This document shows positions 1 through 64,000 of a DNA stretch of 64,000 nt, one piece after another. Location of the stretch: NCBI GenBank assembly GCA_964590205.1, contig CAZPVO010000003.1:682-64681 (forward strand). Reading direction: 5' to 3'. The first letter of the stretch is position 1. Every line of letters starts with the position of its first letter. Source of the stretch: an uncultured Candidatus Saccharibacteria bacterium. GTDB lineage: Bacteria > Patescibacteriota > Saccharimonadia > Saccharimonadales > JAGQNJ01. The notes beneath the pieces were generated by a model. It was given only the letters and a program-made list of their open reading frames with translations, ran no database searches and was not told where the DNA came from. The translations under genes were made by a program, and so were the position numbers.

Positions 1-1
1 C

Positions 2-811
2 CACAAAACTCACCAGCGCAAACCAATCAAACCGCGCTCAATCGCCGATGTTAAAGAACAGATAGCTTCCAAGGTCGGTACCCGGGGCAAATTATCAAAA
101 AAACATCACCTGCAGTCGATTGTATTTGGCCTGGGTATGGGTGCAGTCGTGTTATTTATTCTGATGTTCAGTTTCTTTAATGATCGAATCATCGCACCAT
201 TTATCAGCCCAAGTCGTGATGTCAGCAACACACCAATAATTGTGGACCAAAATTCCACCGCCGTTAACAATGATCCGAAAGTTATTATTCCAAAAATTAA
301 TGTTGAGATTCCTGTTGTCTATGATGTGCCGTCAATTGATGAGCAATCAGTAGACAACGGCCTAGAGCGCGGCGTAGTGCATTACGCGTCCACACCTAGC
401 CCTGGAGAGCAGGGAAATGTAGTTGTTGTTGGTCACTCCAGCAATAATATTTTCAACAAAGGTAAATATAAGTTTGCATTTGTCTTACTCAAAAAGCTCG
501 AGGTAGGTGACACCTTCATGCTAGACAAAGATGGCAAACAATATGTCTACCGCGTTTACGACAAGAAAATTGTTAAGCCAACCGATGTATCTGTGCTCGG
601 TCCTGCAGACAAACCATCGACCGCAACGTTAATTACTTGTGATCCGCCTGGAACTTCACTGAATCGTTTGGTTGTAACTGGTGAGCAAATCAGCCCAGAC
701 CCAGGCGCCAACGTTACCAGCACAGTAGTTAACAATAATCAAAAGCCAGCTATCGTGCCAGGCAATGCCGAAAGCCTATGGCAACGCTTTAAAAACTGGA
801 TCACTGGTTAG
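2..811 (+). CDS. sortase family transpeptidase (5' end probably outside window)
   Basis: VVVGHSSN His motif, TLITC catalytic Cys motif and downstream NRLVV Arg. The frame is open back to base 2 with no in-frame start before M137, and a TM helix spans residue 137. Confidence 0.8.
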   Translation, partial: HKTHQRKPIKPRSIADVKEQIASKVGTRGKLSKKHHLQSIVFGLGMGAVVLFILMFSFFNDRIIAPFISPSRDVSNTPIIVDQNSTAVNNDPKVIIPKINVEIPVVYDVPSIDEQSVDNGLERGVVHYASTPSPGEQGNVVVVGHSSNNIFNKGKYKFAFVLLKKLEVGDTFMLDKDGKQYVYRVYDKKIVKPTDVSVLGPADKPSTATLITCDPPGTSLNRLVVTGEQISPDPGANVTSTVVNNNQKPAIVPGNAESLWQRFKNWITG

Positions 812-817
812 GCAAAC

Positions 818-2302
818 CTATTGATCTGTTCGTAGGCTTGCTCGGGTAAGTGCAAACTTTGTCTTATCATTTTCTTGGGTGGAAATATTGTAGATAGCCG
901 TAAAATCGCGGTCGAATTGTGGTGTGCTGCCGCTGAGCGCACCATTGAGGGTTTGCAAATTGTTACCATCAAAATCAAACATGATAACTTGATTGTTACT
1001 AATTGCTACCAGACGATCCCCGTCCATCCATGAGGCTGGCTCATTCAGGTCAAATGGCTTATTGATACTGTAGCGATACTGGCGGTCTGTCTGCGCATCA
1101 TAAACAGCAAAAGTTTGGTTTTTACCTTGGGCCGAAATAAATTGAGCATTAGCCGAGAACAAAACCTTTTCAGGTGCGTCGACACGCAACGTTCGTGCAG
1201 GCAAATTTTGTTTTTGTTTTTCGTTTTGCAGAATGGTTATCGGATCTTCATAAATGTAGACCTGATTTTCACTTTGTGCACCAGCCACCACAAACCAATG
1301 ATTGTCGAAGCGTGCCAAGTCTAATAGGTATGGTGTTCCTACGGGTAATTCGCGTAAAACATGGTCGTCATTATTGTTCTTAAGACGAACATCGACCTTA
1401 CCAGGTGTAATTGTTGGATCGTTGGAAATATATTCAATCGTATCAGTGCCATGTGGCTTAAAATTAACGACGTGCGGCAGCAGTGGAGTTATATTTTTGT
1501 CTTTAATAACGCCTTGTTGCAGCAACCCGCCTGTCAGCAAAAAAACCTGGTCAGTCGACTTATTAAATAGGGCAACTTCGTCCGGAGTTTGGCTAAACTG
1601 TTGGTTGATATTCACACTTTCAGTCGGATTTACAAAGTTGAAAATAATAAATTCTTTTTTGCCATCAAAATCATGCTGCAGTAATAAATGGGTATTGTCG
1701 GTTGACCACTCTACAACTTTGAGTTGCTGATTAGCGCCAGGACTCAATACGCTTGCTGGAATAGTTGTAAGCGTGGAAGTTGGTTGCTTTTTACTAGCAT
1801 CAAAAACTTCAAACTGGTTAAAACCACCTGGCTTGAGTACTAGCACCCAATGTCGATCCGGACTGCCTGTAATAATTGCCGGAGCAGAGTTATAAGTCTG
1901 CGTATTCGTCGTTTTCAGTTGGTTCGGAATAAGCAGCGGATAATCCAGACGCACGACACTGCCACCATCGATTTCAAAACTTCGCTGCCAATTACGGTAG
2001 CCGTCTTTGCTGAGTGTTACGCTATATTTTGCCGCCTGCAAGGTTATACGGGCGTTGGTCGATGACTCTGGCAAATGTCCACCGTTTTGATCAGTTAAAT
2101 CAATCTTGGCTCCGCTCGGGCTTGATGCCAAAAATACTAAACCGTTTTGAATAATTTTACCGGTGTGGCGATCGACACCATAACCAAAAGAACTATAAAG
2201 CACAATAATTGTGCACATAGTTATAGCAATGGCCATCAGCGCGTAGCCGATGTATAGGCGAATGGTATGAGCTCGTTTTTTGTGAGGGTCAAGAAAATCC
2301 AT
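818..2302 (-). CDS. membrane-anchored PEGA-domain protein
   Basis: N-terminal TM helix followed by a PEGA-like segment (SSPSGAKIDL...YSVTLSKDGYRNWQRSFEI). The rest is beta-rich and uncharacterised. Confidence 0.45.
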   Translation of the reverse strand: MDFLDPHKKRAHTIRLYIGYALMAIAITMCTIIVLYSSFGYGVDRHTGKIIQNGLVFLASSPSGAKIDLTDQNGGHLPESSTNARITLQAAKYSVTLSKDGYRNWQRSFEIDGGSVVRLDYPLLIPNQLKTTNTQTYNSAPAIITGSPDRHWVLVLKPGGFNQFEVFDASKKQPTSTLTTIPASVLSPGANQQLKVVEWSTDNTHLLLQHDFDGKKEFIIFNFVNPTESVNINQQFSQTPDEVALFNKSTDQVFLLTGGLLQQGVIKDKNITPLLPHVVNFKPHGTDTIEYISNDPTITPGKVDVRLKNNNDDHVLRELPVGTPYLLDLARFDNHWFVVAGAQSENQVYIYEDPITILQNEKQKQNLPARTLRVDAPEKVLFSANAQFISAQGKNQTFAVYDAQTDRQYRYSINKPFDLNEPASWMDGDRLVAISNNQVIMFDFDGNNLQTLNGALSGSTPQFDRDFTAIYNISTQENDKTKFALTRASLRTDQ

Positions 2303-2443
2303 ATTTAGCTTCTCCAGTTTATACTTATCTGTCTCCAGCGTCTATACATCCTGGTGAAAATGCTAATCCTTAATGCTTGCTCTTGAGGCCAATCAGCGGT
2401 AAGATATCAGTGAAATGTAAATCACCGAGGGTACCTTACAAGC

Positions 2444-3547
2444 GTGAGTGATCACAAAAACGTCATTGAACTAAATGGAAAGCTATATGATAGCGTAAGC
2501 GGTCATATGGTGGGCAACAAAGGCAACGCCGGGCCAACGGTAATTAAGCCTGGTACGGCCGTTGATGGATTTGTGAGAAGTGCTCCCGTAAAAGAGCCTA
2601 AGGCCCATCACACACAAACCGCACCAAAACCAATCCACGTGCAAGCTCCAACTCATCACAATAAAGCACATAAAGCAGCCAAGAGCATTGCTGCTCATAC
2701 GCAACATCACTCCAAAACCTTAGTTCGCCGGGGTCTTAAGAAACCGATCGCCGAACGTCCTGAAGAATCTGAAGTTTACACTAAAGGCACACCTCAACCA
2801 GAACGACTGGCTCGGGCCAAATCAACACCACAGAGTCCTCATATATCAAGGTTCGGTCTGCCGAGCGCAGCCACTTTTCAAGTAACCAAAAAAACAACTC
2901 ATATGCCTGTTAAACATTCGCCGAATCAATTAAAAGCCCGCGCCGCGATTCAGCAGGCATCGGTGCCAATTGCCAGCCAAAATCAAATACTAAAAGAGCA
3001 GATGGTTTCCAAAGCACTTAACGATGCGCGTGTTGATGAAGTGCCGCATAAAAAGGCAAAAAAGCACAACACCGCTCGTAGACTTGGTGTTAGTCCAAAA
3101 GTTGTTCATTTTGGCGCTGCAACTCTAGCAGCTGTTTTGCTATTCGGCTTTATTGCATATCAAAATGCACCGAATATTAGCATGAAGATTGCTGCATCTA
3201 AAGCTGGTATTAGCGCCGTTTTGCCATCATACAAACCAGCTGGTTTTGGCTTGAGCGGACCTATTGAATACGGCCCAGGTCAGATAACATTGAATTTCAA
3301 GTCTCACACCGACAATCGTAATTTCCATATTACTCAACGCGCTTCTGATTGGAATAGCGAAGCATTGCTCAGTAATTTTGTCTCAACTAACAGCAAATCT
3401 TACCAAACAGTACAGGACAAAGGCCGTACTATTTATATTTACGATGGCACGAATGCAACCTGGGTGAGCGGTGGCGTGTGGTATCAAATTGAAGGTAATT
3501 CTTCCTTAAGCTCTGAACAATTAGTCAAGCTCGCTGGCAGTATCTGA
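2444..3547 (+). CDS. membrane-anchored protein with DUF4367-like C-terminal domain
   Basis: GTG start. His/Lys/Pro-rich N-terminus, one TM helix, and a C-terminus (GRTIYIYDGTNATWVSGGVWYQIEGNSSLSSEQLVKLAGSI) that resembles the DUF4367 pattern. Confidence 0.4.
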   Translation: MSDHKNVIELNGKLYDSVSGHMVGNKGNAGPTVIKPGTAVDGFVRSAPVKEPKAHHTQTAPKPIHVQAPTHHNKAHKAAKSIAAHTQHHSKTLVRRGLKKPIAERPEESEVYTKGTPQPERLARAKSTPQSPHISRFGLPSAATFQVTKKTTHMPVKHSPNQLKARAAIQQASVPIASQNQILKEQMVSKALNDARVDEVPHKKAKKHNTARRLGVSPKVVHFGAATLAAVLLFGFIAYQNAPNISMKIAASKAGISAVLPSYKPAGFGLSGPIEYGPGQITLNFKSHTDNRNFHITQRASDWNSEALLSNFVSTNSKSYQTVQDKGRTIYIYDGTNATWVSGGVWYQIEGNSSLSSEQLVKLAGSI

Positions 3548-3566
3548 TGAGGCGGCTTCGCCTTTT

Positions 3567-3620
3567 GAGAGGGGATATCCCCTCTCAACGCGCAGAGCAA
3601 AAAGTGTGATTTTTGCTCTG
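3567..3620 (+). terminator. two tandem hairpins downstream of CDS 2444..3547
   Basis: GAGAGGGGATATCCCCTCTC palindrome at 3567-3586. An 11-bp stem CAGAGCAAAAA/TTTTTGCTCTG lies at 3593-3620. Confidence 0.5.
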
Positions 3621-3630
3621 GCTCTCTCCC

Positions 3631-3658
3631 CTGAAATTCTTCAATCATCTGGTACAAT
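3631..3658 (+). promoter_or_regulatory. extended -10 promoter of gltX (leaderless geometry)
   Basis: TGgTACAAT at 3650-3658, 6 nt before the ATG at 3665, with a weak -35 CTGAAA. Confidence 0.4.
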
Positions 3659-3664
3659 ACAGAG

Positions 3665-5095
3665 ATGAAAGTAAGAACTAGGTTTGCTGTTAGTCCAACT
3701 GGTTATATGCACGTTGGCGGTGTGCGTAATGCACTATTTGATTGGCTCGTTGCCAAACAGACTGACGGGCAGTTTATATTGCGCATCGAGGATACTGATC
3801 AAGCCAGGGAAGTAAAAGGTGCTCTCGAGCATATCATTGAAACACTACATATTCTTGGTATTACATGGGACGAAGGTCCGGATGTTGGCGGGCCAGCTAA
3901 AACTTACGTGCAAAGCCAGCGACTAGATATTTATAAAGAATGGGCTCAGAAGCTCGTTGATGCCGGCAAGGCTTACGCTGATCCATACACGTCCGAGCAA
4001 GTACAACAATTCCGAGAACAAGCTCAAAAAGATAAAAAGCCCTTTTTGTATCGCGATCATCGGCCAGAGAACCCTCCCAAATGGGACGGTACGCAACCAT
4101 TACGCCTCAAGTCAGAACCCAAAGCTCATAAATGGCACGACGAAGTTATGGGTGATTTGTCTGCTGGCGAGGAAGCTGTTGACGATTTTGTGCTCATAAA
4201 ATCTGATGGTTATCCAACGTATAATTTTTGCCACATTATTGATGATCATCTCATGGATGTAACTCATGTGATTCGATCACAAGAATTTTTGGCCAGTATG
4301 CCAAAGTATCTTAATCTTTATGAGTCACTCGATATTTCTAAACCAAAATTTGCCACTCTACCGTGGATTATGGCTGAAGGGGGCAAAAAGAAACTCAGTA
4401 AACGTGACGGCGCTAAAGATGTTTTAGACTACATCCGTGAAGGTTATTTGCCCGAAGCATTGGTTAGTTTTATCGCCACACTCGGCTGGAATGATGGTAC
4501 AGAACAAGAAGTTTTTACTGTTGATGAGCTCATTAAAAAATTCAGTTTGGAACGAGTGGGCAAAAGCGGCGCGCACTTTGACGAGCAACGCTTAACATGG
4601 GTCAACGGTCACTTTATTCGACAACTCAAACTCGATGAACTCTATACAAAAGTAAAAGACTTTTGGCCAGCAGAAGCCGAGGGTTCAGACGAAGATTATA
4701 AAAAACAGGTTTTGGCACTTGTACAAGAACGGCTCAAATATTTTACTGAGCTGCCCGAGCTCACCAAATTTTTCTTTGAAGAGCCCAGCCCTGACATAGA
4801 GCTAATTGACAATAGCAAGCAACTCAAAAAATTCTCGCATGATGAGTTGGCAAAACTGTTGCGCACAGCAATTGATAGTTTAGAAACCAGTAATTTTAGC
4901 ACCGAAGACCTTACCAAAAAGCTCAATGATTTATTAGAAACCACCGAGCAAAAGCCTGGCGTGCTGTTTAGCTTAATCCGCGTGGCAACAACATGGTCAC
5001 CAGCATCGCCAGCTCTTGCAGAAAGCCTACATGTACTCGGCAAAGACAAATCGCTGAACAGGCTCAAAGCCTCTCAACAATACATTGGTAAATAA
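3665..5095 (+). CDS. gltX: glutamyl-tRNA synthetase
   Basis: Class I motifs PTGYMHVGGVRNALF (HIGH-type) and KLSKRDG (KMSKS-type). Similar to GluRS over the full length. Confidence 0.93.
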   Translation: MKVRTRFAVSPTGYMHVGGVRNALFDWLVAKQTDGQFILRIEDTDQAREVKGALEHIIETLHILGITWDEGPDVGGPAKTYVQSQRLDIYKEWAQKLVDAGKAYADPYTSEQVQQFREQAQKDKKPFLYRDHRPENPPKWDGTQPLRLKSEPKAHKWHDEVMGDLSAGEEAVDDFVLIKSDGYPTYNFCHIIDDHLMDVTHVIRSQEFLASMPKYLNLYESLDISKPKFATLPWIMAEGGKKKLSKRDGAKDVLDYIREGYLPEALVSFIATLGWNDGTEQEVFTVDELIKKFSLERVGKSGAHFDEQRLTWVNGHFIRQLKLDELYTKVKDFWPAEAEGSDEDYKKQVLALVQERLKYFTELPELTKFFFEEPSPDIELIDNSKQLKKFSHDELAKLLRTAIDSLETSNFSTEDLTKKLNDLLETTEQKPGVLFSLIRVATTWSPASPALAESLHVLGKDKSLNRLKASQQYIGK

Positions 5096-5121
5096 GCATA
5101 AGCGCTTGTATAATGTAGCCC

Positions 5122-6423
5122 ATGGACGATACAGATAAGTCATCTGGCACTGACCCGATGGCTAAACATCATCATGTTGATACCAGTAAAACTCTAGAGC
5201 AACTCGAAAAAGATCACGGCACCCAAAAGTCACCCCAAAAGTTAGCCGCTGACGCTTTCAAAGACGATGACGAAGGTTTTAAAACCCCCGAAGAAGTTGC
5301 CCAGGCTGAAGACAAAGTAGAAGGAGACGACCCACAAGTGAAGAGCAAAAAACAGGGATTTTGGTCAAAATTCAGCCATAAAAACCTGACTAAAAAGCAG
5401 AAAATAATTTTGATCATTGTATTGATAGTCGCTCTGTTTGGTTTGTTGGTTGGTGCATGGATGTGGAAAAACAAGAAAATGCCGATATCCATGAACAAGC
5501 CAGCTCAAAAGAAAGAAGCAGCAAAGCCAACTACCGTTCCATCAACATTGACTGGTCGGCCAGTTTCACCTGATGTTAACGAACGGCAAGTTACTGCTGT
5601 TATGATCGAAAACAGTCCCGACGCTCGACCGCAGTCAGGACTTATCGACGCCGGTGTTGTGTTCGAAGCCGTCGCCGAAGGTGGCGTGACACGTTTTGTG
5701 GCATTGTTTCAGGACACCGCACCCGATTATGTTGGTCCGATCCGCAGCGCACGCTCTTATTACATTGACTGGATGCGTGGTTTTGACGCCGCGTACGCTC
5801 ATGTTGGCGGTAGCCCAGAAGCATTAGCTATCATCAAAGGTGACAGCAGTATAAAAGACCTCGATCAATTTTCTAACTCTGGCAGTTATGACCGCGTAAC
5901 GAGTCGTTATGCACCACACAATGTCTACACCAGCATTGGCAGATTAAACGGACTGGAAGCTTCTAAAGGCTACACTAAAAGCACCTTTACAGGCTTCGTG
6001 CGTAAGAAAGATGCGCCGTCGCCAGCACCAAACCAAAATAAAATTGATATCAATATGTCTGGATTTTTGTACAACCCGCATTGGGATTACGATAAAACGA
6101 CAAATACATACATACGAAGTGAAGGTGGTAAGCCACACACCGATGAAAAAACAGGGCAGCCAATTCGCGCCAACGTGATTGTTGCACTCGAAACTCAAAA
6201 GGGCATTATGGCCGACGGCTACCACTCAACCTACACGACTATTGGGAGTGGAAAAGTAATGGTCTTCCAGGACGGCGCCATGGTTGGCGGTACTTGGAGC
6301 AAAAAAGATGCCAAAAGTCAGATTGTATTTACTGGTGATGACGGCAAGCCACTAGCGCTTAATACAGGCATCACATGGATAACAGCAGTGGGCGGAGCTC
6401 AAGACGTTACTGCCGGGCCATAA
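5122..6423 (+). CDS. DUF3048 domain-containing membrane-anchored protein
   Basis: An acidic N-terminus and one TM helix are followed by VTAVMIENSPDARPQSGLIDAGVVFEAVAEGGVTRFVALF...GPIRSARSYYIDW, which is typical of DUF3048 (YerB-like). Confidence 0.75.
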   Translation: MDDTDKSSGTDPMAKHHHVDTSKTLEQLEKDHGTQKSPQKLAADAFKDDDEGFKTPEEVAQAEDKVEGDDPQVKSKKQGFWSKFSHKNLTKKQKIILIIVLIVALFGLLVGAWMWKNKKMPISMNKPAQKKEAAKPTTVPSTLTGRPVSPDVNERQVTAVMIENSPDARPQSGLIDAGVVFEAVAEGGVTRFVALFQDTAPDYVGPIRSARSYYIDWMRGFDAAYAHVGGSPEALAIIKGDSSIKDLDQFSNSGSYDRVTSRYAPHNVYTSIGRLNGLEASKGYTKSTFTGFVRKKDAPSPAPNQNKIDINMSGFLYNPHWDYDKTTNTYIRSEGGKPHTDEKTGQPIRANVIVALETQKGIMADGYHSTYTTIGSGKVMVFQDGAMVGGTWSKKDAKSQIVFTGDDGKPLALNTGITWITAVGGAQDVTAGP

Positions 6424-6435
6424 AGGTGGGCAACT

Positions 6436-7971
6436 TTGAATAATCTCAAGAAACTTCAGAACCAGATACAGCAGCAAGTCTTATTAGTTCTGGCTGGAGT
6501 TAATATTTTAGTCGTATTAGCTGTTCTAATACTTATTTATTTCTTGAAATTACACATATTGATCGTGGCAGCACTCGCGCTAATAGCCGTAGCAGCTTCA
6601 TCATTTTTAGCGGCGCGCTGGGCAGCTCGATTTAGCACAGAGCCAATCGAGAAACTTTCTCAGGCGATTGTCCACGTATTGCCGGAGCATCAGGGAAGTC
6701 CAGCACCAGATTTAGACCATCTTAAGGTTGGTCGCGAACTTGTAACGACTATGGCGTTGCAGGTTTATCAATTGGGTAGCTCCTCGCAAACAAAAAGTGC
6801 ACCTAAACCTACCCAAACTGATAACCGTAGTCAGAGCGTGCTTAATAATTTGCCGATGCCAGTAATTGTGCTAGATCAGAACCAAGTTGTAATTTACGCC
6901 AACACTTCAACGGCTGCCTGCTTGCAACTACCAATAAACGAAGTGATCGGCAAGGATATGTACTCATTATTTGATTTGGCGTTTCCAAATGACCAAACCT
7001 TTGACAGTTGGTTAACACAATGTCGTAAAGATAAGCTGACGGCCACCATGAACTGGGAACGCGTACGCCTGCAAACCGCTGGCCAAAAAGTTCGTCACCA
7101 GTTCGATATGGTCGCTTATTACAATAAGAACAACCCGAATAATGTGGAAACAATCATTGGGCTCTTTGATCAAACCGAAAAATATAAACAAGACGACAGT
7201 GGTGTTGGCTTCATTGCGCTGGCAGTGCATGAACTTCGCACGCCACTCACCATGCTGCGCGGCTACATTGAAGTACTTGAGGAAGAATTGCGAGGCAAAC
7301 TGGACCCCGAACTCAACGGTTATTTACAAAAAATGCAGGTAGCTTCTCAACAGTTGGCTAATTTTGTCACCAACATTTTAAATGTCGCACGTGTTGAAGA
7401 AAATCAGCTATTTCTACAACTAAAAGAAGAAAAATGGGATAGCTTGCTACGCGATACATTAAAAGAAATGAGTTTGCGTGCGCAGGTGCACCACAAGCAA
7501 ATCGTACTGCAAGTGCAGCCGGATTTGCCAAATGTAGCGGTTGATCCCATCACTATTACTGAAGTTATCATCAATCTCGTCGACAATGCCATTAAGTACA
7601 GCGGCAGTGGCAATAAAATCATCGTAAAAACTTATATGAATAACGAAGGTTTTGTTGAAACCACCGTGCAGGATTTTGGTGTTGGCATTCCAACCAATGC
7701 TCTCGGCAATCTGTTCGAAAAATTTTATCGCAGTTATCACAGCAAATCACACGTTGGTGGCACCGGCCTAGGCTTATATTTGAGTAAATCAATCGTAGGT
7801 GCGCACAATGGACAGATCTGGGTCAAGTCTAAAGAAGGCGAGGGCAGCACGTTTGGTTTCACGCTCGTACCTTATGCAAAACTTGCCGAAGACCTTAAAA
7901 AACCTGATAATAACGATGTCACCCGTATAGCGCACGGCTGGATTAAAAATCACTCATTCTATAGGAGATAA
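6436..7971 (+). CDS. sensor histidine kinase (TM + PAS-like + HisKA + HATPase)
   Basis: TTG start. H-box AVHELRTPLTMLRGY, N-box LVDNAIKYS and G2 box GGTGLGLYLSKSIV. Confidence 0.88.
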   Translation: MNNLKKLQNQIQQQVLLVLAGVNILVVLAVLILIYFLKLHILIVAALALIAVAASSFLAARWAARFSTEPIEKLSQAIVHVLPEHQGSPAPDLDHLKVGRELVTTMALQVYQLGSSSQTKSAPKPTQTDNRSQSVLNNLPMPVIVLDQNQVVIYANTSTAACLQLPINEVIGKDMYSLFDLAFPNDQTFDSWLTQCRKDKLTATMNWERVRLQTAGQKVRHQFDMVAYYNKNNPNNVETIIGLFDQTEKYKQDDSGVGFIALAVHELRTPLTMLRGYIEVLEEELRGKLDPELNGYLQKMQVASQQLANFVTNILNVARVEENQLFLQLKEEKWDSLLRDTLKEMSLRAQVHHKQIVLQVQPDLPNVAVDPITITEVIINLVDNAIKYSGSGNKIIVKTYMNNEGFVETTVQDFGVGIPTNALGNLFEKFYRSYHSKSHVGGTGLGLYLSKSIVGAHNGQIWVKSKEGEGSTFGFTLVPYAKLAEDLKKPDNNDVTRIAHGWIKNHSFYRR

Positions 7972-7972
7972 T

Positions 7973-8365
7973 GTGGACGCCACTAAATCAACACCACGCT
8001 ACAAAAATATTCTCGTGATTGAAGACGAGCACTTTATTGGCGAGCTTTACATGCGTGCACTCACTAAAGCCGGTTACAACGTTAAGGTAGTTATTGATGG
8101 CAATGAAGGCCTGAAAGAAGCGTCAAGCGACGCCTATGATATTATCCTGCTGGATATAATGGTGCCAAACATGACCGGCATCGACATTTTAAAGAAGATT
8201 CACGAACCCCAAAATAAGCCAATTCACGCCAAAATTATTATCACAACCAACTTGGAACAAAAAGAAGAAACTCGCAAAGAAGTTGAAAAGCAAGCTGATG
8301 GTTATATTGTAAAAGCCAACGTCACACCACGAGAATTGGTTGGCGTACTACAATCGCTCGAATAG
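7973..8365 (+). CDS. single-domain response regulator (receiver only)
   Basis: GTG start 1 nt after the kinase stop. ILVIEDE, DIILLDIMVPNMTGIDIL and YIVKA receiver motifs. There is no output domain. Confidence 0.85.
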   Translation: MDATKSTPRYKNILVIEDEHFIGELYMRALTKAGYNVKVVIDGNEGLKEASSDAYDIILLDIMVPNMTGIDILKKIHEPQNKPIHAKIIITTNLEQKEETRKEVEKQADGYIVKANVTPRELVGVLQSLE

Positions 8366-8533
8366 GCTTGATCCGTAGCGTATAATAAGCAATAGCAATG
8401 TGCGGGCTGAGCAATCTTCCTCCGTACAAGCTTAATCCATTGCAGATCTAATCTGCCAACAACTTACTCGTCGTGGTGAAGGGCAACCGGAGCGACAAAC
8501 CTCTCTTATAAACCGTTAATCGGAGTTTTTGCA

Positions 8534-8884
8534 ATGGACTCAAATCTTATAGATGGAACGCTGGAAGAAGGTGTTGTGACTGAGCATCGCGGGTTTCCGA
8601 ATCCTGCGACCGACACCAATATTGTTCCACTTGATCTCACCAAGCTACTTGTTAAACACCCGCTCGCCACATTTTTTATGCGCATTGATAGCAATGAGTG
8701 GGAGCGATTTGGCATTTTCAAAGAAGACCTAGCGATTATTGATCGTTCGCTCAAACCAACACAGATTGATCTAGTCATTTGGTGGGACGAAACTACCTTT
8801 GTGCTCGCCAAATTTCATAAATTGCCCCTTGATACAACCATTTGGGGCGTCGTTACTAATATTATTCATCGATACAGGAGTTAG
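8534..8884 (+). CDS. umuD: short UmuD/LexA-like S24 peptidase-fold protein
   Basis: GFPNPATD...LDLTKLLVKHPLATFFMRIDSNEW...DLAIIDRS aligns by eye to the UmuD core. GGAG lies 8 nt upstream of the ATG, and the gene sits immediately upstream of umuC. Confidence 0.65.
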   Translation: MDSNLIDGTLEEGVVTEHRGFPNPATDTNIVPLDLTKLLVKHPLATFFMRIDSNEWERFGIFKEDLAIIDRSLKPTQIDLVIWWDETTFVLAKFHKLPLDTTIWGVVTNIIHRYRS

Positions 8885-8887
8885 AAA

Positions 8888-10174
8888 ATGAAACAACCAA
8901 TCTTCGCGTTAATAGACTGTAATAATTTTTTCGTCAGCTGCGTCCGCGCGTTCAGGCCTGATCTGGAAGGCAAGCCAGTCGTGGCATTATCGAGCAACGA
9001 CGGCTGTGTAGTCGCGCGCAGCAACGAGGCCAAAGCGCTCGGCATTCCAATGGGAGCACCAGTGTTCAAATGGAAAGAAATTTTCAAGCGACACAACGTT
9101 ATCCAATTTTCCGGCAATTTTGAACTGTACGCCGACATGTCCCGCCGCGTTACCGCCATGCTCAAATCAATCACGCCGCATATCGAGATTTACTCAGTCG
9201 ACGAATCGTTCTTAGATTTGTCAGAACTTGAAATTGAGGATTACACCGCTTGGGCCAAGCAGGTGAGAGCGATGGTTTTACAGTGGACAGGTTTGCCGGT
9301 TGCCATCGGTATTGCTGGCAGTAAAACACTGGCCAAATTAGCCACTGATCGGGCTAAAAAAGAATTCGAACTTGGTGGTGTGCTGGATTTATATTCACCA
9401 CACCCAGAAGACCGTGCACCGTACATGGAACGCACGCGACTAAAAGATATTTGGGGAGTTGGCTGGCGACTGGCGCCTAGACTCAAAGCCGAAGGTATTC
9501 ACAGTGCTATGGATATTGCCAACATGCGACCGCAGTTCGCCCAAAGTCTGATGGGCATTCACGGTCGGCAATTAGTTGCGGAGCTTAATGGTGAATGTTG
9601 TTTACCGCTCACCAAAGTTGGCAAGCCAGCACAGAGTATTGCTAACACCCGAACATTTGGCGAAGACACCAATCAATTTCATGTGCTCGAAGCTGCTATT
9701 GCATCGTTTGCATCTAAAACTACTCAGAAGTTGCGGGCTGGCCACCAGCTCACTACCAAGGCTGGCATTTTTATTGCCACCAACAAGCATAAACCGGGTT
9801 ACCGTATGCAAACTGAGACAGTTGATTTTTTGGCACCAACAGCCGACACCGGGAAGATCACCCAAGTTTTAACCGAGAAATTGCGTGATATGTTTAACTC
9901 CCATAGTTCCTACCACCGCGCTGGCGTGTGGCTCTACGATTTTATTCCCGAGCGGGCTTTTCAGATTGATCTGCTCGGCAATGCGCGGCCGGATATACAC
10001 GAGCAATCAACAGACCGAATGAGCGCCGTTGATAATCTCAACGAGCGCTATGGCAAGCACACAATATATTACGCAGCCGAGGATCTAGGCAATTCCTGGC
10101 AGCCACAGCGCAAACAGCAAATGCCACGCTTCACGACCCGTTGGGATGAACTCGCCCCCGTTACAATCAAGTGA
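8888..10174 (+). CDS. umuC: Y-family translesion DNA polymerase (UmuC-like)
   Basis: The N-terminus FALIDCNNFFVSCVRAFRPDLEGKPVVALSSNDGCVVARSNEAKALGI closely parallels UmuC. Confidence 0.88.
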   Translation: MKQPIFALIDCNNFFVSCVRAFRPDLEGKPVVALSSNDGCVVARSNEAKALGIPMGAPVFKWKEIFKRHNVIQFSGNFELYADMSRRVTAMLKSITPHIEIYSVDESFLDLSELEIEDYTAWAKQVRAMVLQWTGLPVAIGIAGSKTLAKLATDRAKKEFELGGVLDLYSPHPEDRAPYMERTRLKDIWGVGWRLAPRLKAEGIHSAMDIANMRPQFAQSLMGIHGRQLVAELNGECCLPLTKVGKPAQSIANTRTFGEDTNQFHVLEAAIASFASKTTQKLRAGHQLTTKAGIFIATNKHKPGYRMQTETVDFLAPTADTGKITQVLTEKLRDMFNSHSSYHRAGVWLYDFIPERAFQIDLLGNARPDIHEQSTDRMSAVDNLNERYGKHTIYYAAEDLGNSWQPQRKQQMPRFTTRWDELAPVTIK

Positions 10175-11040
10175 AAAAGTGTTCACTGCAACTGACGCCC
10201 ATTGCGCCCACAATGGGGCACATGAGATTTGATATAGCAGAAAAAGCACCATATAGAAACTTTGACTTGCCAGTTGTACACTTACCAGAATTTGTCGAAG
10301 GGCATTATGCTCCCGACAAGCCATTCATGTCTGGTGATGAGGCGCGTGCTGAAGGTGACGAGTTCGTAACCTGGAAACCACAAGTCGCTATTGAGCAATT
10401 AATCGGCACACGAGTTGCTACCAGCAATATTCGCCTCGTTGAAAGTCCTGAAGCGCTCAAATTTAGCAGCCGCTTTATTGCAGCCAGTGGCTTGAATGCC
10501 GCCTGGTATAGTTTTGCCAGGTACCAAGAAGATGTTCAAAGGCGCGTTTTAAAGCTACCTGTTCTTGATAGTGACAATGTAGATTGGCGACCAACAAGCG
10601 CGGAGCTACACCAAACGGCTCTTGATAAGTTTGAGTATGCACAGTGGGAAGCGTTCAAAATTGCTAAAGCCTATGAAAAAGGCAAGGCAAATCTTATTGA
10701 TTTCAACCCAGCCTACGGCAGGACAATCGGCAACATTGCCCTTACACTAAGCGCTATCGATCTTGGTGATAAAGTACGCGGCAATCGCTTAGTCAGTAAC
10801 TTCTTTGCTTCGCATCTTGCACGCGAGCGGGCTAAAGATACTCTTCGTGACTCAGGCATGCTCATTAAAGAGATTAAGAGTTTTCCATCGATTGCGCAGC
10901 TCGGTAATCCAAACAGCGATCTTTCAACTTATCTGCGCCACAACGGTCCGCAAGAAAGTCGAGCAGCATTTAATGTAAGTCTGGAGGAGGCACTGGCATA
11001 TGGAACAGAAATACCAGAATTCATGGCAGCAGTCCGATAA
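10171..11040 (+). CDS. hypothetical protein, possibly third gene of the umuDC unit
   Basis: The GTG start overlaps the umuC stop (GTGA); alternative ATG starts lie at 10213 and 10222. No recognisable motif. Confidence 0.4.
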   Translation: MKKCSLQLTPIAPTMGHMRFDIAEKAPYRNFDLPVVHLPEFVEGHYAPDKPFMSGDEARAEGDEFVTWKPQVAIEQLIGTRVATSNIRLVESPEALKFSSRFIAASGLNAAWYSFARYQEDVQRRVLKLPVLDSDNVDWRPTSAELHQTALDKFEYAQWEAFKIAKAYEKGKANLIDFNPAYGRTIGNIALTLSAIDLGDKVRGNRLVSNFFASHLARERAKDTLRDSGMLIKEIKSFPSIAQLGNPNSDLSTYLRHNGPQESRAAFNVSLEEALAYGTEIPEFMAAVR

Positions 11041-11041
11041 T

Positions 11042-11710
11042 TTAGATCTGCAGCGTCTTCTCGATCAGGAAAGGTTTTCCGGCCGCGTAGTACTCGGCAA
11101 GGGTCGGCATATTTGGGAGCATCGCCTTGTCCGTAAAATCTGGCTGCTCCTGCCAATAGTAATCGGCGTAGTCGTCGTTTTGAACAAGTGTACCTTCGGC
11201 ATTTTCGCAAATCAAAAGCGAAAAGTGGGTAAAGCTTTCAAGGGAACCAGCTTCAAACACACGAAAGTATCCACCTCCTAGCACGCTGAAGGTACACCTG
11301 AGGCCTGTGATTTCTTTACAGGCCTTTTTGGCTGTTTCGATTGTGTTCTCACTAGCATTTGGCGTGGTGTGCATGAAACCAACACGGTCAATCAATGGGT
11401 GAACTTTTCGTTTGTATAGCAACCAGGCGCCGTTGGACTTGCGACGAATCACCAAAAACAGTACCGATTCGGGCTGATCGATGAGTGCTTGCGGGTTTTG
11501 TAGTACGCGAATACCAAGTCTGCGACCTTCTGGGGTTAGGCTATACAAACCATCTTCATTTTTGCTTACATAGCCGGCTTTTTCGACTTTGTGCAGATGA
11601 TAGGTGAAAAGTTTATTATCGATTGTATCAGGCTTGAGCTCTGAAAATTTTAACTCGTGGCTAAGCGCCAGGCGGTAGACAATTGATCGTTGCAGGTGAT
11701 GATCGAGCAT
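11042..11710 (-). CDS. wHTH + Nudix-like hydrolase domain protein
   Basis: N-terminal winged-helix pattern (LKFSELKPDTIDNKLFTYHLHKVEKAGYVSKNEDGLYSLTPEGRRLG) followed by a Nudix-like fold. I chose the start at M34 (11710) because the ORF upstream of it contains the tRNA terminator hairpin. Confidence 0.5.
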   Translation of the reverse strand: MLDHHLQRSIVYRLALSHELKFSELKPDTIDNKLFTYHLHKVEKAGYVSKNEDGLYSLTPEGRRLGIRVLQNPQALIDQPESVLFLVIRRKSNGAWLLYKRKVHPLIDRVGFMHTTPNASENTIETAKKACKEITGLRCTFSVLGGGYFRVFEAGSLESFTHFSLLICENAEGTLVQNDDYADYYWQEQPDFTDKAMLPNMPTLAEYYAAGKPFLIEKTLQI

Positions 11711-11839
11711 ATTACTAGTATATATAAAATCATGCAAGCTGAGAGGATTCAGCTTGCAAAAAGGAGAAGCAATGAAGATCCCGCAAAATTTTGGCCACTT
11801 GATGGGCAAATTTAAGCGGGATTGTAATTTGCTTGGACG

Positions 11840-11914
11840 TGGTGACCTCTACGGGAGTCGAACCCGTATTGCCAGGATGAGAACCTGGTGTCCTAACCAT
11901 TAGACGAAGAGGCC
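11840..11914 (-). tRNA. tRNA-Glu (anticodon CUC), CCA encoded
   Basis: The reverse complement GGCCTCTTCGTCTAATGGTTAGGACACCAGGTTCTCATCCTGGCAATACGGGTTCGACTCCCGTAGAGGTCACCA folds as a cloverleaf with a 7-bp acceptor stem. The anticodon loop is TTCTCAT and the T-loop is GGTTCGACTCC. Confidence 0.9.
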
Positions 11915-11990
11915 AGAGAACCCGAGAATCTTAGCATATTTTGCCTCTGTTTTCCACCTTACAAAAAATGCTACAATAGCCGTAAGCAAT

Positions 11991-13319
11991 ATGAAAACAT
12001 TAATTATTGTTGGTGGATCTGTTATAGCTTTTATGGGGCTGTTCCTCATTTTATTTGCCGTCATTAGCCGCGAGCACAAAAAGCCCAAAAAAAAGCACGA
12101 CGCAGGTGACATTGATCTGTCCGACAAAAACCTCGAGTCCGACATCATCCTTAACGCCATAGAAGACGGTGTGATTTTAATTGACGCCCATAATAACATC
12201 CGCGTGTTTAATCCAGCAGCATCGCGAATTATTGGCTGGCCAGCCAAAGAAGCCGTTGGGCTCGATTTTAATTTGGTCGTCAAACTGATCGACGAGAAGG
12301 GCAATGCCTACCAACCCGAAGTTAACCCTCTCGTACAGGTGTTTACGCAAAAGACAACCATCCGTGATCACAGCGCTATGTTACTCACTCGCTCAAATAA
12401 AAGAACGGCCGTAAACCTCAGTGTTTCGCCGCTGTTTGACAAGCAGGGCAATGTAAACGGCTCTGTCACCATTTTTCGCGATGTAAGCAAAGAACGGGGC
12501 GAGGAACGTCAACGAGCTGAATTCATTAGCACAGCCAGCCACGAAATGCGCACGCCGGTCGCCGCTATCGAGGGTTATTTAGCGCTGGCCATGAATGAAA
12601 AAGTTACTACCATCGATACTAAAGCGCGTGATTATTTACAAAAAGCTCATCTATCCACACAACATCTCGGACAGCTGTTCCAGGACTTATTAACGTCGGC
12701 CAAAGCAGAAGATGGCCGGCTGTCGAGTCATCCCGTCGTAATCGAAATGGGACAATTCTTGGAAAAACTGGCGGATGATTTACGGTTTACCGCCCAAAAA
12801 AAGAACCTCAGTATGGAATTTGTCATGGGCACCAACAATCAAACCATCGATGCCAGCGGCAGCCAAAGTACCAAGATGGTCAAACCACTCTATTACGTGC
12901 ATGCCGATCCTGATCGACTGCGCGAAGTTATAACTAACTTATTCGACAACGCTGTTAAGTACACCGACACTGGCAAAATTTCGTTGGGTATGACCGGCAA
13001 TAACGAAGTTGTTCAGTTCTATGTTAAAGATACCGGACCTGGCATTCCTCCAGAGGATATTTCGCACCTATTTGAAAAGTTTTACCGTGTAGACAACTCT
13101 GCCACTCGAACCATTGGCGGCACGGGTTTGGGCTTGTTTATTTCTCGCAAAATTGTTGAGCTGTACGGGGGTCGCATTTGGGTCGAAAGCGATCTAGGAA
13201 AGGGCAGTACGTTTTTTGTGAATCTGCCACGTATTACAAATCAAAAGGCATCCGAGCTGAAAGCAACAGAGGCGCAGGCTTCGCCATTATCATCTGATAC
13301 ACCTGTTGCCAGTTCGTGA
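11991..13319 (+). CDS. PAS-domain sensor histidine kinase
   Basis: N-terminal TM helix, PAS-like region, H-box SHEMRTPVAAIEGY, N-box LFDNAVKYT and G2 box GGTGLGLFISRKIVELYGG. Confidence 0.88.
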   Translation: MKTLIIVGGSVIAFMGLFLILFAVISREHKKPKKKHDAGDIDLSDKNLESDIILNAIEDGVILIDAHNNIRVFNPAASRIIGWPAKEAVGLDFNLVVKLIDEKGNAYQPEVNPLVQVFTQKTTIRDHSAMLLTRSNKRTAVNLSVSPLFDKQGNVNGSVTIFRDVSKERGEERQRAEFISTASHEMRTPVAAIEGYLALAMNEKVTTIDTKARDYLQKAHLSTQHLGQLFQDLLTSAKAEDGRLSSHPVVIEMGQFLEKLADDLRFTAQKKNLSMEFVMGTNNQTIDASGSQSTKMVKPLYYVHADPDRLREVITNLFDNAVKYTDTGKISLGMTGNNEVVQFYVKDTGPGIPPEDISHLFEKFYRVDNSATRTIGGTGLGLFISRKIVELYGGRIWVESDLGKGSTFFVNLPRITNQKASELKATEAQASPLSSDTPVASS

Positions 13320-13368
13320 TACAATAATCCATAAGAGCATAAGCATTTAGATAAGAAAAGGAACACTG

Positions 13369-14604
13369 ATGGCAAAAGTAATGCTGGTTGAGGACGACAA
13401 TAATCTCCGTGAGATTTATGAAGCTCGTCTGGCCGCAGAAGGTTATGAAATTGTAGCAGCGCAGGACGGCGAGGAGGCGTTAGCTTTGGCCGTTAAGGAG
13501 CGTCCTGATCTTATTATTGCCGATATTATGATGCCGAAGGTCAGCGGTTTTGATATGCTCGACATTTTGCGCAGCACGCCAGAAACCAAACACACCAAGA
13601 TTATTATGATGACTGCACTCAGCCAGGCCGAAGATAAAGCTCGAGCCGAAAAACTTGGTGCTGATCGCTATTTGGTTAAATCACAAGTGACCCTAGAAGA
13701 CGTTGTGAAAGTCGCCAGTGAAATGCTGAATGATCAGAGTGGCGGAAGCTCAAACGGACCTGCCGATGATTCGCCAGTGACCGATCCAGTCAGCGATGCG
13801 CCAACTATTGGTTCAAGCAACGACTCAGGCGCCGCACCAGCAGACGATAAACCTGCTGATGAACCAGTCACACCACCGCCAGCTGACGATCCTGCTGCTG
13901 CTTCCACGGCAACGCAGCAAAGTGATACGACCGCCACTGAGGAAGCCGATGTGACAAAGCAAATTGACGACTTTATAAGCAAGAACCCAACACTGTCGAC
14001 TGCTGCCACTCCACCACCTGAAACTGCTCCTGCTGAGCCCGCAGCCGCTACCGACGAGCCAGGCTTCAAAGAAGAAACAATCAGTGGTGCACCGGCCGTT
14101 AACGACGCCTCAAAATCTAAAACAATTCCAGTTACTGTTCATAGCGATGAGCCTGAAAAAAGCGATGCCGACAAAACTATGGCGAATGCTGTTGATACGC
14201 TCGCAAATGCCGGAGGTCCAACTCAGCCACCTGAAAATGCCGAAAACACATTGCCAAACCCAGCCACCGATGACGACGGCAAACCTAAACCAGCCGAAAA
14301 AAAGGGTGGTGAACGTGTTATCCAACCACTTACGGATCCGACGCAGTCTGCCGGCCCAAGTCTTGATGAATTACTAGCCCGTGAGGAAAGCAACAATGGC
14401 ATTGCGCCACCGCCAGTTAATGCTGTAATCGCCCCAGGTGGTGCTGTTACGCATAACAACACGCCGATTGATCCAGCCGCTCCAGCACAACCAGCTTTTA
14501 CCGATAGCAGCGCTGCACCAGGTGTTGTACAGGCTCCAGTCGATCCTGGCATAAACACACCGCCAACCACTCCTCCAGCTAACGCTAACAACATTAGTCT
14601 CTAG
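13369..14604 (+). CDS. response regulator receiver with ~280-aa low-complexity P/A/T/D-rich tail
   Basis: A canonical receiver (MLVEDD, DLIIADIMMPKVSGFDML, YLVKS) covers about the first 120 aa. The remainder is compositionally biased with no recognisable output domain. Confidence 0.8.
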   Translation: MAKVMLVEDDNNLREIYEARLAAEGYEIVAAQDGEEALALAVKERPDLIIADIMMPKVSGFDMLDILRSTPETKHTKIIMMTALSQAEDKARAEKLGADRYLVKSQVTLEDVVKVASEMLNDQSGGSSNGPADDSPVTDPVSDAPTIGSSNDSGAAPADDKPADEPVTPPPADDPAAASTATQQSDTTATEEADVTKQIDDFISKNPTLSTAATPPPETAPAEPAAATDEPGFKEETISGAPAVNDASKSKTIPVTVHSDEPEKSDADKTMANAVDTLANAGGPTQPPENAENTLPNPATDDDGKPKPAEKKGGERVIQPLTDPTQSAGPSLDELLAREESNNGIAPPPVNAVIAPGGAVTHNNTPIDPAAPAQPAFTDSSAAPGVVQAPVDPGINTPPTTPPANANNISL

Positions 14605-14636
14605 ACACACTAGTTAAAAGCCTCTAGTCTATTGGC

Positions 14637-15302
14637 ATGCGTTTAAACCAATTTATTGCCCATGCGACTGGCTTGTCACGTCGCAGCGCTGACAAAGCAA
14701 TTGAAGCGGGTAGTGTTGCCGTAAACGGACAACCTGCAAGTTTAGGTCAACAAGTGAGCGAAAAAGACGAAGTGACCTACAAAGGCCAACCCGTGAGTAT
14801 TGGCAAGACTGTGACGATTATGCTTAACAAACCGGTCGGCTATGTTTGCTCGCGTGACGGGCAGGGTAGCCAAACAGTTTATGATCTGTTGCCGGCCGAA
14901 TTTCAAAGCCTAAAACCGGTCGGGCGGCTCGACAAAGATTCTTCCGGGTTATTACTATTAACAAACGATGGCAAACTTGCGAACGAGCTCACACACCCGA
15001 GCTTTGCCAAAGAAAAAGTTTACGAGGTCGAGCTCAATAAAAATCTGTCCGAGACTGACCAAAAAGCTATCCAGCAGGGGGTTGAACTCGAAGATGGCAT
15101 CAGTAAACTAAAACTTACCGGCGCTGACAAACAGTGGACAGTCCGAATGAGTGAAGGACGAAACCGCCAAATCCGTCGCACGTTCGAAAAACTCGGTTAT
15201 AGAGTGGATAAACTCCACCGCACAAATTTCGGGGATTACTCGCTCTCCGGAGTATCTTCAGGTAACTTTACACAAGCAACGATTGTGTCAATTAAATCAT
15301 GA
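14637..15302 (+). CDS. pseudouridine synthase, RsuA/RluB family (S4 + PSU domains)
   Basis: S4-like N-terminus MRLNQFIAHATGLSRRSADKAI and catalytic GRLDKDSSGLLLLTNDG. Confidence 0.85.
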   Translation: MRLNQFIAHATGLSRRSADKAIEAGSVAVNGQPASLGQQVSEKDEVTYKGQPVSIGKTVTIMLNKPVGYVCSRDGQGSQTVYDLLPAEFQSLKPVGRLDKDSSGLLLLTNDGKLANELTHPSFAKEKVYEVELNKNLSETDQKAIQQGVELEDGISKLKLTGADKQWTVRMSEGRNRQIRRTFEKLGYRVDKLHRTNFGDYSLSGVSSGNFTQATIVSIKS

Positions 15303-16054
15303 GTTCTAGCCAAACGGGCTGCTTGTTCAGCTCGCTGTCTGTTCTCGCCGGTCACTCTATCAATTTCTGATTGCTCAGCTGAAAGAATAAGCTCGTGTAG
15401 TGCTTTTCGAGCACCAGCAATTCTACCATCTAACTCCTCTTGAGGGGTACGGCCTTGAAGTGCTTCTAACTCCTGTTTGGCGTCGGCAAGATCCCTTCGT
15501 ACATAACTACTGTCTTTACCGACTCTATTAGTAACTTTGATTTTGATTAAATCTTCCGGTCTATTTTTCGGCTGCCACTCATGAATTGCATTATCGACTA
15601 TCTTCATTCGAGCTAGCTCTTGCTGCAAGTGAAGTACTGTTCGTTCGAGCAAACTTACTTCGCGCTCGTAGTGTCTGGTTGCAAACTCGGTGCGATCTTC
15701 TGGCCCCATTGCATCAACCGCAGCAAGTCCATATTCAAGACTCTCGGCACTAACATTATGGTAAGTGAGTGACTTCCAGATAATTTGATCTTCATCTTGC
15801 TCAACACTAAGTTCAACAGTATGTGCATTCGCTCTTTCTGCAGTTGGGTTATACGCTAGTGTTCCTAGATGCTCAAGAATTAATTCGGCATCAACATCAA
15901 CAACGGAAGTAGAGTTGTGCATAACTTCAATTGCACCTGCCAAAACAATATCAGCAGGGGTAATCTCAGCACCGCGAGCATACGCCGTCAAGTATGGCGA
16001 GATCCAAACATCTTGCCGCTCAACTCGCTCAAAAGTTTCTGAAGTATCAGACAT
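15236..16054 (-). CDS. hypothetical acidic protein with coiled-coil C-terminal half
   Basis: Long ORF with protein-like composition and no recognisable motif. Its 3' end overlaps the pseudouridine synthase gene by 67 nt. Confidence 0.5.
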   Translation of the reverse strand: MSDTSETFERVERQDVWISPYLTAYARGAEITPADIVLAGAIEVMHNSTSVVDVDAELILEHLGTLAYNPTAERANAHTVELSVEQDEDQIIWKSLTYHNVSAESLEYGLAAVDAMGPEDRTEFATRHYEREVSLLERTVLHLQQELARMKIVDNAIHEWQPKNRPEDLIKIKVTNRVGKDSSYVRRDLADAKQELEALQGRTPQEELDGRIAGARKALHELILSAEQSEIDRVTGENRQRAEQAARLARTHDLIDTIVACVKLPEDTPESE

Positions 16055-16083
16055 GATGAAAATTGTAGCATAAAACTATTCTA

Positions 16084-16112
16084 TTGTCAATATCTTGTAC
16101 CTCTGTTATACT
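16084..16112 (+). promoter_or_regulatory. sigma70-type promoter of der (leaderless geometry)
   Basis: TTGTCA (16084-16089), 17-nt spacer, TATACT (16107-16112), then 7 nt to the ATG at 16120. Confidence 0.5.
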
Positions 16113-16119
16113 AGCTGTA

Positions 16120-17430
16120 ATGAAGAAGCTGCCAATTGTTGCAATTGTTGGACGAGCTAACGTCGGCAAGTCCAGCTTATTTAACTCCGTACTGCGGCGC
16201 CGTGAGGCTATTGTAGCTAATGAGCCGGGCACCACACGTGACAGCATTGCTGCCAAAGCTTCGTGGCAAAACCACGACTTTTGGCTGGTTGATACCGCTG
16301 GTATGAAAGACCCGGAAGACGATTTTGAATTTACGATTCAAGAGCAGATCACCCAAGCCACCGACAGCGCTGATATTATTTGGGTTGTCATCGAAGCCAA
16401 TGTGGCCATAACCGAGGAAGACCGCCGTGTCGCCAAGCTTGCACTCAAGAGTAAAAAGCCGGTTATTTTAGTTGTTAATAAAGCCGATAAAGCTCCCAAA
16501 GCAACTTCGGACGACTATCGCAATCTCGGTGTTAAAGACATTTTTATGACGACTGCCAGCCAAAACCGTGGTGTCGACGAACTGCTCGATAAGGTTGTAA
16601 CTGATATTCCAAAAGTTCAGATGCCTGAGGACGACAACCGCGTTCACATAGCAATTCTTGGCCGGCCAAATGTCGGTAAATCACATCTGTTTAATACGCT
16701 GGCTAAGAAGCAGCAGGCGATTGTGGCTGACCGCGCAGGTACAACACGCGACATCAACCGCACAATTATCAAATTCGAAGGTCAAGAAATTGAACTTATG
16801 GACACTGCCGGTATTCGCCGCAGTGGCAAAATAGAGCAGGGCGTTGAGAAGTTCAGCGTTATTCGCAGTTTGAGTGCCATTGAGCAGGCCGACGTTTGTT
16901 TGCTACTTATGGACGCCAATGAGCTTAATGTGCAGCTTGATCAAAAAATTGCCGGCATGATCAAAGAAGCAGGCAAGGGCTTGGTGCTAGTCGTTAGCAA
17001 ATGGGACAGTATTGATAAAGACGCTTTCACACGTGATCAGCTAGCCCCACAAATTCAACAAAACTTTATTTTCGTACCATGGGCACCGCTCATTTTTACG
17101 AGTTCTGTGACAGGGCAGAATGTGGCCAAACTATTTGAACTCACGCTCGAGATTATGAAACGCCGTGCACAGCGGATTTCCACACCAGAGCTCAATCGTT
17201 GGCTCAAAACCGTTATTGACGCACACCCGCCAGCTGGGCTCAAAAACTCCACACCAAAGCTGAATTACATCGCTCAGGAAAACGACAATCCAAACCCAGC
17301 TTTCAAAGTGTTTGGGTCGCACACCAAGCTGCTGCACTGGAGCTATAAACGCTTCATGGAACGCAAACTACGCGAAAAATATGACTTTGTAGGCACACCA
17401 ATCAAGTTCTGGTTCATCGAAAAACACTAG
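16120..17430 (+). CDS. der: ribosome-associated GTPase Der/EngA
   Basis: Two tandem GTPase domains (GRANVGKSSLFN...DTAG...NKAD and GRPNVGKSHLFN...DTAG...SKWD) plus a KH-like C-terminus. Start taken at MKKLPIVAIVG. Confidence 0.92.
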   Translation: MKKLPIVAIVGRANVGKSSLFNSVLRRREAIVANEPGTTRDSIAAKASWQNHDFWLVDTAGMKDPEDDFEFTIQEQITQATDSADIIWVVIEANVAITEEDRRVAKLALKSKKPVILVVNKADKAPKATSDDYRNLGVKDIFMTTASQNRGVDELLDKVVTDIPKVQMPEDDNRVHIAILGRPNVGKSHLFNTLAKKQQAIVADRAGTTRDINRTIIKFEGQEIELMDTAGIRRSGKIEQGVEKFSVIRSLSAIEQADVCLLLMDANELNVQLDQKIAGMIKEAGKGLVLVVSKWDSIDKDAFTRDQLAPQIQQNFIFVPWAPLIFTSSVTGQNVAKLFELTLEIMKRRAQRISTPELNRWLKTVIDAHPPAGLKNSTPKLNYIAQENDNPNPAFKVFGSHTKLLHWSYKRFMERKLREKYDFVGTPIKFWFIEKH

Positions 17431-17453
17431 TAATTTGCAATTCGCGCTGCGGG

Positions 17454-17828
17454 GTGTACAGTTTAGTTATGATTGCTCCATTGACAGAAGGTGAAAGCTA
17501 CCAAAGCTTTATAGAGCGACATTCTGGACAACTCGAAGAGGCTCGTAAAGATTTTGACCCTACGGATCCAATGGATCCAGAAGTTTTGAAGTTTGGCTAC
17601 TGTGCCGTGATGGGCGTAGACCCTCGACTGTTTATTGTTTACCCTGGTGCCGATCTATCTGCCGCCAAAGCCGCCTGCGACGCATGTGTCGTAACCGAAG
17701 AATGCCGTGAAAGGGCTGTTTCGCGTCCACCTGAAAAGATGCAAGATATGATGTGGGCCGGGAGTATGCCAGTTGCTATCCGACGAATTCGTCGATCAAG
17801 AGCCAGGGCTGCAAAACACGCCAGCTAG
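17454..17828 (+). CDS. WhiB-like (Wbl) Fe-S cluster transcription factor
   Basis: Cys pattern C-x28-C-x2-C-x5-C embedded in YCAVMGVDPRLFIV...AKAACDACVVTEECRERAV. It is followed by a WAG turn and the basic tail RRIRRSRARAAK. An ATG at 17469 is an alternative start. Confidence 0.75.
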   Translation: MYSLVMIAPLTEGESYQSFIERHSGQLEEARKDFDPTDPMDPEVLKFGYCAVMGVDPRLFIVYPGADLSAAKAACDACVVTEECRERAVSRPPEKMQDMMWAGSMPVAIRRIRRSRARAAKHAS

Positions 17829-17860
17829 CTTCTTGCATATAGTTTCGGTATTCTATTTGC

Positions 17861-18502
17861 ATGGGTTTGTTCGTAAAAAAGACCGAAACAGGTGCTAACG
17901 CAGCGCCACTCTATACACTTGGTTCGCAAAAAACTGTATTAATTGTTGGCCTTGGCAACATTGGCAAAGAGTTTGATGGGACCCGTCATAATATTGGTTT
18001 TTTCTCTGTTGACGCATTAGTGAAGGACCAAGGTTTTCCAGAGTGGATCGTAAAGCGCGACTTAAAATGTCACTTCACAGATCAGAACTTAGGGGACACG
18101 CGAGTTATACTCATCAAGCCAACAACTCTTATGAATAACAGCGGTCAAGCCGTCCAGGCAGTTCAGCACTTTTATAAAATCACCAACTCACAAACTCTAG
18201 TTGTTCACGATGAGCTCGATATAAACTTTGGCCAAATCCGCACACGTGTTGGCGGTAGCGACGCCGGCAACAACGGCATCAAATCCCTCATTCAGCACAT
18301 TGGTGAAGATTTCCGTCGGGTGAGGATCGGTATCAAAAACGATTTGCTACAGAAGCAAGACAGCGCCGATTTTGTGCTAGCCAAGTTTAATAAAGACGAA
18401 CAAGCAAAACTTCCCGACCTGAGCCGGGAAGTTGTAAGCATTTTAACCGAGTATGTGTTTGGCGGTGATCTCAACCACGAGACACGCTCGTTTCTGTCGT
18501 AA
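17861..18502 (+). CDS. pth: peptidyl-tRNA hydrolase
   Basis: LIVGLGNIGKEFDGTRHNIGF, VVHDELD and GGSDAGNNGIKS motifs. Confidence 0.9.
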   Translation: MGLFVKKTETGANAAPLYTLGSQKTVLIVGLGNIGKEFDGTRHNIGFFSVDALVKDQGFPEWIVKRDLKCHFTDQNLGDTRVILIKPTTLMNNSGQAVQAVQHFYKITNSQTLVVHDELDINFGQIRTRVGGSDAGNNGIKSLIQHIGEDFRRVRIGIKNDLLQKQDSADFVLAKFNKDEQAKLPDLSREVVSILTEYVFGGDLNHETRSFLS

Positions 18503-18503
18503 G

Positions 18504-19277
18504 CTACTGCTCTGAACTGTCCAAAGAAGGCACGCTTACCGGTGGCTGCCCGGCAGGGAGATCTTTAGTTGGCGATGGGGCACTAATGCTAACTTTGTCG
18601 TAGCTAAATGTAGCTGTATCTGTTCCATCGGCCGTAACCGTTTGAGTCTTGCGAAGTTGAAAGTCTTTAGTGTCAAACCAAATGTAATTGGTAGTAGATT
18701 TTTCAGCTGGATCAATAACCTGGTACTTGTAGCAAGTTAGATTGCCACAGGCTTCGGTGCCAAGCGACTTATAGGTCGTTTGTTGAGCAGCTGGCTGACT
18801 TGAATCCGGCTCTTTAAAGTCTTCTTTGGCAGCTGATGTTGATTTATCAGTGTCTTGCTGGCTCAGGGTTTGCTTCCACCATTTGCCGTCAGAGGTGTCC
18901 TTTGTGTAGGTGGTGTTGCCAATAGTGATAGTTTCCATTGCAGTCTCACCGGTCATAGTAAAGTGGTAACTGTCCGGCGCAACATACGCAATCTGCATCG
19001 TGGAAGTTTTTCCACCAGTCGTGCTCGAGCTGCTAATCGTATAATATTTAACATTCTTCCAGCTACTAATAAATTTACAGATGTTTTTATCTTCCGATTT
19101 ACAAGCCGCTTGGATTTCTTGGGCAGTAGGTCCAGATGAGTTAGAGACGCTGCTTTTAGTTTTTTGCTTGTTGTATACGTAGTAGCCGGCACCAGCAATG
19201 GCGACCAACACAACGACAATTAATACAATAATGAGCGGTGAGCTACCACGGTTATCTTTTAATAGATGTTTTCGCAT
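18504..19277 (-). CDS. hypothetical membrane-anchored extracytoplasmic protein
   Basis: Start taken at MRKHLLK. One N-terminal TM helix is followed by a Ser/Thr-rich beta-type domain. No motif recognised. Confidence 0.45.
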   Translation of the reverse strand: MRKHLLKDNRGSSPLIIVLIVVVLVAIAGAGYYVYNKQKTKSSVSNSSGPTAQEIQAACKSEDKNICKFISSWKNVKYYTISSSSTTGGKTSTMQIAYVAPDSYHFTMTGETAMETITIGNTTYTKDTSDGKWWKQTLSQQDTDKSTSAAKEDFKEPDSSQPAAQQTTYKSLGTEACGNLTCYKYQVIDPAEKSTTNYIWFDTKDFQLRKTQTVTADGTDTATFSYDKVSISAPSPTKDLPAGQPPVSVPSLDSSEQ

Positions 19278-19403
19278 GTTTGTTTTTATCCTGCTTATGT
19301 TTATACCAATAATGGTAGATCTAAGCGAATAGAGTGTCAACTAATTTGATCTGTTATCCCGCTTGTGGTATTTTGAATGTACAACTCAAAAAGGAAAAAA
19401 CTT

Positions 19404-20183
19404 ATGCCTCACATAGCCAAAAATCAACAGGGCTTCGCCGCGCTCGAAGTTTTATTAATTGGAGTGGTCGTCGTTCTAATTGGAGGCGTCGGCTATTATG
19501 TTTATTCTCAGCGCCAGACAACTCATAACGCTGAAACTCAAAATCAAGAAGTTCAACCAGCAGAAACTTTGCCAACAAAGCTTGATGATACAGTTTCATT
19601 CGAAGATGCCCAAAAAGTGGCTCAGGCCAAAGTTACGGATGATAAAGTTGCGAGCACCGAGCTTCAAAGCGAAGGCGGCAAGCTTGTCTTTAAGGTGCAG
19701 TTCCTAAAAGGCAAAGTCTTAGTTGTCGATGCCAAAACTGGCGCAGTAATCGGTACGCAAAACGCCGCTGTTCAGCAAGCTGACGCACTAGCCTCGTCTA
19801 ATAACGTATTAACTGTCACACAAATTTTGGCTAAGGCAAACGTTAAGGATGTACGGAGCGTCGCGCTAAGGAATAAAGATGGTAAGCTCGTGTACGTTAT
19901 TAAATACGGACATGGTGGAGAAGTAACGCTCGACGCCACAACGGGCGATACTATCAAGAGCAAACCAGCCGCAACCAATGGCCAAGACAAGAAAACGGAT
20001 AACAGCTCAAAAAAAGCCCCTAGCTCGTCGGGCAACTCAAGCAGTTCGTCGAGCTCAAACAGCACCGAGACAGAAAATAAACAATCAACAAGTAACACTA
20101 CGACTGAATCAGAAACCGAATCTCACGGCGGCAATAGCGGTTCGGGTGGTGGAAGCGGCAGCAACAGTGGTAGCAGCCATTAA
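19404..20183 (+). CDS. tandem PepSY-domain protein with type IV pilin-like N-terminus and Ser-rich tail
   Basis: MPHIAKNQQG|FAALEVLLIGVVVVLIGG matches the class III signal pattern (G|F-x-x-x-E plus a hydrophobic helix). Two PepSY-like repeats follow (..EGGKLVFKVQFLKGKVLVVDAKTGAVIG and ..KDGKLVYVIKYGHGGEVTLDATTGDTI). AAAGGAAAA lies upstream. Confidence 0.6.
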   Translation: MPHIAKNQQGFAALEVLLIGVVVVLIGGVGYYVYSQRQTTHNAETQNQEVQPAETLPTKLDDTVSFEDAQKVAQAKVTDDKVASTELQSEGGKLVFKVQFLKGKVLVVDAKTGAVIGTQNAAVQQADALASSNNVLTVTQILAKANVKDVRSVALRNKDGKLVYVIKYGHGGEVTLDATTGDTIKSKPAATNGQDKKTDNSSKKAPSSSGNSSSSSSSNSTETENKQSTSNTTTESETESHGGNSGSGGGSGSNSGSSH

Positions 20184-20186
20184 TAT

Positions 20187-20876
20187 TTATGCTGCTAAAT
20201 CATAACCCGTATGAATAGAATCGATCATGAAATCCATACAAAATAGAATTCTATTTTCGGCGCCTGCGCCACAGTGACGAGTTTGAGGTAGTCCAACTTG
20301 CTCCCCATTACATAACGCAATAGCTTGACGCACAAACAGTACGTCGCCAGGTCCGTAACTAGTAAGAAATTCAGGCATGATGCTTGCTTCACCTGTAAGT
20401 GTCTTTTCAGACAAAACAAATTTTTGATTTTTGTCATCTGTTGGTGAAGCTGCGAAGAGCGCCTCTCCACCGCAAGTAGGCACAATAACTGTAATGCCGC
20501 GTCGTGCCACCTCATCAAGATGTCCTTTGACTTCTTCTTCTGGCTCAAGATAAATACTATTAAATTTGAGTGCGATACGCGCAGCCTCGTTTTCAGGCGT
20601 AAAGAGTAGGTCCTTTACAACATGAAGTTCTGGAGCCCATGTCATCGCATCTGCTTCCGCATGATGAGGTAGGGTTCCATTATTAGCCTTATTAGTAGTG
20701 AGACTCAGCACACCAGTTTTTTTCAATTCGTGAGCTGGTCGCACATTTTTATAAAGCCGCTTTGCCGACATTTCTGAGACAAAACTGCTTACTTTTGCTA
20801 CGCCATCATTAATACAAGCCTCTAGTACTTCAGGACTAGGTTCAGCGAAAGTTTGAACAGACTTTACGTAATTCAT
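20187..20876 (-). CDS. hypothetical protein (weak HxD...H hint of a non-haem Fe oxygenase fold)
   Basis: Clean 229-aa ORF. The only hints are GHLDE and a distal TRHCG. The function call is speculative. Confidence 0.35.
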   Translation of the reverse strand: MNYVKSVQTFAEPSPEVLEACINDGVAKVSSFVSEMSAKRLYKNVRPAHELKKTGVLSLTTNKANNGTLPHHAEADAMTWAPELHVVKDLLFTPENEAARIALKFNSIYLEPEEEVKGHLDEVARRGITVIVPTCGGEALFAASPTDDKNQKFVLSEKTLTGEASIMPEFLTSYGPGDVLFVRQAIALCNGEQVGLPQTRHCGAGAENRILFCMDFMIDSIHTGYDLAA

Positions 20877-20894
20877 CGGCTCATTTTACTCTTA

Positions 20895-20917
20895 AAACAA
20901 AATAGACTTCCAGAGGG
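20895..20917 (+). repeat. direct repeat copy 1 (AAACAAAATAGACTTCCAGAGGG)
   Basis: Perfect 23-nt match to 20977-20999. Confidence 0.9.
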
Positions 20918-20976
20918 CGGAAAGGTCCAGTGGAGCTTTCCGTAGACACGAGCGAAGTGTCGCTCAAAAAGTCTCT

Positions 20977-20999
20977 AAACAAAATAGACTTCCAGAGGG
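20977..20999 (+). repeat. direct repeat copy 2 (AAACAAAATAGACTTCCAGAGGG)
   Basis: Perfect 23-nt match to 20895-20917. Its core pairs with 21011-21026. Confidence 0.9.
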
Positions 21000-21396
21000 G
21001 GTGGGCACCACTGGAAGTCTATTTTGGGGACGTCCACCTGGGACCTCCCGAAAATACACCCTTCAACCCACCACGAGCGAAGCATCAGAATCAAACTCCA
21101 CGTAAAGATCTGTGCCGAACAGTTGTTCATACTGGCGTACTCGCTGTTGAAAACCGGGTAGTTAAAGGGGTTAGTTTGTTTTAGAGCCTCGTTTGCACGG
21201 AGACTCAAAGTGGAGGGTAACAACTTTAAAGTCTATAACTCTAAAACAACCTAACGTTTTCACCACATGGGTGAAAGTTAGAATGGGGGATAAAGGTACG
21301 TAAGAAACCGCTTAAGCGGACTTACGAGTTGCAATTTTAGCAAAACAATGTCCTTATGTCAATACTAAAAAACATTTTTGTGATATATTAAAAAAG

Positions 21397-22251
21397 ATGA
21401 CAAAAAAGCATAAGCTAAAAGGGCTCGAAATCCCTGATTGTCTCCAAACAATTCCTTCGCCACCGAAGGAGTTGTTTATTTATGGAGAGTTGGCACCTCT
21501 GTTAGAAAAACCTCGTTTGGCAGTGGTTGGCAGTCGTAAAGTAACACCTTACGGTAAAGCAGTAACAGGGCAACTCACCAGGGAAGCAGCCGAAGCCGGA
21601 ATTGTCATTATAAGTGGGCTAGCCCTTGGTGTGGACAGTATTGCACATCAAGCCACATTATCTGCCAGTGGGCTCACCGTAGCCGTGCTGCCTTCGTCAA
21701 TTGAAAACATAGCGCCTAGAGCCCATATACCGCTTGCTCAGCGGATTTTAGAGCAAAATGGCGCTCTCGTAAGTGAATACCCTCAGGGCAGCGAGCCGAA
21801 CCGTGGAAACTTTATTAATCGTAATCGTATCGTGGCAGGCTTGAGCGATGCGGTACTCATCACCGAAGCCGCCGCCAACAGTGGCACCATGCACACCGCA
21901 AACTTTGCGCTTGAGCAAGGCAAACCAGTTCTTGTTGTACCAGGTAACATAACCAGCCCACAGAGCGCTGGCACCAATAATCTGCTTAAATCTGGCGCAA
22001 TACCAGTTACTGACGTCGAAGATATCTTTAGTGTGCTGGGCATTAATAAGAATAAAACAAGCCTCGTCATTAACGCTGCCAACGAGCAGGAATTTATTAT
22101 TCTTAGTCTGATTCAAGAGGGAACGAGCGATGGCCACGAGCTGCTGGCCAAGAGTGAACTCGACGCCGCCGTGTTTAATCAGACGCTCACCATGCTTGAA
22201 ATAACAGGGAAGATCAAAGCCCTCGGCAGCAACCACTGGGCAAAATTGTGA
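21397..22251 (+). CDS. dprA: DNA processing protein DprA (Smf)
   Basis: VVGSRKVTPYGKAVTGQLTREAAEAGIVIISGLALGVDSIAHQATL Rossmann-like DprA core. The dprA-topA adjacency is classic. Confidence 0.9.
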   Translation: MTKKHKLKGLEIPDCLQTIPSPPKELFIYGELAPLLEKPRLAVVGSRKVTPYGKAVTGQLTREAAEAGIVIISGLALGVDSIAHQATLSASGLTVAVLPSSIENIAPRAHIPLAQRILEQNGALVSEYPQGSEPNRGNFINRNRIVAGLSDAVLITEAAANSGTMHTANFALEQGKPVLVVPGNITSPQSAGTNNLLKSGAIPVTDVEDIFSVLGINKNKTSLVINAANEQEFIILSLIQEGTSDGHELLAKSELDAAVFNQTLTMLEITGKIKALGSNHWAKL

Positions 22252-22320
22252 TTGCACTCAACACAAAAATGCCGTAGTATCGTGCTTCGTACTATTTATT
22301 TGTTACACTAAAGCTTACAC

Positions 22321-24606
22321 ATGTCCAAAAACCTAGTTATCGTTGAGAGTCCAGCTAAAGCCAAAACCATCGAGAAATACTTAGGCAGCGATTTCACTGT
22401 TAAAAGTAGTTTTGGCCATGTTCGTGATTTGCCAAAAAAAGGTTTGAACATTGACATCGAGCACAATTTTAAGCCGACATATGAGATCAGCCCAGATAAA
22501 ACAAAGGTGATCGCTGATCTCAAAAAAGCCGCAAAAGGGAAGGAAGTTTGGCTGGCAAGCGATGAAGACCGTGAAGGTGAGGCGATTGCGTGGCACCTCT
22601 GTTCAGCACTCGGTTTGGACCCTAAAACAACCAAACGAATTGTTTTTCATGAAATTACAAAACCGGCGATTGAAGAGGCAGTAAAAAACCCTCGAACTGT
22701 CGATGAAAAGCTTGTTGATGCTCAGCAAGCTCGCCGTGTTTTGGATCGTTTAGTAGGTTATGAATTGTCGCCAATTCTCTGGAAAAAAGTTACCGCTGGC
22801 TTAAGCGCTGGTCGTGTGCAATCTGTTGCCGTACGACTTATTCAGGAGCGAGAACGCGAAATAACAGATCACGTCGCTGCGAGCGACTTTAAGGTAACAG
22901 CCGAATTTAAAGCCAGCAAAGACACCGTTCCAGCCGAGCTTACAGTGCGGCTTAAAGACAAAGCAACTTCCAAAAAATTCCTCCAAGACTGCGTCAAAGC
23001 TAACTTTACCATCAGTTCAATTGATAAAAAACCGGGCTCACGTAATCCGAGTGCACCGTTTACGACCAGCACATTGCAACAAGAAGCCTCTCGTAAAATC
23101 GGGAATTCGGTTCGCCAAACTATGCGACTCGCACAAGGCCTGTACGAGAACGGGCACATCACTTATATGCGTACCGACAGCACCAACTTATCTGGTCTAG
23201 CTATTAAATCCTTTGGAGATTACATCGAAAAGCAGTATGGCACTAAGTATCACCAAGTTCGTCAGTACAAAACCAAATCTGCTGGCGCGCAGGAAGCTCA
23301 CGAAGCTATTCGTCCAACCGACATTACCAAAACTTCAGCTGGCAGTTCGCCTCAAGAACAACGTCTGTATAAACTAATCTGGCAACGAGCGCTGGCTAGT
23401 CAAATGGCAGCCGCAAGTGTTGAGAGAACCGAAGCGTTGATTGACATTAGTACTCGCAAGGAACAATTCCTAGCTAAGGGTGAGATTCTGACGTTTGATG
23501 GCTTTTTAAAAGTGTACGATAACACCCAAAAAGATGTGATTTTACCAGAGCTCAAGCAAGGTGAAAGCTTGAAAGCCGAGCAAATTGTTGCCACTGAAAC
23601 ATTTAGTAAACCAAAAGGCCGCTACTCTGAAGCCTCACTCGTTAAAAAACTCGAGGAACTCGGTATTGGTCGCCCAAGCACCTATGCACCAACTATTAGT
23701 ACTATTCAAGATCGTGGTTACGTTGAAAAAGGCGATGTGGAAGGCGAAGAGCGCGATATCAGCGTGGTTACGCTCAAAAGTGGGAAAGTGAGTGAAGAAG
23801 TTGAGAAACAGCGCTACGGCGCCGATCAGAACAAACTAATCCCAACACACTTAGCTGAAATGACCACAGATTTTTTGGTTAAATATTTTACTGAGATTTT
23901 AGATTATGACTTTACAGCTAAGGCTGAAGAGGAATTCGACGATATCGCCGATGGTAAACACAAGTGGCAAGACAGCATTGAGCGTTTTTATAAGCTATTT
24001 CATCCGTTAATCGGTAAGGCCGAGAAAGTTTCCCGTGAGGAAACCTCTAAAGCCCGTGAGATTGGAAAAGACCCAAAGTCTGGCAAGCCAGTGATTGCTC
24101 GTTATGGCCGATTCGGTCCAATGTTACAGATAGGTGAGGCCGAGGACGAAGAGAAGCCAAAGTTCGCACCACTGCCTGAAGGCGCCAAGATCGAAACTGT
24201 TACCCTCAAAGAAGCCATGGAAATGTTCAAGTTGCCGCGAGTCGTCGGTAAAACCGAAGATGGTCAGGAAATCACCGCCAACATCGGTAGATTTGGCCCG
24301 TATATTCAGGTAGATAAGATTTTTGTATCGCTGAAAGAGGCTGATCCGTTCACTATTAAGGAACCCGAAGCCCGTAAACTATACAAAGAAAAGCTCGACA
24401 AAGAAGCCGCCAAGAATATTGCCGATTTTGGCACAATTAAGGTGCTAAACGGCATGTACGGCCCGTACGTAACAGATGGCAAAAAGAATGCCAAGATTCC
24501 AAAAGAACAAGATCCGAAGAAGTTAACAGAAATCGAAGCTCAGAAACTCTTGGATGAAGCACCCGCAAAAGGCAAAGGCCGCCGCTTCCCCCGCAAAAAA
24601 GCATAA
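22321..24606 (+). CDS. topA: DNA topoisomerase I
   Basis: Toprim N-terminus LVIVESPAKAKTIEKYLG and active-site region GHITYMRTDS. The C-terminal repeats (GRFGPMLQ, GRFGPYIQ, YGPYVTDG) lack Cys, and the tail KGKGRRFPRKKA is basic. Confidence 0.95.
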   Translation: MSKNLVIVESPAKAKTIEKYLGSDFTVKSSFGHVRDLPKKGLNIDIEHNFKPTYEISPDKTKVIADLKKAAKGKEVWLASDEDREGEAIAWHLCSALGLDPKTTKRIVFHEITKPAIEEAVKNPRTVDEKLVDAQQARRVLDRLVGYELSPILWKKVTAGLSAGRVQSVAVRLIQEREREITDHVAASDFKVTAEFKASKDTVPAELTVRLKDKATSKKFLQDCVKANFTISSIDKKPGSRNPSAPFTTSTLQQEASRKIGNSVRQTMRLAQGLYENGHITYMRTDSTNLSGLAIKSFGDYIEKQYGTKYHQVRQYKTKSAGAQEAHEAIRPTDITKTSAGSSPQEQRLYKLIWQRALASQMAAASVERTEALIDISTRKEQFLAKGEILTFDGFLKVYDNTQKDVILPELKQGESLKAEQIVATETFSKPKGRYSEASLVKKLEELGIGRPSTYAPTISTIQDRGYVEKGDVEGEERDISVVTLKSGKVSEEVEKQRYGADQNKLIPTHLAEMTTDFLVKYFTEILDYDFTAKAEEEFDDIADGKHKWQDSIERFYKLFHPLIGKAEKVSREETSKAREIGKDPKSGKPVIARYGRFGPMLQIGEAEDEEKPKFAPLPEGAKIETVTLKEAMEMFKLPRVVGKTEDGQEITANIGRFGPYIQVDKIFVSLKEADPFTIKEPEARKLYKEKLDKEAAKNIADFGTIKVLNGMYGPYVTDGKKNAKIPKEQDPKKLTEIEAQKLLDEAPAKGKGRRFPRKKA

Positions 24607-24611
24607 GAGTA

Positions 24612-24640
24612 TTGCATTATTAGCATAAACATGTTAATAT
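24612..24640 (+). promoter_or_regulatory. sigma70-type promoter of CDS 24650
   Basis: TTGCAT (24612-24617), 17-nt spacer, TAATAT (24635-24640), 9 nt before the ATG. Confidence 0.45.
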
Positions 24641-24649
24641 AGTCGTTCT

Positions 24650-25042
24650 ATGCCTATTTTTTCGTCGACAACATTTGTTATTGATCGTCCGGAGCTGGAG
24701 CTTTTTACTCACAGCACTGACTTTGATGGTTCAGTGGAATATAGAAGTAGATTGGATGACGATCTCGGTCATATGACTTGTTACTTTGATCCAACAACCG
24801 ATATTTTTGATGTCCGCCGGCTTGATACTTACAAACAGCACGAAGGATACGGCCGAGTATTACTTGGCCATGCGGTTGAGCTGGCGCATACAGCCCAAGC
24901 TGAACTTATTACCTCTACGATTACCTCGAGAGAATGTCTAGACTCAATGGTTCTAGTATTTGGCGAAAAGGCTCTGAAAATAGAAGAACCCGGGGACTAC
25001 CTCAAGCAAAACACCCGCGCATTTCTGACCTACTACCTTTAA
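24650..25042 (+). CDS. hypothetical small protein (possible GNAT-like fold)
   Basis: HEGYGRVLLGHAVELA weakly resembles acetyl-CoA binding motif A. Otherwise unrecognised. Confidence 0.35.
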   Translation: MPIFSSTTFVIDRPELELFTHSTDFDGSVEYRSRLDDDLGHMTCYFDPTTDIFDVRRLDTYKQHEGYGRVLLGHAVELAHTAQAELITSTITSRECLDSMVLVFGEKALKIEEPGDYLKQNTRAFLTYYL

Positions 25043-25165
25043 ATAGACAAATAGGGCTTTCCACAGGTTGTCATCTGTTAAGAAGTATTTCGTTGTAATA
25101 TTGGTAGGCAATGAGGGCGCAAAAAGGGCCATTTTGTGCTAAAATAAAAATATAACAATATATGT

Positions 25166-25194
25166 TTGACTTTTAGCAGCGTAAGTTTTATAAT
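25166..25194 (+). promoter_or_regulatory. near-consensus sigma70 promoter
   Basis: TTGACT (25166-25171), exactly 17 nt, TATAAT (25189-25194). AAGGAAAA Shine-Dalgarno-like element lies before the ATG at 25247. Confidence 0.6.
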
Positions 25195-25246
25195 TATACT
25201 AAATACATCGATCAGAAGTATAATTAGGTAAGGAAAATAACTCATT

Positions 25247-26290
25247 ATGGCTAACGAGCAGAAAACAGCGCAAACTTCGGTGGAGAAGTACGTTAATGAC
25301 ATTCTTGAAACCATCGACAAAGAACGTGAGCGCGAAATTGTATCTCGACGTTTTGGCTTGTTTGACCGTAAAGAGACTCTCGAGCAAATAGGGGAGTTGT
25401 TAGGTATTACTCGTGAACGTGTTCGTCAGCTGGAAAAAGCTGTTGTTTCTCGCTTAAAAGCACAGGCAGCTGAGGGCAAAGTTCCACATATCGCAGAAAT
25501 CGAAAAAGAATTTGTTGAGCGAGTAAGTACAATGGGGAAGTCAGGCCGTGTGAGCGACCTCTCGGCTAAGCTAACAAAAGACAATTCTCGTCTTGATCAA
25601 GCTCGTGTATCGTTCCTCGCACAACTATGCCCAAAGCTGGTTGTTGTTGATGAAAACGACTTTTATTACCTAAGCGTAGCGCTATCTGACAGTTTTAATG
25701 AAAAATCGCTCAAAGATGCTGTCGCTAAAATTATTGAAGCTATCAAGAAAATTGGTGAGCCAACAACTATTGATAAAGTTGCCGAAGCTATCAAGCATCC
25801 AAACGCTAAAGAAGTTGCAGCGCTTGCCAGCACTAGCAAGCAACTCGCAAATCTGAACAACCGCTGGGGACTTATTAAGTGGCCGATGGTCAATCCTAAG
25901 AACATTCGCGACAAAATCTATGTTATTTTGTTTGAGAACGGCAAACATATGCACTTCGGTGAAATCGCTGATGCAATCAAGAAATCAGAGTTCAAGCGCA
26001 AAGACGTAACAACTCAGGCTATCCATAACGAACTTATTAAAGATTCACGCTTCGTGCTGGTAGGGCGGGGAATTTACGCGCTCAAAGAATGGGGTTATAA
26101 GAAGGGAACTGTCGCTGATGTGATCAGCGATGTGCTTCGAAAAGCCGGTGAACCATTACACCGCGACGAAATCGTCAAGCGTGTATTAAAAGATCGCTAC
26201 GTCAAGGAAACGACAATTCTTCTCAACTTACAGGGCAAGAAGCAATTCAAACGTGTTGCTAAAGCAACCTACACACTAGCAGAAAGCTAA
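25247..26290 (+). CDS. sigma-70 region 4-like HTH protein with HARE-HTH-like repeats
   Basis: REIVSRRFGLFDRKETLEQIGELLGITRERVRQLEKAVVSRLK is a region-4 type HTH, and no region 2 is seen. C-terminal repeats resemble HARE-HTH (MHFGEIADAIKK...FVLVGRGIYALKEWGY; GTVADVISDVLRKAGEPLHRDEIVKRVL...FKRVAKATYTL). Confidence 0.6.
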   Translation: MANEQKTAQTSVEKYVNDILETIDKEREREIVSRRFGLFDRKETLEQIGELLGITRERVRQLEKAVVSRLKAQAAEGKVPHIAEIEKEFVERVSTMGKSGRVSDLSAKLTKDNSRLDQARVSFLAQLCPKLVVVDENDFYYLSVALSDSFNEKSLKDAVAKIIEAIKKIGEPTTIDKVAEAIKHPNAKEVAALASTSKQLANLNNRWGLIKWPMVNPKNIRDKIYVILFENGKHMHFGEIADAIKKSEFKRKDVTTQAIHNELIKDSRFVLVGRGIYALKEWGYKKGTVADVISDVLRKAGEPLHRDEIVKRVLKDRYVKETTILLNLQGKKQFKRVAKATYTLAES

Positions 26291-26302
26291 GGTTATTGTT
26301 GG

Positions 26303-26890
26303 ATGACGAACTGGAAATTACATACTCTTGAGGAAATGCCGGGCATCCCAATAACTGAAGCTGCCGACGGCATGGTTATAGAAGGTACTTTTAATAATAA
26401 TGTTTTAAATCAATATCTTGAAAGCCTGATGTTTGATGGCCGCAGTGGCGGTACAGAATACCGACAGGTCGGCTTAATATCTCATCTGTGGGGCACAATA
26501 ATTACTGATGCAAAGCCAACACTACTGGATGAAGGGGTGAGCACGAGCAAAACTAATCCGTTGCAGGCAAGTGTAACTTTCGAACCAACTCATCTCATGG
26601 GTGCTCGAGACGGTGATAATGTTATTGATCGGGAAGGGACATGGCATCCTCGTCCCTTTGATGACAGAGGACGAGCCGTGCTACCAATAATGGCCGATAA
26701 AGAAGTCCGTTTCCGCGGAATGGCCGATATCGACCAATTCGTCAAAGAGGTCAGTACTCTAGGTGGAGATACAAAACTACAACCTATAGATCAATTACCG
26801 CTGTACGAACCTGCATATCTCATACTTGGTGAAACTGCCTTCAAACTAGTAACACGCCCAATTGACCGCCCCGAGCCAACAGAAGTGTAG
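26303..26890 (+). CDS. hypothetical protein
   Basis: 195-aa ORF starting 12 nt after the preceding stop. No motif recognised. Confidence 0.45.
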   Translation: MTNWKLHTLEEMPGIPITEAADGMVIEGTFNNNVLNQYLESLMFDGRSGGTEYRQVGLISHLWGTIITDAKPTLLDEGVSTSKTNPLQASVTFEPTHLMGARDGDNVIDREGTWHPRPFDDRGRAVLPIMADKEVRFRGMADIDQFVKEVSTLGGDTKLQPIDQLPLYEPAYLILGETAFKLVTRPIDRPEPTEV

Positions 26891-26892
26891 AT

Positions 26893-27564
26893 ATGGCACA
26901 TTCATCTCGAAGCCGCAGGGAAGTCGACAGACAAGAGAAACACCCTGAGGTTCTTGTCGCCAGAGGCGATTTAAGTCCGGATGACAAACGCTTTATTACA
27001 GAATTTTTGAAACGGGTAGCAGGGTTTTCTGCAATTCAATATACACCAGCCGATGAATATGATGCCAGACCACAGCAGCCTGTTCATATAAGTTTGCTCA
27101 AGCCAGGTGTAACCGAAGGATTATTTCGGTTTGACGAAATTGTAAATCCTGATGATTTCGTTGTTCGCGAACATGTCGAAGACTTTAAGCGAAGATACGT
27201 TTACCCCAACGAGCTTTGTAATACGTTTGTGGGCCGAACCTTTAATTATATTGTCGATGGCCGTGGAAGCCGATTCGTTTCTAGTTGGAGCACAAATCCT
27301 GAACAGCCCGGCCGCTTTTTTAGGGATCCAGCACCAATTGCTAAGGCAGATGTTCGTTTGCGCGATGAGATTGATCTTCCGCCATATCCAAATACAATCG
27401 ACGGCACCAGTAAGAGTGCGTACTGCGCCCGCTTCGCAATCAGGGCAGGGAGCATTATAGAAGCCACTGACGCCCTCTGGGAACATGTGGACATAGATAA
27501 CCTAAAAGTAGCAGAATATGGCTTACACCTTGTTGCTACGCAACTGCAAGCTCAGCTCACTTAA
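26893..27564 (+). CDS. hypothetical protein
   Basis: 223-aa ORF starting 2 nt after the preceding stop. No motif recognised. Confidence 0.45.
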   Translation: MAHSSRSRREVDRQEKHPEVLVARGDLSPDDKRFITEFLKRVAGFSAIQYTPADEYDARPQQPVHISLLKPGVTEGLFRFDEIVNPDDFVVREHVEDFKRRYVYPNELCNTFVGRTFNYIVDGRGSRFVSSWSTNPEQPGRFFRDPAPIAKADVRLRDEIDLPPYPNTIDGTSKSAYCARFAIRAGSIIEATDALWEHVDIDNLKVAEYGLHLVATQLQAQLT

Positions 27565-27762
27565 TGATTTTCAAAATATAGAACATTTTGCGAACATGAT
27601 TATAGTCATGGGTAGTAAAGAAATAGTAGGAATAAAATGCTGGGTATAACTACGGGCAGTGCAGTCAGGTAAATAAAATTCAAAAACAAAATTTTGAAAG
27701 CGAAGATTTAAAAACGTCTGCACAGACGCAAATATACAGCAGCGCAAAAGGCCATAGATCTC

Positions 27763-27790
27763 GTGTCGCACAATGTATATTTTGCGACTC
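27763..27790. other. dif-like Xer recombination site candidate
   Basis: GTGTCGCACAA-TGTATA-TTTTGCGACTC has an 11-6-11 layout with near-palindromic arms (GTCGCAcAA / TTtTGCGAC). The central hexamer is identical to E. coli dif TGTATA as I recall it. It lies in the convergence gap. Confidence 0.45.
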
Positions 27791-28192
27791 ATATATAGTC
27801 TCTCAAAGATGATTAACTCATACCTGCCTAACAGGGGAGTTTTAACGTAAAAACGTGTTTGGACGTGTTTTTGTGATGTCACTGCACTACACGCATACTT
27901 GCATTTCAATAAGCACCTAGACACTCAAATATCCTTCTAGTGTCTCGTTACATTTTTAACCACAATTTGACTTTTCCACAGTGCGGTGTTGCTATATTTG
28001 CTTTTTCGTGTGATTTATGTCGCTTTTTATTTATCCCCTGTCCTGCTATATTTCACGGAAAATTTGACTTTTCACGATTTCGATATGTTCGTATAGTTTT
28101 TTTAGAATAGCAGGTGTCACTCACTAATGAACAAAATCCGAACATTGAGGGGAGAGTGGCAGAAGGCCTATCGGGTTCAGCTCAGAGGCCTA

Positions 28193-29098
28193 CTACTTGT
28201 AAAATGCGTGTCCTTCAACTCGAACGTCCACATATTCAGCCGGCGTAACCTTATCAGCCTCTAGTTTCCCCTTCACCGCCAGATACGTACCTGACTGCAA
28301 GCGAGGATCACTGGCAAAGGTCATTTTGATGTAATACGGCTTATCGGCAAGTTTTACATACACCTCGTTCGCTAACGGGGGTAGGATGAATGAAATATTT
28401 TTGACTCCTTTATCCGCTAATTGTGCCTGAACGTTTTGTAAAAACTGAATCTGTGAGGAAGGCAAATATTGTTTGCCAACAGTGGTGTCTTGATTAGTCT
28501 GGTCTTCAATATGAACGAGGTTACTTTGCGGCAATGTTTGATCGCCTTTCATGATGATTCGCCCTTGTTCATCGAGAGCGTAAATATCATTGCTGCCTTT
28601 TTGCAGTAAAAAGGTCGGTTGGGTAATTTGCAAATAGTACACGGGTCGCCGATTTATCAGAGGTAAACTGACGTTAGCACCGGCAATTTCCGGGAATAGT
28701 TTTTGAATATTACGAGCTAATCCTGTCGTGTTAATCGTGATCTTGGTTTTACTTAAGGGTGAGCTTTTTAAATCCTTTTCGGCAGCCTGTTTATAAGCGC
28801 CCGAACTCCGTAGTAGCGATGGTGTTGCTTGATCATGCTCGTTAACAATAACAATCTTCGGATTTGGATCAATCGTCAAAATATACAAAAAACATCCCGC
28901 AATGACTATCAGCGTTAGTATGGTAGTAATATGCAGTCGGCGTAGGCCAGATTTTGTTTTCTTAGTACGCTGTTGAACCGCATCTACGCTGTCGTTTTTA
29001 GGGATCACACGGTTCTGGTAAAAGGAAAATACCGCTCGATCACTTTGAGTGTTTGTTATCCGGCCTGGTTTATTTTGTTTTTTTCTCAATATGCTCAC
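28193..29098 (-). CDS. ftsQ: cell division protein FtsQ/DivIB-like
   Basis: Cytoplasmic N-terminus, one TM helix, and a POTRA-like plus beta domain. It occupies the last position of the dcw cluster, after murG. Confidence 0.6.
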   Translation of the reverse strand: MSILRKKQNKPGRITNTQSDRAVFSFYQNRVIPKNDSVDAVQQRTKKTKSGLRRLHITTILTLIVIAGCFLYILTIDPNPKIVIVNEHDQATPSLLRSSGAYKQAAEKDLKSSPLSKTKITINTTGLARNIQKLFPEIAGANVSLPLINRRPVYYLQITQPTFLLQKGSNDIYALDEQGRIIMKGDQTLPQSNLVHIEDQTNQDTTVGKQYLPSSQIQFLQNVQAQLADKGVKNISFILPPLANEVYVKLADKPYYIKMTFASDPRLQSGTYLAVKGKLEADKVTPAEYVDVRVEGHAFYK

Positions 29099-29104
29099 TG
29101 TTTT

Positions 29105-30316
29105 CTATTTTTTCTGTTTTTCGTGTACATAATCAACCGATTCTAACAGGATGGTGGCTAGTCGTGCTGCCGCTTGGGGTTGAGCCAAGTTATGCAGTTG
29201 AGTACTCAGCTTTTCCTGCACTTGAGTGTCATTAATAAGAGCAGCAATAGCAATACCAAGCGCATGGGGGTCTTTATTGAGCACTTCCTCATGCACCACC
29301 TCCACTGCCCCACTTTCATTTAAATGTGTGGCATTGGTCAACTGATGACCGCCTGTCAAAAATGGATTCGGAACTAAAATTGTTGGTTTTCCCTGCAAGG
29401 CCAGTTCTGCAATTGTAGTTGCGCCAGCGCGAGTAACCACAACGTCGGCTGCCCCACTATAGAGGTGCATATCTGTTAAAAATTCAGCCACCTGCACTCG
29501 AGGCATTAGTTCTGAAGGAAGATTACTGTAAATACCTGTATTGCCCTTCCCTGCTTGGTGCAAAATATAAAGTTTGGGATGATTTGTCAGAAGCTCCTGT
29601 GCGTCCATACCCATGTAGGTATTAAGCCGCTCGGCACCTAGGCTACCACCAGATATAAACACAATTTGCGCATCGGACGGCAGTTTGAGCTGATTTCTGT
29701 ATTGCTGCTTTTTCGCCGGTGTTACAAACTCATATTCTTGTGCCAGCGGAATACCGACAAACTCCGTACTCTCGGCTGGGTAATTATAAAATTCCTTCGG
29801 CATACCAACGGCGTGCAAAAATGCACCTTTAGCAATCATGCGATTAGCCAGGCCTGGTAAGGTATCAGAATCGTGAGTAATATACGGAATCCCTAATTTT
29901 GCGCAGGCCTTGCCTACCGGTACGCCAACAAAACCGCCTTTTATAAACACAACATCAGGTCGAATTTGTTTGAGAAGCTTCTTTGCCTGGCCCATGCCGG
30001 CTGCAAAGCGAAAAAAATCACGTGCATTTAACAAGTTAGTTTTGACATCGAACAAATGTGACAAAAACGATTGACCATTATAGCGACGGAACTTTCCAGC
30101 ACTCACTGCATATGTCTGATCAATCAACCTCTTATCTTTGGCTAAATCAAAAAACTTACCGTCTTTTTCACCGATATACAGTAATTGGCAATCGGGCTTC
30201 TGTTTTTTTAGCTCAGCGGCTACGGCCAGGAGTGGCGTAATATGGCCGCCGCTCCCCCCGCCCACGAGTGCGATAGTCAGGGGCCGAGGTTTGATCTGTT
30301 TTTGTGTTTGATTCAT
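29105..30316 (-). CDS. murG: undecaprenyldiphospho-muramoylpentapeptide beta-N-acetylglucosaminyltransferase
   Basis: IALVGGGSGGHITP G-loop and GT28 C-terminal domain (GAGTTIAELALQGKP-type segment RAGATTIAELALQGKP). Start taken at MNQTQKQ (30316). Confidence 0.9.
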   Translation of the reverse strand: MNQTQKQIKPRPLTIALVGGGSGGHITPLLAVAAELKKQKPDCQLLYIGEKDGKFFDLAKDKRLIDQTYAVSAGKFRRYNGQSFLSHLFDVKTNLLNARDFFRFAAGMGQAKKLLKQIRPDVVFIKGGFVGVPVGKACAKLGIPYITHDSDTLPGLANRMIAKGAFLHAVGMPKEFYNYPAESTEFVGIPLAQEYEFVTPAKKQQYRNQLKLPSDAQIVFISGGSLGAERLNTYMGMDAQELLTNHPKLYILHQAGKGNTGIYSNLPSELMPRVQVAEFLTDMHLYSGAADVVVTRAGATTIAELALQGKPTILVPNPFLTGGHQLTNATHLNESGAVEVVHEEVLNKDPHALGIAIAALINDTQVQEKLSTQLHNLAQPQAAARLATILLESVDYVHEKQKK

Positions 30317-31478
30317 ACCTATATGTAGTATACCGTGAAATACTAAAAACAACACCGATAGCGAGCGTTACAAATATGATGCTTGTGCCGCCATAACTGA
30401 TAAACGGCAGCGTAATGCCCTTAAGTGGCAAAAGCCCCAACATAGCACCAACATTAATAATCGCTTGGGTACTCAGCCATGCAACAATGCCGGTCACCAG
30501 CAATCGGCTGTAGTCGTCCGGGGCTCGCTCCATAATTTTTGCCATACGCGATAATAACGCCCCAAATAAGCCGATTAATATCGCCGTCCCAATAAACCCG
30601 AACTTTTCAGCATAAATGGCAAATATCGAGTCATTTGCAGCCTCAGGCAAATAACCGTAAGCTTGTACACTCCCGCCAATGCCAAGGCCAATAATTCCAC
30701 CAGAACCTACGGCAATAAGTGCCTGGCAAGATTGATAGCCGGTATTTTGGCAATCACGAGCCGGCTGGAAAAACGTTTGCAGACGCTGTCGGCGATAGCT
30801 AAATGGCAGAATAACAATGATGGCACCGACACCAATAACCGCTCCAATCATCAGTACTTTTTTCAGCGGCAATCCGGCCACAAACGACATGGAACCCATA
30901 ATCGCAATCATTACAGCAGTTGAACCAAAGTCACTTTGTAAAATAGCAACTACAACGGCAATGATGCCAAACGCAATGATTAAAACTTTAAGCGTCTTGC
31001 TGCTGTCTTCGAGCGTACCGGTGCGAATTCGGTCACTTAAAAAGCCAGCCAACCAGATAATCAGTGCAAACTTAATAAGTTCAGCCGCCTGGAATGAAAA
31101 CCCACCAATTTGAATCCAACGATACGCACCGTTGATTCGTTCGCCAAATAACCTTACTGCAACCGAAGCGGCACCAGCTGCCACGAGCAGCGGCATTTCA
31201 AACTTACGCCACATTCTTACTGGCATATTACACACACCAACAAAAGCAATAATTCCTAAAATAATGGCTGCCAGCTGACGGGTAAAGTAATAGTTTTCAC
31301 CAACTTTCTGCTGGGCTGCCAAGCCCGGACTAATAGCGTAAACTACCATTAAACCAATGCCGAGCAGTAATACTGAAAGCATAAGTAACATATAATCTGG
31401 TTTGTGACGGCGAGTTGTAGCGCTGCCTGGCGTAGAAATGAGCGGACGTCGCCGAGCAGAATATGAGCGGATGTTCAT
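30213..31478 (-). CDS. ftsW: SEDS family peptidoglycan polymerase FtsW/RodA
   Basis: Ten-TM SEDS pattern, e.g. PLKGITLPFISYGGTSI. It has a basic C-terminal tail. Confidence 0.9.
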   Translation of the reverse strand: MNIRSYSARRRPLISTPGSATTRRHKPDYMLLMLSVLLLGIGLMVVYAISPGLAAQQKVGENYYFTRQLAAIILGIIAFVGVCNMPVRMWRKFEMPLLVAAGAASVAVRLFGERINGAYRWIQIGGFSFQAAELIKFALIIWLAGFLSDRIRTGTLEDSSKTLKVLIIAFGIIAVVVAILQSDFGSTAVMIAIMGSMSFVAGLPLKKVLMIGAVIGVGAIIVILPFSYRRQRLQTFFQPARDCQNTGYQSCQALIAVGSGGIIGLGIGGSVQAYGYLPEAANDSIFAIYAEKFGFIGTAILIGLFGALLSRMAKIMERAPDDYSRLLVTGIVAWLSTQAIINVGAMLGLLPLKGITLPFISYGGTSIIFVTLAIGVVFSISRYTTYRYESNTKTDQTSAPDYRTRGRGERRPYYATPGRSR

Positions 31479-32518
31479 AAATATTTACCTAGTACAAAGA
31501 TGATCAAGCCAACCACAGCAGCCACTTGACCTAAAATCCAAAAACGCATCGTTACCTTTGTTTCTGGCCAGCCACTGGCTTCGAAGTGATGATGGATTGG
31601 CGCGATCTTAAAGACTTTTTTACCATTTCGCAGTTTTTTGGACACGATCTGAATCATTGATGAGCCGGCTTCGGCAACAAATACTACACCGATAATTGGC
31701 AAAAGCACCACTGTGTTCGTAATCATCGCAATCACACCAAGCGCTGTTCCGAGTGCAAACGAACCAACGTCACCCATGAAGAAGCGCGCTGGATAAATAT
31801 TAAACCAAGTATAAGACAGCAAAGCGCCGACCATTGTCATACAAAAGCCTGCCACACCATATCGGCCCTCTAAGAAAGCAATGACAGCATAGGCGCCAAA
31901 CGCAATCGATGTCAGGCCACCTGCCAGGCCATCTTCCCCGTCTGTAATGTTCACGGCATTCGCTGTTGCCACAACCACCAGCACAAACAATGGAATAATA
32001 AGCCAACCGACATGCCATTCGCCGTAAACAGGAATATGAATACTTGAGACATCTAATTTTGCAAAGAAATACCAACCGCCAATTAAAGCAACCAAAATTG
32101 TCAGCAATAATTTTAATTTTGATGGCAAGCCAGCAACACCCTTACCGCTGCCACGAATGTTAATAATGTCATCGAGCAAGCCAACAGCACCAGCACCAAC
32201 AAATGCAGCCAATGGCAGCCAGGTTTGCGAACGACTAAGGTTTAAAACAAGTGTCACCGCTGTGACTGAAATAACAAATATTAAACCAGCCATCACTGGA
32301 ATATGTCGCTTGTGTTTTTCACCATGGAGACTATTGAAAACCTTGGCTGTTTCGCCAGTTACGGCAGTTGTGCGTGGTTTTTTCCACCACTGCCAATGAA
32401 AAGCCATCGACGTATAAATGGGAGTGATCAACATACTCACCAAGAAACCTAAGAAACCCAATCCAAGGATTTGAATAAGCGTACTATTGTCGACAATGAT
32501 TGTTAGTGTTTGGTTCAT
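31475..32518 (-). CDS. mraY: phospho-N-acetylmuramoyl-pentapeptide transferase
   Basis: NAVNITDGEDGLAGG, MGDVGSFALG and APIHHHFE motifs. Confidence 0.93.
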   Translation of the reverse strand: MNQTLTIIVDNSTLIQILGLGFLGFLVSMLITPIYTSMAFHWQWWKKPRTTAVTGETAKVFNSLHGEKHKRHIPVMAGLIFVISVTAVTLVLNLSRSQTWLPLAAFVGAGAVGLLDDIINIRGSGKGVAGLPSKLKLLLTILVALIGGWYFFAKLDVSSIHIPVYGEWHVGWLIIPLFVLVVVATANAVNITDGEDGLAGGLTSIAFGAYAVIAFLEGRYGVAGFCMTMVGALLSYTWFNIYPARFFMGDVGSFALGTALGVIAMITNTVVLLPIIGVVFVAEAGSSMIQIVSKKLRNGKKVFKIAPIHHHFEASGWPETKVTMRFWILGQVAAVVGLIIFVLGKYL

Positions 32519-32541
32519 TTGTATCCTTTTATTATAACGCT

Positions 32542-34311
32542 TTAGTGTGTTTGTGCAGTGACATTTCCTGTATTAATTAACATTTGAGCAACGTCAGAAA
32601 AAATTGGCGCTGCAGCTTTGGACCCCGCGTAGCCAGCAATTTTTGGTTCATTGACACGAACAACAACGACATACTGTGGTGAATCACCACCAATAAAGCC
32701 AATAAATGTTCCATTAAACTTATCCTCATAGTAGCCGCCACCAGGTTTGGCTATCTGAGCAGTTCCTGTTTTACCGCCAATATTATAGCCGGCCGGTACG
32801 CTCGACATCCCATAAACTAAGTGATTCTTATTAAAGGTGTACTGCATGAAACCTTGAAGATCCTGCGACACATCAGCCTTGATGTCATTTGGCTTGAGCA
32901 CATCGGGTTTACTCCACTGTACATTCCCGGTATCGTCACCGTAACCATCAACCAGCCGTGGCCGGTAATATGTACCGCCGTTAATAACAGTTGATAACGC
33001 TGCGCCCATTTGCAGCGGCGTGGCAGTCATACCTTGCCCAAAGGCGGTGTTTGCATATTGAATATTAAGCCCGTACCCTTTTTTGGGATCCGGTACATAA
33101 CCATCCGCCTCATAACCTTGCTCAATACCGGTCGCTTTGCCGAAGTGATAGTGATTTGCCATGTAGTCGTACCAAGTTGTTCGGGCCTTTTCATTAATTT
33201 GGCCGCCGCCCATTTGCATCAAAAGCCAGGTTGCACCAGTGTTGAGCGATAGCTGTAAAATGTCGGCAATGCTCTTGGTCCCTGCCCCGCCATCTTCCTC
33301 AATGTTCGTGATTGTGGCGTCATCAACTGTAAAGTGTGCCGGGTCGTAGTATGTTTGGTTTTTGCTTACAGCGCCGCTATTGAGTGCAGCTGCAGCAGTG
33401 AGTGGTTTCATTGACGAACCAACTTCGAGTGGCGAGCTCACAGCCGAGTTACTAAAGACACTTGCATCAGACACATTGTAAAACTCCGCTGGATTGTATG
33501 TTGGAAAGTTCGCCATGGCTTTAATGGCTCCAGAATTTGGATCCATAACTAAAACGCTTCCTGATTTAGACTGGGCTCGATCCAAGCCTTTCTTAAGCAA
33601 ATCTTCTACCTGCTGTTGCAGAGCAATATCAATAGTTAAGACAACCTGCTTGCCAGCTTTTGGCGCAGTGTTGATATTATCTTTATTGGCGACCAGCGGC
33701 ACACCTCGTGCATCAGTAATTGCCTTAAGTTGACCTGGGGTTCCTTTTAGCTGATTTTGCAGTGCCTGCTCGATGCCGTACTTACCTTCTCCATCATCGT
33801 TCACAAAACCAAGCAATTGCGAAGCAAGTTGGCCTTGAGGATACGTGCGATACGACTCCTCGCGCGTTCCGAGTCCCTTCTGATTTAAGTCATCGAGTTT
33901 TTTCTGCTGATCCTTACTTAGTTTTTTTGCTAAGATCGCGTAACGAGTATTGGCTTTCATCGCTTTGGCGTAGTCGCTGGCATTGCCGCCAATAATGCCC
34001 TGCACCTGTGTGGCCACTTTGTCAGGTTCTTTTATATACTTCGGATCGGCGAATAGCGTGTATAGTTTTTCATTCAATACAATTGGTACAACATGCGAAC
34101 CATCATGGGCTTCAATCGAACCGCGATCGGCTGGGATTTCATATTCTTTGAGTTGGTTGGCATGCGCTTGTTGCTGATAATAACTGTGGCGAATTACCTG
34201 TAAATAAAAAAGGCGAATGATAAAAACAGCACCTATAACAATAAGCACTAGATACCAAAGTCGAAGACGCTGGTGTAAATTCGAACTTGATGGTTGGCTG
34301 TTCGGTGGCAT
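32542..34311 (-). CDS. ftsI: class B penicillin-binding protein (FtsI-type transpeptidase)
   Basis: N-terminal TM helix, dimerisation domain, SSMKP (SxxK) and KTGTAQ (KTG) motifs. Confidence 0.9.
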   Translation of the reverse strand: MPPNSQPSSSNLHQRLRLWYLVLIVIGAVFIIRLFYLQVIRHSYYQQQAHANQLKEYEIPADRGSIEAHDGSHVVPIVLNEKLYTLFADPKYIKEPDKVATQVQGIIGGNASDYAKAMKANTRYAILAKKLSKDQQKKLDDLNQKGLGTREESYRTYPQGQLASQLLGFVNDDGEGKYGIEQALQNQLKGTPGQLKAITDARGVPLVANKDNINTAPKAGKQVVLTIDIALQQQVEDLLKKGLDRAQSKSGSVLVMDPNSGAIKAMANFPTYNPAEFYNVSDASVFSNSAVSSPLEVGSSMKPLTAAAALNSGAVSKNQTYYDPAHFTVDDATITNIEEDGGAGTKSIADILQLSLNTGATWLLMQMGGGQINEKARTTWYDYMANHYHFGKATGIEQGYEADGYVPDPKKGYGLNIQYANTAFGQGMTATPLQMGAALSTVINGGTYYRPRLVDGYGDDTGNVQWSKPDVLKPNDIKADVSQDLQGFMQYTFNKNHLVYGMSSVPAGYNIGGKTGTAQIAKPGGGYYEDKFNGTFIGFIGGDSPQYVVVVRVNEPKIAGYAGSKAAAPIFSDVAQMLINTGNVTAQTH

Positions 34312-34357
34312 AATCTGTTTTTCCTAGAGGTGAATCTAGTTTAGCATAACCACGTTT

Positions 34358-34702
34358 TTAGTTTTGAACACTGCCGCTTGGTGCAACACTGACTAAGCCT
34401 TTTGCTGCATCGCTATTCTTAACACGATCGACTGATTGTAAACGAGCTGCAGATACTTCAAGCTCATTATGCTCTTGTGAAAGTTGATTCTGTTGTTCTT
34501 TAAGGCTGTTAATTTTATAACCGTATGCGTTGGTTTTTGTTACCTGAGTCAGATATAAAAGTCCAAGCAAACAAGCCAAAACAATAAGAATAATCGTGTT
34601 GCTGACTGGGCCAATGCCCTTTCGTTCACCTTGGTATTTGGTGAAGTTCTGGTTCCTTGATGCGAACCGTTGGCGGTTGAGCGCCATGGTGGAGTATGTC
34701 AT
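34358..34702 (-). CDS. ftsL: FtsL/DivIC-like septation protein
   Basis: Small bitopic protein with a TM helix and a coiled coil (KINSLKEQQNQLSQEHNELEV). It sits at the position between rsmH and ftsI. Confidence 0.6.
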   Translation of the reverse strand: MTYSTMALNRQRFASRNQNFTKYQGERKGIGPVSNTIILIVLACLLGLLYLTQVTKTNAYGYKINSLKEQQNQLSQEHNELEVSAARLQSVDRVKNSDAAKGLVSVAPSGSVQN

Positions 34703-34817
34703 ATTTTTTGTTTTTGTTTTAGTTAATATTTTTGGCGTGTGAGCCCCGATTTCTCAGGACTCACACTGTTCACGCTCGAGCTATAACACTCTTACACGAA
34801 CTTTGTAGGTTCGGGAG

Positions 34818-35801
34818 CTACTTTTTACCTGAATTGGCATTGGTCTCCCTTTCTTTTGTGTTTATTTTTACTGCGGCTCGAAGTTTCGCACTTCTTGCTC
34901 GCGGATTGGAAGCTAACTCATTTTTACTCGCACTTACAGGCTGTTTGGTGAGCAGTGTAAGCTCACTATCATATCGCTCGCCACTAAATTCACTCAAAAA
35001 CTTTTTAACGATCCTATCTTCTAAACTGTGGAAGCTTATGATTACCAAACGGCCACCAGGTTTTAATAGCTGCAAGCAAATTGGTAACACTTTCTCAAGC
35101 TGCATCAGTTCGTTATTAACAGCAATTCGGAGTGCTTGAAAGGTTCGTGTTGCCGGATGCACTTTGCTATGTCCTGGCCACGCGCGAGTAACTATTTGCG
35201 CAAGCTGTGAGGTCGTTGTAATTGGACGACTGCTGACTATTAAGCTGGCGATTTTGCGAGCTTTTGGCTCTTCACCGTATTGTCTTAATAGCTCGGCAAT
35301 TGCTTGTTCGGGATATGTATTGACTATATCTGCCGCTGTGAGTGGCTGCCGATTATCCATTCGCATATCCAGTGGAGCATCATCTTTTAAGCTAAATCCC
35401 CTGCTTGCATTGTCAAGGTGCGCTGAGCTGACTCCTAGGTCGGCCAGGATCATATCGAATTGCCTGTCTTGTTCGTTCAAATGCTTTGCTGCTGTCAAAA
35501 AATCTTCGTGTAGTATTGTTACTGCTTCGTCTTTGGCAAATCGTTTTTTTAGTGTCTCTACTGCCTGCTCATCCCGGTCAACGAGTACACTATCCTGTCC
35601 GTTTAAGGTGCGCGCCAATACTTCACTAGCGTGTCCGCCGTATCCTGCCGTCAAGTCCAAATAATTTTGGCCCTTTGCTGGTTTGAGATACTGCAGAACT
35701 TCATCTAGAAGTACTGGTATATGTATTTGGTGATCTTTTTGTTTTTGCATTTTTTGTTTTTGCTTCGTTATATGTTCAAGGTCACCTGTTTCAGCAGTCA
35801 A
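34818..35801 (-). CDS. rsmH: 16S rRNA (cytosine1402-N4)-methyltransferase RsmH
   Basis: HIPVLLDEVLQYL, DLTAGYGGHA and ISFHSLEDRIVK motifs. The true start is perhaps the ATG at 35750 (MQKQKDHQIHIPVLL). Confidence 0.92.
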   Translation of the reverse strand: MTAETGDLEHITKQKQKMQKQKDHQIHIPVLLDEVLQYLKPAKGQNYLDLTAGYGGHASEVLARTLNGQDSVLVDRDEQAVETLKKRFAKDEAVTILHEDFLTAAKHLNEQDRQFDMILADLGVSSAHLDNASRGFSLKDDAPLDMRMDNRQPLTAADIVNTYPEQAIAELLRQYGEEPKARKIASLIVSSRPITTTSQLAQIVTRAWPGHSKVHPATRTFQALRIAVNNELMQLEKVLPICLQLLKPGGRLVIISFHSLEDRIVKKFLSEFSGERYDSELTLLTKQPVSASKNELASNPRARSAKLRAAVKINTKERETNANSGKK

Positions 35802-36082
35802 CTTTTTGTTTTTTCGTTGTTTTTGTTTTTGTTTGTCATGTAATTTAGTTTGATAGTAGAAAATGTTTGTATGACTTATTAGATCATAGACATTTCTTAC
35901 AACTCAATTACATTTGAGAGACTTTGTGTGAGGTGGAGTTTTGGGAGGTGTTGTTTGTCGTAATGTGCGAGGACTTTTTTAAGGTTAGTCCCATGAAACC
36001 TGTTGGCTGCCGAACAGGTACTCTCGAGTGATTCTGTTCGGTTTTTCCGAATTGTTAATGTACAGTTCTCTTAAATAACAAT

Positions 36083-36442
36083 CTATATAGCGCTTATGCG
36101 CCAGTACTTGCCTACACGCACAGCACTGACATTACGATCAATATGAGCGTAGTCCAGCAAATGCTGCTCGAGTGTTACTCGGCCCTGCTTAGTATCAATC
36201 AGGCTTTCTGTTTTACCAGTTCTGAATTGAACATTCAAATCAGCAATTTGCTCATCTAAAATGCTACCTTGCAGCTCGGGTTCCACTAATTCGTCCCATA
36301 CCGATTTGGGGTACAGGTGCAAGTAGTCTTTGAAACCTTGAGTAATCACTACGCCACTTGTGAATTCATCACGAAGTTCGGTCGGTATTGTTAACCGCCT
36401 TTTATCGTCTAGTTTCCTCTCGAAATAGTCCACTGTGGCCAT
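36083..36442 (-). CDS. mraZ: transcriptional regulator MraZ (short form)
   Basis: Two SpoVT/AbrB-like half motifs, LDDKRRLTIPTELRDEF and DTKQGRVTLEQHLLDYAHI. It is the first gene of the dcw cluster. Confidence 0.8.
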   Translation of the reverse strand: MATVDYFERKLDDKRRLTIPTELRDEFTSGVVITQGFKDYLHLYPKSVWDELVEPELQGSILDEQIADLNVQFRTGKTESLIDTKQGRVTLEQHLLDYAHIDRNVSAVRVGKYWRISAI

Positions 36443-36499
36443 AGGCTTTGATTGTTATTGTTCTTGGGTTGTTTTTGTTTTTTTGGTGGTAGTTCGTGT

Positions 36500-36588
36500 T
36501 ACCCACAATTACCCACTGCCATGAGCATACTACCCACAGCTACCCACGTGCAAGCCTTTTTATCTGTTTCTTTGCTTACTTATCCACA
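36500..36588 (-). promoter_or_regulatory. phased GTGGGTA repeat array (putative MraZ operator)
   Basis: On the + strand, TACCCAC occurs at 36500, 36510, 36531 and 36541, and TATCCAC at 36581. The offsets of 10, 21, 10 and 40 bp are all near multiples of a helical turn. The array lies 58-146 bp upstream of the mraZ ATG. Confidence 0.6.
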
Positions 36589-36656
36589 GTTTTGCCACAA
36601 AATCAAAAAAACCACAATATGTGGTGTTTTTGATAAATTAGCAAGCGCTATTTAAA

Positions 36657-37058
36657 TTAGCCTTCTTGGTTTGGCTGAGTAGTCGTGGTTGAATTGGGAT
36701 CTACTTTGACAGTATCACCTGGGTGAACATTTGGATTACCACCGTTCTGGCCAATAAAGTTTTCGGTATTGTTAGCAACAAGGTGTGGTTCGTTGGTAAA
36801 TTTCTTAGCAACAATCGAGAGATTTTCGTCCGGTTTAATATGGTAATCAACATACTTATTAGGATTGTCTTTTACATCTTGTGCGGTAGGAACGTCTGAT
36901 CCAGTAAATTTATCATTAGTGTACCCCGCAACCTTAGCGACACCCGTGCCGATAAGAGCTGCTCCTACTAGTGCACCCCCAGCGACGGCACGGCGAAGAC
37001 CATAATGTGGACGTCCTGCCGAGTTTTCTGGGGTTTGTTGTGTGACTGCTTTTGTCAT
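36657..37058 (-). CDS. membrane-anchored LysM-like domain protein
   Basis: TM helix followed by YHIKPDENLSIVAKKF...NVHPGDTVKVD, which resembles the LysM consensus. Confidence 0.45.
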   Translation of the reverse strand: MTKAVTQQTPENSAGRPHYGLRRAVAGGALVGAALIGTGVAKVAGYTNDKFTGSDVPTAQDVKDNPNKYVDYHIKPDENLSIVAKKFTNEPHLVANNTENFIGQNGGNPNVHPGDTVKVDPNSTTTTQPNQEG

Positions 37059-37067
37059 AATGTTTAT

Positions 37068-37096
37068 ACTATATCAAACATAAGCGTATTTGTCAA
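37068..37096 (-). promoter_or_regulatory. consensus-like promoter of the LysM-like gene
   Basis: On the minus strand: TTGACA (37096-37091), 17-nt spacer, TATAGT (37073-37068), 9 nt before the ATG at 37058. Confidence 0.55.
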
Positions 37097-37105
37097 TGTG
37101 ATTGT

Positions 37106-38398
37106 CTAATACTGGTCTTCGATTTCTTTAACAACTTTGGCATACTTATGCCCGCTCGGACGAATAGTCCGTTTCATAGCATGTTCACGATCCACTTCTA
37201 TCAAACCAAACTTTGGCCACCAGCCATACCCCCACTCAAAGTTATCGAGCAGACTCCAGTGGAAGTAGCCACGCAGATCAACACCTTCACTCAGAGCTCG
37301 TTCCATGGCAACAATCGTTTCATCCAGCCACCAGCCTCTATATTGATCACTGGCATCCGCAAGACCATTTTCGGTCACCACAATCGGCTTACGGTAATGT
37401 GCCCAGGCTCGCAGTAATAATGGATATAGCCCTTCCGGCTCCATATACCAGCCCATGTCATTTAAGGGAACTTTTGGATTATCAATTTTATATCCCCGGT
37501 AGTAATCGCTGAAGTAATAATTAAAACCGATGAAGTCCTGCTGTTTTTTGGTCCTGTTTAAAAACCACCAATTCCAGGCAAACCGCATAAACTGCGTGGC
37601 AATGCCGTCCCAAAAATTATGAGGACGCTTCGCCTGAATATTGGCCAAATGATGTGCCATGCCAACCATAAGACTCGGGCGCTGCCGCTTTAAAATTCGA
37701 TAAGCGCGCTTATGGGCGCTGATCAAATTAACATACACTTTCACTGCACTGACCACGCTTTTTTCTTGTGGTGGCCACTTCCCAGATGCATCGCCGGCAA
37801 GATAACAAAATGTCGTGTATACATTTGGCTCGTTTATTGTTAAAACATAGGTCACATCTTCGCAGAATTCTTCGCCAACCTTTTGGATAAAACGCTCCCA
37901 GTATTTAAGATTCGCCCTGTGCTTGAACCCACCTTTTTCATAAAACCAAACTGGCAGCGTCCCGTGCCATATATTTAGAAATGGCTCAATCTTGAGTTTT
38001 CTGAGCTCGACGATGTAATCACGGTAGTGTTCAATCTCTTTTTCGTCCCATTCACCTTCTTTTGGTTCAATTCGTGACCACTCTATACTAAAGCGAAATG
38101 AGTTAAGGTTTAGCTCTTTTATAAGTTTAAAATCTTCTTTGTATCTCTTGTAATGTTCAACCCCTGCGCCAGAAACATAACTTTCAGGATTTTCTGCCGT
38201 CTCTTTTATATCTCGCCAACCTGGCAACCAGGACAGGCGCTGATGTGCCGAGCGAGCTTGCTCTTTTGCATTGCCGAGTTCCCAAACTGTCCACTGATTG
38301 TGGTTGCCGCCCTCAACCTGGTGTGCTGATGTGCTAGCACCCCAGAAAAAGTTCGGTGGAAATTCGCGTTTATATTTGTCCATTCCTCTTAAGATCAT
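37106..38398 (-). CDS. glycoside hydrolase family 1 (beta-glucosidase-like)
   Basis: FFWGASTSAHQVEGG, the acid/base motif TINEPNVY and the nucleophile motif VTENGLAD. Confidence 0.9.
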   Translation of the reverse strand: MILRGMDKYKREFPPNFFWGASTSAHQVEGGNHNQWTVWELGNAKEQARSAHQRLSWLPGWRDIKETAENPESYVSGAGVEHYKRYKEDFKLIKELNLNSFRFSIEWSRIEPKEGEWDEKEIEHYRDYIVELRKLKIEPFLNIWHGTLPVWFYEKGGFKHRANLKYWERFIQKVGEEFCEDVTYVLTINEPNVYTTFCYLAGDASGKWPPQEKSVVSAVKVYVNLISAHKRAYRILKRQRPSLMVGMAHHLANIQAKRPHNFWDGIATQFMRFAWNWWFLNRTKKQQDFIGFNYYFSDYYRGYKIDNPKVPLNDMGWYMEPEGLYPLLLRAWAHYRKPIVVTENGLADASDQYRGWWLDETIVAMERALSEGVDLRGYFHWSLLDNFEWGYGWWPKFGLIEVDREHAMKRTIRPSGHKYAKVVKEIEDQY

Positions 38399-38459
38399 AG
38401 CATAAACAGTTTAATTATTGCTTTGCTATAAGCCAGTTACGTGCGCTACACTTATTTTA

Positions 38460-39608
38460 ATGGCCAAAAAATCTCATCTTAATATTTCACGTCTTTTTAT
38501 TTTGCTTTTTATGGGGGCTATCTTTGGGTTGCTCGCTGGCTTAGTTACAAGGGCTTTTGTGTTCGCAATCGAAGAAATCCAACACTTTTTGTGGACATAT
38601 TTGCCTGCTCAATTGCCAGCTCTGCCACGAAGTACTTACACAATTATTACCTGTGTTATTGGCGGGGTGTTGATGGGATTAGGAGTTAAATACCTCGGCA
38701 ATCATCCTCACAATATTCAAGAAGACATTACGGAGTTTAAGAAAACTGGTAAGTTTGACTACAAGCACATTCCGCAAACTTTTATTAATTCGTTAATCTC
38801 ACTTGGCTTTGGTGCAGCCTTAGGACCCGAAGCTGCGCTTACTGCAATTATTGGTGGTTTTTGCACCTGGATATCTGAAAAACTACATCTTATTTCAGCG
38901 CAGCACGATGATTTTGCGACAAAATTGCACTTTAGGCTATCGTTTATGGTGGCCACACTGAGTGGTTTTTATATATATAAAATTACTGATACGTCCTCAT
39001 CTAATTACTTCAACTTTCCTTTAATGCCGTACTCGTTTCATACAATTGATTTACTGTATGCCTTTTTGATTGGTCTTTGTGGCTTTGCCGCTGGTTTGCT
39101 GTTTCTTTTCTTTGGTAGAATCGTGCATAAGTTTCTCAAGCGTGTGCCTGGCATTTTTGGGAAAGCTATACTTGGCGGTTTAGTCTTAGGAGTTTTAGGC
39201 GCAATCTGGCCACTTGTGCTGTTTTCTGGGCATGAAGGGATTAGCCAGCTAATGACAACTTATGCCCTTTCCAGTAGTGTTCTCTTGATTGGAATTGCTC
39301 TAGCTAAAAGCTTCACAACTAATACACTGATTGCAACGGGTTGGAAAGGTGGGCAGTTCTTCCCTGTAATGTTTGCCGGATCCGCTATCGGGCTCGGCAT
39401 CGCAAACTTTGCTAACCTTCCGCCTATGATTGGTATTGTCGCCGGCATGACAGCTATGCTTGCAACCGTACTTAAACAACCACTGCTGGCCGGTTTTTTA
39501 GTTTTGTTCTTTTTCCCCGTAAATCTATACCCAGCAATTGCTATCAGTACAGCGCTTATCTATCTGTTACTGCGATATAATCGCATGGATATTCTAGAAA
39601 AAGCTTAG
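38460..39608 (+). CDS. ClC family voltage-gated chloride channel/antiporter
   Basis: GFGAALGPEAAL and GGQFFPVMFAGSAIG selectivity-filter-like segments in a multi-TM protein. Start taken at MAKKSHL, 7 nt after TACACT (38447-38452), with TTGCTA 18 nt upstream. Confidence 0.75.
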   Translation: MAKKSHLNISRLFILLFMGAIFGLLAGLVTRAFVFAIEEIQHFLWTYLPAQLPALPRSTYTIITCVIGGVLMGLGVKYLGNHPHNIQEDITEFKKTGKFDYKHIPQTFINSLISLGFGAALGPEAALTAIIGGFCTWISEKLHLISAQHDDFATKLHFRLSFMVATLSGFYIYKITDTSSSNYFNFPLMPYSFHTIDLLYAFLIGLCGFAAGLLFLFFGRIVHKFLKRVPGIFGKAILGGLVLGVLGAIWPLVLFSGHEGISQLMTTYALSSSVLLIGIALAKSFTTNTLIATGWKGGQFFPVMFAGSAIGLGIANFANLPPMIGIVAGMTAMLATVLKQPLLAGFLVLFFFPVNLYPAIAISTALIYLLLRYNRMDILEKA

Positions 39609-40024
39609 ATCCCCATCAAGCCAATGATGAGTCCCATAACCATAATGGTGATGAATTCATGTGCTAGCGTCATGGTAGTAAGTTCAGCCGGTCGCTGTTC
39701 AAACATGTCATGAGTTATAAATCGAGCGGCGACAAAACCAAGCCAGACCCACAATGATGTCATCAGTGCATCATAGAGAAACGAGTTATTAAAGAAGTGG
39801 TTTGCCAAAAATATTACATGCGCCAGTACATAGGCCGTAATAAGACTTACGACAACTGTTGAAGCGAGCGCCTTTACTGCCCCTTTTTTGGCTTTCTCGT
39901 CGGTCATACCAACAAGCTTCATCCACTTTTTACCAAAAACCGATTTGGAGTACCAAATCGAGCCAATCACCATTGATGATGCCATAGCTAAGATGACCGC
40001 TAAATAATTAACTTCTACGTTCAT
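39605..40024 (-). CDS. DUF1761 family membrane protein
   Basis: The N-terminus NYLAVILAMASSMVIGSIWYSKSVFGKKWMKLVG is typical of DUF1761. A strong AGGAGGG element lies 5 nt upstream. Confidence 0.65.
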   Translation of the reverse strand: MNVEVNYLAVILAMASSMVIGSIWYSKSVFGKKWMKLVGMTDEKAKKGAVKALASTVVVSLITAYVLAHVIFLANHFFNNSFLYDALMTSLWVWLGFVAARFITHDMFEQRPAELTTMTLAHEFITIMVMGLIIGLMGI

Positions 40025-40088
40025 AGTGCCCTCCTAAAGAGTTTATTTATGATGATAGTATGCTCCGCTTTTTTTATTTCGTCTAGAT

Positions 40089-40583
40089 TTAGTAATAACC
40101 GCCTTCAATTACATCGCCAACAGCAAAACCAAGCCCTGTCCCGACCGCACCAAATATAACTGTTAGAAAAATTTTGTTTCGTGTTTCGTTTTGCGTAGCA
40201 TCCTTTTGCTGCTTGAGTTGTTCCGTGAGAGATTTTACGGCATTAAATTGAGTCACAGCAATACTGCTGATATGATCTGCTTCAGCATTGTTTGTGGCGC
40301 ATACATCAGTAAGCTTCTGAGCTAGAGTATTTGCCGTAAGACTTACTCGATTTGAATCTTCATAATCAGTCGCCGTACTAACAACAGCATACTCACAAGT
40401 ATTTTTGTTCGTTACCTCGCCTAATGACTTTTGAGCAGCCTGCAGCTGACTGCTAGTCGCCGCTAGTTGATCTGGTGTCGGAACATTTTCGCCTGCAAGA
40501 TGGTAACCATATATAGCGCCAGCTATGGTGCCGACCGTCATAACGGCAGGAACTATTGCCTCATGCGCATCAAAGCCAAACAT
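40089..40583 (-). CDS. hypothetical protein with terminal TM helices
   Basis: Hydrophobic N- and C-termini flank a helical core. No motif recognised. Confidence 0.4.
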   Translation of the reverse strand: MFGFDAHEAIVPAVMTVGTIAGAIYGYHLAGENVPTPDQLAATSSQLQAAQKSLGEVTNKNTCEYAVVSTATDYEDSNRVSLTANTLAQKLTDVCATNNAEADHISSIAVTQFNAVKSLTEQLKQQKDATQNETRNKIFLTVIFGAVGTGLGFAVGDVIEGGYY

Positions 40584-40622
40584 AATTAAAGCAGTATAGC
40601 TGTTTTACAGATCTGATTCTAT

Positions 40623-41162
40623 TTATGCTTTCTTAGGTTTACGCCGGTAGTCTTTGTGCTCGAGTTGCCTGCGTAATTGATCAATGCGTATAATATACTG
40701 CTCGTATGGCTTTAACAGAGATGAATACTGATAATTTGGTGTCATCACATGCTTGAGCCGCTTTTTTTCTGCCAGGTATTCGGCCAAGCAGTAAAAATCG
40801 CCATCACCAGATACGATAATAGCCTGCTGATAATTTGGCATTTCTTTCATGGCGTACAGAACGAGCTCCGCGTCGATGTTACCTTTTACGATAGGCTTGT
40901 CTTTGCTTTTCTCGGTAGCTTTTATCTCTAGTGTTGGCTTAAGAACAATCAAATAGCCAAGGTCGTGCAGTTGATTGTACATGTCTTCATGCTCCTGCAT
41001 ATAACCAATAAACATGTAAGCACGACTAACGTTGTGTTCTACCTGCAAATAGTCGCGGAATTTTTTCCAGTCCATTTTCCAGCCAACCTTTTGGACACCC
41101 AAGTTTAGGTTTTGGCTATCGATAAATGCAAAAGTTGTCAACGGTTTGTTTTCTTGTTTCAT
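40623..41162 (-). CDS. NYN (LabA-like) domain protein, predicted RNase fold
   Basis: FAFIDSQNLNLGVQKVGWKMDWKKFRDYL...RAYMFIGY...IVSGDGDF matches the NYN/PIN-like acidic residue pattern. Confidence 0.7.
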   Translation of the reverse strand: MKQENKPLTTFAFIDSQNLNLGVQKVGWKMDWKKFRDYLQVEHNVSRAYMFIGYMQEHEDMYNQLHDLGYLIVLKPTLEIKATEKSKDKPIVKGNIDAELVLYAMKEMPNYQQAIIVSGDGDFYCLAEYLAEKKRLKHVMTPNYQYSSLLKPYEQYIIRIDQLRRQLEHKDYRRKPKKA

Positions 41163-41539
41163 TATTCGTGGGATTCAACAACCAAAATGTTACCATCTGG
41201 ATCTGTAAACCATGCGGCTTTCATCTTACCCATGACGTGGATATCACCATTGCGAGTCACACCCGGTAAATCGTATTGTTCAAACTTAACACCTTTGGCT
41301 TTTAGATTTTCAACGACTTCTTCAACATTTTTTACATTCCATGAAGCACCTGTCGCTTTATTGGTGCCAGCAAAGCTTGATTCATAAACAAATAGTTTTG
41401 AGTCACCGCTTTTGAACATTACACCACCTGGATCGTCACCGTCCATCTGCGCAAGCCCAAGTTTATCTGTATAAAATTTCTTCGCAGCCTCAAGATCCTT
41501 TACGGCCACTGTTGCACAAACATTTCCTTCATTTAACAT
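41162..41539 (-). CDS. VOC/glyoxalase family protein
   Basis: VAVKDLEAAKKFYTDKLGL... and the C-terminal WFTDPDGNILVV are beta-alpha-beta-beta-beta module signatures. Confidence 0.75.
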   Translation of the reverse strand: MLNEGNVCATVAVKDLEAAKKFYTDKLGLAQMDGDDPGGVMFKSGDSKLFVYESSFAGTNKATGASWNVKNVEEVVENLKAKGVKFEQYDLPGVTRNGDIHVMGKMKAAWFTDPDGNILVVESHE

Positions 41540-41574
41540 AATCTTCCTCCCTTTATATCTCCAGTATACTCCTT

Positions 41575-42753
41575 TTAGACTTTAGTTTCTGCCCGATCAG
41601 TGTGCTGCAACGAGCCAATCGCCACAAGAAGCGCAATCGCCACAATCAGCCAGCTCGCCTGAAACACTGAAAAATGCTGTGTCACAAATCCAAAAAAGTA
41701 AGCTATCGGCAGAAACACTATTTGGGCAATTGTGTTAGCGGTAGAAGTCGCTCCTGCCCGGAGCGTAGAACTGAGTTTGCTGTGTAATTTGCCCTCTAGC
41801 ACAACTGATATCGCAAATGCACTAGTGATAAGTACTGTTTGGCCAATAACTGAGCTCGCAATAGAAAGTTTAAACGTTAGGAGCACACTACTCATTACCA
41901 TCGCCACAAGTAGTCCATAGAAAACTTGTTTACCCTTCACACGTCCGGCTATAAACCCACCTGCACCAATACTCGATTGGATTAACGCGGTGAACGGTCC
42001 ATATAAAACCAGCGGTACCAACAGTGCAATATAGTACAGCTGATTAAACTCAAGTATGATCCTGAAAAGTATAGCTGCCCCAGCAATCGGCAACAAAAGC
42101 GCCACAATCGTGTGGTCTTTGACTATATTAGTCACCATTTCGCCCAAATGGCCGACAAGAGTTGCTGCAGCTGACTTACGATGGAGTTTGGGCTCTTTAA
42201 AGCAAATTAATGCAACAAAACAAAGAAGCGTTGAAGGTATACTAATGAAATATGGCGAACGAATGCCAAATTTACTGGCAATCAGGCCAGATGCTAGCGA
42301 ACTTATTACTAGTCCAGCACTATTAATAAAAAGCATGCGCCCCAGGTAGCGCTCATATAGCTTGCCACTACTTCCTTCATCCAACAGTGTATCGTACACC
42401 AATGTCTCATAAATACCCGAAAACGTCCCATAAAACACACCCCACAAAAAACCTGCAAACATATACGAAATTTGACTATGACTTAAGCCTCCGACTACTG
42501 TGCTTAAAAAAAGCATGCTTGTTGATACCATAAGCATTCCCTTGCGGCTCCATCGATCGGCCATAATCCCGCTCGGAAGCTCAGTCAACAGAACTCCCAC
42601 AACAACCGCCATTGTAACAGCGGCGATCTTTTGTGGTGTCAATCCAAGTTCCGAGGTTTCAAAAACCTTTTCGATCGCGTACCAAAATATCAGGCCATGA
42701 AAAAATGCCGCAATATAAAGTGGCAGAAAACGCTTCCGTAAAGCTCGGTTCAT
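41575..42753 (-). CDS. MFS transporter
   Basis: Hydrophobic profile of about 12 TM helices, with an MADRWSRKG loop motif between TM2 and TM3. Confidence 0.75.
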   Translation of the reverse strand: MNRALRKRFLPLYIAAFFHGLIFWYAIEKVFETSELGLTPQKIAAVTMAVVVGVLLTELPSGIMADRWSRKGMLMVSTSMLFLSTVVGGLSHSQISYMFAGFLWGVFYGTFSGIYETLVYDTLLDEGSSGKLYERYLGRMLFINSAGLVISSLASGLIASKFGIRSPYFISIPSTLLCFVALICFKEPKLHRKSAAATLVGHLGEMVTNIVKDHTIVALLLPIAGAAILFRIILEFNQLYYIALLVPLVLYGPFTALIQSSIGAGGFIAGRVKGKQVFYGLLVAMVMSSVLLTFKLSIASSVIGQTVLITSAFAISVVLEGKLHSKLSSTLRAGATSTANTIAQIVFLPIAYFFGFVTQHFSVFQASWLIVAIALLVAIGSLQHTDRAETKV

Positions 42754-43346
42754 GTTGTGTTAATTTTAGCAGTTGTAATACGGTTTTGTCTTAATAGAAT
42801 TATTGCTACCATCGCCGCGTTAATGAGCACGATGTAAATTGGGTAACTCAGCGTATAAAGAGTATAGATCTCGAGTGCTAAAATACTCAACATTCCAGCA
42901 ATAGTGTCCATCGCGTAAAAACGCCAATCTTCCGTGTTTGGATGTTTATAAGTTTTGATAAGAGCTGGCACCATGCCGACATAGTCAGCGATAATCGAAG
43001 CAAACAGTCCAACCGCTGGCTGACCACTAGTTTGCCAAAGTACAATCCCAATAAGAGCAATGATCAAGCAAGCAATATCAATCTTGGCCCAACCGCCCAT
43101 CCCCCGTTTTATGCTTAATATGAAGATAAGAAGTGCTTGAATAAAACTTGCAAGTGCTAGCCAGAAGGCAGCCCCCTTAGCATCCCACAACGCTGCCGTT
43201 GAAAGCCCAGTAATAATCAATAGTACAAATCGTGTCGTGCGATGCGGTTTTGAAATCCCCCGTAAAATTGAGCGGATATAGACCAATGGTGAGCTCAGCA
43301 CCAAAATCGTGCTCATGATAATTAGTAGTGTTTTTATTTCCACCAA
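42750..43346 (-). CDS. multi-pass membrane protein (paralog of 48534..49115)
   Basis: Six predicted TM helices. The N-terminal segment SSPLVYIRSILRGISKPHRTT parallels SFTPYLIDTIKKRVKPRLAT of the paralog. Confidence 0.5.
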   Translation of the reverse strand: MVEIKTLLIIMSTILVLSSPLVYIRSILRGISKPHRTTRFVLLIITGLSTAALWDAKGAAFWLALASFIQALLIFILSIKRGMGGWAKIDIACLIIALIGIVLWQTSGQPAVGLFASIIADYVGMVPALIKTYKHPNTEDWRFYAMDTIAGMLSILALEIYTLYTLSYPIYIVLINAAMVAIILLRQNRITTAKINTT

Positions 43347-43357
43347 ATCATTTCCTT

Positions 43358-44059
43358 CTAGTCAAAATTAAAGCCGAGCCCACCTAACGAACTTTTTACA
43401 ACTATAAGATCCACATTTGTCATTGTTGTTCCAATATCCTGCTCTTCATCGAAAAGTTCTCCAAGGTCATCAAGCTCATCGTCCGATGTTTCACCATCAG
43501 GCTGTTCATCGCTAGGTAGCTGAAGTGCTCCCTCAATGTCGCTGTCCCAAAATACACGACCGTCATCTAGCTGAAGCTCCATCTCGACTTTTGTATCCCC
43601 TGGATCATCATCATCAGTCGTGAACCAGTACGTTTCACGTTGCCATGCCGACATACCATCACGTCGCTCTTCAGTGAGTACAAAATCGGGGTCATAATGC
43701 GTTAAAGCCTTTTCCGCTCTAGCAAGCAGTTCATATGTTTGTGCAAACCTTTTGGTAAGCACTGCGATAGCCGCTAAACATAACCGCTCTCGAGGATTAA
43801 CAATTACGTCATCGCCATTATTGACTTCAGCCAGAATACAATGTGCCTGAAATTCAATTCGGAAAACTCCAAAAACTGGATCCTCAGGATCAATAACAGT
43901 TTTGGCGCACATTATGTCAGATCCCGGAAGAGCCAGGCCAACAAAGTCACCGCCAAATTGCTGGTTGACAGCTGGCCAAATAATTTCATCACGAAAATCT
44001 ATAACTTCTTGACTGGATAAGGCACGCTCACTTCCGACAGTCGGGTCGTTCACACTCAT
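43358..44059 (-). CDS. hypothetical highly acidic protein
   Basis: 233-aa ORF with an Asp/Glu-rich C-terminal half (DDDDPGD, SDEQPDGETSDDELDDLGELFDEEQD). No signal peptide and no motif. Confidence 0.45.
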   Translation of the reverse strand: MSVNDPTVGSERALSSQEVIDFRDEIIWPAVNQQFGGDFVGLALPGSDIMCAKTVIDPEDPVFGVFRIEFQAHCILAEVNNGDDVIVNPRERLCLAAIAVLTKRFAQTYELLARAEKALTHYDPDFVLTEERRDGMSAWQRETYWFTTDDDDPGDTKVEMELQLDDGRVFWDSDIEGALQLPSDEQPDGETSDDELDDLGELFDEEQDIGTTMTNVDLIVVKSSLGGLGFNFD

Positions 44060-44106
44060 GAATTAAGATTGACAGATTGTGTGCATTATTGCAAGAGATA
44101 GCCAAC

Positions 44107-44960
44107 TTAGTTTTTGATCATGACAGCAGAGATAAGCACCAGTATCGAGGCAGCGATCTTGCGCCACACATGGGATCGTTCTTTGAGCAAGAAGTAACTG
44201 AGCACAACTGTCACGACAACTTGCGCAGTTAGTAGCATGGCAACCCGCGCTGGTTCTGGAGCGTGCTTGTAGGCATAGTACGCAAACAAGAATTTAGGAC
44301 GCTTGGAATAGCTGTAAGTAACGGGATCTTAATAATCACCGCTTTGTCGGTCACTTTTTTAAGGTCACCGACGACTTGACGGAATTTTACAATCAACACA
44401 GTAAGTGCTGCCCCACCATAAGCTGTTACTAAATAAGTTGCGGCAGTAACTTGTTTTGACAGTTCGCCACTGGACAACTGAAAGATGGCAAATATAAACG
44501 CGGCGACAATCATGAGCATAACCCCTCGCCGATGTAATTCAATCTTACCTGTCGTCACGCTGATGATCGCGAGTAACAATAAGATGATGCCAACAAAATT
44601 TATGAAGCTGAGGTGCAAATTTAGAAAAGTCATAGCCAGCACCGTGTTAAAAACAAGAACAGAAGAAAACGCAATCTGAGCCGTTGAATTTGTTAAGTCT
44701 TTTAGAGCGGCAAAGTAGAAAATATTTCCCAAGCCTTGGCTAACAACAACCAATAATACGGTTGTCACGTCCACATTGCCTGTAAAGTGAATTCCTCCTA
44801 AGAATGGTGCAGCTAAAAGTGATATAAACATACCTGCAAGCGGCAGCAAAAAACCTTTGGTATACGCCGAGACGTCCAATTTGTTCGAAAGAACTTTGGT
44901 CATAATGCCATAAATTGCCCGAGCAACAACGGCAATAGCAGTAAAAAATAACCAGTTCAT
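44107..44960 (-). pseudogene. EamA/DMT family transporter, interrupted by a frameshift
   Basis: ORF 44229..44960 carries the N-terminal DMT repeats. ORF 44107..44289, in another frame, carries a typical DMT C-terminus (FAYYAYKHAPEPARVAMLLTAQVVVTVVLSYFLLKE). The frames meet at CCTAAATTC near 44290-44298. Confidence 0.6.
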
Positions 44961-44979
44961 TTATCGTAATTGTACCAGA

Positions 44980-45666
44980 TTACTGCTCGTGTGAAATTTG
45001 CCTGGCAAGCCAATTCATATGCACAATGTTGTTGTTCAAGAAATTTATTGCGCCGCGGTGTCCGCTTAGCCAAAGCGTTTCTACAGCAAGATTAGTTCCA
45101 TTTTGATCCCATTGCCTAAATCGGTTCATAGCCTCACGATAATGTATAAGGTGATCAAGTGCGCCTAAAACGACTACAAAATCAGATTCGGGTGAAGCGT
45201 GAAGTGGTCCCCAGTACTCGCGAAGACTGGTTTCATCCCAACCGTTGCGACTATAAGCTCTCCGAACCGGCAAAAATATAGGGTTGTGAGCAATAACTCG
45301 TGCAGTATCAACTCCCCCAGCTGCGAACAAACCCGGCAAAGCATTGTCATGATCAGCTCTCTGCAAATTTAAACCAATAGCAAACCCCCAGCTACCACCA
45401 ACATAGCGCTTGTACGAATAACCTTCAGCCCGCTCAGCAAAATGGGCACCAATATCATCCATTAGTTGAGGCACAAATTCTGCATGCCCAGCAGTCAAAA
45501 CGGCGTCATCATATTCATACGCAACCACATCATATTCACCTTGCACTAAGGTTTCAATCGCGGGATCGCATTGCTCAATTTTGCCACCAAGTCCGGAAAT
45601 AACTGCAGCAATCTTATCATTACCAGGAGTCATCACTTCTTTAGATCTAAATTCTACATCAGCCAT
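44980..45666 (-). CDS. alpha/beta hydrolase fold-like protein
   Basis: GGSWGF nucleophile-elbow-like motif (GxSxG) with downstream Asp and His candidates (GALDHLIHY). Start taken at MADVEF. Confidence 0.4.
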   Translation of the reverse strand: MADVEFRSKEVMTPGNDKIAAVISGLGGKIEQCDPAIETLVQGEYDVVAYEYDDAVLTAGHAEFVPQLMDDIGAHFAERAEGYSYKRYVGGSWGFAIGLNLQRADHDNALPGLFAAGGVDTARVIAHNPIFLPVRRAYSRNGWDETSLREYWGPLHASPESDFVVVLGALDHLIHYREAMNRFRQWDQNGTNLAVETLWLSGHRGAINFLNNNIVHMNWLARQISHEQ

Positions 45667-46081
45667 ATTTATTCCAGCGATGGCCATGACGCTCGGCATC
45701 ATAGCGCGAACGTGCTAGCCGCAAAGCCTGGCTCACACCAAGCCTCAGTCCGTTCAAAATTATAAGTTTCGGCTGTCGATTCAGACTTTCCCGATCCAGC
45801 CCTTCTGTAATTCCCCTATCGCCCATTGTCAAGGCCTTGTATTCATCCGAGCAGGCACCTTTAAGCGATTCACGCCATTCGGTTAAATAATCAACGACTG
45901 CGTCAGGTGTGGCTACTTTTCCCTCCGGAAATGCCACAAATTGATCCGCAACTAAAGCACTTACTGTTGCGATGGCATCCCGATGAGAAATCGGATTATC
46001 AAAAAATGCTGGATTGAGCACCCCGGGATATGCTTCTAGCTGACTCTGTAATCTTTCGGTTGCTTCAACATAATCAGCCAT
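45659..46081 (-). CDS. hypothetical protein
   Basis: ORF with protein-like composition. Start taken at MADYVEA (ATG at 46081). Its stop overlaps the next gene's start by 8 nt. Confidence 0.4.
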   Translation of the reverse strand: MADYVEATERLQSQLEAYPGVLNPAFFDNPISHRDAIATVSALVADQFVAFPEGKVATPDAVVDYLTEWRESLKGACSDEYKALTMGDRGITEGLDRESLNRQPKLIILNGLRLGVSQALRLARSRYDAERHGHRWNKYG

Positions 46082-46129
46082 GGTAGCAAATTTTACTAGT
46101 GCTGGCTGTAATTGCAAGCTTAAGCTTTT

Positions 46130-46267
46130 TCATTCTTCGTGGTGTTTGTGATGTTCGACGATTTTGTGTTCTTCGTCCTTTGCTTTCTCATATAACTTCA
46201 CAATTCCAACACCAATCAGTGCAATCAGCAAAGTCCCCAGAAATGATAATAAAACTAATGGTCCCAT
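46130..46267 (-). CDS. possible 45-aa single-TM small protein
   Basis: ATG..TGA ORF below the track threshold: MGPLVLLSFLGTLLIALIGVGIVKLYEKAKDEEHKIVEHHKHHEE. It has a hydrophobic helix and a charged, His-rich tail. Confidence 0.35.
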   Translation of the reverse strand: MGPLVLLSFLGTLLIALIGVGIVKLYEKAKDEEHKIVEHHKHHEE

Positions 46268-46296
46268 AGCTTAATTGTACCAGCTCTTTTGTATAC

Positions 46297-46483
46297 TTGC
46301 TTTTTTACCGTTATGGTTATAGAATAATTCCCATGCATTTATTTGCAAACAATACTACTTTTCAAAACACTCGCCGCGCTCGTATATAGGAGTGGCGTGT
46401 TTTGCTATTGTTTGTAAATTTTAAATCTTAAAAAGAAGCCCCCGCGCCCACTCCAAGACTTACAACGGGCTTCTTTTAATTTT
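46297..46483 (+). promoter_or_regulatory. promoter plus structured leader or small RNA upstream of the GNAT gene
   Basis: TTGCTT (46297-46302), 17-nt spacer, TAGAAT (46320-46325). A 14-bp + 8-bp extended hairpin spans 46341-46419. A 9-bp stem AAGAAGCCC/GGGCTTCTT (46433-46475) is followed by TTAATTTT. Confidence 0.5.
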
Positions 46484-46495
46484 AGGAGATTTAAG

Positions 46496-46999
46496 ATGTT
46501 TTACTATGAAATTTTAGATACGAACAATCCAATGTCGGTCGGTGAATATTGTCTCATAACTGCCAATGGCACAGCCGTTCCCTATTGGTTCACACAACAA
46601 AGTCTAGAGGGCGGCGTTAAGCCATTTACACCCCTGGATGTAGCTGGCCATGTAATTGGAGCTGCGGCTATATCACATGAGACAAATTGGCAGCGTGGCA
46701 ATCACGTTCAGTCAGAAGTTTATGGCTACGCTGGCATCGTCGATACCTATGAGTTCGAAGGTGAAAGCTATGACCAAATTGGCAGCTTTTTAGTCGACAA
46801 GAACCAACGTGGACTTGGTGTTGGAGCAGAAGTGCTTAAAACATTGATCGATGCATTGCCAGGTAAAAATCTTTCAGCAATGGTAAAAGAAAGTAATACC
46901 GCATGCGCTCATCTGTTCGAAAAATTTGGTTTTAAGGACAAAAGTGCACCAAGCATAAACAAATACGGCAAAACGCTCTATGTCAAAAAAGCCGCATAG
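46496..46999 (+). CDS. GNAT family N-acetyltransferase
   Basis: Motif A in FLVDKNQRGLGVGAEVLKTLIDAL, with AGGAG 7 nt upstream of the ATG. Confidence 0.8.
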   Translation: MFYYEILDTNNPMSVGEYCLITANGTAVPYWFTQQSLEGGVKPFTPLDVAGHVIGAAAISHETNWQRGNHVQSEVYGYAGIVDTYEFEGESYDQIGSFLVDKNQRGLGVGAEVLKTLIDALPGKNLSAMVKESNTACAHLFEKFGFKDKSAPSINKYGKTLYVKKAA

Positions 47000-47005
47000 A
47001 ACTAT

Positions 47006-47027
47006 GGGCGGCCGGTGGCAGCCGCCC
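47006..47027. terminator. GC-rich hairpin between convergent genes
   Basis: GGGCGGC-CGGTGGCA-GCCGCCC, a 7-bp GC stem between the stops at 46999 (+) and 47048 (-). There is no clear U-tract. Confidence 0.4.
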
Positions 47028-47047
47028 TCAGAGCTTTAGCCACACTT

Positions 47048-48037
47048 TTACCAGTGAGGTCCGGTTTGATGTGTACGGCCACGGTGTCGAACAGGCTTTT
47101 GGCCTTGGATTTTCTTCCACCCGTTCTTGTCTCGATGGCGATCTTTTGTTTTGTTACGAAGTTGAGGATTTGTTGGACCATTATCGATGATCGCTTTTTC
47201 TTCGTCTGGAATAAATCCAATGTTATTAATGCTGGTAATTTTAGTTTTATTAACTTTTTTACTAACAGGCACATTTTTAACTTCAGACTTTTGAACCTTT
47301 TCTTCAACAGTCTTGGTGTCATTTTCATCACCCTTTTCCGTAATCCCAATATGTGCGCCACGTCGTTTATCCAACACTTGGTCTAAAAAGATTCTTACTG
47401 CATAAGGTGATAATTCATGGTCAAGGTTATATTCATCCTCCATCTCTCTTCGGTCCTTATAATGAAATTGCTCAACAAGTTCGTCAGCACGCTTTATTTC
47501 TACGTCTGACTTCCACTCATCTTCAACGCCCTTAGTCGTGGTTTTATCTTTGATATCAACACCGTGCTCTGCAAAGTCTTCTTCGACTGCGGTTTCTGCT
47601 AATTCTGCTCGCTCATCAGCTAAGTGTTGGTTAGGTACACTTGAAGTTTGTTCGCCATTTGCATTTTCATCTTCAGCAGAAGCCATTCCTGTAACATCAA
47701 CTTTGGTTACTTTATCCCAGCCTGTGTCTCCAAGTTCTTTCTTGAGCTGTTCATCAACTTGCTCTTTGGATGCTTGAGCATCGTCCGCATCAGTTTCAAA
47801 ACCTCGTTGGTACTTGTTATGGACTTTTGCAGGTAGTTCAACGGTGAAATGTCGTGGATCGGCTGGTAATTCTTTAGTAATTGTATCTGTATGTACTTCT
47901 ACTACAGGGACAGTCATGGCTTCAGTATGCTGTTCATGTGCGACACTTGGCAACAGACTTCCAACAACTGCAACAGCAGCAACTTTAGCGAGAGCTTTGT
48001 GATTATGTTGTTCTGGTTGTGGTACTTCTGCTGACAT
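47048..48037 (-). CDS. hypothetical exported/anchored protein with basic C-terminus
   Basis: The N-terminal hydrophobic segment KVAAVAVVGSLLPSVA is followed by an acidic middle region and a Lys/Arg-rich tail. No motif recognised. Confidence 0.45.
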   Translation of the reverse strand: MSAEVPQPEQHNHKALAKVAAVAVVGSLLPSVAHEQHTEAMTVPVVEVHTDTITKELPADPRHFTVELPAKVHNKYQRGFETDADDAQASKEQVDEQLKKELGDTGWDKVTKVDVTGMASAEDENANGEQTSSVPNQHLADERAELAETAVEEDFAEHGVDIKDKTTTKGVEDEWKSDVEIKRADELVEQFHYKDRREMEDEYNLDHELSPYAVRIFLDQVLDKRRGAHIGITEKGDENDTKTVEEKVQKSEVKNVPVSKKVNKTKITSINNIGFIPDEEKAIIDNGPTNPQLRNKTKDRHRDKNGWKKIQGQKPVRHRGRTHQTGPHW

Positions 48038-48101
48038 GATTTTTGTTTTATGTTGTAATGATATTAGTATACCATAAGAGTTATGGATTTACAACTTTAT
48101 T

Positions 48102-48524
48102 TTATTGTTGCTTTGCCCAGTAGGCTTCGATAAGCTTATTGTCGGCTAAATCTTTGAACCGAGCAGTATCAGCTTTCCAATCATACAGTTCTTTGAGTGG
48201 CATAAACGGGATTCCCTCAACCACCTCAGGACTTTCAATATAATCTTTGATCTTAGGAATCCAGCGGTCATTTTTGTTATAAGTTGTGAACGCTTCGCAC
48301 TCAAACTTGCTAAATTTTTTATACAGATACGGCATAAAGTTATCGAGTTTTATTTCTTCCCACCCCTGCTTTTTAAGTTCCCCGTAAAGCTTTTGAGTGA
48401 CATATAAATCAATATCATATGTTGGGCGAATATTACGAATTGCCAATGACGAACCGCCGAACAAACAGTACTGTCCTTTTGGCAAATCAAGCTGCTCAAC
48501 AAGCTCAATAATCTCGTCTTTCAT
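48102..48524 (-). CDS. minimal nucleotidyltransferase-fold protein (ANT/Lnu-like)
   Basis: LFGGSSLAIRNIRPTYDIDLYV fits the G[GS]-x(9-13)-DxD pattern of the pol-beta NTase superfamily. Confidence 0.5.
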   Translation of the reverse strand: MKDEIIELVEQLDLPKGQYCLFGGSSLAIRNIRPTYDIDLYVTQKLYGELKKQGWEEIKLDNFMPYLYKKFSKFECEAFTTYNKNDRWIPKIKDYIESPEVVEGIPFMPLKELYDWKADTARFKDLADNKLIEAYWAKQQ

Positions 48525-48533
48525 TCTAACCGT

Positions 48534-49115
48534 TCACTTCTTAGAATGTTTAACTATCTTTTGGCGTAGATAAATTTCTAAGCCTATCGATATAGCTGAA
48601 AACAAATAGTATAGCGGAAACGCAAAATTATTAAATTTGTGACTACTTATGCCAGCGATGGCAAGGGTTGCGCCGAAAGCAAAAAGAGCAAATGGGTGCC
48701 AAGATTCCTCAAAAGGCTCAATCCACGCGTGGTAATATGTCGGTATTGCAGCAAAGAGATCTGCGATAATAGCAAACGCGATGGCCCATGTTGGGTTACT
48801 ACTCACGAGCCACAGCACCAATCCAATAATTGATATTGCCTGACAGGTTGCATCCAACCATCCATATCCCCTATCCCCATTTCGAAGTGCAAAAATCACA
48901 ATTAATATATCAATGGTCGACGCTGTTCCAGTTAATACTGCTGCCGTGTATGCATGCGCACTTATTTCAGCAACTGTAGCAATAATTCCAAGTAATCCCC
49001 AAGTAGACCATGTGGCTAGTCGAGGCTTAACTCGCTTCTTAATGGTATCAATAAGATACGGGGTAAACGACAGTGCGACAATTAGCGATCCAACGACAGT
49101 TAATAGTTCGCTCAT
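48534..49115 (-). CDS. multi-pass membrane protein (paralog of 42750..43346)
   Basis: Six TM helices, with the same length class and N-terminal pattern as 42750..43346. Confidence 0.5.
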   Translation of the reverse strand: MSELLTVVGSLIVALSFTPYLIDTIKKRVKPRLATWSTWGLLGIIATVAEISAHAYTAAVLTGTASTIDILIVIFALRNGDRGYGWLDATCQAISIIGLVLWLVSSNPTWAIAFAIIADLFAAIPTYYHAWIEPFEESWHPFALFAFGATLAIAGISSHKFNNFAFPLYYLFSAISIGLEIYLRQKIVKHSKK

Positions 49116-49121
49116 ATTGCC

Positions 49122-49499
49122 TTAGTCACTAAAATAGTTATCTTCTGGGCGGTTGTAATGAGTAAGCTTAAACATTTCTTTCATTTCTTCAGGGGTGTTG
49201 AGTCGAATAATTTTAAACTTGCCTGATGTTACCCCATTTTCATAATCATGATGAATTTCAGTTATGTAAACCAAGCCCCAGTACAACCATTTACCAGCAA
49301 GATCTTCAGACAAAAAGTTTCGCACTGGAGGGACTTTGTAAACTCGAATTCCCTTCTTCGATTTAAACTCAAAAATTTTGTCTTTAACGTCATCGAGTGA
49401 AAAGGGTTTCGCTAGGTGCTTTGTTATATCTAATTCCAATGGGAATCCCTGCTCTTTTGAGATTCTGAGCGTATCGTTAACTTCGATGAATGATCCCAC
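49122..49499 (-). CDS. hypothetical cytoplasmic protein
   Basis: 125-aa ORF tightly packed against glyQS. No motif recognised. Confidence 0.45.
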   Translation of the reverse strand: MGSFIEVNDTLRISKEQGFPLELDITKHLAKPFSLDDVKDKIFEFKSKKGIRVYKVPPVRNFLSEDLAGKWLYWGLVYITEIHHDYENGVTSGKFKIIRLNTPEEMKEMFKLTHYNRPEDNYFSD

Positions 49500-49501
49500 T
49501 G

Positions 49502-50851
49502 CTAGCTAACCTTTTTTACTAAATCTTCAATCTTGATGCGGTCTTGTTTGGTGGTGTCGCGGTCTCGGAGCGTGACGGTGCCATCTTCGAGAGTATCGAA
49601 GTCGATGGTTACGCAATACGGCGTACCGATTTCGTCCTGGCGACGATAACGCTTACCGATGTTACCGTTGTCATCCCACATAACATTGCCGAGTTCTTTT
49701 TTGAGAGTTCTGTAGACTTCTTCGGCTTTTTTAACTAGCTCTGGTTTGTTCTTGAGCAGTGGCGATACTGCTACCCGATACGGCGCCAAGTGCGATGCAA
49801 GCTTGAGGACCACGCGTGTTTCGCTGTTCACTTCTTCCTCATGATAGGCATTCACCAAAACAGCCATGAGCATACGTCCAACTCCGACTGAACTTTCGAT
49901 AACATACGGAACAAACCGTTCACCTGTTGATTCGTCAAAATAGCTGAGATCTTTTTTGCTGACACGCTGATGGTTGGAAAGATCGTAATCGGTTCGGTTG
50001 TGTGTTCCCCACAGCTCTTTAAAACCTTGCGGAAAGTTAAAGTAAATATCATGCGCCGCCGCTGCATAGTGAGCTCGTTCTTTTTCGTCGTGCTCGTGCC
50101 ACTGCAGGTTTTTCTCATCAATGCCTAGTCGCTTAGTTAGGAAATTCCAGGCAAACTCACGCCATGTTTCATACACTTCTTTTTGATCGGTATCACGAAT
50201 AAAATACTGCATCTCCATCTGTTCCAGCTCGCGAACTCGAAAGATAAAATCACGAGGGCTAATTTCGTTTCGGAAGGCTTTTCCTACTTGGGCAACGCCA
50301 AAAGGCAGTTTGGCGCGCATGGTTTCACGAACGTTTTCGTAGTTGGTAAAAATCGAACCTGCCGTTTCTGGTCGTAAATACGCCACACTTGAATCATCTT
50401 CGATTGGGCCAACCCACGTTTTCATCATCATGTTGTAAGTTCGCGGTTCAGTCAGGGCTTTTTTGCCACAGGTTGGACAAGCTTTATCTTTGAGTAGTTC
50501 CGTGAGTTCTTTTAGATCGGTCGAATCGGTGCCAGCTAAATGATCGGCTCGGTGCCGCGCCCCACAGTTTTTACAGTCAACAAGTGGATCGGTAAAACCG
50601 GCTACGTGACCACTGGCTTCCCAGAGCTTCGGATTTTGAATAATAGCCCCGTCGACTCCAAAAATGTTGTCGTGCTCGTGCACCATTGCGTCCCACCACT
50701 CTTTTTTCAGATTGTTTACCAGCTCCACACCAAGTGGGCCATAGTCGTAAAAGCCAGCCAAGCCACCATAAATTTCACTAGCCTGAAATACAAAACCGCG
50801 GCGTTTGGCAAGACTTACAATATCGTCTAAACTAACTTTTTTGTCGCTCAT
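49502..50851 (-). CDS. glyQS: glycyl-tRNA synthetase (dimeric GlyQS type)
   Basis: FVFQASEIYGGLAGFYDYGPLGVEL, class II motifs and an anticodon-binding C-terminus. Start taken at MSDKKVSLDDIV (50851), because the upstream part of the ORF looks non-coding. Confidence 0.92.
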   Translation of the reverse strand: MSDKKVSLDDIVSLAKRRGFVFQASEIYGGLAGFYDYGPLGVELVNNLKKEWWDAMVHEHDNIFGVDGAIIQNPKLWEASGHVAGFTDPLVDCKNCGARHRADHLAGTDSTDLKELTELLKDKACPTCGKKALTEPRTYNMMMKTWVGPIEDDSSVAYLRPETAGSIFTNYENVRETMRAKLPFGVAQVGKAFRNEISPRDFIFRVRELEQMEMQYFIRDTDQKEVYETWREFAWNFLTKRLGIDEKNLQWHEHDEKERAHYAAAAHDIYFNFPQGFKELWGTHNRTDYDLSNHQRVSKKDLSYFDESTGERFVPYVIESSVGVGRMLMAVLVNAYHEEEVNSETRVVLKLASHLAPYRVAVSPLLKNKPELVKKAEEVYRTLKKELGNVMWDDNGNIGKRYRRQDEIGTPYCVTIDFDTLEDGTVTLRDRDTTKQDRIKIEDLVKKVS

Positions 50852-50973
50852 CTTACGCATAAGTATAACAGATCTGAGGCGAATATAATGAGCCTGGTAA
50901 ATTGCAAAGCAATTTAGGTGACACGCAGTGGCACTAGCTGGTTCGACCTTGCAACGCAAGGTCATAACAGATG

Positions 50974-51663
50974 CTATCCGTGCGCGAACTGACTAAACAT
51001 CGTTTTAATTGTTGGGTTGATCTGGTCCGCTATTTTTTCAATTGATTCAATGTGCATTAATTTTTCCGGCGTCTGTGACAAAAATAACCTGAGGAGTTTA
51101 ATGTGGTTTGAGTTAAATTTTCCCTGATCATTCACCCCAAAAGCCATGGCGTCAAAATCGAACAAATAGCGTTGCCCTTCTTCCAATTTTTTGTTTTGTG
51201 TGTCGGTTATTAAGTTTGGTTCATGCCCTAAAAGTTGCAACAGTCGAAAACGAAACCATGATTCAATAACCACAGGTTGATTATTTGGCTCATTCAAACT
51301 TTGCAAGCCTTCAAGCAAAAGTTCAAAATATTCAGCTTCGCAACTATCCTGTGTTGATTTATCTATCATTTTTAACAACTCATAGGCAGTTTGCGTTCGG
51401 CTAATTTCTGCGACAATGTTGCCAAAATGTGAGACTAAGCGCGTTGAAATGAGCGTACTAATATCTCGTTTGCCGGGAATATAGGTAATCGTACTAACAC
51501 TAAATAGTTCGATGCCGCCAGCCAGTTTACTTTTGATTTTGCGTACACCTTTGGCCATCAGGCGTAATTTACCTTGATCTGGGGTCAGAACTGTTAAAAT
51601 CCTATCAGCTTCGGCAAAATTCAGTCGATTGAGCACTATTGCGGTTGTAACAACTTGTTTCAT
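50974..51663 (-). CDS. recO: DNA repair protein RecO
   Basis: OB-fold N-terminus TTAIVLNRLNFAEADRILTVLTPDQGKLRLMAKGVRK. Confidence 0.85.
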   Translation of the reverse strand: MKQVVTTAIVLNRLNFAEADRILTVLTPDQGKLRLMAKGVRKIKSKLAGGIELFSVSTITYIPGKRDISTLISTRLVSHFGNIVAEISRTQTAYELLKMIDKSTQDSCEAEYFELLLEGLQSLNEPNNQPVVIESWFRFRLLQLLGHEPNLITDTQNKKLEEGQRYLFDFDAMAFGVNDQGKFNSNHIKLLRLFLSQTPEKLMHIESIEKIADQINPTIKTMFSQFAHG

Positions 51664-52049
51664 GATGGTGTCTTTGCTGAGAGCAAATCCTGCACAACTT
51701 TGGTTAGCTCGGCCAGTGTAGTGTGCGGCTTATAGAGATATTTGATGATCCCAAGCTGCTGTTTGAGCATATTACTCAAGTGTAAGTCATCTTCAGGAAT
51801 AACCGTGTGAATTATGACGGGCAGCTGCCGCAAATCACTGTGTGAGCGAAGCTCGTATAAAAACTCCACACCATTATGTTTAGCAAGCTGCAATTCCAGC
51901 ACAATCAGTTCGGGGTGCTCACGATCAATAAAAGTAATCGCCCCTTGGGCTGAGGAAATCGTTCCAATCTTAATAGACGCTGCTTTTAAAGCCGCTGTGT
52001 AGGTTTTAGCCAGCAATCGGTCTGGCTCAATCAAAAGCACCTGTGTCAT
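51660..52049 (-). CDS. atypical receiver domain protein (Glu at phospho-acceptor position)
   Basis: The receiver fold is conserved (VLLIEPD, IIHT, LYKP), but the acceptor site reads ELIVLELQL instead of D. The stop overlaps the recO start by 4 nt. Confidence 0.7.
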   Translation of the reverse strand: MTQVLLIEPDRLLAKTYTAALKAASIKIGTISSAQGAITFIDREHPELIVLELQLAKHNGVEFLYELRSHSDLRQLPVIIHTVIPEDDLHLSNMLKQQLGIIKYLYKPHTTLAELTKVVQDLLSAKTPS

Positions 52050-52053
52050 ATCT

Positions 52054-52773
52054 TTATAGTAGCGCGAGTTGTTGGCTTGGCAAAAGTATCGCAGCTAAAC
52101 CTGCTTTACCACGAGTATGAGTAACCTTTAGCTGGTATGTCATGGCGTCAAATAGTGAACGGGCCACCAGCACTCCTGCACCACTGGCATGCGTCATATC
52201 CGCAAGCGGCTGACGTGCAAAACCATATAAATCTTTAGCCTGTTGCAGCAATTGGCTACTTAAATCCAGATTTGTTGTTTGAATACCTGCCAGAACTCCT
52301 TGCCGACTTCCCTGAGCGATCAGAATAATATTCGTCTTTTTTGGCTGGCTATCAACTGAGCTAATAAAACTGTAGCCCAGGCTTGTTAACGCCGCTTGCA
52401 GCGCCTGACGATGCGCCATAACCAGTCCCTTCTTCCCTTTTATGGACAGATTAATTTGGCAATCATAGAGCTTTGCAATTTTGTGCAAGTACTGTGCGGT
52501 ATCGTACATGGTTGCGCTGAGAGAAACAGGTTCAAGCTCGAGTTTTTGTTGACCAAGCATCGCTTGGGTACTGAGCACGTAGCTATCAAGTAATCTGAGC
52601 GCGGTGTCAGCAAGCACCGCTGTCCGATCAATTTCCCAGGTGTTGCCGGTTACCTGAGCAAGTTCGGCGCTGCGAGCTATTTGCATCAAGGGTAGCTTTA
52701 ATTCTTCAGCCAATGTTCGTAGTAATCGACTTTGCGACTGGTCTTCTCCACCCAGTACTACACCGCTATTCAC
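52054..52773 (-). CDS. degenerate cytoplasmic histidine-kinase-like protein
   Basis: GTG start. The DHp-like segment reads LAEELKLPLMQIARSAEL, with Glu where the H-box His is expected. The N-box position reads LTSLGYSFI (no Asn), and a G2-like ASGAGVLVARSL is present. Confidence 0.55.
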   Translation of the reverse strand: MNSGVVLGGEDQSQSRLLRTLAEELKLPLMQIARSAELAQVTGNTWEIDRTAVLADTALRLLDSYVLSTQAMLGQQKLELEPVSLSATMYDTAQYLHKIAKLYDCQINLSIKGKKGLVMAHRQALQAALTSLGYSFISSVDSQPKKTNIILIAQGSRQGVLAGIQTTNLDLSSQLLQQAKDLYGFARQPLADMTHASGAGVLVARSLFDAMTYQLKVTHTRGKAGLAAILLPSQQLALL

Positions 52774-52825
52774 GTTTCAATTACCCTCACTTAATCAGCT
52801 ATCAATTATAGCACTGTTACGGGTG

Positions 52826-53491
52826 TTATGGTGTGAAACTAAAGTTGGCGAGAATATTGTTATTAAAGTCGTCTTTGTACTGATTTGCCTCTGTTGTAAG
52901 TTTGATGGTTTTATCACGAAGAGGTAACAATACTACAACGCCTTGCTTGCCTGACTCCACTTCGCCCTCAATCCTCACACCGATAACATTTGGGACATTA
53001 ACTGGCTTATACGGAACAGCTGTGGCCTTGCCGGTTTTTACTGGTGCGTCGTAGCTCTTAATCTCATCCGCAAAACCACGATTAACTACTTCCAGATGCA
53101 ATGCATAATTTTGTTGCGGGCTTATGCCTGGCACAAAGTTCGGATGAAAGTGACCGTCGAGCGCTGCAGTGCCATTGCCGCTTTCATCAACATACGCACT
53201 CCATGTTTTTGGATAGTGAATTTGCACACTTCCATATGCACTTGGTCCTTGATACTGTTTGAGCGGCTGTTTTTCGCGCTCAATAAACTCATCATCTTTT
53301 TGAGTAGCCGTATCCTTTTTGGCAACATCAACAGCGGTAGCAATTTTTTGGTCAGTGTTGTTTTTATAATCTTGTCGGCTACTGTAGGACCAGAACGCAA
53401 AACCAAGAGTCAGCAAAAAAAAGACGACAGCAAAAATCAACGGTATAAGAAGGACATTCATGCCCTGCTCATTTGAGCGGAGTTTACTCAT
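52826..53491 (-). CDS. hypothetical membrane-anchored extracytoplasmic protein
   Basis: An N-terminal TM helix (VLLIPLIFAVVFFLLTLGFAFW) is followed by a beta-rich domain. Confidence 0.45.
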   Translation of the reverse strand: MSKLRSNEQGMNVLLIPLIFAVVFFLLTLGFAFWSYSSRQDYKNNTDQKIATAVDVAKKDTATQKDDEFIEREKQPLKQYQGPSAYGSVQIHYPKTWSAYVDESGNGTAALDGHFHPNFVPGISPQQNYALHLEVVNRGFADEIKSYDAPVKTGKATAVPYKPVNVPNVIGVRIEGEVESGKQGVVVLLPLRDKTIKLTTEANQYKDDFNNNILANFSFTP

Positions 53492-53520
53492 AACGCTAAT
53501 GGTAACCTAAACTGCCACCC

Positions 53521-54171
53521 TTAGGCAATAGTTGTGCCAGGACCTTCCTCAATTACTGCCGCAGGCCTAAAGCGCAGTGAACCGTAATTATCGTTTTGTT
53601 GAAATTGTACCCTTTGAATTTTGCCTCTGTCAGCACGATATCGACAGACAGGCGCCCACCCTGGTTCCGGCATTGTAGTCTCTCCAGTAAGCCAAGTGTC
53701 AGTATAATTATTTGCGTCAGGAATTTCTTCGCCACGCAACCGGGCATCTGAAATCATTCCGCGGTAAACATCGTATGTCATGCCGACTCGTGTATCTATC
53801 TCGCGTCCATCGACACTAACTACAAACTTATCTCGATTACGTTGATCAAATATATTTTTCCAGCTCCGCTCTTTTTCGTGATAATCTCTGCCAGGTCCAA
53901 GATCAAGACCTTTTGACGCTGCGTAAACAACTGTTAAAGTATCGCCACCCACATCGTAATTAATGGTCCGCACAATGCGGAAAAATTCCGCACTCGCCCC
54001 ATGATCCCTAAACTTTTCTGCCATAGCTTTTGCTAACTCTACTGCTTTTTCTGCTTGTTCACGATCTCGAAAATGAAACGTCTCACCCGGATTACTTATT
54101 ATCTCTCCGCTTTTCTCTGGATCATGTAAATCACTTGTGCTATCACTCATATTTGGCATATAAATCTCCAA
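53521..54171 (-). CDS. hypothetical protein
   Basis: ORF with protein-like composition; the start may be MPNMSDS at 54159. No motif recognised. Confidence 0.45.
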   Translation of the reverse strand: MEIYMPNMSDSTSDLHDPEKSGEIISNPGETFHFRDREQAEKAVELAKAMAEKFRDHGASAEFFRIVRTINYDVGGDTLTVVYAASKGLDLGPGRDYHEKERSWKNIFDQRNRDKFVVSVDGREIDTRVGMTYDVYRGMISDARLRGEEIPDANNYTDTWLTGETTMPEPGWAPVCRYRADRGKIQRVQFQQNDNYGSLRFRPAAVIEEGPGTTIA

Positions 54172-54202
54172 AAGTATAGCAGCTACTATAAACTAATATA
54201 TT

Positions 54203-54718
54203 CTACTTCGCCATCTTATTATATTCGTACAAGAATATTCCTTTTTTGGTTTTCATTGGCTTCTTATTTGGAATCGTAAATACAAAACTCACCAGCTTAA
54301 TTGGTTTTTTAAAATCGCTTTGGATTTTTTTGTCTAAACGCTCCATGTAAGGTTGCAGCAAAAAAACGAAAATCCCATCGGCTGGCGGTAATGTCCCCCG
54401 CCAATAATTACCCCATTTAATTTTGATGTGCTTGCGATATTTGCGAGTCAAAATCCAGGAGTAAATGACTAGCAACGGATTAAGTTCATAGCCAATACCG
54501 TTTATGCCGCGCTTGGCGGCTTCTATCAGTACGCGACCATCGCCACTGCCTAGCTCCAGTAAAGTCTGCCCAGGCTTTAGGTCAATCAAATCAACAGCTT
54601 TGTACATCTCAGGTTTAAGAATTGGCAAAAACGGTGCACCAAAAGCAATGACAAAGCAAAAACAAACAAACACCACTGCACAAACAATCACCGTGGTATT
54701 CCAGGCAATTTGGAGCAT
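54203..54718 (-). CDS. class I SAM-dependent methyltransferase with N-terminal TM helix
   Basis: Motif I in LLELGSGDGRVLIEAAKRG. Confidence 0.65.
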   Translation of the reverse strand: MLQIAWNTTVIVCAVVFVCFCFVIAFGAPFLPILKPEMYKAVDLIDLKPGQTLLELGSGDGRVLIEAAKRGINGIGYELNPLLVIYSWILTRKYRKHIKIKWGNYWRGTLPPADGIFVFLLQPYMERLDKKIQSDFKKPIKLVSFVFTIPNKKPMKTKKGIFLYEYNKMAK

Positions 54719-54909
54719 TATTTAGTTTTCTTTACTTTGCTTACGGTGTTTTGAGCTTGAGCAATGAATTTGTTGAGTTTTTCAGTAATTTGCAGTGCTT
54801 CGCTGTATAGCTCAGTTGCTTCCTCTATATCAACTTCGCCACCTTGCAGTGTATCCAAAATAGCATCAAGTTGCGCTTTTAAAACCTTGTAAGTATTTTC
54901 TTTAGCCAT
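54718..54909 (-). CDS. xseB: exodeoxyribonuclease VII small subunit
   Basis: 63-aa helical protein (LDAILDTLQGGEVDIEEATELYSEALQITEKL) located directly after xseA. Confidence 0.85.
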   Translation of the reverse strand: MAKENTYKVLKAQLDAILDTLQGGEVDIEEATELYSEALQITEKLNKFIAQAQNTVSKVKKTK

Positions 54910-54913
54910 AGCG

Positions 54914-56023
54914 TTATTGTACCTTACCTTTTGCTTTAATTGTTCCGTCGGCTAGTTGAATTGTTAGATCACTATTTGGCGCAATTTTTTTGACTGATCG
55001 CACAACCTTACCATTAACACGAACGATCGCATAGCCACGCTTTAAAATCGCTTCTGGATGTAACAGTTGCAGTAGTTGCACTGCATTTTTCACATATTGC
55101 TGCTGAGCTTGCAGCAGACTGGTTGTTGCGTGTGTGATAGCCAGCAATTTTTCTTTGATCTCAAACTGTTCATCGCCAAAAAGTTTTAACAAATTTGCCT
55201 GCAGTTCTTTAGTGCCGGCTAATAATTGTTGCTGGATGTCGTGCCGACTTGGTACAAGTAATTGAGCAGCGTTACTTGGTGTACTTGCACGCATATCAGC
55301 AGCAAGTTCTGCAAGACTAATGTCGATTTCGTGTCCAATCGCCACCATGGTTGGGATATGACTCGCGCTCACTGCTCGCACAACATTTTCAGCACTGAAA
55401 GCCTGCAGGTCATCTGGGCTGCCACCACCGCGTGTTATCACCAAAACATCAGGCGGATTGATTTGCTTGTTGAAATATTCAATGGCTTCGACGATTTGAT
55501 CTGGTGCTGCCTCGCCTTGAACTTGCACGTCAAACAGCTGAATACCAACACCGCCCCACCTTTCATCTAGAATTTTCATAAAATCCGCATAGGCAGCTGA
55601 TTCGCTTGATGTAATCAGCCCGATTGTCGACGGTGGATACGGTAATAATTGCTTACGGGCCTCGTCAAACAACCCTTCTTTGCGAAGTTTTGCTTCTAGC
55701 AGTTGTGCCGCTCGCTTTATGGTCCCTTCGCCGCTCAACTGAATACTGCGAACGTTGATGCTAAACCCAAACTGAGGATGCAGCTGAGGCACACCGCTCA
55801 CTGTCAGAACCATGCCTTCCTCCAGCGGTGTTTGCAAATGATACACCGTGCCAAAAAAACGCACGCTGGACATCTCATCTTTCAGATCAAAGTAAATCCA
55901 GCGATTTTTGCTGATTTTAAAATTTGCCAACTCGCCAACAATTGTTACCTGTGGATAGGCATTTGTAATAGTCTGATTAAAAACTGCGACAAAGTCGCTT
56001 ACTCCAAATGTCACCTCTTGCAT
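54914..56023 (-). CDS. xseA: exodeoxyribonuclease VII large subunit
   Basis: OB-fold N-terminus (VTIVGELANFKISKNRWIYFDLKD) and catalytic core (ITRGGGSPDDLQAF, MVAIGHEID). Confidence 0.9.
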   Translation of the reverse strand: MQEVTFGVSDFVAVFNQTITNAYPQVTIVGELANFKISKNRWIYFDLKDEMSSVRFFGTVYHLQTPLEEGMVLTVSGVPQLHPQFGFSINVRSIQLSGEGTIKRAAQLLEAKLRKEGLFDEARKQLLPYPPSTIGLITSSESAAYADFMKILDERWGGVGIQLFDVQVQGEAAPDQIVEAIEYFNKQINPPDVLVITRGGGSPDDLQAFSAENVVRAVSASHIPTMVAIGHEIDISLAELAADMRASTPSNAAQLLVPSRHDIQQQLLAGTKELQANLLKLFGDEQFEIKEKLLAITHATTSLLQAQQQYVKNAVQLLQLLHPEAILKRGYAIVRVNGKVVRSVKKIAPNSDLTIQLADGTIKAKGKVQ

Positions 56024-56025
56024 AA

Positions 56026-57066
56026 CTAAACGTTAACTTTGTCTTCTTTAATACTCTTGTGATAGTAATAATATCCCGGAGGCATTTGAATCAACATATT
56101 AAGGATTCGGTACATAATGATCACTGGCAAGCTTGTACCTGCTGGGACGCCAGCCGCAGCCAAAACACCAGTCATTAAGGCTTCGTAAATTCCCACTCCA
56201 CCCGGTAGTACCGAGATAAGCCCAGCAAAGTTGGCCACTGCGTACGCAATAATTACAGCCCCTGGGTTCACCCACTCACCGAAGGCTATAAACACCACAT
56301 ACACCGTGATAATCTCACCAACATTCGCCCACAATGAATCCCATAGCGGTTTTTTGAGCACTCTTGGGTTACTTTTAATCTGCATGTAATTTTCATGCAG
56401 TTCGGTGAACATACGCTCGACACGCGCTATGTTGATTGTTTCAGGGTGTTTTCGTCTGACAAGATGAATAGCTTTATTAACAAATTTAGTGATATAGCCA
56501 AAGAAAGCGTTAATACGTTTTTGGCTGCCCACGATATAGGCAGTAATAATTGTGCCCACAAACAGTAGTGTGGCCAGCGAGCCAGCCACCAGCAATGCTA
56601 GTCTGTTAACGCTACCGCCGAGCGCCAGACAAAGTAGCCCAACAAATAACAAAACTTGAAACGAAATAAAGGTCAGAATAAATTTCATCATGTGCACGAG
56701 TGTGGCCTTGCCTGACGTGACTCCCTCGGCTTTCATACGCAAACCAAAATATGAAAAACTAGAAACTCCACCACTCGGAAAAATATTGTTTACAAAGTTT
56801 ACCTCGAGAACAATTGGGATCATTTTTTTCAGGGATATTTTTTCGTGCAGAATATCAAATAAGTGAATATATAGATTGCTGTTGGCATAGTAGTTAAGCC
56901 CCTGGCCGACAATCATCAGCAGTAGTGCGTAGTTGTTGATCTTACCAAAGTTATCAATTGTCTCAGTGATTTGTTCGCGTGCAAAAAAGCAAAGCGCAGC
57001 CAATGCCACGAATGTAGCAATAGTTAGAATCAGTTTCCAGGTGCTTCGACGTTTTTCATCAGACAT
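56026..57066 (-). CDS. flippase-like (lysylphosphatidylglycerol synthase TM region/UPF0104) membrane protein
   Basis: About eight TM helices, with a C-terminal LPGGVGIYEALMTGVL motif typical of this family. Start taken at MSDEKRR to avoid a divergent overlap. Confidence 0.55.
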   Translation of the reverse strand: MSDEKRRSTWKLILTIATFVALAALCFFAREQITETIDNFGKINNYALLLMIVGQGLNYYANSNLYIHLFDILHEKISLKKMIPIVLEVNFVNNIFPSGGVSSFSYFGLRMKAEGVTSGKATLVHMMKFILTFISFQVLLFVGLLCLALGGSVNRLALLVAGSLATLLFVGTIITAYIVGSQKRINAFFGYITKFVNKAIHLVRRKHPETINIARVERMFTELHENYMQIKSNPRVLKKPLWDSLWANVGEIITVYVVFIAFGEWVNPGAVIIAYAVANFAGLISVLPGGVGIYEALMTGVLAAAGVPAGTSLPVIIMYRILNMLIQMPPGYYYYHKSIKEDKVNV

Positions 57067-57102
57067 AACAAGAATAGCCCTATTATACGGTACACTAGCT
57101 AT

Positions 57103-58266
57103 ATGTCTCAAACGATTGCTATTTTGGGCCGCCAACCTGCACTTGGTTTGGCGGAGCTTGAAAGTCTGTACAGCGGCAAAAACGTGCAGCCAATTGGTAT
57201 GCAGACCGTTTTAATTGATACGGATCCCGCCAATGTCGATATTAATCGCCTGGGTGGCACAATTAAGCTTGCTAAAGCGCTGACAAAACTTGATTTTACT
57301 GATTGGCGAAGATTGACTAACTATTTGATTGAGCACGTGCCAAAGCATACCTGTTGTATTGGGCCAGGCAAACTGATCTTTGGTATTAGCACATACGGAC
57401 TAAAAGTAAGCGAAAAAGATATCGAACGCACTGCCTTGTCAGTCAAAAAAGCTGTGCGCACGAATGATGGCCGCCCGGTGCGAGTTGTGCCAACCAAAGG
57501 CAACGAACTTTCCAGCGCTCAGGTGTTACATAACAAAATGTTTGAACAGCCACTTGGTATGGAACTTATCTTTGTTCGTGATGGTAACTCTGTTTGGCTG
57601 GCGCAAACTGTTGGGATCCAAAATATCGATGCCTATTCGGCCCGCGACCAAGCCCGACCAAAACGCGATGCTCGTGTGGGAATGCTGCCGCCTAAATTGG
57701 CTCAAATCATCTTAAACCTGGCTCGTCCTGGCGCCGGTGAGACAGTACTCGATCCTTTTTGTGGAACTGGCGTTATTTTGCAGGAAGCTTTATTGGCAGG
57801 CTTTTACGTGTATGGTACAGATCTAGAACCACGAATGATCGAATACACAACTGAAAACCTTAGGTGGCTTGTTGGCCCTACTAAATACCCGCTAGAGGTT
57901 GGGGATGCAACGAGTTTTAACTGGAGTGAACCTTTTGACGTTATTGCGACCGAAACTTACTTGGGCCGCCCCTTCTCGGTTGCTCCAGACGAAGCAACCC
58001 TCAAGCAAGTTATAAGCGATGTAAATACAATTCACAAAAAGTTTCTTGAAAATGTAGCCCAGCAAACCGAACCGGGATTTCAGCTGTGTTTAGCCGTGCC
58101 AGCGTGGTTTATTGGCAATCAGGTTAAGCATATGAGTGTTCTTGACCATTTAACAGATATGGGGTATACTCGTTTGAGTTTTACACACGCTGAAGATAAA
58201 GATCTTATCTATCACCGTGAGGGTCAAATTGTTGGCCGAGAATTAGTCGTACTACAAAGGAAGTAG
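57103..58266 (+). CDS. putative RNA methyltransferase (UPF0020/Trm11-like)
   Basis: VLDPFCGTGVILQEALLAGFYVYGTDLEPRMI SAM-binding motif, with an N-terminal THUMP-like region possible. Confidence 0.55.
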   Translation: MSQTIAILGRQPALGLAELESLYSGKNVQPIGMQTVLIDTDPANVDINRLGGTIKLAKALTKLDFTDWRRLTNYLIEHVPKHTCCIGPGKLIFGISTYGLKVSEKDIERTALSVKKAVRTNDGRPVRVVPTKGNELSSAQVLHNKMFEQPLGMELIFVRDGNSVWLAQTVGIQNIDAYSARDQARPKRDARVGMLPPKLAQIILNLARPGAGETVLDPFCGTGVILQEALLAGFYVYGTDLEPRMIEYTTENLRWLVGPTKYPLEVGDATSFNWSEPFDVIATETYLGRPFSVAPDEATLKQVISDVNTIHKKFLENVAQQTEPGFQLCLAVPAWFIGNQVKHMSVLDHLTDMGYTRLSFTHAEDKDLIYHREGQIVGRELVVLQRK

Positions 58267-58268
58267 CA

Positions 58269-58541
58269 ATGAGTAAAGTTAAAGCTGGTGGTTCAAGTAA
58301 AAACGTTCATGACAGTCCCGGACAGCGACTGGGCGTTAAGTTATATGGTGGTCAGAGTGTTAAGACTGGCCAGGTTATTGTTCGACAAATTGGTATGAGC
58401 AAGCGTGCAGGAGCTGGCACTAAGATGTCACGTAACTTTACTATTCACGCCGCAAAAGACGGCACTGTTAAGTTTACGCAGCGCAAGGTCCGCCTTTTTA
58501 CGGGCAAAACAGTTCCACGCACTGAAGTATCAGTCGAGTAA
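58269..58541 (+). CDS. rpmA: 50S ribosomal protein L27
   Basis: KAGGSSKNVHDSPGQRLGVKLYGGQSVKTGQVIVRQ... Confidence 0.93.
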   Translation: MSKVKAGGSSKNVHDSPGQRLGVKLYGGQSVKTGQVIVRQIGMSKRAGAGTKMSRNFTIHAAKDGTVKFTQRKVRLFTGKTVPRTEVSVE

Positions 58542-58561
58542 TTAATAAAACTGATAATCTA

Positions 58562-58591
58562 AAAAGCCCCCTATCAGGGGCTTTTCTTTTT
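58562..58591. terminator. bidirectional intrinsic terminator
   Basis: AAAAGCCCC-CTATCA-GGGGCTTTT stem-loop followed by TCTTTTT. The A-tract on the other side serves the convergent gene. Confidence 0.7.
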
Positions 58592-58609
58592 CGCAGTGAG
58601 TTCTCTTAA

Positions 58610-58948
58610 TTATTTTGGCTGTTGAGGAGTTTGGCCTTGATCAGTAGGTTTTTCTACGTGCCATTCGTTGTTTGGATTATCTGCAATAACTGGTGGCTTT
58701 GTCTCTGGTGGGGTTAAAAATGGTGGCACTAAACCTGAGGCATCGATAGGTTCAAACGTGCCTGGCTTTACAACAATGTTATTAGCACTTGCTGCTTCTG
58801 CATTTCGTTGCGATTGATAAGCAGATACCCGTGGTCTTCCAGGTCCTTTCAGTGGTGGCATATTTATGGGGCCGCTATCCATCTGATAATCTGGCGCGTC
58901 GGCCGGTTTATTGGGCTGTGCATTTGGATCTGATGTTTCGCCTGGCAT
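58610..58948 (-). CDS. hypothetical Pro-rich protein (N-terminus paralogous to 59011..59955)
   Basis: Starts MPGETSDP. 112 aa and Pro/Gln/Asn-rich. Confidence 0.45.
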   Translation of the reverse strand: MPGETSDPNAQPNKPADAPDYQMDSGPINMPPLKGPGRPRVSAYQSQRNAEAASANNIVVKPGTFEPIDASGLVPPFLTPPETKPPVIADNPNNEWHVEKPTDQGQTPQQPK

Positions 58949-58981
58949 TTTTTTCCTTTTTGTTCAATATTATCTTCTCAT

Positions 58982-59010
58982 ATACTAGAATAAATACTTT
59001 AAAAAGTCAA
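58982..59010 (-). promoter_or_regulatory. promoter of 58610..58948
   Basis: On the minus strand: TTGACT (59010-59005), 17-nt spacer, TAGTAT (58987-58982). Confidence 0.5.
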
Positions 59011-59955
59011 TTATCCAAATAGAGCTTTAAATGCCGCATCACGGTGTTGACCACGTATAATTTTACCGTTTTGATCATATGTTGTGTCGTTAGTCTCATT
59101 GCGATTGTCGAAGGTTCCATCAATTAATGATAATGCCAGTAAAGCGCTGTATTCCTGTGAGCTCATAGTAATGTCTCTAGGGTATCCCGGATAATCAGAT
59201 ACTTTTTGCTTCTTAGTGATTCTGTCCCCCAGTTGGCCATCTTCTGCTAGAACTTCAATTCGGCGTAAAAATGCCCTGCCAAGCTCCATGCGAACATCGA
59301 CGTTTTCTCGTATATAATCAACGAGTCCAAGTGTATCTTTTGGATTAATTTGATCACGAGCTGCGAACTCACCAATTACATCCTTAATAAAACCATCTCG
59401 ATTCAGCAAACTATCGAGCGTGTGTTTAGCTGCGTTTCGGGTGTAATCATCAATTTTCTCGCGACCTTCTAGCCGAACAGCTGCATCCTCAACATCTACT
59501 TTTGAAGGATCATAATCATCACTGATTAAAAAGTCGTAATCAGCCTCTTTAGCACCTTGTGGTTTAACGGGAGCGAATATTTTTTCCATGCGACTAGGGG
59601 TTTTAGTTTCGGCAGTCGCTTCAACTTCTTTAGAGATGCCTACTGTGCCAAGAGTGCCGATCAAACGCTTATCGCCCATAGTTCCTACAAGGCGATTAGG
59701 GGTTGTCGATTCAGGCTCAGCATGTTCTGGTGTAGGGCTTCCAGGTTCTGTTGAATTTAGGATTGCCTCAACTTCAGGATCTTCAAAACTTGCCAAGCGA
59801 ATTGGTGTACTTTCGGTAACTGGCGGTGTCTGTACACCGCTTGCCACAGCATCAACTCCTCGCTCAGGATCGAACATAACTACAGTTTCAGCTTGCAAGG
59901 CTGGGTCAGTTGTAGCAGGAGGTGATGTTAATCCTGGATCTGTTTCGGCTGGCAT
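59011..59955 (-). CDS. hypothetical protein with Pro/Thr/Glu-rich N-terminal region
   Basis: Start taken at MPAETDPG (59955). The C-terminal ~170 aa look globular. No motif recognised. Confidence 0.45.
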   Translation of the reverse strand: MPAETDPGLTSPPATTDPALQAETVVMFDPERGVDAVASGVQTPPVTESTPIRLASFEDPEVEAILNSTEPGSPTPEHAEPESTTPNRLVGTMGDKRLIGTLGTVGISKEVEATAETKTPSRMEKIFAPVKPQGAKEADYDFLISDDYDPSKVDVEDAAVRLEGREKIDDYTRNAAKHTLDSLLNRDGFIKDVIGEFAARDQINPKDTLGLVDYIRENVDVRMELGRAFLRRIEVLAEDGQLGDRITKKQKVSDYPGYPRDITMSSQEYSALLALSLIDGTFDNRNETNDTTYDQNGKIIRGQHRDAAFKALFG

Positions 59956-59981
59956 TTTTATTTCTGCGTTTAACAGATATA

Positions 59982-60010
59982 ATAATAGCATAAACTTTAT
60001 AAAAAGTCAA
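59982..60010 (-). promoter_or_regulatory. promoter of 59011..59955
   Basis: On the minus strand: TTGACT (60010-60005), 17-nt spacer, TATTAT (59987-59982). Confidence 0.5.
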
Positions 60011-60029
60011 TCTGGTGCTCTAGATGTAA

Positions 60030-60464
60030 CTAATTTGCGCTAAGATGGTGCTTAATACGTTCTACGACATCTGCAATCACCACTTGTGATTTGACCAAGT
60101 AATCATCGGCCCCGAGTTGGGTGGCCTTTTCTTTATCAGTGTCTTGGCTGAGTGCCGTAAGCATCACAACTTTTACATTGGCCGTTTCAGGAGTGTTGCG
60201 TAAGATATCAAGTACGTCAAAACCGCTCACTTTAGGCATCATAACATCGAGCAAAATGAGGCTTGGCTTGAATTCAATAGCTGCCGCGAGTGCATCTTCA
60301 CCATTTGGCACACGACGAACTGTAAAGCCTTCGGCCTCGAGACGAGTTTGGTATACATTTGCCAATCCGTCGTCATCTTCGACGAGTAGAATCTTTTTTC
60401 CCTTGAGGTTTTGATTTTGTGGATCCATGTTGCTCATGCTAGAGGATTTAAGCTCGTTTTGCAA
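60030..60464 (-). CDS. single-domain response regulator (paralog of the 13369 receiver)
   Basis: KKILLVEDDD, LILLDVMMPKVSGFDVLDILRNTPET and YLVKS motifs. The ORF begins with TTG; an ATG at 60437 is an alternative start. Confidence 0.85.
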   Translation of the reverse strand: MQNELKSSSMSNMDPQNQNLKGKKILLVEDDDGLANVYQTRLEAEGFTVRRVPNGEDALAAAIEFKPSLILLDVMMPKVSGFDVLDILRNTPETANVKVVMLTALSQDTDKEKATQLGADDYLVKSQVVIADVVERIKHHLSAN

Positions 60465-60480
60465 GCCTGAAGCATGCCTC

Positions 60481-62097
60481 CTATCTCTTTGCTAGTGTGG
60501 CAATAAAGCCATTAAATAATGGATGCGGTCGATTCGGTCGACTGGTAAATTCAGGGTGGAATTGGCTGGCAACAAAGAATGGGTGATCAATCGCTTCAAT
60601 AACTTCAACTAATTTGCCATCAGGCGAGGTTCCAACCGCTTTTATGCCCCACGATTCGTATTGCTCACGGTATGCATTGCTACATTCACAGCGGTGACGA
60701 TGACGCTCAACAATGTCCGTAGCACCATATAATTGCGCAGCTTTACTGTCCTTAGCCAGTACACATGGGTAATTACCGAGGCGCATGGTACCACCAGTTT
60801 GCTGCTTGCCGGCTTGGCCGTCCATAATATCAATGACTTTGGTGCTACTTTCTGGGTCAAGCTCCAGAGTGGTAGCTTTTTTAATGCCTGCATTGCGAGC
60901 AGCTGCGATAACTGCCATCTGTAAGCCGAGGCAAAGGCCAAGATATGGGATGTTATGCTTCAGCGCATATTGCGCAGCAATTATCTTGCCCTCGAGTCCG
61001 CGCGTACCAAAACCACCTGGGACCACCAGACCATCAACATCTTTGATAGTTTTCTCAATATCTTTGTCTTTTTTGATTCTCTCGGCGTCGATCCACTTAA
61101 TTTTTACTTTGCAATCATTCCACATTCCAGCTGCGTAGAGTGCTTCAAAAACCGACATATAGGTATCGGTGTTGTCCATGTATTTTGCAACCACACCAAC
61201 AGTCACCTTTTTCTTCTGAGTAGCTACAGCCCTTTTAACCACACCTCGCCACTCTTTAAGGTCTGGCTTCTTGGCTTTCACGTTTAATCGCTCGCAAATA
61301 ACATCGGCAATGCCGGTATCCTCAAGTGTCAGCGGCACCTCATAAATACTGGCCGCGTTTGGTAATAATGCAATCGAGCCTTTATCGACACCAGAGAAGA
61401 GACTTAGTTTTTCTTTCACGTTATTTAATGGTGGTTTCTCGCTGCGTGCCACCAAAATGTCAGGGCTAATCCCCAGCCCACGTAAATCTCGAACAGAGTT
61501 TTGAGCTGGCTTTGTCTTAGTTTCCTGGCTCGCACCCAAAAATGGCAGGTAAACCACGTGTACATACAAGCAATTTTCTAGGCCAACTCTGATACCCAGC
61601 TCACGAATTGCCTCAAGAAAACTCAGACTTTCGTAGTCACCAACTGTTCCCCCAATTTCGACAATGTGTACGTCGTAGCCGTCGGCTGCATCCTGGATAA
61701 ACTTTTGGATAGCCATAGTGAAATGCGGAATAATTTGGACGTCATCGCCTTCGTATTTGCCAGCTCGCTCATCAGCAATCACTTTTTGCAATACTCGGCC
61801 ACTCATCAGTGAACTTTTGCCGTTTAATTCTTGATCCAAAAAGCGCTCGTAATGGCCAAGGTCAAGATCTGTTTCGGCACCATCATAGGTAACAAAACAC
61901 TCACCATGTTCGCGTGGATTTAAAAGGCCCGCATCAACATTAAGATACGGGTCGCACTTTTGAATATTAACTTTGAGTTTTCGGGCTTTTAAGAGGTTTC
62001 CAATAGAGGCGGCGGTGATTCCTTTTCCGAGGCCAGATAACACACCCCCGGTTACAAACACATATTTAGTTGGCTGCTTGGCCACTTCGCTCGCCAT
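60481..62097 (-). CDS. pyrG: CTP synthase
   Basis: YVFVTGGVLSGLGKGI synthetase N-terminus and glutaminase YLGLCLGLQ...HRHRCE(Y-type). Confidence 0.95.
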   Translation of the reverse strand: MASEVAKQPTKYVFVTGGVLSGLGKGITAASIGNLLKARKLKVNIQKCDPYLNVDAGLLNPREHGECFVTYDGAETDLDLGHYERFLDQELNGKSSLMSGRVLQKVIADERAGKYEGDDVQIIPHFTMAIQKFIQDAADGYDVHIVEIGGTVGDYESLSFLEAIRELGIRVGLENCLYVHVVYLPFLGASQETKTKPAQNSVRDLRGLGISPDILVARSEKPPLNNVKEKLSLFSGVDKGSIALLPNAASIYEVPLTLEDTGIADVICERLNVKAKKPDLKEWRGVVKRAVATQKKKVTVGVVAKYMDNTDTYMSVFEALYAAGMWNDCKVKIKWIDAERIKKDKDIEKTIKDVDGLVVPGGFGTRGLEGKIIAAQYALKHNIPYLGLCLGLQMAVIAAARNAGIKKATTLELDPESSTKVIDIMDGQAGKQQTGGTMRLGNYPCVLAKDSKAAQLYGATDIVERHRHRCECSNAYREQYESWGIKAVGTSPDGKLVEVIEAIDHPFFVASQFHPEFTSRPNRPHPLFNGFIATLAKR

Positions 62098-62158
62098 CTC
62101 CCTCTATTAGTTAACGTATAGATACTACCATAAGGGAGATAAGTTGCAAACCTTTTTA

Positions 62159-63382
62159 TTAATGAGTTTGTAAATATTGGATAGCAGCGTCTTTTTGTGG
62201 ATCGCGCTTGGCATCAGCGTCTTCATTGCTGAGCTTAACGTTTTGGTCGGGTTGAATACCCTGTTTATCGATGTTCACTCCAGCCGGGGTGTACCAACGT
62301 GCGATAGTAATTTTAATCATCGCACCACCTGGCAGTTGTTCAATTTGTTGCACACTACCCTTGCCGTATGACTTCACACCAATCAGCGTCGCTGCGTGGT
62401 TATCTTTGAGCGCACCTGAGACAATTTCGCTGGCGCTGGCACTCCCATCGTCGATCAACACAACAGTTGGTATTCCCTGCAGTGTATCTTCGCCGTTTGC
62501 TGTATATGTTTTAATGACTGCACCGCCACGCTTTTCCTGCAGAACTGTCTGACCAGGCTTGAGCCACAAACTGCTCACATCAACAGCTGAGTCCAAAAGA
62601 CCGCCTGGATCACCACGAACATCTAAAATGACACCTTTCACATTAGCGTTCTTAAACTGCTGTGCACCTTGTTTAGCCAAGTCACCCGTATCTTCGGCAA
62701 AACGAGTAATTTGCATGTAGCCAATATTGCCCGGCAATATTTCGGTCTTTACGCTTGGAATCGTAATGTTATCTCTTGTAATCGTAAAATCAAGCGGCTT
62801 GCCATCGCGTACAACCTTTAGAGTAACTTTGGTGTCTTTTGGCCCACGTATTTTCTTGACCGCATCGGTGAGGCTCATGTTGGTTGTGGTTTGGCCATCA
62901 ATCTCGATAATGGCATCTTTTGGCTTCAGGCCAGCTTTCTCGGCCGGAAAACCACTGATTGGCGCAATAATAACGATCTGGTCATCTTGCTTGCCCAGTT
63001 CAGCGCCAATACCAGTAAATGAACCCGATAAACCTTCGTTGAAACTTTTGGCCTCTTCAGGGTTAAAATACTCCGTGTACGGATCGCCTGTTGCTTCCGC
63101 CATGCCTTTTTTAAGGCCATCAAGGATTTTGGCATTATCGAGCTTGCCATCGTAATCCTTTTGAAGAATCTGATAAACCTGATTAAGTGAGCTGTAATCG
63201 AGACTGGCCGAGGATTTGCTGGAGTTATAACCGTGCGAGCTCAGCTTGCCCTGTCCCCACGCCCAGCCAATAAATAGTAGAGCAATAGCTGCGGCAGCTA
63301 AAAGTAGGCCTTTTCCCAGTCGCTTTGGCCATTTTTTTGCATTTTTCTCAGGTGGTTTTTCAGGCACTGGCAGCTCAGGCAT
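62159..63382 (-). CDS. S41 family C-terminal processing peptidase
   Basis: TM anchor, PDZ domain (GIGAELGKQDDQIVIIAPISGFPAEKAGLKPKDAIIEIDG) and catalytic segment VLIDDGSASASEIVSGALKD. Confidence 0.9.
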   Translation of the reverse strand: MPELPVPEKPPEKNAKKWPKRLGKGLLLAAAAIALLFIGWAWGQGKLSSHGYNSSKSSASLDYSSLNQVYQILQKDYDGKLDNAKILDGLKKGMAEATGDPYTEYFNPEEAKSFNEGLSGSFTGIGAELGKQDDQIVIIAPISGFPAEKAGLKPKDAIIEIDGQTTTNMSLTDAVKKIRGPKDTKVTLKVVRDGKPLDFTITRDNITIPSVKTEILPGNIGYMQITRFAEDTGDLAKQGAQQFKNANVKGVILDVRGDPGGLLDSAVDVSSLWLKPGQTVLQEKRGGAVIKTYTANGEDTLQGIPTVVLIDDGSASASEIVSGALKDNHAATLIGVKSYGKGSVQQIEQLPGGAMIKITIARWYTPAGVNIDKQGIQPDQNVKLSNEDADAKRDPQKDAAIQYLQTH

Positions 63383-63474
63383 TACCCTTTACCCCAGACA
63401 CAAACTTTAAGCATATGCGCCTATTATACTGATCACAGCTGAGAATGTCATGAGAATATCAAAAGAAAGTTCGT

Positions 63475-64000
63475 TTAAAAGTGGATAAAGACTAATCCCG
63501 AAGTACTGATCCGCGCTTCACTATAGTAGCCATCCAGTCCTGCGTTATATTGGCTGATGTAAATTGTGCCGTCACCGTAAACATGTTCAACGTACATGGC
63601 GTGCCCATAAAATCCAGCATTCTTGATTGCAACATCGCCTTCACGCGGGTTGGTATCTACTGGAAATCCGCGTGCTCGTGCGTTGTCATCCCACTGGTTA
63701 GCATTACCGAAGCCATATGGCATATAACGGCCGGTGCTCCAGACCTTCCAAGCTGTGTAACTGACACACTCGCGGTTATACATACCCCACGTATCAACAA
63801 TTGAATCCTGTGGTGCAAAAGCCCAAGCGCCTGGATAACCACCGCCACCAGGGATACCTACCGGAACACTACCACCGAATATTTGAGCATTGATAGCAGC
63901 TTGTTGTTTACGAAGCTGAGAAACTTTGGCGTTATTAAGCTGCATTTGACCAGTAAGATCTGACTGCTGTTGTTGGTTGAGCGAGAGCAATTGATTTTGC
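63475..64000 (-). CDS. CHAP domain peptidoglycan hydrolase (5' end outside window)
   Basis: CHAP Cys (NRECVSYTAWKV) and His (GHAMYVEHV) motifs, preceded by a Gln-rich coiled coil. The frame remains open to the window edge. Confidence 0.8.
   Translation of the reverse strand, partial: QNQLLSLNQQQQSDLTGQMQLNNAKVSQLRKQQAAINAQIFGGSVPVGIPGGGGYPGAWAFAPQDSIVDTWGMYNRECVSYTAWKVWSTGRYMPYGFGNANQWDDNARARGFPVDTNPREGDVAIKNAGFYGHAMYVEHVYGDGTIYISQYNAGLDGYYSEARISTSGLVFIHF

Follow-up and report, generated by a model that had tools for sequence, protein, structure and literature searches.

A Candidate Leader-Peptide Attenuator with Arginine Codons Upstream of a GNAT Acetyltransferase Gene in Saccharibacteria

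Introduction

The classical transcription attenuators, represented by the E. coli trpL, hisL, thrL and pheL leaders and by leaders of aminoacyl-tRNA synthetase (aaRS) genes, consist of a short open reading frame (ORF) with codons for the sensed amino acid, RNA segments that form mutually exclusive 1:2, 2:3 and 3:4 pairings, and a U-tailed intrinsic terminator just before the regulated gene. In the trp leader, the stop codon of the short ORF is located just before region 2, and the switch is kinetic. Attenuators of this kind precede the pheST genes of gamma-proteobacteria and the trpS and leuS genes of Streptomyces (PMC1262725). No leader-peptide (arginine) attenuator of argS was found described in the literature.

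Two other groups of leaders are related in function. T-boxes, including Arg-specific ones, precede aaRS genes in Firmicutes and bind uncharged tRNA directly, without a leader ORF. In mycobacteria, leaderless short ORFs serve as amino-acid-sensing attenuators, and polycysteine short ORFs define a 'Cys ribulon' (bioRxiv 10.1101/834739); these ORFs act on translation, by unmasking a ribosome-binding site (RBS). A literature search returned no description of a regulatory RNA in Saccharibacteria. Members of this group are usually regarded as incapable of making amino acids themselves.

Here, we analyse the leader of a GNAT acetyltransferase gene in a 64,000-nt stretch of Saccharibacteria DNA; this whole stretch is referred to as the window, and coordinates count from its first letter. 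The leader resembles the classical attenuators in having a short ORF with codons for the amino acid presumably sensed, mutually exclusive 1:2, 2:3 and 3:4 pairings and a U-tailed terminator just before the regulated gene, while the operon of related loci holds the cognate aaRS gene, argS. As in trpL, the stop codon of the window copy is located just before region 2. It differs from the classical attenuators in that the amino acid is arginine, there are only three Arg codons, the ORF is apparently leaderless, an orphan-like GNAT gene invariably comes first among the regulated genes, and the antiterminator of the window copy encloses the 5' strand of the terminator rather than sharing it. As in mycobacteria, the transcript is predicted to open with the AUG of an unannotated amino-acid-sensing short ORF, and in the window copy a 12-bp helix lies across part of the Shine-Dalgarno sequence (SD) and the AUG; however, a canonical terminator with a U tail is present here, a ribosome stalled on the ORF would not overlap the anti-RBS strand of this helix, and both the amino acid and the phylum are different. 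With T-boxes, the leader would share regulation of an aaRS gene, a terminator/antiterminator pair and a response to tRNA charging, but it has no specifier-loop or T-box sequence features. The element belongs to none of the Rfam leader families.

Results

The features of the window copy are collected in Table 1. An earlier note on this DNA had pointed out the promoter boxes, two hairpins, the AGGAG and a complementarity between the hairpins, and all of these can be read from the sequence where it placed them. The 9 bp that it gave both for the second stem and for the complementarity are present, and both pairings extend further. The terminator stem AAGAAGCCC/GGGCTTCTT (46433-41/46467-75), which has a 25-nt loop, atypical compared with other terminators in the window, and is followed by TTAATTTT, lengthens to 11 bp (46431-41/46467-77). 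The complementarity of GGAGTGGCG in region 2 (46389-97) to CGCC(C)ACTCC (46445-54) becomes a 2:3 duplex of 11 bp with one bulge and an RNAduplex energy of -19.7 kcal/mol, which 0.7% of upstream and 7.9% of loop shuffles also attained. In the first hairpin, an 8-nt by 1-nt internal loop parts the outer helix from the inner one. The plus strand of the leader (46332-46495) folds with -46.2 kcal/mol (z = -4.85; none of 200 shuffles was as good), compared with z = -1.98 for the minus strand, and its GC-adjusted folding energy ranks 19th among 3869 windows of 165 nt across the 64 kb.

Table 1. Coordinates of the leader features and of the adjoining gene in the window
Feature	Coordinates	Strand	Description
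Promoter (predicted)	46297..46325	+	-35 TTGCTT, 46297-46302; 17-nt spacer; -10 TAGAAT, 46320-46325; read from the sequence
Leader ORF (putative)	46333..46389	+	18 codons plus UAG (46387-89), MHLFANNTTFQNTRRARI and stop; homologous ORFs in L090-L093
Hairpin 1, outer helix	46341-54 ATTTGCAAACAATA / 46406-19 TATTGTTTGTAAAT	+	14 bp including one G-U; 5' arm within the leader ORF
Hairpin 1, inner helix	46363-70 CAAAACAC / 46397-404 GTGTTTTG	+	8 bp
Region 1	46363..46380	+	5' side of hairpin 1 (inner and apical helices); pairs with region 2; minimum free energy (MFE) structure
Regulatory codons (putative)	46372..46383	+	CGC CGC GCU CGU (Arg-Arg-Ala-Arg); inside region 1; conserved among leaders
Region 2	46389..46399	+	GGAGUGGCGUG; partner is region 1 or region 3
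Lineage-only insertion, 18 nt	46407..46424	+	gives the outer-helix 3' arm (46406-19) and part of the anti-RBS strand
Anti-RBS strand	46418..46429	+	AUUUUAAAUCUU; pairs with 46486-46497, which include bases 1 and 2 of the AUG and part of the SD
Terminator 5' ('distal') strand	46431..46441	+	AAAAGAAGCCC; relatives have a shorter AAAGCC in the same place
Region 3	46443..46454	+	CGCGCCCACUCC; in the 25-nt terminator loop; pairs with region 2 as antiterminator
Region 4	46467..46483	+	terminator 3' strand GGGCUUCUUUU, then U-rich tail UUAAUUUU
SD and GNAT acetyltransferase gene	46484..46999	+	AGGAG 46484-88, ATG 46496, 167 aa; Pfam Acetyltransf_1, E = 3.3e-10

Two features had been overlooked in the earlier note, the ORF at 46333-46389 and the helix 46418-29/46486-97. 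The latter, 12 bp with two G-U pairs in the MFE structure, gives the GNAT RBS a paired probability of 0.74 (8th of 70 genes); being AU-rich, the helix has modest significance. A translational switch of the ermC type was considered and rejected, as the helix over the SD persisted in every state of nested folds computed with the ribosome footprint masked.

The promoter had been called a good one. Its boxes and spacing are as described, and it fits the grammar of the genome itself; against the σ70 consensus, however, it matches 8 of 12 positions (only 3 of 6 in the -35 element), and it is absent from the list produced by a generic σ70 scan. The pattern TTGnnn-N16-18-TAnnnT-N6-7-ATG occurs 12 times in the window (5.1 +/- 2.2 expected), nine times in front of long ORFs, and a TAnnnT element 6-7 nt upstream of ATG recurs at about 20-25 gene starts of the leaderless type. 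The leader ATG, 7 nt past the -10 box, bears this signature, and the leader ORF of the window copy is therefore probably the start of a leaderless mRNA. In two of the relatives described below (L091 and L092) only 4 nt separate the -10 box from the first ATG, which makes leaderless initiation uncertain there. The GNAT gene has a strong SD, unlike most genes in the window, as would be expected of a gene that does not open its transcript.

Four distant relatives of the GNAT (L090-L093; 27-31% identity to the window protein) were found in metagenome contigs. In each, a DUF1361 gene is followed by a spacer of 146-170 nt and the GNAT gene; an ArgRS gene lies downstream of GNAT in L093, L092 and L090, while the L091 contig stops before that point. 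The spacers are 51-62% identical to the window leader and share with it the blocks AAACAATACTAC, ACTCGCCGC and CGTAT and the tail TTTTAATTT. The order of parts is the same in all four: an Arg-Arg-x-Arg ORF, a G-rich segment, a C-rich segment, a terminator (a GC stem of 7-8 bp followed by the tail UUUUUAAUU), an SD and the GNAT start. The homologous leader ORFs have 24-25 codons. Arg-Arg is kept in five of five leaders and the third Arg in four (the motifs are RRAR, RRIR, RRVR, RRLR and RRSI), and the Arg codons vary at the wobble position alone, synonymously (CGC CGC, CGA CGU, CGU CGC). This pattern suggests that the ORF is translated. Taken by itself, an ORF of 18 codons has no significance in AT-rich DNA, and three Arg codons make a short regulatory run.

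The window copy and the four relatives were aligned (alignment A4, n = 5). The antiterminator helix (2:3) is paired in 96% of cells, compared with 34-52% for slid control helices, and six of its ten pairs have changes on both sides. Its covariation score was 0.52 versus 0.23 in shuffles and was reached by none of 500, a control that may overstate significance for related sequences (L091 and L092 are 82% identical). The geometry of the helix, 5 bp, a 1-nt bulge and 4 bp, is identical in all five leaders, and the helix was predicted independently by RNAalifold. The earlier note had suggested a possible pseudoknot or alternative fold for 46389-97/46445-54; it is the alternative fold, conserved and covarying, that appears here as the antiterminator, although, sterically, the window copy could conceivably form a pseudoknot. 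The terminator state (1:2 plus 3:4) reaches 89% pairing, three of its pairs being compensatory, and the core 1:2 pairing (A4 columns 47-52/68-73) reaches 87% over all five leaders. When a covariance model trained on just the four relatives was run against both strands of the 64-kb window, its single match was the leader itself (46337-46498, plus strand; model positions 1-140), at 21 bits and an E-value of about 0.13, which is marginal and roughly calibrated; the window leader was missed at E <= 10 by a sequence-only nhmmer profile of the same four. The comparison of upstream regions of related GNAT genes, which had been proposed as a check, revealed the same parts with covariation and decided the question.

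The window copy differs from its relatives in several respects. Its ORF is shorter, its terminator strand is relocated, no argS follows, the proximal stem of the relatives (GCCCCG/CGGGGC) is lost, and the 18-nt insertion is a gap in the other four sequences (A4 columns 83-100). In L090-L093, region 3 overlaps the terminator 5' strand directly, sharing GCCCC(G/A), whereas in the window copy it shares no nucleotides with the MFE terminator stem. The feasibility of a switch in the window copy was examined by masked folding. With region 1 masked and region 4 untranscribed, the MFE structure was the antiterminator (-19.6 kcal/mol), to which the terminator strand contributes AGC (46437-9), paired with GCU (46404-6). 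The terminator formed when the leader was free of ribosomes and when a ribosome sat at the stop codon. When region 1 was masked, the equilibrium energies slightly favoured the terminator state (-20.8 versus -19.6 kcal/mol), so a working switch would need to be kinetic. According to these models, exclusion of the terminator in the window copy would rely on enclosure plus three to four extra pairs, GCU:AGC included, and strict exclusivity there is presumed.

Searches for known families and for further copies were conducted at several levels. The earlier note did not recognize the leader as a known riboswitch class, and the Rfam check bears this out: no leader or riboswitch family was found at the gathering threshold, the sole match above threshold in the window being a tRNA. 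A permissive scan of 46100-46650 (E <= 10) gave no T-box, the best leader match being Thr_leader (16 bits versus a threshold of 55), and L090-L093 had no match at E <= 1, T-box included. A family model (R2) added no member to the five, and two pattern scans of viral contigs found nothing. A scan of metagenome DNA for GGAGTGGCGTG-N35-60-CGCGCCCACTCC produced six matches; the three examined were high-GC coding sequence with different spacing. The leader sequence is single-copy in the window, and a repeat or mobile element was therefore rejected.

The GNAT itself has few relatives. A word-indexed search of 5.8 billion proteins returned only the GNAT itself, no close relative was present in a scan of species-representative genomes or in one of viral contigs, and only two Logan contigs, identical to each other, contained the gene. 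The gene across the intergenic region (45659-46081, minus strand) is also an orphan. At 80 Patescibacteria GlyRS loci there was no GNAT, no blastn or nhmmer match to the intergenic region and, over 1.42 Mb, no match with a single-sequence covariance model, and other Saccharibacteria argS genes (L011, L066) had neither the leader nor a GNAT. P0011 proved to be an unrelated RimI beside TsaB. Roles as the toxin of a toxin-antitoxin pair or in a defence system were also rejected for the GNAT: PADLOC gave no significant match, and the best PDB and NCBIfam matches were generic PAT-, MddA- and RimI-like GNATs. A type I toxin-antitoxin system with a 45-aa peptide gene was rejected as well, since its sole support, a PepG1 match at E = 0.018, reflects hydrophobic composition. 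An AlphaFold model of the GNAT from a 4-sequence alignment had a mean pLDDT of 40.9, too poor to use.

Discussion

We conclude that the leader is probably a ribosome-mediated (leader-peptide) transcription attenuator of the trp/his/pheST type, reading the supply of charged tRNA-Arg. In the scheme suggested by the sequence, transcription would begin at about A46333, so that the mRNA would open with the AUG of the 18-codon leader ORF, a kind of 5' end on which this organism appears to start translation routinely. In a leader without a ribosome, region 1 would pair with region 2 in the long first hairpin, while an unhindered ribosome would reach the UAG and cover region 2. In either case, the terminator (stem plus U tail) would form, and most transcripts would stop near 46478-83; in those that read through, the SD and AUG would be partly paired to 46418-29. 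When Arg-tRNA is scarce, a ribosome stalled at the Arg codons would cover region 1 and leave region 2 free to pair with region 3 once the latter is transcribed. The terminator could then not form quickly, because the antiterminator hairpin encloses and partly pairs its 5' strand, and RNA polymerase would continue into the GNAT gene. Since argS follows in three related loci, the circuit would raise ArgRS and GNAT at low charged tRNA-Arg; the physiological logic is less clear in the window copy, as no argS follows its GNAT gene.

Other explanations concern either what the ribosome senses or whether the window copy still works. The Arg-Arg-x-Arg segment might arrest the ribosome as a nascent peptide, on free arginine or a related small molecule, and throw the same RNA switch without codon starvation, in a manner resembling the fungal arginine attenuator peptide, TnaC or SpeFL. 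Such a sensor would use the RNA parts of a charging-sensing attenuator unchanged, and the five leaders, although diverged, do share the motif as a peptide sequence. The remaining peptide, however, is poorly conserved, and its C-terminal part changes freely where RNA pairing is kept (GAV, GDA, GAT, or a stop in the window copy); an argS gene downstream suits induction by low charging as a feedback loop, whereas induction by high arginine would not fit. We therefore regard a peptide sensor as quite improbable. It is also unlikely that the window copy is a decaying relic of a real attenuator that regulates nothing now, having lost argS and its original terminator stem and had its ORF cut by a stop. 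The 18-codon ORF (versus 24-25 codons), the missing proximal stem, the lack of an ArgRS gene in the window and the position of the GNAT and its neighbours, orphans within a variable region, are what decay would leave. Yet the 2:3 pairing was kept after divergence, because the change of region 2 from GGGGC to GGAGU is matched by that of region 3 from GCCCC to ACUCC, the new, stronger 11-bp terminator stem and the 14-bp extension of hairpin 1 are gains, and the promoter, ATG, Arg codons, U tail and SD are intact. The stop just before region 2, moreover, fits the geometry of the E. coli trp leader.

Explanations that do not involve a leader peptide fare worse. The earlier note had allowed for a cis-regulatory attenuator or an sRNA of about 150 nt. 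The cis reading, in which the GNAT mRNA carries a regulatory leader that contains a terminator, is upheld; an independent or trans-acting sRNA with the C-rich loop as an anti-SD seed, or a minus-strand antisense RNA ending at the same hairpin, we hold to be very improbable. Such an RNA would have its own promoter and terminator and a C-rich, unpaired loop, and on the minus strand the second hairpin is more stable (-21.2 versus -14.3 kcal/mol), and is followed by UUUUU; that strand also has a weak ctRNA_pT181 match (22.9 bits versus a threshold of 56, E = 1.4). Terminated attenuator leaders can, in addition, act in trans, as rnTrpL does (PMC7968998), and the terminated form of this leader might do so as well. 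Against this, the element is always located directly before a GNAT homologue and on the same strand, the partner with which its C-rich loop covaries, region 2, is on the same RNA, G-U pairs and fold z-scores favour the plus strand, and a minus-strand terminator would have no role in the relatives, because the upstream gene is also on the same strand there. A metabolite-binding riboswitch, with the hairpins as an aptamer for a ligand related to the GNAT substrate, would agree with a structured leader that ends in a terminator and matches no known family. But the five leaders contain no conserved multi-helix junction and no set of invariant unpaired nucleotides; conservation falls instead on an ORF, whose Arg codons change only synonymously, and on three mutually exclusive helices, not on a ligand pocket, and the largest helix of the window copy stems from the 18-nt insertion missing in the relatives. 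The riboswitch-like reading of the earlier note was therefore abandoned as scarcely credible.

The proposed leader-peptide attenuator is a switch of a well-known, textbook kind, in the form of an element that is uncatalogued in Rfam and is seen here in Saccharibacteria. We suggest, only tentatively, that the five leaders may belong to a family of attenuators, not yet catalogued, in Saccharibacteria (candidate phyla radiation), in which charging of Arg-tRNA is sensed via a leaderless leader peptide and the partner is an orphan-like GNAT rather than argS. The five-sequence alignment and structure could seed an Rfam-type family.

The element would be a charging-sensing circuit for ArgRS and an acetyltransferase. 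The leader would offer a concrete handle on the function of this orphan protein, because its expression would be tied to the supply of Arg-tRNA. A family that goes with the GNAT rather than with argS would imply that the GNAT acts on arginine, an arginine antimetabolite or Arg-tRNA. Within such a family, the window copy would be an attenuator being rewired in evolution: its terminator strand is new, its 18-nt insertion builds the 14-bp clamp, and its antiterminator encloses the terminator strand. The gene starts of the window, finally, point to leaderless translation as this genome's default mode of initiation, with consequences for gene calling and for the detection of other small ORFs.

Structure of the leader and its reading frame

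An earlier note had proposed a riboswitch-like leader or an independent sRNA in front of the gene for a GNAT acetyltransferase; all of its coordinates were correct on re-reading the sequence. The window is from the genome of a Candidatus Saccharibacteria bacterium, and the leader occupies the divergent intergenic region between a 45-codon ORF and the GNAT gene (see the table of features). Folding of positions 46332-46495 of the plus strand yielded -46.2 kcal/mol (z = -4.85, against z = -1.98 for the minus strand), and the GC-adjusted folding energy of the leader ranked 19th of 3869 when 165-nt windows were folded across the whole window. The minimum free energy (MFE) fold contained a 12-bp helix (46418-29 with 46486-97), absent from the earlier description, which is situated under the terminator-like stem and partly covers the GNAT Shine-Dalgarno sequence (SD) and AUG. 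Pairing of 46389-97 with 46445-54 can be lengthened to 11 bp with a single bulge (-19.7 kcal/mol); among shuffles, 0.7% of the upstream set and 7.9% of the loop set form an equally stable duplex. The leader sequence is not repeated elsewhere in the window. An Rfam search with the window leader returned nothing at gathering thresholds, and a permissive search only noise (Thr_leader, 16 bits versus 55; ctRNA_pT181, minus strand, 22.9 bits versus 56).

Ribosome-binding-site accessibility was surveyed for approximately 70 genes in the window. Most starts lack an SD. At roughly one third of the 70, an SD-less ATG stands 6-7 nt after a -10 hexamer, TAnnnT, which commonly reads TGnTACAAT or TATACT and commonly has TTGnnn 16-18 nt upstream. 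The spacing between -10 element and ATG peaks at 6-7 nt for ORFs of at least 100 codons and is flat for short ORFs, and the signature TTGnnn-N16-18-TAnnnT-N6-7-ATG occurs 12 times (5.1 +/- 2.2 expected), heading long ORFs in 9 cases. Because of this spacing peak and signature excess, leaderless mRNAs look common, and like a default, in this genome; a literature search found no paper on leaderless starts in Saccharibacteria. The attenuator promoter matches the signature (TTGCTT, 17 nt, TAGAAT, 7 nt, ATG at 46333). This ATG opens an 18-codon ORF (MHLFANNTTFQNTRRARI) that spans the entire 5' arm and apical loop of hairpin 1, and its UAG stop codon (46387-89) adjoins the G-rich strand 46389-97. 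The strong SD of GNAT, one of few in the window, is what would be expected of a gene located internally in its mRNA.

Two sites carry TGGTACAAT followed by 6 nt and an ATG. One (46130-46282, minus strand), which has the leaderless signature, belongs to the 45-codon ORF, whose promoter lies back to back with the attenuator promoter and whose product is a membrane peptide that spans once and has a tail rich in His and Glu (MGPLVLLSFLGTLLIALIGVGIVKLYEKAKDEEHKIVEHHKHHEE), its sole family match being weak and PepG1-like (E = 0.018). The other precedes a class I aaRS-like gene (MKVRTRFAVSPTGYMHVGG) and follows three tandem hairpins after a gene end (3548-3664, z = -5.5), probably a terminator cluster with a leaderless promoter.

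Distant GNAT relatives and their leaders

No close relative of the GNAT was found in 5.8 billion protein clusters, species-representative genomes or viral contigs, and an identical copy was present on two Logan contigs. Eighty loci anchored on glycyl-tRNA synthetase revealed no synteny, sequence match or covariance-model match to the leader region. A metagenome pattern scan produced six matches, and the three inspected were GC-rich coding sequence with different spacing. An exhaustive HMMER search detected a handful of GNATs at ca. 30% identity, which a profile search made retrievable. Four relatives (P0002, P0003, P0007 and P0010; metagenome loci L090-L093) share the order DUF1361 gene, 146-170 nt spacer, GNAT. 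An arginyl-tRNA synthetase (ArgRS) gene lies 3' of GNAT in L093, L092 and L090; in L091 the contig does not extend that far. The window itself contains no ArgRS gene. A neighbouring DNA-alkylation-repair gene has 44% identity to genes in Saccharimonadales loci, and the contigs are, as a provisional assignment, probably from Saccharibacteria too. The known set is five sequences from about four lineages.

The earlier note had suggested comparing the upstream regions of related GNAT genes, and these spacers carry the parts of the window leader in the same order: an ORF of 24-25 codons (MKMINNTTAMTRRIRMTGAVLVVF, MNMMQNTQAIVRRVRTIGAVLVVY, MTTQCIALAMTTRRLRINGDALVIS, MIYGFITERYEFRRSIINGATLVVN), a G-rich segment (CGGGGCGGUG and variants), AAAGCC and a C-rich segment (CACCAGCCCCG and variants), CGGGGCUUUUUAAUU, and then the SD and GNAT start. 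They are 51-62% identical to the window leader, with common blocks that include AAACAATACTAC, ACTCGCCGC and CGTAT, and the Arg codons of the five leaders differ at wobble positions only (CGC CGC, CGA CGU, CGU CGC). A sequence-only profile of the four relatives did not reach the window leader. A covariance model built from the relatives alone had a single match in the window (46337-46498, plus strand, 21 bits), colinear over the whole model, with E of ca. 0.13 by rough calibration. Homology of the window leader therefore rests on this marginal match together with part order, the ORF motif and the homologous downstream gene.

Covariation of the alternative helices

The G-rich segment of the relatives (region 2) has two alternative partners: upstream, the segment with the Arg codons (region 1), and downstream, the C-rich segment (region 3). 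The 3:4 helix of the relatives is a canonical terminator, and GCCCC(G/A) belongs both to its 5' strand and to region 3. For the five sequences together, pairing in the 2:3 helix is 96% (34-52% in slid controls); both partners have changed in 6 of its 10 pairs (G-C to A-U, C-G to U-A, G-C to C-G, U-A to C-G), and none of 500 shuffles reached its covariation score. All five leaders have this helix in one layout (5-6 bp, a single-nucleotide bulge, 4 bp), and RNAalifold, with the alignment as sole input, returned it as the consensus structure. For the helices of the terminator state, pairing is 89% and three pairs are compensatory. We therefore conclude that the pairing listed in the earlier note as a possible pseudoknot or alternative fold is an alternative fold, the antiterminator of a 1:2 / 2:3 / 3:4 attenuator. 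The conserved ORF with its Arg codons, the 2:3 covariation and the alternative helices argue for the cis-regulatory attenuator that the note had entertained and against a riboswitch or sRNA; no Rfam family matches the leaders of the window or of the relatives. That attenuation is mediated by ribosomes at the Arg codons is, from these sequence features, reasonably probable.

In each of the five leaders, RNAalifold also pairs the terminator U tail with the SD region of GNAT. Being AU/GU-rich, this pairing is weak; in transcripts that read through the terminator it could provide additional, translational control. On the minus strand, the terminator hairpin (46428-46483) is more stable than on the plus strand (-21.2 versus -14.3 kcal/mol), because G-U pairs structure its loop, and is followed by UUUUUAAG. 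A weak promoter-like CCGACA-16-TAAAAT (46538-46511, minus strand) could drive antisense transcription over the ribosome-binding site of GNAT, for which the relatives provided no support.

The window copy of the leader

The leader ORF stops after region 2 in the relatives, but just before it in the window. A ribosome terminating on the window ORF would still cover region 2, as in the E. coli trp leader. The 14-bp outer helix, which strengthens the 1:2 hairpin, arises from 18 nt inserted at 46407-24 that every relative lacks. Changes from GGGGC to GGAGU in region 2 and from GCCCC to ACUCC in region 3 keep the 2:3 pairing and destroy the original proximal terminator stem. The window terminator uses a lengthened form of the upstream AAAGCC element, AAAAGAAGCCC (46431-41) pairing with GGGCUUCUUUU (46467-77), and leaves region 3 in a 25-nt loop, whereas ordinary terminators in the window have loops of 4-6 nt. 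One of these, clean and bidirectional (AAAAGCCCCCTATCAGGGGCTTTT, 58562-58585), follows a short ORF ending at ca. 58541.

When region 1 was masked and region 4 was still untranscribed, the window leader had the antiterminator as its MFE structure (-19.6 kcal/mol), in which the terminator 5' strand is enclosed and GCU (46404-6) is paired to AGC (46437-9). The terminator formed when no ribosome was present or when a ribosome masked the stop codon. Since the two states are nearly isoenergetic at equilibrium, the choice between them would be kinetic.

Features of the leader, its locus and a second structured region
Feature	Position	Strand	Remarks
SD-less example starts	3665(+), 16054(-), 16120(+), 38460(+), 44960(-), 53491(-)		-10 hexamer 6-7 nt before ATG
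28-nt direct repeat	20890-20917 and 20972-20999		within 20877-21480
13-bp bidirectional hairpin	20983-21023		within 20877-21480
Terminator-like hairpin	21447-76		within 20877-21480
Membrane-peptide ORF, 45 codons	46130-46267	-	intergenic neighbour of GNAT leader
U tail / SD pairing	46472-78 with 46483-89	+	RNAalifold; columns 150-156 with 161-167 of A4, the five-leader alignment
GNAT acetyltransferase, 167 aa	46496-46999	+	Pfam Acetyltransf_1, E = 3.3e-10
ORF	48102-48524		faint AbiEii-like match, E = 0.037
Glycyl-tRNA synthetase	49502-50965	-	63-88% identity to Saccharibacteria MAG versions

Genomic setting and comparison with known attenuators

The stretch at ca. 43358-49499 contains genes that could be assigned to no family and had no syntenic counterpart in 80 related loci, and the 140-aa neighbour across the intergenic region from GNAT is also an orphan, with no close relative in the 5.8 billion clusters; the segment looks like a strain-specific variable region. 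The best PDB matches of the GNAT were phosphinothricin- and MddA-type amino-acid-analogue acetyltransferases (E of ca. 1e-5), and its structure model was unusable (pLDDT 41); that its substrate is arginine analogues or Arg-tRNA is speculation. Elsewhere in the window, 520-600 nt of strongly structured sequence that carries no gene (20877-21480) has the most extreme GC-adjusted folding energy. No Rfam match to 20800-21450 was obtained even at E <= 1, and ARAGORN found no tmRNA there; the region is a candidate unannotated ncRNA.

Leader-peptide attenuators precede the aaRS genes pheST in gamma-proteobacteria and trpS and leuS in Streptomyces, and arginine-related genes of Firmicutes have T-boxes (PMC1262725). 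In mycobacteria, leaderless short ORFs sense an amino acid via ribosome stalling (bioRxiv 10.1101/834739). A literature search for leader-peptide attenuators of argS, and for any attenuator in Saccharibacteria, found no paper. The leader described here would be of the same kind as the classical leader-peptide attenuators, but is predicted to read the supply of charged tRNA-Arg and precedes a GNAT gene; it would add an arginine-codon case to that kind.

Follow-up and report, generated by a model that had tools for sequence, protein, structure and literature searches.

Gene organization and transcription of the locus

The DNA analysed here is a stretch of 64,000 nt from a Saccharibacteria genome, referred to as a whole as the window. 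The locus comprises a gene for a histidine kinase (HK)-like protein (pHK), a gene for a single-domain receiver (REC) and recO, with TM221 upstream and glyS downstream (Table 1). All of the ORFs were found on the minus strand at the positions given in a preliminary description, which had been made from the sequence only. The identity of recO was supported by RecO_N (67 bits) and RecO_C (27.6 bits), in addition to the family model in Table 1.

Table 1. Genes and sequence elements of the pHK-REC-recO locus (positions within the window)
Feature	Position	Strand	Description and evidence
TM221	52826..53491	-	Conserved neighbour; N-terminal TM helix, long stalk helix, extracytoplasmic PsbP/Mog1p-like domain
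-10 element of pHK	52805..52813	-	Candidate extended -10, TGcTATAAT; identified by eye within the 52 nt that precede pHK
Shine-Dalgarno of pHK	52784..52788	-	GAGGG, 10 nt upstream of the pHK GTG start
pHK	52054..52773	-	239-aa soluble pseudo-histidine kinase; profile, hhalign, predicted fold, alignments
REC	51660..52049	-	129-aa single-domain pseudo-receiver; Pfam, PDB matches, CheY/PhoB alignment
recO	50974..51663	-	Third gene of the operon; TIGR00613, 81.2 bits (cut-off 48.7)
-10 element of glyS	50862-50870	-	TGtTATACT
glyS	49502..50860	-	Single-chain dimeric GlyRS; PRK04173 626.7 bits, TIGR00389 509.9 bits; start probably at 50860 or 50851, rather than 50965

The stop codon of pHK (TAA) was followed by AGAT and then by the ATG of REC, leaving a gap of 4 nt, and the stop codon of REC and the start codon of recO overlapped as ATGA; both junctions had been pointed out in the preliminary description, and both are real, as read directly from the sequence. 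For comparison, 80 species-level Saccharibacteria genomes or loci were used, the loci being found through the REC alignment pattern. The gene order xseA-xseB-MTase-TM221-pHK-REC-recO was constant in the 80 species-representative loci wherever the fetched flank reached, and the synteny of the pair, when checked in these relatives, proved to be universal, with pHK and REC always side by side and in close spacing to recO. The overlapping ATGA between REC and recO was kept in 64 of 79 species (81%), compared with 11-33% at the remaining closely spaced junctions of the cluster.

A conserved -10 element preceded pHK in 68 of 75 species and glyS in 56 of 70; it was seen in only 5 of 81 species upstream of REC and in none of 79 upstream of recO. 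The pHK element had been omitted by the consensus promoter scan, as it has no -35 match. An SD-like motif lay within 25 nt of the pHK start in 54 of 70 species. Since -10 elements were found at pHK and glyS only, the unit is pHK-REC-recO, and glyS is promoted separately. The spacing between recO and glyS was variable (median 195 nt, up to about 3 kb), and glycyl-tRNA synthetase was encoded by a single ORF, not by separate glyQ (alpha) and glyS (beta) subunit genes. The recO-glyQS transcription unit proposed earlier is therefore not supported, given the single-chain GlyRS and the separate conserved -10 element of glyS.

The upstream ORF had been called membrane-anchored, in agreement with the N-terminal TM helix and the PsbP-like domain of TM221. 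No promoter element was found upstream of TM221 in the -10 comparison, and it is therefore probably the last gene of the preceding xseAB unit. TM221 and pHK are unlikely to be the two parts of a split sensor kinase, as pHK has no membrane segment and the cytoplasmic portion of TM221 is only about 10 residues long; the promoter element between the two genes also speaks against it. A defence system was rejected on the PADLOC result, in which pHK, TM221 and a 216-aa ORF had no defence-system match, and REC, recO and the MTase had weak domain-level matches only.

Fold and substituted residues of pHK and REC

The pHK protein consists of a DHp hairpin (approximately residues 8-72) followed by a CA-like alpha/beta domain (approximately 81-239), and carries two family-specific motifs, LLDSY (61-65) and ARQPL (186-190), the latter within the lid. 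With the single pHK sequence, no Pfam family was found at E<=1 and no match was obtained in the PDB, so that a family profile was required. HisKA was touched by 5 of 44 relatives and HATPase_c by none, and pHK did not reach the Pfam gathering score for either family. The family profile matched CpxA and DivL in the PDB (E 1.4e-4; DivL, 1.5e-4), and hhalign aligned pHK with EnvZ/CpxA/PhoQ across 219 columns (E 7.7e-6). In the AF2 model (pLDDT 84.7, pTM 0.83), helices at residues 8-42 and 45-72 were followed by an alpha/beta domain. The model matched HK853, DivL, CusS and WalK in Foldseek (E 1e-8 to 4e-10); the DHp-CA region of HK853 was the best structural template (E 3.9e-10, TM 0.70), and DivL gave a TM of 0.73. 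According to AF2 and Foldseek, pHK has the HK fold, namely a DHp hairpin of the four-helix-bundle type and a CA domain of the Bergerat fold. The DHp and CA-like domains that the preliminary description had aligned by eye were thus borne out by the family profile, hhalign and the predicted fold, and these matches show that the HK-like assignment is not spurious.

Glu23 of the motif AEELKLPL stood at the position of the H-box His in every alignment, opposite His248 of CpxA, His243 of EnvZ and His277 of PhoQ. Glu was found at this position in 79 of 81 sequences, and the conservation analysis revealed no conserved His anywhere in the DHp domain of the family. Opposite the N-box Asn stood Ser135 according to HMMER or Ser138 according to hhalign, and Asn was absent from both columns across the family. 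The two losses reported earlier, Glu for His in the H-box and the missing N-box Asn, have therefore withstood profile alignment. The G1 box (DDGPG) was opposite TTNLD in pHK, in which the glycines are absent; both the N-box Asn and the G1 motif (DxGxG) needed for Mg-ATP binding are lacking. About half of the family carries Asp at the G1 position. The G2 box (GTGLGL) was opposite GAGVLV, and its G-x-G is kept in the family (Gly198 in 66/81, Ala199 in 79/81 and Gly200 in 80/81 sequences), with Phe or Leu in place of the third Gly. Given the G-x-G and the Asp at the G1 position in about half of the family, residual nucleotide binding by pHK may occur. Judged by its residues, pHK would be a pseudo-histidine kinase in the sense of Collins and Childers, that is, an HK fold without at least one HK function. 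As an internal control, the same window encodes two canonical HKs in which the H, N, G1 and G2 boxes are all intact, and three receivers that retain the Asp, two of which are single-domain. In public annotation, the pHK family bears the ordinary name "HAMP domain-containing histidine kinase", which is misleading.

The REC protein matched Pfam Response_reg (PF00072) with 48.9 bits (cut-off 30.2, E 8e-13) over profile positions 1-110 of 111, and has the (beta-alpha)5 sequence pattern. Its best sequence match among solved structures was FrzS (E 6e-7), and RR468 was also matched in the PDB. In the alignment with CheY and PhoB, Glu52 was found at the acceptor Asp (D57 of CheY, D53 of PhoB), and the conserved Thr and Lys-Pro are represented by Thr82 and Lys107-Pro108. 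The EPD motif corresponds to Glu8 (DD1), Pro9 (DD2) and Asp10; the acidic pair (DD) that binds Mg2+ is not preserved, and with Pro9 at DD2 the second metal-binding Asp is therefore also lost. The preliminary description was right on the Glu at the acceptor and on the retained T and K, but had counted EPD among the kept markers, overlooking the Pro at the second metal-binding position. Each of these columns was strongly conserved: Glu52 in 81 of 82 sequences, Glu8 in 82, Pro9 in 81 and His58 in 82, as well as Ser/Thr82 in 82/82, Tyr104 in 72/82, Lys107 in 81/82 and Pro108 in 79/82, so that the Thr/Ser, aromatic and Lys residues are all present. Asp10 was conserved too in the family alignment. 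Helix alpha3 (GVEFLYELRS) was nearly invariant, with a mean top-residue frequency of 0.93 compared with 0.60 overall; the values for alpha1, alpha4 and alpha5 were 0.42-0.55, with 0.55 for alpha1, the canonical kinase-docking helix. As the term is used in a review (PMC12632262), a receiver recognized computationally and without the catalytic residues is a pseudo-receiver, and REC belongs to this class. The same source names Glu as the commonest pseudo-receiver substitution at the D position, and considers a phosphomimetic effect via T and K possible.

Conservation of the pair and its requirement for growth

Both substituting residues, Glu23 of pHK and Glu52 of REC, were fixed in about 98% of the comparison set, and the loops around them were nearly invariant; this fixation therefore reflects selection and not decay. 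The REC pattern was matched in 297 species genomes, and full-length orthologues of the same architecture, with 40-70% identity, occurred in at least 297 species genomes. For pHK, 286 clusters at 50% identity were obtained (E<=1e-30), and the best 150 of these 286 were all of a single architecture, with lengths of 168-256 aa, mostly 210-256.

In Tables S1 and S2 of Wang et al. (2023), SEML1_0246 of Southlakia epibionticum is annotated as a histidine kinase and SEML1_0247 as a response regulator. They were taken as the putative orthologues of pHK and REC on the basis of the order and lengths of the genes and of their 4-nt overlaps. In Table S1, in which Tn-seq calls are listed at T0, T1 and T2 (NE, not essential; GD, growth defect; ES, essential), SEML1_0246 was GD, GD and ES, its 32 insertions in the input dropping to 8, 3 and 1, and SEML1_0247 was NE, GD and ES, going from 10 insertions in the input to 2, 1 and 0. 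For SEML1_0248 (recO), the calls were NE, NE and GD, and 25, 36 and 29 insertions were recovered from an input of 38. According to the same source, the TM221 counterpart SEML1_0245 is a class I essential gene; among the canonical two-component genes, SEML1_0317 was NE, NE and GD, and SEML1_0318 and SEML1_0238 were NE throughout. The syntenic pair is thus required for growth of S. epibionticum as judged by Tn-seq, a reading complicated by Tn5 polarity in a three-gene operon.

The lost acceptors were not mentioned in Wang et al. (2023) or in the review PMC12632262, and literature searches with targeted reading brought up no description of a degenerate pHK-REC pair. The earlier statement that the arrangement is not a described one consequently stands for the lost acceptors; it does not stand for the genes, which were already annotated and have Tn-seq phenotypes. 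The pair adds to the known kinds of pseudo-kinase and pseudo-receiver, and the lost acceptors are its previously unremarked part.

Modes of action considered for the pair

Each half of the pair has partial counterparts among known systems. DivL of Caulobacter crescentus has, like pHK, a DHp-CA core in which the acceptor His is replaced, and binds a receiver without phosphorylating it; DivL, however, has Tyr where pHK has Glu, and is a large, membrane-anchored protein with multiple PAS domains. DivL partners with DivK, a genuine receiver that can be phosphorylated, and the two do not form an operonic pseudo-pair. ChpT, also of Caulobacter (Foldseek, E 6e-8), resembles pHK in being small and soluble (about 210-250 aa) and in consisting solely of a DHp hairpin and a CA-like domain, which in ChpT has lost ATP binding; the His of ChpT is retained and serves to shuttle phosphate, whereas pHK has Glu and no conserved DHp His. 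On the receiver side, FrzS of Myxococcus xanthus also has no acceptor Asp and acts by protein binding via its alpha3-beta4-alpha4 surface, which parallels the position of alpha3 as the most conserved helix of REC; FrzS differs in having Ala at the acceptor and a long coiled-coil tail, whereas REC has Glu and nothing beyond the receiver domain. Plant PRRs and fungal Rim15 share the Asp-to-Glu replacement and function independently of phosphorylation, as summarized in PMC12632262, but are eukaryotic, multi-domain and without a matched pseudo-kinase. The operonic HK853-RR468 pair of Thermotoga maritima likewise includes a single-domain receiver; its His, Asp, N, G1 and G2 are intact and it has a membrane sensor domain, in contrast to pHK-REC, which lacks these features apart from the G-x-G of G2. 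Pseudo-receivers and pseudo-kinases are common, and what distinguishes pHK-REC is a matched, operon-encoded pair in which both substituting residues are invariant. In the 2025 review (PMC12632262), the mechanisms of pseudo-receivers are said to remain a mystery, and only two of 20 atypical regulators are not orphans.

We consider it probable, with moderate confidence, that pHK and REC are a cognate pair which has given up phosphotransfer and has been selected as a phosphorylation-independent protein complex. The phosphorylation-independent protein-protein switch suggested earlier remains the natural reading in so far as both acceptors are replaced and fixed; the two states that a switch implies are hypothetical. 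In the complex that we envisage, pHK would dimerize via the DHp hairpin and each REC would dock as in HK853-RR468. Glu52, together with Thr82, Tyr104 and Lys107, would keep REC in an active-like, phosphomimetic state, and Glu23 of pHK would enter the REC pocket (Glu8, Asp10, Glu52, Lys107), possibly with a bridging cation, as a "frozen phosphotransfer" interface. Contacts of the complex with a third protein could then be made by the alpha3 face of REC, which is hyper-conserved, by the ARQPL lid of pHK, or by both. Mutual information with APC over 81 paired pHK-REC sequences (Neff 71) was dominated by clade-marker noise, and among the top 50 pairs obtained from these few sequences, 3 fell in the expected interface compared with 4.2 expected; this lack of enrichment carries little information either way. 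The only moderate conservation of alpha1 in REC (0.55) counts against the proposed docking.

The tentative first choice as the client of the complex is RecO, which is translated together with REC. In one version the pair would restrain RecO, which would account for an essential pair alongside a non-essential recO. In other bacteria, recO is co-transcribed with unrelated essential genes, as in era-recO, and operon membership for this reason lends a RecO link little weight. Cross-talk with the genuine two-component proteins, or an envelope role with TM221, are the alternatives. A more far-reaching and rather doubtful proposal is that of a lineage-specific, phosphate-free two-component system, in which an obligate pHK2-REC2 assembly, with paired and perhaps metal-bridged Glu residues in place of the relay, controls an essential epibiotic step. 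If so, a docking interface would have become a stable regulatory scaffold that may respond to metal or ligand; it might gate RecO, and with it decide whether imported single-stranded DNA is recombined or salvaged, or exert a control of cell cycle and differentiation in the style of DivL/DivK. As the pair is found throughout a major uncultivated lineage and is required for growth in its sole genetically manipulable member, it provides a tractable model for phosphorylation-independent signalling at a kinase-receiver interface, and could lead to an essential, as yet unassigned function of Saccharibacteria.

Wiring of the DivL type is less likely. Here pHK would sense a phosphorylated, genuine single-domain receiver, or REC would compete for or inhibit a genuine kinase, and the pair would modulate true phosphosignalling instead of forming a closed module. 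The place of DivL, a pseudokinase, among the best matches is consistent with this, as are the intact kinases and receivers of the window and the pseudo-receivers that act on other two-component partners, such as CmrT and ShkA (discussed in PMC12632262). On the other hand, the strict operonic pairing and the fixation of both Glu residues argue for mutual partners. Moreover, the canonical genes of S. epibionticum are mostly NE while the pair becomes essential, and its key role therefore cannot run simply through them.

It is improbable that the pair retains a cryptic catalysis, in which phosphate or another group, supplied by a genuine kinase or a small-molecule donor, would pass via non-canonical residues (with Asp10 of REC, for instance, serving as acceptor), or in which pHK would have a nucleotide-dependent activity. 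Such a reading would make use of the retained Glu8, Asp10, Ser/Thr82 and Lys107, the pocket being the most conserved part of REC, and of the G-x-G and the frequent G1-position Asp of pHK; it is opposed by a DHp domain without a conserved His, by the loss of the N-box Asn in either alignment and of the G1 glycines, and by the nearly invariant Pro at DD2. Finally, a decaying relic or mis-called ORFs, that is, a functionless two-component system lying by chance next to recO, would fit the missing Pfam match of the pHK of this window, but has next to no probability and was rejected on the full-length orthologues with invariant substituted residues, the conserved junctions and promoter, and the growth requirement by Tn-seq.

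Catalytic residues of pHK and REC

The single sequence of pHK, the histidine-kinase-like protein, had no match in Pfam or PDB. When a family profile of 44 homologues was used, CpxA (E 1.4e-4), DivL (1.5e-4) and ZraS were found in PDB, and a global alignment with E. coli EnvZ, CpxA and PhoQ was obtained (hhalign E 7.7e-6, 219 columns). In the AlphaFold model (pLDDT 84.7, pTM 0.83) a helical hairpin leads into an alpha/beta domain, and the Foldseek matches of the model were HK853 (E 3.9e-10, TM 0.70), DivL (TM 0.73), ChpT and RetS. Glu23 (AEELKLPL) occupied the H-box His position in all alignments. The N-box Asn position fell on Ser135 with HMMER and on Ser138 with hhalign, and neither column held Asn across the family. 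The G1 box (DDGPG in EnvZ) was replaced by TTNLD, and G-x-G was all that was retained of the G2 box. The kinase-like assignment, the Glu-for-His substitution, the missing N-box Asn and the G2 remnant, each proposed in the preliminary description, were borne out. As Glu23 lies only 22 residues from the N-terminus, membrane and sensor domains are absent.

The pseudo-receiver REC cleared Pfam Response_reg (48.9 bits vs the 30.2 cut-off), and its residues were mapped by alignment with CheY and PhoB. The acceptor-Asp position was occupied by Glu52, the conserved Thr position by Thr82, the aromatic switch position by Tyr104 and the conserved Lys-Pro position by Lys107-Pro108, which agrees with the Glu, Thr and Lys claimed previously. 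Of the "EPD" fold marker, Glu8 was retained in the acidic pair, and the second acidic residue proved to be Pro9. With Glu52 and Pro9 at these positions, REC is, by this alignment, without two of the five catalytic residues. Its closest relative of solved structure by sequence was the FrzS pseudo-receiver (E 6e-7). Canonical His-Asp phosphotransfer is predicted to be impossible for the pHK-REC pair.

Elsewhere in the window, all boxes are intact in two kinases and the Asp is intact in three receivers, so the loss is specific to this pair; the first kinase and its adjacent receiver served as internal control. This control pair resembles SEML1_0318 and SEML1_0317 of Southlakia epibionticum. The tail of the response regulator at 13369-14604 is low-complexity and Pro/Ala/Thr-rich, without a recognisable output domain, an unusual architecture, and the receiver core of this regulator is closely similar to that of the third receiver.

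Features of the pHK-REC cluster and intact two-component genes
Feature	Position	Strand	Remarks
Sensor histidine kinase	6436-7971	+	canonical; HELRTPL, NLVDNAIKY, DFGVGI, GTGLGL intact
Single-domain receiver	7973-8365	+	Asp intact; directly 3' of kinase 6436-7971
Second histidine kinase	11991-13319	+	intact; response regulator next
Response regulator	13369-14604	+	intact receiver domain, ~290-aa tail
TGtTATACT, extended -10 element	50862-50870	-	just upstream of glyS
recO	50974-51663	-	
REC	51660-52049	-	receiver
pHK	52054-52773	-	HK-like ORF
TGcTATAAT, candidate -10 element	52805-52813	-	upstream of pHK; then GAGGG Shine-Dalgarno
TM221	52826-53491	-	membrane-anchored, 221 aa
216-aa ORF	53521-54171	-	between MT171 and TM221
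Third single-domain receiver	60030-60464	-	intact; directly downstream of CTP-synthase-like gene 60481-62097

Conservation across Saccharibacteria

The pHK family comprised 286 clusters at 50% identity (E<=1e-30), with a single architecture throughout the best 150 of the 286 (168-256 aa, mostly 210-256 aa). A DNA-pattern scan with the receiver revealed REC relatives in 297 species-representative genomes, and 80 loci were kept, labelled nearly all as Saccharibacteria, Saccharimonadales or unclassified Patescibacteria. The order xseA-xseB-MT171-TM221-pHK-REC-recO was retained in these 80 loci as far as the fetched flank reaches, and the synteny proposed as a check on the pair was thereby found.

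According to the residue census, pHK position 23 was Glu in 79/81, and no conserved His was present in the DHp of the family. In REC, position 52 was Glu in 81/82, position 9 Pro in 81/82 and position 107 Lys in 81/82, while Glu8, Ser/Thr82 and His58 were each found in 82/82. Helix alpha3 (0.93 vs 0.60 overall) and the active-site loops were the most conserved parts of REC; alpha1, alpha4 and alpha5 were ordinary (0.42-0.55). Decay of the pair was ruled out by the near-invariance of the substituted sites, and the census indicates that these sites are under purifying selection and the pair under strong selection. The lone REC exception (L017) carried Asp at the acceptor position (LIVLDVQL), and a pHK exception in one genome (L067) carried Asp at the H-box position (LADELKLPL); since the genomes differ, a pair restored to working order is not apparent in either.

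Probable transcription units and growth requirement

The region 49.5-57.1 kb is a single minus-strand gene array encoding, in transcription order, an LPG-synthase-like membrane protein, xseA, xseB, the methyltransferase MT171, the 216-aa ORF, the membrane-anchored TM221, pHK, REC, recO and a glycyl-tRNA synthetase. This synthetase is a single-chain dimeric enzyme (PRK04173, 626.7 bits) and does not correspond to the glyQS first described. The 4-nt pHK-REC gap and the ATGA overlap claimed for REC and recO were both read in the window: AGAT separates the pHK stop from the REC ATG, and ATGA joins the REC stop to the recO start. This overlap was kept in 64/79 species, vs 11-33% at the remaining closely spaced gene junctions in the cluster, and pHK-REC spacing was <=10 nt in 85% of species. 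The TM221-pHK gap had a median of 70 nt, and the recO-glyS gap a median of 195 nt and a maximum of ~3 kb.

A TATA[AC]T -10 element was sought within 60 nt 5' of every gene. It was found upstream of pHK in 68/75 species (35 extended with TGn; shuffle expectation 3.6) and of glyS in 56/70, and upstream of TM221 in 1/66, REC in 5/81 and recO in 0/79. This distribution points to three units, [... xseAB-MT171-TM221], [pHK-REC-recO] and [glyS]; the pair would be co-transcribed with recO, and the "recO-glyQS transcription unit" was not upheld. For glyS, the mechanically assigned ORF start, 50965, is probably incorrect. The glyS element abuts an ATG at 50860 and lies ~10 nt upstream of an ATG at 50851 (MSDKK...), so the mRNA may be leaderless or nearly so.

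SEML1_0241 to SEML1_0249 of S. epibionticum (Wang et al. 2023, Cell, PMC10633639, Tables S1, S2) are ordered as in the window, with matching gene lengths and both 4-nt overlaps, and on this synteny we infer orthology. Tn-seq calls there (T0, T1, T2; NE, non-essential; GD, growth defect; ES, essential) were GD, GD, ES for the histidine kinase SEML1_0246 (insertions 32 in the input, then 8, 3, 1), NE, GD, ES for the response regulator SEML1_0247 (10, then 2, 1, 0), NE, NE, GD for recO, SEML1_0248 (38, then 25, 36, 29), and NE, NE, NE for SEML1_0242 to SEML1_0244 (xseAB and the MT171 counterpart). The TM221 counterpart SEML1_0245 (hypothetical, Mog1p/PsbP-like) was ES, ES, ES (18, then 1, 0, 0) and ranks as class I essential and as enriched in Patescibacteria. 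The syntenic counterpart of the pair is needed for growth; because recO lies downstream and tolerates insertions, the phenotype is probably not polar on recO or glyS. These genes are unmentioned in the main text of that study and in a 2024 perspective.

Possible mode of action and clients

Degenerate proteins of several kinds are known: DivL is a pseudo-histidine kinase, ChpT an ATP-blind DHp-CA protein, and plant PRRs and Rim15 are pseudo-receivers with Glu. His is absent from 0.9% of HisKA domains, and 18/20 characterised atypical bacterial regulators are orphans (2025 review, PMC12632262). No description was found in the literature consulted of a cognate operonic pair with both partners degenerate, matched invariant Glu, lineage-wide occurrence and a requirement for growth.

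By analogy with HK853-RR468, pHK would dimerise through its DHp and dock two REC molecules. An underpowered covariation scan of 81 paired pHK and REC sequences placed 3 of its top 50 residue pairs in the expected interface (4.2 expected). Glu is the commonest pseudo-receiver substitution at the acceptor position and a known phosphomimetic (PMC12632262); an active-like REC state would be held by Glu52 together with the Thr, Tyr and Lys that remain. Glu23 may enter the REC pocket, possibly via a cation, giving a permanent "transfer-like" interface. As neither protein has an output domain, output would pass through third parties, with the nearly invariant REC alpha3 and, in the pHK lid, the ARQPL motif as candidate surfaces; in FrzS, the alpha3-beta4-alpha4 face of the pseudo-receiver is used in this way.

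RecO is a tentative client. The translational coupling is conserved, and restraint of RecO by the pair would fit an essential pair with a dispensable recO; however, in other bacteria recO commonly shares an operon with essential genes unrelated to it, era for example, and the link is therefore considered rather doubtful. Genuine two-component proteins, wired in DivL style, are also candidates, as is TM221. Conservation of TM221 exceeds that of the pseudo-pair, at 52-72% identity among the best 120 of 857 relatives. Its extracytoplasmic part folds like PsbP/Mog1p/DcrB, and its cytoplasmic tail (~10 residues) also has conserved residues, with Met1 and Gly10 invariant and Asn12 nearly so.

MT171, a small, membrane-anchored SAM methyltransferase at 54203-54718 on the minus strand, resembled the methyltransferase region of the PADLOC model mad2 (E 2e-9), probably a generic methyltransferase similarity; the PADLOC scan gave no defence-system match. 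The 216-aa ORF had no match in Pfam, NCBIfam or PADLOC and no detected relatives in the 84 related loci searched. Insertion-sized gaps at its spot in several related loci (e.g. L020, L034, L056) suggest a variable insertion point within an otherwise rigid cluster.
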